A model generated the notes under the pieces. That model was not told where the DNA came from. It did no database searches and was given only the letters and a program-made list of their open reading frames with translations. DNA of 35,091 nt from Octopus bimaculoides (Eukaryota), in NCBI RefSeq assembly GCF_001194135.2, contig NC_068982.1, positions 98,555,097-98,590,187 on the forward strand. The letters are read 5' to 3'. The stretch's first letter is position 1; every line of letters starts with the position of its first letter. Shown piece after piece: positions 1 through 35,091 of this stretch. Position numbers and translations under genes: made by a program.

Positions 1-24
1 ATATATATATATATATATATACAC

Positions 25-59
<35 letters not shown>

Positions 60-74
60 TATATATATATACAC

Positions 75-105
<31 letters not shown>

Positions 106-170
106 TATACATATGCTTCCTTGCTGTCGTTTTTGTTGCTGTTGTTATCTGTGTTGTTGTCAACCATTAA

Positions 171-380
171 GCATGTGGCTTAATGGGTAGGGTAATCGGC
201 TCACGATCGTAACGCCACATTCTTGTCACATACTGTGTCACGTTGAATCTCCATGAGAACTACATTAGGGGTGCACGTGTCTGTGGAGTGCTCAGCCACT
301 TGCACGTTAATTTCACGAGCAGGCTCTTCCATTGATCGCATCAACGGGAACACTTGTCGTCGTGACCGACGGAGGACCAG
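171..380 (+). mobile_element. tRNA-derived SINE, diverged and internally deleted (family D here)
   Basis: Pol III A-box-like head GCATGTGGCTTAATGGGTAGGG followed by CTCACGATCGTAA, a motif also in the head of the SINE at 17935-18177. Body segment TGAATCTCCATGAGAACTAC resembles 26833-26850. Confidence 0.55.
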
Positions 381-533
381 TTATATTTATATTTGCCTTT
401 GCTGTTGTTGTTATTGTTGTAGATGTTGCAGATGTTCTTAATATTTTTGTTGTTGTTATTGTTGCTACTGCTGATGTTGTTATTCAAGAAATTGTTATTC
501 TTAAAGCTACAAGTGTTTCCTTTAAAGGCCGTT

Positions 534-694
<161 letters not shown>

Positions 695-809
695 AATTGA
701 TAGTCGTACCCTTTGTTATTATATGGAACTGAAATCATTATTTACGACATCAGTGTTTAGGATTGCTGTTTATGTAACCGCCCTACCTGGGAAGAGGAGA
801 AGAACGATG

Positions 810-839
810 AAGATAATGATGATGATGACAATAATGACA

Positions 840-870
<31 letters not shown>

Positions 871-1197
871 CGAAGACGATGATAATGGTGGTGATGATGA
901 TGCGGAGGAGGAGGAGGAGGAGGATAATGGCAGTGTTAAATGGTAATGGAGGTGTTAGGGGTAATAGTGTTGATTGATGAAGATAACTATGTCAGTGACG
1001 ATGACGTCGATAAGGATGATGATGATGATGATGATGATGACGATGATGATGATGATGACGATGATGATGACGATGATGATGATGATGATGACGATGACGA
1101 TGATGATGACGATGATGATGACGATGATGATGATGATGATGATGATGATGAATGATGATGATGATGATGATGATGAATGATGACGATGATGACGATC

Positions 1198-1228
<31 letters not shown>

Positions 1229-1498
1229 CAACATTGATGATGACAACATTGATGATGACAACATTGATGATGACNNNNNNNNNNNNNNNNNNNNNNNNNN
1301 NNNNNNNNNNNNNNNNNNNNNNNGATGATGATGATGGATGATGATGATGATGATGATGACGATGATGATGACGATGATGATGATGATGATGACGATGACG
1401 ATGATGATGACGATGATGATGACGATGATGATGATGATGATGATGATGATGAATGATGATGATGATGATGATGATGAATGATGACGATGATGACGATC

Positions 1499-1529
<31 letters not shown>

Positions 1530-1730
1530 CAACATTGATGATGACAACATTGATGATGACAACATTGATGATGACAACATTGATGATGACAACATTGATG
1601 ATGACGGCATTGCTGATGACGAAGAAGATGACAATGACGACGACGACGATGATGATGTGATGATGACAGCATTAATGATGATGATGATGACGATGACGAT
1701 GCTGACGACGACAACGGCGGTGATGATGAC
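810..1730. repeat. Compound (GAT/GAC)n microsatellite with a 12-bp GATGACAACATT minisatellite, interrupted by a 49-N gap
   Basis: Directly visible; the 12-mer occurs about 3 times before and about 4 times after the gap at 1275-1323. Confidence 0.95.
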
Positions 1731-2609
1731 GATGCAGTTTATTGTCATCGATGCATTCAACAAACACTGAGTCAAGCATATTGACCAAAGATAGTAAATT
1801 AGCTGTAGAAGGATATGGACGATGGTAGGGGGGGGGCATAGTGGCAGATGATAAAGAGAGAGAGAGGGAGAGAAAGGAAGGATAATGAGATGCATGGGAA
1901 AGAGAGAGAGAGAGAGAGAGAGATAAACTGCGGGTGAGTAAGAAAGAGAGGGAGAGAGAGAGAGAAAGTGAGAGACTGACAGACAGACAGACAGACAGAC
2001 AGACAGAAAGCGACTGTTGAATAACATTCGTAATCGCTCGTGACGTATTGTTATTGCTTGGATGTGCCAGCAGGAATCGATTGTGACATGCAACTTTATT
2101 TAATATATACTCTGTGTGTGTGTGCGTATATGTATATATATGTATGTGTGAATATATATNNNNNNNNNNNNNNNNNNNNNNNNNNNNNNNNNNNNNNNNN
2201 NNNNNNNNNNNNNNNNNNNNNNNNNNNNNNNNNNNNNNNNNNNNNNNNNNNNNNNNNNNNNNNNNNNNNNNNNNNNNNNNNNNNNNNNNNNNNNNNNNNN
2301 NNNNNNNNNNNNNNNNNNNNNNNNNNNNNNNNNNNNNNNNNNNNNNNNNNNNNNNNNNNNNNNNNNNNNNNNNNNNNNNNNNNNNNNNNNNNNNNNNNNN
2401 NNNNNNNNNNNNNNNNNNNNNNNNNNNNNNNNNNNNNNNNNNNNNNNNNNNNNNNNNNNNNNNNNNNNNNNNNNNNNNNNNNNNNNNNNNNNNNNNNNNN
2501 NNNNNNNNNNNNNNNNNNNNNNNNNNNNNNNNNNNNNNNNNNNNNNNNNNNNNNNNNNNNNNNNNNNNNNNNNNNNNNNNNNNNNNNNNNNNNNNNNNNN
2601 NNNNNNNNN

Positions 2610-2665
<56 letters not shown>

Positions 2666-2959
2666 GAGAGAGAGTGAGAGAGAGAGTGAGAGAGAGAGAG
2701 AGAAACAGATAGATAGACTGAGTGTGAGAGCGAGACACAGATAGCTGGGTATATAGATATAAATACATAAAGACATACTCATATGTATACCATACATACA
2801 TACATACATGTATGTGCATACGTTCGTATTAATGCTTGCATGTCTATGCCTGTGGTTGTACGCATGTGAGTATTTTTGTGTATGGCTGCGCGTTCGTCGG
2901 ATGTGTTTTGATGGACGCAATACTTGTTTACGTTTGATAATATCTTATATATTTTTTAT

Positions 2960-3162
2960 CTTTTAATTGTTTTCAGTCATTAGACTGAGGCCATGCTGGG
3001 GCAGAGAAATTTTAGTCGACCCCAGTACTTTTTCCTCATTTAAGCCTGGCACTTGTTCTATCATTCTCTTTTGCCGAACTGTTAAGTCACAGGGACATAA
3101 ACACACCACATTGATTATCAATTAGTGGTGGTGGACACACACACACACACAAACACACACAA

Positions 3163-3224
<62 letters not shown>
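2960..3224 (-). mobile_element. SINE family A, 3' half (tail to internal CA/TA microsatellite)
   Basis: Reverse complement matches the 3' half of the full copy at 29674-30082 (CTTAACAGTTCGGCAAAAGAGA, CAGCATGGCC, AATGACTGAAAACAA) and ends in the internal (CA)n(TA)n tract. Confidence 0.85.
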
Positions 3225-3225
<1 letters not shown>

Positions 3226-3388
3226 AGTATATTTGCCATCTAAATGTGGTGGTCCCATGGGAGACGATGCAACTGTTGTTTATAGCCCCAGGAAGACATC
3301 TCTTCTAGCTGGTTAACGACACACTGTCTGTGTCCGATCAGTATTTGCGAAGAGGAATCATCGTTCCCATCTCTAACCTTACGTGATA

Positions 3389-3433
3389 CGCACGGATCCG
3401 GGTTTCTGGGTAAGAACCCCTCATCAGCGTGTG
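3389..3433 (-). ncRNA. Minimal type I hammerhead-ribozyme-like motif, degenerate
   Basis: Minus strand reads CACACG-CUGAUGA-GGGG UUCUUA CCCA-GAAA-CCCGG-AUC-CGUGCG. Core, stem II (GGG/CCC) and stem I (CACACG/CGUGCG, one mismatch) are present, with deviations at the 10.1/11.1 and 15.2/16.2 pairs. Confidence 0.5.
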
Positions 3434-4063
3434 ACAACAGTAGCATCGTCCGATATGGGCCAGCCACATTTAGGTGGCAAATATACTTCACGATGTTGTG
3501 CTGCTACTCTTTACAACTCGCTCAGAAATTTATTATTGCTTGTTTCCATTTTTTCGAGTTCAGCGACGGTTTGTCACTGGAAAAAGCATATAGTATTTTG
3601 CGTTTGGAATCAGTTCTCATTCCTAGCTGGTGATTGTCACGCTGATGTGAGTTGTGACTTTTTGTTTGAATTTCTGAATTGTTGAATTGCGGAATTGTTG
3701 AGTTGATGTGTTGTTGAATTGTTGAATTATTGAATGTTGTATTGCATTTGTGAAATTGTTGAAGATTTTGTTTGGCTTTCNNNNNNNNNNNNNNNNNNNN
3801 NNNNNNNNNNNNNNNNNNNNNNNNNNNNNNNNNNNNNNNNNNNNNNNNNNNNNNNNNNNNNNNNNNNNNNNNNNNNNNNNNNNNNNNNNNNNNNNNNNNN
3901 NNNNNNNNNNNNNNNNNNNNNNNNNNNNNNNNNNNNNNNNNNNNNNNNNNNNNNNNNNNNNNNNNNNNNNNNNNNNNNNNNNNNNNNNNNNNNNNNNNNN
4001 NNNNNNNNNNNNNNNNNNNNNNNNNNNNNNNNNNNNNNNNNNNNNNNNNNNNNNNNNNNNNNN

Positions 4064-5206
4064 AAGTGGTAAGCGTTGGGGAGGTGGAGGAGTATTTGAG
4101 GACGTGAAGGAGGTAACGACATTCTGTAGCAGAGGAGGAAGATTTGGCGTGGTGGAGCAACGCTTCATTGATGAGATCGAAGCGGGGAGGTGCTCCTCCG
4201 TAGCCCTGGGATCGGTACGGTGGGCACTCTTATCTGCTTGCTGTAACAGACGCGCGGCCGGAGTAGGGATGGGAGAGTGCCGCCCGAAATTGGCGAGGAG
4301 TGGCTTGTGGCAGCCATCCTCTACGGTAGGGGGGAGAAGGCAGAGATGCTGAAGATGTCGAGGACAACGGGAGTCGGCTGGTGGGGGTGTGGCCTGGAGG
4401 TGATGGTACATATCGGTCTGCCTGACCTCCACAAAATTGTGGGAGAGATGGTCCTACCCGACGAGGCTACATTGAGAATCATGGTGGAGGGCGGACCGCC
4501 GATATGTTTCGAATGTGGAGTGGGGGCACATGAAGGCGGGGTGTCCCCAGAAACACGAACGAGAGGTGGAGTGCCAGAAGGAATCCAATGTAGTGGCTGA
4601 GAGGAGAACAGTTCACTGAGGTGGAGAGGAGATGAGAGGAAGTGGTGAATCCCTTCCAAGAGGAAAGGAAAGAGGAAGAAATGAAGGGAAAGAGGAAGAA
4701 ATGAAGCAGCGGGAGTTCGAACACGGGAGCCGGAGCCTTCAGCGAATGAGGAGGAGGAGGGACAGAAGGAGCTGGAAGACGAGCAACAGAGCGAAATGGA
4801 AATGCCAGCGCTGGTGACAGAGGGTGAAGAGGGAGTGTTACCCAAAGGAAAACATGAAGGACTGATAGTGATGTACGCGAAAGGTGTTGAAATGGAAAAG
4901 CGAGTTGCAAAAATGAAAGGTGTAATAAGAGAGAGATTGTCAGAAAAGGAGAATAAAAACCTGAAAGCAGTGTTGCTGGATGACGAAGGAGCGGCTGGAC
5001 TGACAGAGATATTCGGAAGCAGAATGGACAATATACCGTATCGGGTTCGATACGATGTATTACCACCAGTGGTAAATTTTGCAGATCTAAATATGTTTGG
5101 GGGGGGATATACACGATATAAACTGAATTGTAAAAACAGCAAAATGGAACTTCTACTTTGTGGGGTAGAAAACCATTTCATCATCATAATTTTTCACACC
5201 TCATAA
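4064..5206 (+). pseudogene. Frameshifted retroelement ORF1/Gag-like protein (RRM-like segment, CCHC zinc knuckle, acidic linker, unknown C-terminal domain)
   Basis: Spliced frames give ...GVGMGE/VPPEIGEEWLVAAILYG...LRIMVEGGPPICFECGVG/HMKAGCP. A CX2CX4HX4C knuckle (4505-4544) is restored by adding 2 nt to the G-run at 4522-4526. The distal 136-aa frame 4796-5206 is open. The purine-rich composition is distinct from the flanks. Confidence 0.75.
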
Positions 5207-5546
5207 TTCATTCGTAAATCATTCTATGTACCCCACGTTTGTCCTTGTAATGTCCTTTCTATATTAAGGCTTTATCCCTATAATAAAGAGAAAAGCTGGT
5301 GATTGTTATTACCAAGAAACCAGGATTCGTGAGTATCACGTAAGGCTACTGATGGAAACTATGATTTCCCTTCGCAAATACTGATCGTAAATACAGTTTG
5401 TCGTTAGCCAGCTGGAGGAGATGTCTTCCTAGGGCTATAAATTACAGTAGCATCGTCCCATATGGGTCAGCTACATTTAGGTGGCAAACGTACTTCACGA
5501 TGTCGTGCTGCTACTGTTTACATCTCGCTCAGAAATTTATTATTGC

Positions 5547-5700
5547 CTATATATATATGTATACGATGAGCTTCTTTCAGTTTCCGCCTATAAAATCTAC
5601 CCCTAAGGCTCTGGTCTGTGGTTATATAGTGGAAGACACCCAAGGTGTCATGCAATGGGACTGAAACCGGAACTACACGACCATGCCTTCGCCTGTATTA
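5547..5700 (-). mobile_element. SINE family A, 5' half (continuation of 2960-3224)
   Basis: TATATATGTATACGATGAGCTTCTTTCAGTTTCCG...GAAGACAC...GGGACTGAAACCGGAAC is the reverse complement of the head and core of copy 29674-29850. Confidence 0.85.
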
Positions 5701-5992
5701 TTATATATCATATATAATTATATATTACTGATTGTATATTCGAAAGAATTTCATTCAGTCAGTCACTACAAAGTGCTTCTCACTACGTGCGATCGATCGA
5801 GCAACACTGATTAATACACATCGTCATCATTGTTTTTTTTTTCCGACTTTTCTATGCTTCCAAGGTCAGACGGTTTTTGTTGAGGCAGCTTTTCTACAGT
5901 CAGATGCAGGACGGGATTAAGAACCACAGAGGCCTTAAGCACTCAAAAGATTTTGGTGCTCGAAAGAAGCCAGTTCTATGTATGTATGTATG

Positions 5993-6045
<53 letters not shown>

Positions 6046-6914
6046 NNNNNNNNNNNNNNNNNNNNNNNNNNNNNNNNNNNNNNNNNNNNNNNNNNNNNNN
6101 NNNNNNNNNNNNNNNNNNNNNNNNNNNNNNNNNNNNNNNNNNNNNNNNNNNNNNNNNNNNNNNNNNNNNNNNNNNNNNNNNNNNNNNNNNNNNNNNNNNN
6201 NNNNNNNNNNNNNNNNNNNNNNNNNNNNNNNNNNNNNNNNNNNNNNNNNNNNNNNNNNNNNNNNNNNNNNNNNNNNNNNNNNNNNNNNNNNNNNNNNNNN
6301 NNNNNNNNNNNNNNNNNNNNNNNNNNNNNNNNNNNNNNNNNNNNNNNNNNNNNNNNNNNNNNNNNNNNNNNNNNNNNNNNNNNNNNNNNNNNNNNNNNNN
6401 NNNNNNNNNNNNNNNNNNNNNNNNNNNNNNNNNNNNNNNNNNNNNNNNNNNNNNNNNNNNNNNNNNNNNNNNNNNNNNNNNNNNNNNNNNNNNNNNNNNN
6501 NNNNNNNNNNNNNNNNNNNNNNNNNNNNNNNNNNNNNNNNNNNNNNNNNNNNNNNNNNNNNNNNNNNNNNNNNNNNNNNNNNNNNNNNNNNNNNNNNNNN
6601 NNNNNNNNNNNNNNNNNNNNNNNNNNNNNNNNNNNNNNNNNNNNNNNNNNNNNNNNNNNNNNNNNNNNNNNNNNNNNNNNNNNNNNNNNNNNNNNNNNNN
6701 NNNNNNNNNNNNNNNNNNNNNNNNNNNNNNNNNNNNNNNNNNNNNNNNNNNNNNNNNNNNNNNNNNNNNNNNNNNNNNNNNNNNNNNNNNNNNNNNNNNN
6801 NNNNNNNNNNNNNNNNNNNNNNNNNNNNNNNNNNNNNNNNNNNNNNNNTTTCTCATGGCCAGACATGTTCTCGCAGAATACTGGAAGTCAAAGATACTAC
6901 TTGAAGATTCATGA

Positions 6915-6981
<67 letters not shown>

Positions 6982-7793
6982 GAGTATACAAAAAATTACA
7001 AGATTGTTCGGTAGGACTGAATACGGTTCTATGTGGTTGCGAAGCAAACATTGTAAACATTTGGCCATTTGTATGTATGTGTGTATGTATGTTTGTATGT
7101 ATGTATGTTTGTATGTATGTATGTATGTATGTATGTATGTATGTATGTATGTATCAAAGGTACAACAGAAAGAATAAAACAAACAGAAACCATCAAAACA
7201 CAACATGCGGGAAAAAGGACGATAGCACGACAACGGGGCAAAACAAGATACACAGGTCATTCGCAGCCAGTTGCTTCTTCAGTCGGAATCCGGAATGTCT
7301 TCGTAGTTTCACACACTTATCTCCGATACTACTCGAAACCGGCTGGGCGAGGGACTAAAAGCATTAAGCTTCGGGGAAAGGCAAACGAATGTACATATAG
7401 AAAACAAATAAGTAAACAACAGAAGGGGTGTTTCGACTACCGGTTGAACGTAACATATGAAATAGAGCTATACATTTACAATGGACAAACGCCTTTCGGC
7501 TATACAACAGAAGGAAAGTAATTATACAATTACAACAAATATAAAACAAAACAAACGGTCTTTCGACTATCAGACGAGTGTAGTAAACTAACGCAAGAAA
7601 AATGGAAACGGAAAAATCTTAACAGACTGGACGGCAGGACAGAACAGAACAGACGCGATGTGATGTGATGTTGTGTGGTATGGTGGTGTATGGTGTTGTG
7701 GTGAGTGGTGTGGTGTGAGGTGAGAGTGGAGAAAGCAAAGGGTGTGGGTTAGGCTGAAGGTGGGGTTAGAGGTGGGATATGTGGGAGTGGGTT

Positions 7794-8173
7794 AGAAGGT
7801 ACACGAAGCAATAGCTTGCTAGAAAGTGGAAGTAACCGCCCCACCCCAACTTAACCACCAATCTTACTGAAAATATGCAACGGACCAACAGAAATCGGGC
7901 AAAGGAGCGGAATTTAACATACTATCTCAGTTATAAACGTAACGGATTTACGAGGCGAGATGGGTGGAGAATTGAGGCACTAACCAGAATTCGAAATCAT
8001 GATCCAGGTATATCTGTTACCCAATTCTACGGCTTTTTAGCTGAGATAGTATGTTAAATTCCGCTCGTTTGCCAGATTTCTGTTGGTCCGTTGCATATTT
8101 TCATTGAGATTGGTGGTTAAGCTGGGGGGCTTTATTTCCACTTTCTAGCAAGATGGTGCTTCGTGTACCTTCT
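7794..8173. mobile_element. Palindromic MITE-like or foldback element with ~137-bp inverted arms
   Basis: 7794-7930 is the reverse complement of 8041-8173 at roughly 88-90% identity by eye, with a ~110-bp spacer. No clear TSD. Confidence 0.7.
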
Positions 8174-9355
8174 CATATAATTATGAATTCACTGTATAGC
8201 TGTTTAATGCTAATATCGCTTGTTATCACTAATGCTATTATTGTTGTTATTATCAATTATTTAGATTTGCTACTGATAATGATAATAATAATAATAGAAT
8301 CTTTACGAATATTCATTTGAACATTTACTCAATATATATATATATATATANNNNNNNNNNNNNNNNNNNNNNNNNNNNNNNNNNNNNNNNNNNNNNNNNN
8401 NNNNNNNNNNNNNNNNNNNNNNNNNNNNNNNNNNNNNNNNNNNNNNNNNNNNNNNNNNNNNNNNNNNNNNNNNNNNNNNNNNNNNNNNNNNNNNNNNNNN
8501 NNNNNNNNNNNNNNNNNNNNNNNNNNNNNNNNNNNNNNNNNNNNNNNNNNNNNNNNNNNNNNNNNNNNNNNNNNNNNNNNNNNNNNNNNNNNNNNNNNNN
8601 NNNNNNNNNNNNNNNNNNNNNNNNNNNNNNNNNNNNNNNNNNNNNNNNNNNNNNNNNNNNNNNNNNNNNNNNNNNNNNNNNNNNNNNNNNNNNNNNNNNN
8701 NNNNNNNNNNNNNNNNNNNNNNNNNNNNNNNNNNNNNNNNNNNNNNNNNNNNNNNNNNNNNNNNNNNNNNNNNNNNNNNNNNNNNNNNNNNNNNNNNNNN
8801 NNNNNNNNNNNNNNNNNNNNNNNNNNNNNNNNNNNNNNNNNNNNNNNNNNNNNNNNNNNNNNNNNNNNNNNNNNNNNNNNNNNNNNNNNNNNNNNNNNNN
8901 NNNNNNNNNNNNNNNNNNNNNNNNNNNNNNNNNNNNNNNNNNNNNNNNNNNNNNNNNNNNNNNNNNNNNNNNNNNNNNNNNNNNNNNNNNNNNNNNNNNN
9001 NNNNNNNNNNNNNNNNNNNNNNNNNNNNNNNNNNNNNNNNNNNNNNNNNNNNNNNNNNNNNNNNNNNNNNNNNNNNNNNNNNNNNNNNNNNNNNNNNNNN
9101 NNNNNNNNNNNNNNNNNNNNNNNNNNNNNNNNNNNNNNNNNNNNNNNNNNNNNNNNNNNNNNNNNNNNNNNNNNNNNNNNNNNNNNNNNNNNNNNNNNNN
9201 NNNNGTGTGTGTGTGTGTAAATGTGTGGGTCATATACGGATTGCAATTTTAATAGATTTCTTATGTGCAAAACTCCTTTAAATTCACTTATTTAAGAAAA
9301 TCATATATTTGCAAATTAAAAAGATTGAAGATAATGTGTTTGTTTGTGAGCGTGA

Positions 9356-9375
9356 AAGAAAGAAAGAAAGAAGGA

Positions 9376-9430
<55 letters not shown>

Positions 9431-9470
9431 GAATAAAGAAAGAAAGAAAGAAAGGAATAAAGAAAGAAAG
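9356..9470. repeat. (GAAA)n microsatellite
   Basis: Directly visible, with GGAATAAA interruptions. Confidence 0.95.
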
Positions 9471-9914
9471 ATCAATATATGTACTCAACATTTTTATATT
9501 AGCAAGTTAGAGAGGTTTTGGGAGGTTTTTTTTGTCACGGTGTTCTCCATACTAGCTTTTATTTGATTGTTATATAAAATTTATTTATGGAAAAGTTTCC
9601 GTTTTTGTCTCTTGATTTCCGTAGCAATCTTGTCTCGGATGTTTGTGTGTTTCGTCTAACTGGGGAACGAGATATACATCTACGTAGAGAGCGTTGACTT
9701 ATAAGTCATTCACACTGCGACCGCCACTGCCACACATCTTAAAAAGTACATGAGTTTTAGATTTTGTGAGCGTGAGAATCATGTCTAATCTATTTCGTGT
9801 ATATTTAGTTGTGTTAATAGCAACAACTACTATACAACAATAATAACAACAACAACAATAATAATAATAACAATATTTTAATATATCTCAAGAGTTCAAC
9901 ACTATATTTATTTC

Positions 9915-9975
9915 ATTTTCATTTTTCATTTTATCCAGTTTCAGCTCATGAGCTGTGGCCATGCTGGGGCACCGC
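9915..9975 (-). mobile_element. SINE family A, 3' end fragment
   Basis: TTTCAG...GGCCATGCTGGGGCACCGCC matches the reverse complement of the family tail (GGTGCTCCAGCATGGCC); followed by (TTTA)n. Confidence 0.6.
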
Positions 9976-10102
9976 CATTTATTTATTTATTCATTTATTT
10001 ATTTATTCATTTATTTATTTATTTATTTAAAGAAATGTAATTTTTACAAATGATTAAGTTTTACACATTTGCGAAAGAGAAGAAAGAGCGATATAAGTAT
10101 AT

Positions 10103-10230
10103 AGGCTCTGGCGTTGCTGTGCGGTAAGAACCTTGATTCCCAACCTCATGGTTCCGGGTTCAGTCCCACTGCGTAACACCTTGGGCAAGTGTCTTCTACT
10201 ATAGCCTTGGGCCGACCAACCCCCTGCTAG
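10103..10230 (+). mobile_element. SINE family A, 5' part running into a gap
   Basis: GCTGTGCGGTAAG...B-box-like GGTTCAGTCC...CCTTGGGCAAGTGTCTTCTACTATAGCC, homologous to 29674-29790. Confidence 0.88.
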
Positions 10231-23836: not shown

Positions 23837-24104
23837 TATTTCCGTAACTTGGTTTCGTGCTTCCATCCAAGCATTTGCTCAGTTATTTTCAGTGGACCTC
23901 GCCGGAGCATGTCACGTGATGTTTGACATCGGTGGTATTTGTCTGCTCTAAAACTGGAGGCTTAAAATGGGAGACGTCATTTGGAATGCTGATTTTGTTT
24001 TTCCGTCTCAGATTATACCTATAATGTCGAGTATGGTTTATATTAAAAACCTAGCAGTTATTAAAGAAACCACTGATACGTTAACTAAGTTACATCGTCA
24101 ACAG

Positions 24105-24220
24105 ATATGAACACTGGCACAAGAACGATTGCGTGGTTAAGAATATCGCTACACAACTGTATAGCTCCGGGTTTGATCCTATTGAACGGTACCTTCAGAA
24201 AGTGTCTTCTGCTATAGAAT
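24105..24220 (+). mobile_element. Decayed SINE family A head
   Basis: TGCGTGGTTAAGAA...CCGGGTTTGATCC...ACCTT...AAGTGTCTTCTGCTATAG. Confidence 0.6.
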
Positions 24221-24819
24221 TATATCAGCCAAAATTTTATGCATAGAATTTTGTAATCGAAAACTTTGTAGATGACAGTAATATGGATTGTCCCTGTTCT
24301 TGGCTGGTTAACTTTATTTGTCGACTAGTTACACATCAACATCTGATCTTTGAGTGCATTTTACGATGATTAACTTATGAAAAATGACTTTACGTCTATG
24401 ATTAAAATAATCGTTGAATCTACCCATAAATACCATTGATTTGTTTCATAAAGAAGATGGAGAAGCCCCAATCGAACTTATTCTCTACCAGTGTATTACT
24501 GGTATTCATTATTTTTACTTCCATGAATGGAAGGCAAAATATATTTTGTGTCATTGTGTTGTGAGTGAGGGACATTGATGTTAGTCGTCATTAATCAGAG
24601 AGACGGATGGCTAATGACGGAGGAAGGAATATAATTTAACCCGTTGATTGACTTTTGGATCAAAGAGATTATGAAGACAGTGAGCTTTATTGGTGCTGTT
24701 AATGGTGTTGACTTGAAGACACTGGAGAAGGAGAGAGAGAGAAACAGCCAGACAGACAGTGTGTGTGTGTATGTGTGTGTGTGTGTGTGCGCATGCACCC
24801 TATAAAGAGGCCCTATGAA

Positions 24820-25036
24820 GGCGGTGAGCTGGCAGAATCGTGAGCACGCCGGGTGAAATGCTTAGCGGTATTTCATCCGCCTTTACGTTCTTAGTTCAAA
24901 TTCCGCCGAAGTTGACTTTGCCTTTCATCCTTTTGTGGTCGGTAAAATTAGTACCAGTTACGCACTGGGGTCAATCTAATCGATTGGCCCACTCCCCCAA
25001 AATTTCAGGCTTTGTGCCTAGAGTAGAAAAGAATTA
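24820..25036 (+). mobile_element. Full-length SINE family B
   Basis: GGCGGTGAGCTGGCAGAATCG...TAGTTCAAATTCCGCC...AGTACCAGTTACGCACTGGGGTC...GTAGAAAAGAATTA, homologous to 23601-23836. Confidence 0.92.
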
Positions 25037-26406
25037 TATGAAGAGGCTTACAACGTTGGTGGTTGGGTCCGATTGTCGAAGCGTTAAGCCGTGAGATATA
25101 TAAAAATATAATACATGAGGACGGCCGAGTAATATAACCATGGTGATATCGAGTAAACATTAACCTAAAAATATTTGCTTAACAGTCCGATTAACCTTCA
25201 ATTCTCTATACTCGCAGTGATAAATGTTTCAACTTGCCTATATATTAAAAAGAAAGGTAGACTTGAGATCCATTAGAACGATCGCCTCATCAATTCCATA
25301 AAATGCACCAAAATAAATTTATAGGAGTCTATATCTCTACCTCATCTATTTGGATAATGGCTGAAGTGTTTAAAAAGATCGTAAATTTGAGTAACATTAA
25401 CGTATGACTGACTAGGCTGTCATAAGTGGCTAGCTATTCAGAAGGCGTTCAGTCGAAAGATTACTTAGGATAAAAAGAAACCAAATGATGTGCTACTAGT
25501 CTTTACTGACAGTGATGGGGATCTCACTCGAAATTTTATTGCATAGAACGCGGTAAATGACTTAGACGAAAAATATTTCATAAGACACTCATTCCTTTTT
25601 TTCTTTTCTATACTTTACTACATTCATACAACTCACGTACATAAACATATGTACATTAACTTGAACATCAATACAAACATAACTACATGCATGTAAAGAC
25701 ACACATGTACACTTCATTGGTTATCTTTAACCCCTTTGACATGAATTAATTTCTGCAAGAATAAGCAGCCAACTGCTTCAGGCTAAGGAAGATTCCGCTT
25801 CATATGATTATCCCTTCCTCTCAGAACCCTCCATTGAATTTTGTGTCTACTTGACGCAAATCACCGTCGGAACTACTAATAAACCTCGACCACAAATTTT
25901 ATTTTGTATTTATAATGAAATCCGTCCTCACCTTATTATGTTCTGCCTTCATATTCCAAAAGTCTCTATCAGAATTTCCTTTTCCACTTTGAAGGATTTT
26001 ACTTCATCTCGCCTCAATGAAAGAGCGTGTGATTGAATGCATTGATATATCTGTGTGTTTGTGTATTTGTATGCGCGAATTTGCGTATGCGTGTGCATAT
26101 ATTTGTGTGCGAAAACATGTGAAAGCATCTGCTTCAGAGTAAGCTTAAGTGACAACAAAAGTGCGTTAGCAATGCGTGTATATATATTCATGCCTATGAG
26201 ATATCTCTATTTGAAAATCCATCATTCACATTGTTGCTGACCGGCAAGCCACGAGGTCAGTCTCTCTATGTGAAAGGTCTCATACTGAAAGCTTGTACGA
26301 AATTACAAAGACGAGAATGCCTATTGGAAAATCAGCAATTGTAAATACATGCATACATACAGTCATGTCATGTCATTCATTCAGTCATTCATTTACACGC
26401 ACACAC

Positions 26407-26437
<31 letters not shown>

Positions 26438-26556
26438 TGTATGTATGCATGCATGCATGCATATTTGTATGTATATGTATGTATGAATGTATGTAAATAT
26501 ATATACATATTTATGTGTGTATACATGCATACATATACAAACATATATACACACAC

Positions 26557-26631
<75 letters not shown>

Positions 26632-26634
26632 TAC

Positions 26635-26865
26635 TGGCGCTGTATGGCCGAATAGTTAGAAAGTTCCCTTTGCAACCATGGGGTCCGGGTTCAATCCCAC
26701 TGCATGGCATCTTCGGCCACGGGTCGACACAAAATTTATGAGTGAAACTGAATAAACTAATGCCATAAAAAATGGGCAGATGGATTGTACCTGTAATACA
26801 AAAGTACAGCCTTGACACAGGTTGCCTCATACTGAATCTACCTGAGAATTAATTCCGTTAACGGT
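26635..26865 (+). mobile_element. SINE with A-type head and D-like body
   Basis: B box GGTTCAATCC and CACTGCATGGCATCTT head; downstream TGAATCTACCTGAGAA resembles 244-262. Confidence 0.65.
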
Positions 26866-27398
26866 ACTAGTATTTGTGGAACAAATGACCTCTAATCATT
26901 GACTGTGGGTATACTGGGACACTGAATTTATATATATATATATATATATNNNNNNNNNNNNNNNNNNNNNNNNNNNNNNNNNNNNNNNNNNNNNNNNNNN
27001 NNNNNNNNNNNNNNNNNNNNNNNNNNNNNNNNNNNNNNNNNNNNNNNNNNNNNNNNNNNNNNNNNNNNNNNNNNNNNNNNNNNNNNNNNNNNNNNNNNNN
27101 NNNNNNNNNNNNNNNNNNNNNNNNNNNNNNNNNNNNNNNNNNNNNNNNNNNNNNNNNNNNNNNNNNNNNNNNNNNNNNNNNNNNNNNNNNNNNNNNNNNN
27201 NNNNNNNNNNNNNNNNNNNNNNNNNNNNNNNNNNNNNNNNNNNNNNNNNNNNNNNNNNNNNNNNNNNNNNNNNNNNNNNNNNNNNNNNNNNNNNNNNNNN
27301 NNNNNNNNNNNNNNNNNNNNNNNNNNNAATCAGGTGGTGCTGTTAAGTTAGACATGGCCTGGACCAATGTTTGGTCGAAACATATCTAAGTTTATCTA

Positions 27399-27438
<40 letters not shown>

Positions 27439-27441
<3 letters not shown>

Positions 27442-28031
27442 GGTGCGATGGGGAAATTGTCACCATGTTATACTTTTACTTTCGCGCATGCGCATTGTTT
27501 GTTTTTAATTTTGTCGACTATACAGTATAGTACGGTCAGTTGGACACTGTCTGTGAGAAAAACAGCACCATGACGCAATTAACTCTGCCAGAAATTTGGA
27601 AACGACATGTACTGCTTGGTGTTCGCGCTGAAAGCGCCAATACAAACATTTCAGGGTGTTTGGGAGTCGATCTGAGGACAGCGCAAACTGAGGATGTGTA
27701 CCGAGAGTGATAAAATCTAAACATCCAGTCAACATCACGGTATTTGGAATAACCACTAGTGATGCCGACGTTGTGCCTCCATTCATTTTCCCACACGGCC
27801 TCACACTCAACACGGAGGCCTATATCAAGTGCCTAGAAGAAGTAGTGCCGCTCTGGGTTAAGAGTGTGGCTCCTGAAGACCCTATGTCTGGCAATACGAC
27901 TCTGCAGGATGCCACACAAGCAGGAGAACCCAGTCAAGGCTGTCAGACAATTTCTGCGACCACATCACCCCTAAAATTTGACCACCTCACTCCCCAGACT
28001 GCAACCCCCTTGATTATTATGTGTGGAGCAC
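27439..28031 (+). mobile_element. Internally deleted, 3'-truncated Tc1/mariner transposon, maT (DD37D) type
   Basis: TA|CAGGGTG terminus and ATG at 27570 (MTQLTLPEIWKRH...GVDLRTAQ). After a large deletion it reads KHPVNITVFGI...PPFIF...YIKCLEEVV. After a frameshift it reads YVWQYDSAGCHTS...I*PPHSPDCNPLDYYVW. The catalytic D residues at 27898 and 28012 are separated by 37 residues. Confidence 0.92.
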
Positions 28032-28282
28032 ATTGCAATGTGCCGTTAATACGAATGTCTTTTCGTGGTTTAGGATTTGACTGTCCTTTTTAGCATGTAA
28101 GAAGTCTACATGGTGGTCTTCAATCCGTGTATAAATTTTTATACACTATTATATTATTATAAAAATATTTGCTTCTTCTGACTTTTGTTACGCATGCTGA
28201 CCACTGGTATGGATTATTATCTTAATAATTTTTACCTTTGTATTTATATGTGTGTGTGAGTGTGTGTGTGTGTGAGTGTGTA

Positions 28283-28341
<59 letters not shown>

Positions 28342-28832
28342 AAGAGAGAGCATGCGTGCGTTTGTATGTTTTTAATGTGCATGTACATATGCATGCATGA
28401 ACGTGTATACGTACGTAAACATGTAAGTATGTATGCATGTATGTATGTATGTATGTATGTATGTATGTATTCATGAGCATTTCACCTGGGAACTCTGTTT
28501 CTTTCTCCCATCGCTGCTTATCTATGTTAGTTTCTTAGTCTAAGTATATCTGCGTAAAGTAACTACAATTTGGTATAATGCAGGCTCATTATACGCTTGG
28601 TCATTGGAGAGACTTCAACGCTGTGCTTCGATAAGCTTCTAGGTCGCAAGAGGCTAAGAACACTTTCATCTTTCAACTTCTCGGTTTCCTGTGCATGTAT
28701 TGCTTTCCAATCTAGAGAATGTAGAATTTTCAGACTTTGGTGTCTTTCTGTGTTACCTCCTCTTCCCCCTCCTCTTCTCACTCCCTTTCTCACTCCCTCT
28801 CTCTCCCTTTCTTTCACTCTCTCTCCCTCTCT

Positions 28833-28924
<92 letters not shown>

Positions 28925-28946
28925 CTCTCTTTATGCGTACATAAAT

Positions 28947-29323
28947 GGCTTGGTTGTGTGGTTAAGAAGCTTGTTTTGGAACCATGTGGTTCCATGTTCA
29001 GTCCTACCGTGTGGCGACTTGACCAGGTGACTTCTGCTAATACTGAGCTGACCAGTCGTGTGTGTGTGTGTGTGTGTGTGAGCGTGAGTATGTGTGTGAT
29101 ATGTGTGTTTAAGCTTATCTCCCTCCCACCACTTGACAACCGGTATTGGTTTGCTTACGTCCTTGCATCTTAGTGGTTTCAGCGGTGTGGTAAAAGAAAA
29201 CTATAGGAAAAGTATCGGACTTGAAAAAGAAAATACATGCAGGAGTCAATGTGTTCGACTAAAACCCATCAAGGCTGGGGGCCCCAGGATGGTCGCAGTC
29301 TAATGACGGAAACAAATAAAAGA
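28947..29323 (+). mobile_element. Diverged full-length SINE family A
   Basis: Head, internal (GT)n, CCACCACTTGACAACCG core and CAGGATGGTCGCAGTCTAATGACGGAAACAAATAAAAGA tail, all colinear with 29674-30082. Confidence 0.85.
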
Positions 29324-29497
29324 TTTTAAAAAATACACGACTATTACTACTATCGACACACAGAGACACACACATACACACATTCGCACATACACGCATA
29401 TAAACACACGCACACATACATTTATAAACAGACCGACAGACAGATAGAAATACAGGCAGGAAGGCAGGCAGGCAGGCAGGCAGGCAAACATGCATGC

Positions 29498-29545
<48 letters not shown>

Positions 29546-29559
29546 TCAGCAAAGCCATT

Positions 29560-29673
29560 AAAGTATCAGGCAGAATGTTTTGCGATATTTGTTCTGGCAC
29601 TCTGAGTTCAAATCTTGCAGAGGTTAACTTTGCCTTCCTTTTTTGTTTCCGAGATCGATAAAAAAAAAGTACC
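29560..29673 (+). mobile_element. SINE family B fragment abutting the next SINE
   Basis: CTGAGTTCAAATCTTGCAGAGGTTAACTTTGCCTT...GATCGATAAAA...AGTACC. Confidence 0.7.
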
Positions 29674-30082
29674 GGCACAGGCGTGGCTGTGTGGCAAAGA
29701 GTTTGCTTCCCAGCCACATGGTTCGGGGTTCAGTTCCACTGCGTGGCACCTTGTGCAAGTGTCTTTTATTATAGCCTCGGGCCGGCCAAAGCCATGTGAG
29801 TGGATTTGGCTGATGGAAACTGAAGGAAACCCGTCGTATATATATGTATATATATTTGTGTGTTTATGTCTGTTCCCCACCACCACCACCACCACCACCA
29901 TCACTTGAGAGCCGATGTTGGTGTGTTTACGTCTCCCTAACTTAGTGGTTCGGCAAAAGAGACCGATATAATAAATACCAGACTTACAAAGAATAAGTCC
30001 AAGGGTCGATTTCTTTGACTATAAGTTGGTGCTCCAGCATGGCCACAGGCAAAAATGACTGAAACAAGTAAAAGACTAAAAG
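29674..30082 (+). mobile_element. Full-length SINE family A
   Basis: tRNA-like head (GGCTGTGTGG, B box GGTTCAGTTCC), core, internal TA/GT/ACC microsatellite, and tail GACTGAAACAAGTAAAAGACTAAAAG. Confidence 0.92.
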
Positions 30083-30433
30083 GCATACAAAGCTGATTGG
30101 AGGAAAATGATACGTAGCGGATTGGACCATGATTTTTTTCGAGATCAGCGTATGATGCACTTCCTTCTCCGATCAATTCTAAATAGGATGGATAAATGTT
30201 ATTGATGTGAGGATATGCATTGCGAGGCTATATTCATTCTTTGCAGGATATATTCCTAGTTGTATAACCGAGATCTGAGTTTCCTTTCTAAGTCATCAAA
30301 ACAGCAATGGAGCAACATTTACTCAGTATAGAATCAATACACCCACACCTTGTTATTTTCCATAAGAAAGGCGAGAAAAGACAATGCAGGGTGCAAACAA
30401 AAGAAATCCAAGGTCCAGGCTTATGATTAGTGC

Positions 30434-30545
30434 TACCATTGTGATATCTGTTGTAAAATGTTCTCTCATAATTCTTTATTGGATCATAAACGTATTCATA
30501 CAACAGACAAAACCATATCATTGTGATACCTGTGATAAAACTTTC
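30434..30545 (+). pseudogene. C2H2 zinc-finger relic (about 1.5 fingers, frameshifted)
   Basis: YHCDICCKMFSHNSLLDHKRIHT (30434-30502; 11 rather than 12 residues between C and H), then a +1 shift to KPYHCDTCDKTF (30510-30545). In-frame TAG at 30428-30430. Confidence 0.85.
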
Positions 30546-31337
30546 ACCATAAGGGAATCACAAATGGAAACATACTGCAAAAAGGCTTTATTACCGTGAA
30601 ACCATTTCTTTCCAACAGCCTATTAAAAACAAGAAAAAATATATATTGGAACAAAATATTTATCGGTGAATTGTATGCGTAACTTTATTGTTTTTCAGGA
30701 AGGTGATGTCAATAATAAACACGGGTACGGGTACTGGTTGTATTTCACTTTATTATTCATCGATTCGTTGGCTATTTAAGCAATTAACTAATCAATTGTT
30801 TGATTAATCATTCGGTTTATTAATCATACAGTTATGTTTGTTAAAGTTCATTTGGCGCCATTTTCTTAAAAATTAGCTTTTAAAATATTATAAATAATCA
30901 CGATATTACAAATAATCAGTCACGTGTCCAAGCCATGATGCAATAACGAAGCAACTTATGCCGTTGTCTAATTTGACTAGAGAATTCTGATTGCTGAATG
31001 ACTGTACCTTGAGAAGGCTATATAGAGAAGCCATATGAAAGTGTATGAAATGTGATACACTTATTAATGGTGGAAATATTTCGAAAGAATCACCTGTATA
31101 TAATATGATAAGAGAATACATATCTACAGAATAATTACACTATTCACGATATATGATGAGCTTACAAATGTAAATTATACATTCTTTTGTGTTTGTGTGT
31201 GCATGTATATTTTGCACATTTCCTTTGCTCAAAATGTAAATACATACAAATACATACAAATACATACTTACACGCATACACACATACATGATACATACAT
31301 ACATACATACATACATACATACATACATACATACATA

Positions 31338-31818
31338 CATAACAGGCCAGATATTGTTGTTTGGTACAGAACAATAGAATTGTTGGAGCAAAAGGTCGTT
31401 ATATATATATATGGAGTAACTGTACATTACAGAAATGAACGTACAATTTCTCGTAAGTCAGACCGCCCCATGGTGGTAGTAGACGAAATGGAAAAGGCGA
31501 TGCCCCGGAGTATGGTGAGGGAGATGCGCTGGAAAAAATATGCACCGTCATAGAGGTCGGCTACCCTGCTGATATGAATATCTCTACGAGAAAGAAAATA
31601 ACTAAAGATAACTGTTTAGAAACATCCAGCCTCTATACTCAGATGATAATTCACATTTATACCAATAATAGATGGTACACTTGCTTTGAGCGTAAATGCT
31701 TAAGTGACAAGTTGGGGTTTCCAGAAAAAGAAATCAACCAGTAAACTCGAACATTACAAATACATCTGTATGCGGAACAACAAAAGTATGCAAGACTTTT
31801 CTCAAGTTGAAAATGTGA
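31338..31818 (+). mobile_element. Decayed restriction-like-endonuclease (RLE) non-LTR retrotransposon 3' end
   Basis: HNRPDIVVW (31338), then EKICTVIEVGYPADMNI (from about 31531), then KLGFPEKEIN...RTLQI/SVCGTTKVCKTFLKL. This fits the PD-(D/E)xK RLE domain and C-terminus of R4/NeSL/CRE-like elements. Confidence 0.82.
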
Positions 31819-32187
31819 ATTTGATTTTTATATCTACATTCCAATGATGGAGTTTTGCATCTTTGTTAGAAACCAGCACCTTATTTCCAGAAAGATATCA
31901 ACTAATTACAAATATAAGACAACCTATTTATGTACATACATACATACATACATACATACATACATACATACATACTGCTCTAACTCTTCGAAACGCCAGT
32001 GTTGAATGGTGGCAGCTGATGAAGGAAATGTTCTCTATGTGGCCTGTGTGTTTTTTGTACTTGTTTATCATTTTGTCTACGTTTTGTTTGCAATGTCCTG
32101 TACCCAGATATGCATCTATATATACAGGTAGATGTAAGTATGTACATACATGTACGTATATATGCATATACTCATTTATTATTTGTA

Positions 32188-32218
<31 letters not shown>

Positions 32219-32334
32219 CATACATACATACATACATACATACACATACATACATACATACATACATACATTCATAATACAAACATACATACATACATAT
32301 GTACGTACATATATATATAGTAGCCACGCATAGA

Positions 32335-32365
<31 letters not shown>

Positions 32366-32375
32366 CATACATACA

Positions 32376-32409
<34 letters not shown>

Positions 32410-33069
32410 CATAGTAGCCTACCTGTTGGTCTGTTGGTATTTGATAATATTTCTGAGCTATTGTGTACCAGATAGCCAGGAATCCTTACATATGAGAAGT
32501 TGTTGTTGAATCCAGGGAAAAGTTATCTCTCATCTACTTAACGCTCTTGAATTCATATCTAAGTGCATTTATTCTTAATATCCTTTCAGAAATAAGGAAG
32601 GATTTAGGTCCATTACCTATATGTGTGTTTAAATAGTGTGCTTAAATAGTTTAAATAGGAGTAAAGCTCGAATCTAGCGAGCAAGAACCAACCTAAAGTA
32701 TAGTTTGAAGAATATCGATGAATTCAAATGCTGTAGAGAATGAAGAGTTTCAAGGACAGGAGACCGAAACAAATTTTCCACCCTCACTGTAATAAAATAT
32801 TTCAATATTCTATAAACTCCCTTTTATTTGTGTATATTTAGCTGGAAATATGCTATTATTGTTGATTCGTTCGTACTTTCTGATGACTCTTGCCAGACTA
32901 GTGTGAAGTTACGATGGAACAATGATAAACAGTAATGGGCTGACCTTTCTGCTTCTTTAGTTACCATCGTCAAACTGAACGGAGTTTCTTATTTTCAGTA
33001 TTAGAAATAGTATTATACAAACATGTCTTTTTACTAAGTTGTTCCAATAAAAATGTAGCTATAAATAAT

Positions 33070-33283
33070 TCTTTCTTTCTATTATAGGCACAAGGTCTGA
33101 AATTAGGAGGCGGGGCAAATCGATTATATTGACCCCAGTGTTCGACTGGTACTTATTTTATCGACTCCGAAAGACTGAAAGACAAAGTCGACCATGGCTG
33201 AATTTGAACTCAGAACGTAAAGAAAGATTAAATGCCTGTTAGCATTTTGCCCGGCGTGTTAATGATTCTGCCAGCTCGCCTCC
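33070..33283 (-). mobile_element. SINE family B with a 12-bp TSD
   Basis: Homologous to 23601-23836; GCTATAAATAAT occurs at 33058-33069 and 33292-33303. Confidence 0.88.
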
Positions 33284-33303
33284 TTACTGTTGCTATAAAT
33301 AAT

Positions 33304-33484
33304 GGTTCCAAATTTTGCCACAAGTGCAGCAAATTTGGGGGAGGGGATGAGTACTTATGTTATCGACCCTGAAAGATGAAAGGCAAAGTCGATCACGGCG
33401 CAATTTGAACTCAGAACGTAGCGACGGGCGAAATACCGCCAAGCATTTCGCCCAGCGCGCTAACGATTCAGCCAGCTCGCCTTC
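33304..33484 (-). mobile_element. Second SINE family B copy in tandem, internally deleted
   Basis: AATTTGAACTCAGAACGTAGCGACGGGCGAAATACCGCCAAGCATTTCGCCC...CAGCCAGCTCGCC. Confidence 0.88.
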
Positions 33485-33825
33485 TTACTGTCGCCATAAC
33501 TAATACCTCATAAAATATCGGGCTAAAATCCTTTCAACAGAAAGCAAGTCATGTCATCAAAAGTGTTTCCAGTGCTGGCCATCACGTCTTTTCGTTTCAT
33601 TCATAATATATCAAGGGCTGCGTTATCTAAAGTTCCCTCCTCTTTTATATGGAATTATTAAGGAAAGGAGGGGAGGGGAAGAATTGGCTACAATTTCTAG
33701 CAGGCTGAATTCCCTTATTGGTTGGAAGGAATAACACCTTTCCCTTCGCCATACTTCCTTTTCATTTCGTTTTCCTCTTATGTCTAGGGTAATGATATGG
33801 TCTACAGAAACGATGAATAAGCGTT

Positions 33826-33827
33826 GG

Positions 33828-33877
<50 letters not shown>

Positions 33878-33935
33878 ATTGTTGTCGTTGTTGTTGTTGG
33901 TTTTGATCTTGTTATTGTTGTTGTTGCTATTATTG
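33826..33935. repeat. (GTT)n microsatellite
   Basis: Directly visible. Confidence 0.93.
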
Positions 33936-34569
33936 TTGTAGCACAACCTTGAACAAGCAGAAATATGACCGTCCATTTTTTGGGTTTTTGTTTGTTTTTT
34001 ATCTTTTCAGACGTACATTATCAAATGTACGTCCTTTCCATTTCTAAGACAGCAAAGTGTAAATCGAGGAGAAACTTAGCTGCTATTCCTGCCAGGCCAA
34101 TCAACCACCTAGATGCTTCTTCGTTGACTCATGGGGACAACGGTAATATATTCATTCGACTCTATCATTTCTTATCAGGACAGAAAAGGAAAAAAAGAAA
34201 CAGAAAAGAACAAAAACAAAACAAAATGTGAAGATTGCTAAGACATGAATTGATGGGGTGGGGGCCTTGAAAAGTAAAAATAAGCTGAAAGTGAGTTTAT
34301 GAACAGTGAATATATTCCACAAATCATTTCATTCAATCATCATTATTCAATTACAGCGAATCCTCAATCCTTCCTTGATTAGAATGGATTACACGTAAAA
34401 TATTTGGTGACAAGACAGCGCAGAAAGCGAGAAAAGATTGTTGTGTTATCCCATCCCTATTACATATTAAGAAAGACAAGTTTGGATGGGGGTAGTGGTG
34501 ATGGTGCTGTTGTTGGCGACGGTGGAGGAGTTGGAAAATATCTTAGCGGTAGTTGTGGTTAATGTACGT

Positions 34570-34579
34570 ATACACACAC

Positions 34580-34661
<82 letters not shown>

Positions 34662-35085
34662 ATGTGTATATATATATACATACATATATACATACACATA
34701 CATATATACATATATATATGCATATACATACACAAACATATATATACACATATATATACATACATATATGTACACGTCCATACATACACGCACAAACATA
34801 TATATATATGTAGTTATATATCTATGTATGTATATACATGCACTCACTCACACATAGATACATACATACATACATACATACATGCATGCATGCATCCATC
34901 CATACATACATACATATTTACACACATATATGCATACATGCATGCATAAGCATACATCATACATGGTTGCATACATATATACGCACATACATGCATGAGT
35001 GCATACATTCATACATACATACATGCATGCATGCATGCATGCATACATACATACAAACATACATGCATGTATGCATGCCTTCATA
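34570..35085. repeat. Compound (AT)/(GT)/(ATAC)/(ATGC) microsatellite
   Basis: Directly visible. Similar compound tracts occur at about 11000-11500, 16020-17480, 18410-18820, 22270-22870, 26395-26630 and 31930-32410. Confidence 0.93.
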
Positions 35086-35091
35086 ATACCT

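What the first reader, a model, noticed from the sequence alone, without database searches (positions are those of the whole stretch)
3225..5546. RT-less retroelement combining Penelope-like ribozyme-bearing terminal repeats with a LINE-ORF1/Gag-like gene
Seen: if the right repeat (5295-5546) is labelled a-b-c-d, the left end reads rc(c)-rc(b)-rc(a), then c-d, then a leader and gap, a zinc-knuckle ORF, AATAAA (5282-5287), and a-b-c-d. Established: Penelope-like elements (PLEs) have pseudo-LTRs carrying minimal hammerheads and often an inverted 5' copy, but they encode RT plus GIY-YIG. CCHC ORF1/Gag proteins belong to L1/Tx1, Jockey/I, LTR or DIRS elements. Inference: this may be an undescribed non-autonomous chimera or retrozyme-like element that carries an RNA-binding or packaging protein and borrows a PLE RT. 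The 283-N gap is too small to hide an RT if its size is correct.
Basis: partly seen in the sequence, partly recalled or inferred. Interest (0 to 1): 0.85.

Follow-up and report, generated by a model that had tools for sequence, protein, structure and literature searches.

The report
ORF1-only retroelement with Penelope-type ends
This is a dead copy of an octopus jumping gene with no copying enzyme of its own: it carries only the RNA-binding gene of one retroelement class (LINE) but has the ends, ribozyme-like motif and insertion scars of another class (Penelope-like), so it probably hitch-hikes across classes.

Summary
The repeat layout is real. The right repeat a-b-c-d lies at 5295-5546. An inverted a-b-c copy lies at 3225-3433 and a direct c-d copy at 3434-3539. 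(TA)n flanks both ends.

The ORF (4064-5206) is a pseudogene with at least 4 frame changes. It belongs to an octopod protein family of about 400 aa with RRM-like folds, a CCHC knuckle and a conserved C-terminal domain. Distant members are ORF1 of ordinary LINEs with an APE+RT ORF2, seen at three loci.

Closer members sit in the same RT-less layout as here. A gapless 2.4-kb O. sinensis copy shows inverted copy, pLTR, leader, ORF, 3'UTR and pLTR, so the 283-N gap cannot hide an RT.

The 3'UTR keeps a LINE/SINE-type tail. Downstream of it lies a module of about 200 nt (a-b-c) that starts with a hammerhead-like motif, and d adds about 50 nt. Helix I of the motif covaries between subfamilies. In this window only the inverted copy keeps the core; the right copy lost 18 nt. 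Rfam finds no hammerhead, but it also misses one in a genuine octopus PLE.

Best reading (0.6): a non-autonomous LINE-ORF1/PLE-end chimera mobilised by a PLE enzyme. Mobilisation is inferred, and Repbase/Dfam were not searchable.

The parts
3136..3225 (.). (CA)n then (TA)n microsatellite: left side of the insertion site
   Evidence: PLE endonucleases prefer AT-rich or (TA)n targets (PMC8557442, PMC11167929).
3225..3433 (-). Inverted, 5'-truncated copy of the 3' module (a-b-c, without d)
   Evidence: It is 81% identical to the right repeat over 204 nt. nhmmer against the repeat profile gives E = 1e-64. It is more diverged than the two direct copies are from each other (92%), so it may be older or come from another template.
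3389..3433 (-). Hammerhead-like motif: CACACG-CUGAUGA-G-GGGU/UCUU/ACCC-A-GAAA-CCCGGAUC^CGUGCG
   Evidence: It is the only CUGANGA..GAAA match in the 35-kb window on either strand. It is one of two matches to a relaxed type-I descriptor in 209 kb, against 0.07 expected. Parse. Rfam does not score it.
3434..3539 (+). Direct partial upstream copy (pseudo-LTR remnant): c 3434-3488 and d 3489-3539
   Evidence: It is 92.2% identical to 5444-5546.
3540..3780 (+). 5' leader. Includes 3626-3647, a second copy of the 3'UTR/hammerhead junction (GCTGGTGATTGTCAC-GCTGATG), and the (TTGAATTG)n repeat at 3666-3745
   Evidence: Aligns with the leaders of L005 and L002 (nhmmer E = 7e-59 for the window). The repeat is family D5. 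The junction duplicate is shown.
3781..4063 (.). Assembly gap. Expected content: the end of the leader, the start codon (near 3824) and about 80 codons
   Evidence: Comparison with gapless L005: 391 nt there against 290 nt here between matched points.
4064..5206 (+). LINE-ORF1-like pseudogene: RRM-like region, CCHC knuckle at 4505-4544 split by a frameshift, charged linker, conserved C-terminal domain ending near 5098
   Evidence: frames. One search found 131 relatives, the best family hits at E = 1e-25. One search gives the alignment. Pfam zf-CCHC scores E = 0.014, below the cut-off.
5207..5294 (+). 3'UTR with a LINE/SINE-type 3' tail and AATAAA (5282-5287). By homology the UTR begins near 5099, where relatives have their stop codon
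   Evidence: The 3'UTR profile hits the four family B copies it was built from, plus a SINE in this window at E = 9.7e-6. A targeted search hits the LINE 3' ends of L001 (E = 4e-4) and L007 (E = 4e-3). Alignment A6.
5295..5495 (+). Right copy of the 3' module a-b-c. The hammerhead-like motif is destroyed by an 18-nt deletion between 5306 and 5307
   Evidence: alignment with L004, L005 and the inverted copy. nhmmer E = 9.5e-57.
5496..5546 (+). Segment d at the right end: a 51-nt 'tail', equal to the first bases of a following unit
   Evidence: Present here and after c in the left repeats of the window and L005. Absent from L004, from L005 right and from the inverted copy. An optional tail is a PLE signature (PMC8557442, PMC11167929).
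5548..5557 (.). (TA)n: right side of the insertion site

Best explanation
The region is a decayed copy of a non-autonomous, protein-coding retroelement of octopods, about 2.3 kb long, built from parts of two retroelement classes.

THE BODY. The ORF and 3'UTR derive from an APE-type LINE that has lost ORF2, a 'half-LINE' like mammalian HAL1. For the leader no significant similarity to the LINE was found. The body encodes an ORF1p-like RNA-binding protein with RRM-like folds, a CCHC knuckle and a C-terminal domain. It still carries the LINE/SINE-type 3' tail ending in AATAAAGA.

THE ADDED MODULE. Downstream of that tail sits the a-b-c module (about 200 nt). It starts with a minimal type-I hammerhead-like motif and supplies the true 3' terminus. 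Segment d follows it as an optional 51-nt tail.

MECHANISM (inferred).
1. The element is transcribed through the AATAAA.
2. Its protein coats the RNA.
3. A Penelope-like RT/GIY-YIG enzyme supplied in trans nicks (TA)n DNA and starts reverse transcription inside the module, at one of two sites (with or without d).
4. This leaves the typical PLE scars: a partial upstream tandem copy (pseudo-LTR), an inverted 5'-truncated copy and an optional tail.
5. The hammerhead would trim multimeric transcripts.

SHOWN VERSUS INFERRED. Shown: the architecture, the homologies, the absence of an RT, and purifying selection on the ORF in relatives. Inferred: the trans-acting PLE enzyme, ribozyme activity and the role of the protein.
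For: ARCHITECTURE REPEATED IN INDEPENDENT COPIES.
- L005 (O. sinensis, gapless) has inverted c-d, a full left repeat, leader, ORF, 3'UTR and right repeat within 2.4 kb and has no RT.
- L004 is a 5'-truncated copy that ends at c and is flanked by (CA)n(TA)n and (AT)n. Its repeat is 74-76% identical to the window's.
- L002 has one ORF in 2.1 kb between (TA)n, with an inverted 5' hairpin.
- The junction from 3'UTR to hammerhead is the same in all four copies.

LINE ORIGIN OF THE ORF.
- Relatives are followed directly by an ORF2 with Exo_endo_phos, RVT_1 and zf-RVT.
- The 3' tail is shared with LINE ends and with a SINE.

PLE-TYPE FEATURES.
- Partial tandem repeat, inverted copy, optional tail and (TA)n target, as defined in PMC8557442 and PMC11167929.
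- A genuine PLE in L002 (1-3703) also abuts (TA)n and has a hammerhead core with the same extra nucleotides beside helix II.

HAMMERHEAD.
- Descriptor search: 2 hits against 0.07 expected.
- Helix I covaries: CACACR/CGUGUG, CCAGA/UCUGG and UCUACA/UUUAGA.
- The core boxes are conserved in all repeat copies that retain this segment, with single core changes in L005-left and a decayed core in L002.

THE ORF IS NOT A RELIC.
- dN/dS is 0.23 over 217 codons between two O. bimaculoides copies.
- The structure model and Foldseek point to tandem RRM proteins.

PARTNERS EXIST. Octopus genomes hold many PLE families (PMC13282606).
Against: - No autonomous PLE that shares the a-b-c module was found. Only about 210 kb of octopod DNA could be examined, and octopod genomes could not be searched.
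- Rfam scores no hammerhead in the window, L004 or L005 even at E <= 10.
- The motif folds no better than shuffled sequence.
- Helix II is weak in the L005 type.
- An unpaired base before G12 is unusual for a hammerhead.
- The element keeps a LINE-type tail, so LINE-mediated mobilisation of some copies cannot be excluded.
- L003 shows ORF1-only units in tandem without the module.
- The window's inverted copy is more diverged (81-84%) than the two direct copies (92%). It may therefore not stem from the same insertion event.
- Similarity between the LINE UTRs and the family's UTRs is short and only moderately significant. For the leader none was detected.
Confidence: 0.6

Rival explanations
1. 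A HAL1-like half-LINE mobilised by the ORF2 protein of the related LINE. On this view the Penelope-like features are secondary: rearrangements, or neighbouring PLE debris that was carried along.
For: - The ORF is homologous to ORF1 of APE+RT LINEs.
- The 3'UTR carries the LINE/SINE-type tail.
- HAL1 is a known precedent (PMC5753468).
- L003 shows ORF1-only units without the hammerhead module.
- The LINE itself occurs in tandem in L001.
Against: - All four module-bearing copies end at c or c-d inside (TA)n, not at the LINE tail.
- The 5'-truncated copy L004 shows that reverse transcription started at the end of c.
- LINE copies in L008, and the SINE in the window, end at the tail with 15-20-bp target duplications in non-(TA)n DNA.
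- The inverted 5' copy and the optional tail are PLE signatures (PMC8557442, PMC11167929).
Confidence: 0.15
2. A deletion derivative of an as yet unseen autonomous Penelope-like element that has its own upstream gag-like ORF1, as in Chlamys-2_cBra of Chara. On this view the ORF1 is native to a PLE lineage and was not captured from a LINE.
For: A PLE with an upstream zf-CCHC ORF plus a 3' hammerhead is described (PMC8557442). The layout with ORF, 3'UTR and hammerhead would then arise by simple loss of the RT-EN ORF.
Against: - The ORF's only RT-linked relatives found are LINE ORF1s.
- The 3'UTR directly after the ORF carries the LINE/SINE tail.
- None of the nine stretches examined shows an ORF1-plus-PLE-RT arrangement.
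Confidence: 0.12
3. A chance composite: an ORF1-only fragment that landed beside unrelated Penelope or retrozyme debris in a microsatellite hotspot. On this view it is not one mobile unit.
For: - The window is dense in microsatellites and repeats.
- TA repeats attract several kinds of insertion (L002 holds three TA-flanked elements).
- The inverted copy is older-looking than the direct copies.
Against: - The same junction (3'UTR, AATAAAGA, hammerhead, b, c) in the same orientation occurs in four non-orthologous copies from three species, whose ORFs share only 27-37% aa with the window's.
- L005 repeats the whole layout.
Confidence: 0.06
4. An autonomous element whose RT lies in the unread gap.
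For: The gap length is only an estimate.
Against: The gapless homologue L005 has 391 nt between the matched points, and they contain only the leader end and the ORF start. L002 is 2.1 kb in all.
Confidence: 0.02

Closest known systems
Penelope-like elements (EN+ PLEs: Penelope/Poseidon, Neptune, Nematis)
   Same: - Partial tandem pseudo-LTRs.
- An inverted 5'-truncated copy at the upstream repeat.
- An optional tail.
- An AT-rich or (TA)n target.
- A minimal type-I hammerhead in the repeat.
   Different: No RT and no GIY-YIG ORF. Instead it has one ORF of LINE-ORF1 type and a LINE-type 3' tail inside the element.
HAL1 ('half L1') of mammals
   Same: A non-autonomous LINE derivative that keeps only ORF1 (PMC5753468). 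The ORF evolves under constraint.
   Different: HAL1 ends like L1 and is moved by L1 ORF2p. This family has an extra hammerhead-bearing 3' module and PLE-type insertion scars.
Metazoan non-LTR retrozymes, and non-autonomous PLE derivatives such as MRC1 of Chlamydomonas
   Same: RT-less, hammerhead-bearing, often tandem, and thought to depend on PLEs (PMC7229834; bioRxiv 10.64898/2026.07.22.740005; PMC8557442).
   Different: Retrozymes are non-coding monomers of 170-400 nt. This element is about 2.3 kb and encodes a protein of about 400 aa.
Chlamys-2_cBra (a PLE of Chara braunii with an upstream gag-like zf-CCHC ORF and a 3' hammerhead)
   Same: Combines a CCHC gag-like ORF with a PLE 3' hammerhead (PMC8557442).
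   Different: That element is autonomous (it has an RT) and comes from a green alga. No homology between the two was tested.
LINE ORF1 proteins with RRM plus CCHC (L1/Tx1-type and related)
   Same: RRM-like folds followed by a CCHC knuckle. Homologues sit directly upstream of an APE+RT ORF2.
   Different: Here the gene stands alone. Pfam recognises only the knuckle. The conserved C-terminal domain (EMEKRIAKMK ... PVVNFEEL) matches no Pfam family.

Membership tests
Penelope-like element (autonomous) | ORF with a PLE-type RT and (in EN+ clades) a GIY-YIG endonuclease | tested here: not met
   The only ORF is ORF1-like. The gapless homologues L005 (2.4 kb) and L002 (2.1 kb) have no room for an RT.
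Penelope-like insertion architecture | Partial head-to-tail tandem giving direct pseudo-LTRs | tested here: met
   Window c-d 3434-3539 against 5441-5546, 92%. L005 left against right repeat, 92.5% over 213 nt.
Penelope-like insertion architecture | Inverted 5'-truncated copy next to the upstream pLTR | tested here: met
   Window 3225-3433, L005 8763-8910 and L002 9674-9730. Caveat: the window's inverted copy is more diverged.
Penelope-like insertion architecture | Optional short 'tail' at one end, from two alternative RT start sites | tested here: met
   Copies end either at c (window inverted copy, L004, L005 right) or at c plus the 51-nt d (window right). The published tail is 30-40 bp (PMC8557442, PMC11167929), so this one is somewhat longer.
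Penelope-like insertion architecture | Insertion into (TA)n or AT-rich DNA | tested here: met
   Window, L004 and L002 are flanked by (TA)n. L005 is less clear.
Hammerhead ribozyme, type I (minimal PLE variant) | Core CUGANGA ... GAAA, a UH cleavage site, and helices I and II | tested here: inconclusive
   Met in the window's inverted copy and in L004 (descriptor: 2 hits against 0.07 expected). Helix I covaries between subfamilies. The window's right copy lacks the 5' half. Helix II is weak in L005 and there is an extra base before G12. The fold is no better than shuffles.
Hammerhead ribozyme (Rfam models) | A match to an Rfam hammerhead covariance model | tested here: not met
   No match at the gathering score or at E <= 10 in the window, L004 or L005. 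Control: the hammerhead core in the pLTRs of the genuine PLE in L002 is missed too, so this test has little power here.
Hammerhead ribozyme | Self-cleavage | not testable with these tools
   Needs in vitro transcription of the monomer and dimer.
HAL1-like half-LINE | ORF homologous to ORF1 of an autonomous LINE, with ORF2 absent | tested here: met
   ORF1 homologues are followed by an APE/RT/zf-RVT ORF2 in L001, L007 and L008. No ORF2 in the window, L002, L003, L004 or L005.
HAL1-like half-LINE | Terminates like the parent LINE (LINE 3' tail at the very end, target duplications of 7-20 bp) | tested here: not met
   The LINE-type tail is present but internal (5215-5294). The element continues for about 250 nt and ends in (TA)n.
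Metazoan non-LTR retrozyme | Short (170-400 nt) non-coding tandem monomers with a type-I hammerhead, expressed as circRNA | tested here: not met
   The unit is about 2.3 kb and coding. circRNA is not testable here (PMC7229834).
LINE ORF1p of the RRM+CCHC type | RRM fold(s) followed by a CCHC zinc knuckle | tested here: inconclusive
   The knuckle is present, but in the window it is split by a frameshift (Pfam E = 0.014, below the cut-off). Relative P0009 passes (22.0 against 20.8 bits). The AF2 model of P0024 (pLDDT about 90 over residues 30-260) matches tandem-RRM proteins only weakly (Foldseek prob 0.87-0.99, E about 3e-3).

The most novel reading that the evidence does not exclude
Octopods harbour a long-lived, diversifying lineage of cross-class chimeric retroelements. 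In it, a LINE-derived ORF1 protein gene, kept under purifying selection, travels on Penelope-like machinery. That would mean a gag/ORF1p-type chaperone can serve a PLE-type reverse transcriptase. It would also be a protein-coding counterpart of the non-coding animal retrozymes.
Probability: 0.35. Interest if true: 0.75.

Novelty: new variant of a known kind. Interest (0 to 1): 0.6.

Why it matters
Non-autonomous retroelements are usually thought to parasitise their own class: SINEs and HAL1 on LINEs, retrozymes on PLEs or LTR elements. This family keeps the packaging gene of a LINE but wears the 3' end and insertion scars of a Penelope-like element. It would therefore show module exchange between two retroelement classes.

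It would also offer a natural test of what a PLE enzyme recognises in its template, namely the a-b-c(-d) module. It could show whether an ORF1p-type protein helps PLE-type retrotransposition.

It bears on repeat annotation of cephalopod genomes as well. Such copies are likely to be split into 'LINE', 'Penelope' and 'unknown' pieces, or called as host genes. Several family members are annotated as uncharacterised octopus proteins.

Tried and rejected
- Word-indexed protein searches with the window's CCHC part, with its C-terminal part and with a family profile gave nothing useful. The exhaustive HMMER search was what found the family.
- Exact look-ups of the window's 136-aa ORF and of UniRef-only relatives found no contigs.
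- Rfam at the gathering and E-value thresholds found no hammerhead.
- Pfam and PDB sequence searches did not recognise the RT/EN of the L002 PLE. Its identification rests on my own motif reading plus its pLTRs and hammerhead core.
- Minimum-free-energy folding gives no support for the hammerhead fold.
- I first took helix I of the inverted copy for junction filler, and I took the right copy's 'CTGGTGA' for a mutated core. Alignment with L004 and L005 corrected both.
- I first thought the LINE and this family shared clearly homologous leaders. nhmmer gives no support for the leader and only moderate support for the 3' tail.
- A tRNA-derived origin of the repeat was rejected. ARAGORN finds nothing.
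- A DNA-transposon reading (terminal inverted repeats plus a TA target) was rejected. The inverted copy is at one end only, and the other end is a direct copy.
Full report
**1. What is in the window**

- Right repeat: 5295-5546.
- Direct partial copy: 3434-3539, 92% identical to 5441-5546.
- Inverted copy: 3225-3433, 81% identical to the right repeat.

The whole block lies between (CA)n(TA)n ending at 3225 and (TA)n at 5548-5557. The window is a gap-rich, microsatellite-rich draft with 12 gaps. It holds no second copy of the repeat or the ORF.

**2. The ORF is a pseudogene of a real protein family**

Six-frame translation shows a coding path that changes frame at least four times.
- One shift lies inside the CCHC knuckle at 4505-4544.
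- There are three stops in the charged linker.
- The normal stop is lost.

Pfam sees only a sub-threshold zinc knuckle. An exhaustive HMMER search with the stitched translation found 131 proteins. The ones that match over their length are octopod proteins of about 340-620 aa, or fragments of them, from O. bimaculoides, O. sinensis, O. vulgaris and Argonauta hians.

They share one architecture:
- an N-terminal region;
- 'TRGKKYGTVEVRF' and 'VPPE..WLVAA' blocks;
- a CCHC knuckle;
- a charged linker;
- a C-terminal 'EMEKRIAKMK ... PVVNFEEL' domain.

The window copy matches from about residue 85 to the end. An AlphaFold model of an intact member (P0024) is confident over residues 30-260. Its weak Foldseek matches are to tandem-RRM proteins.

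**3. Two genomic contexts for this gene**

*As ORF1 of a LINE.* In L001 (O. vulgaris), L007 (O. sinensis) and L008 (Argonauta), homologues 27-31% identical to the window's ORF are followed at once by an ORF2. That ORF2 carries Exo_endo_phos and RVT_1 where scanned (L001, L008), and zf-RVT in L001. They are therefore ORF1 of an ordinary APE-type LINE.

*As a stand-alone gene in short RT-less elements.* Closer homologues occur in this second context.
- L005 (O. sinensis, no gaps) has an inverted c-d copy (8763-8910), a full left repeat (8891-about 9170), a leader, an ORF (ATG at 9523, stop at 10863, itself frameshifted), a 3'UTR and a right repeat (11087-11326). The total is 2.4 kb.
- L004 (O. 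sinensis) is a 5'-truncated copy flanked by (CA)n(TA)n and (AT)n. It ends in a repeat 74-76% identical to the window's.
- L002 (O. vulgaris) has one ORF in about 2.1 kb between (TA)n, with an inverted 5' hairpin and a decayed motif.

The window's ORF shares only 27-37% aa with those of these three copies, so they are independent insertions of old subfamilies and not orthologues. The junction from 3'UTR to hammerhead is the same in all of them.

**4. The gap**

Matched points on either side of the gap are 391 nt apart in L005 and 290 nt apart in the window. The gap estimate is therefore roughly right. It should hold the end of the leader, the start codon and about 80 codons. An RT cannot be there.

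**5. The hammerhead**

Rfam finds none at any threshold in the window, L004 or L005. Alignment shows why the window's right copy cannot have one. It lost 18 nt, comprising the 5' strand of helix I, CUGAUGA and half of helix II.

The inverted copy and L004 have this motif: CACACR-CUGAUGA-N-GGGU/loop/ACCC-A-GAAAC-(CCGG/UUGG)-RUC^CGUGYG.

| Test | Result |
|---|---|
| Relaxed type-I descriptor on 209 kb, both strands | exactly these two sites; 0.07 expected from shuffles |
| Helix I across subfamilies | stays paired with different sequences: CACACR/CGUGUG, CCAGA/UCUGG, UCUACA/UUUAGA |
| Segment 15.1-16.1 in L005 and L002 | the palindrome ACUAGU, as described for PLE minimal hammerheads (PMC4209133) |
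| Helix II in the L005 type | poor |
| Base before G12 | unpaired, which is unusual |
| Folding energy | not better than shuffles |

As a control, Rfam also misses the hammerhead core (12-bp helix I) in the pLTRs of a genuine PLE in L002 (1-3703). That element has 288-bp pLTRs 98.6% identical and, by my own reading, RT and GIY-YIG-type motifs. It abuts (TA)n. I call the motif hammerhead-like. It is conserved and covarying, but its activity is untested.

**6. A LINE tail inside the element**

The last 80 nt or so of the 3'UTR end in ..GTCCCCTCT.TGT..GGCC.TTGTG.C.ATAATAAAGA. Several results tie this to LINE and SINE ends.
- It matches the 3' tail of a SINE in this window (23601-23836, minus strand), which has a perfect 20-bp target duplication: nhmmer E = 9.7e-6.
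- It matches the 3' ends of the LINEs more weakly: targeted nhmmer E = 4e-4 and 4e-3.
- The LINE in L008 and the SINE stop at this tail and have 15-20-bp target duplications.
- The ORF1-only family continues for another 200-250 nt (a-b-c, with or without d) and ends in (TA)n.

The body therefore looks like a half-LINE, comparable to HAL1 (PMC5753468). A separate 3' module provides the terminus.

**7. Which machinery moves it**

These are the scars described for PLEs (PMC8557442):
- a partial upstream tandem copy;
- an inverted 5'-truncated copy, seen in three of three full-length copies;
- ends at c or at c plus a 51-nt tail;
- (TA)n targets.

The optional tail has been traced to two internal RT start sites and called unique to PLEs (PMC11167929). 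The 5'-truncated copy L004 shows that reverse transcription starts at the end of c and not at the LINE tail. Octopus genomes carry many PLE families (PMC13282606). I could not find an autonomous PLE that shares the module, because octopod genomes are not searchable with these tools. Only nine stretches were available, about 210 kb in all.

**8. Is the gene used?**

Two O. bimaculoides copies (L006 and L003) differ by dS = 0.38 and dN = 0.086 over 217 codons, giving dN/dS = 0.23. Most of their divergence therefore arose under constraint on the protein. L003 also shows a variant: ORF1-only units in direct tandem (period 1553 bp) without the hammerhead module.

**9. Verdict**

- The window copy itself is dead. 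By the 8% divergence of its direct repeats it is not recent.
- Mobilisation by a PLE enzyme is the best-supported mechanism (0.6) but is inferred.
- The full-text library holds no description of such an element. Repbase and Dfam could not be checked.
- I rate it a new variant of known kinds, of real interest to transposon specialists and modest interest beyond.

**10. Unresolved** (see the notebook)
- A direct repeat of about 20 nt brackets the module in a tandem view of the element: 3626-3647 against the 3'UTR/hammerhead junction. L002 shows the same thing with its own sequence.
- The window's inverted copy looks older than the direct copies.
- Conservation of the ORF and of the module is discordant between subfamilies, which hints at module shuffling.

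Noticed in passing
window 23581-23856 (minus strand): A SINE copy (23601-23836) flanked by a perfect 20-bp target-site duplication, GAAACCAAGTTACGGAAATA. Its 3' tail matches the LINE 3' ends and the 3'UTR of the ORF1-only family. ARAGORN sees no tRNA in it.
   Followed up: partly
L002 1-3703 (O. vulgaris OX597833): A Penelope-like element with 288-bp pLTRs (98.6% identical) and a hammerhead core with a 12-bp helix I in both. By my own reading it has RT (YRDDGL) and GIY-YIG-type motifs. It has one premature stop, and its right end abuts (TA)n. Pfam, PDB and Rfam all fail to recognise its parts.
   Followed up: partly
L001 4438-19184 (O. vulgaris OX597840): Three head-to-tail copies of a full-length LINE (ORF1 plus an APE/RT/zf-RVT ORF2), with a period of 5273 bp and about 99% identity. 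This is an unusual tandem arrangement for a LINE.
   Followed up: partly
L003 9965-14589 (O. bimaculoides CM046605): ORF1-only units in direct tandem (period 1553 bp, 91% identical). After AATAAAG come 75 nt and then the next start codon, with no hammerhead module. Assembly gaps interrupt the array.
   Followed up: partly
window 3626-3647 and 5295-5306; L002 9917-9935 and 11655-11672: The leader repeats about 20 nt of the junction between the 3'UTR and the hammerhead-like motif. It then diverges at a GTGAGT (splice-donor-like) sequence. The same pattern, with a different sequence, occurs in L002. Unexplained.
   Followed up: partly
L002 15070-15795: A short element made of two inverted arms (15128-15268 and 15657-15798, 95% complementary), flanked by (TA)n on both sides. 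Between the arms is a CTGACGA...GAAA stretch.
   Followed up: no
L004 11100-11500: A different SINE is inserted into the 3'UTR of the 5'-truncated family copy.
   Followed up: no
window 27707-28093: A 128-aa ORF that by eye resembles the C-terminal part of a Tc1/mariner-type transposase. Pfam gives nothing at E <= 0.01.
   Followed up: partly
window vs L004 and L005: Discordant conservation. The repeat is 74-76% identical to L004's while the ORFs share about 35% aa and give no blastn hit. With L005 the ORF DNA is 68% identical over 292 nt while the repeat looks clearly less alike by eye in the alignment (no identity computed). This may reflect module exchange between subfamilies.
   Followed up: no
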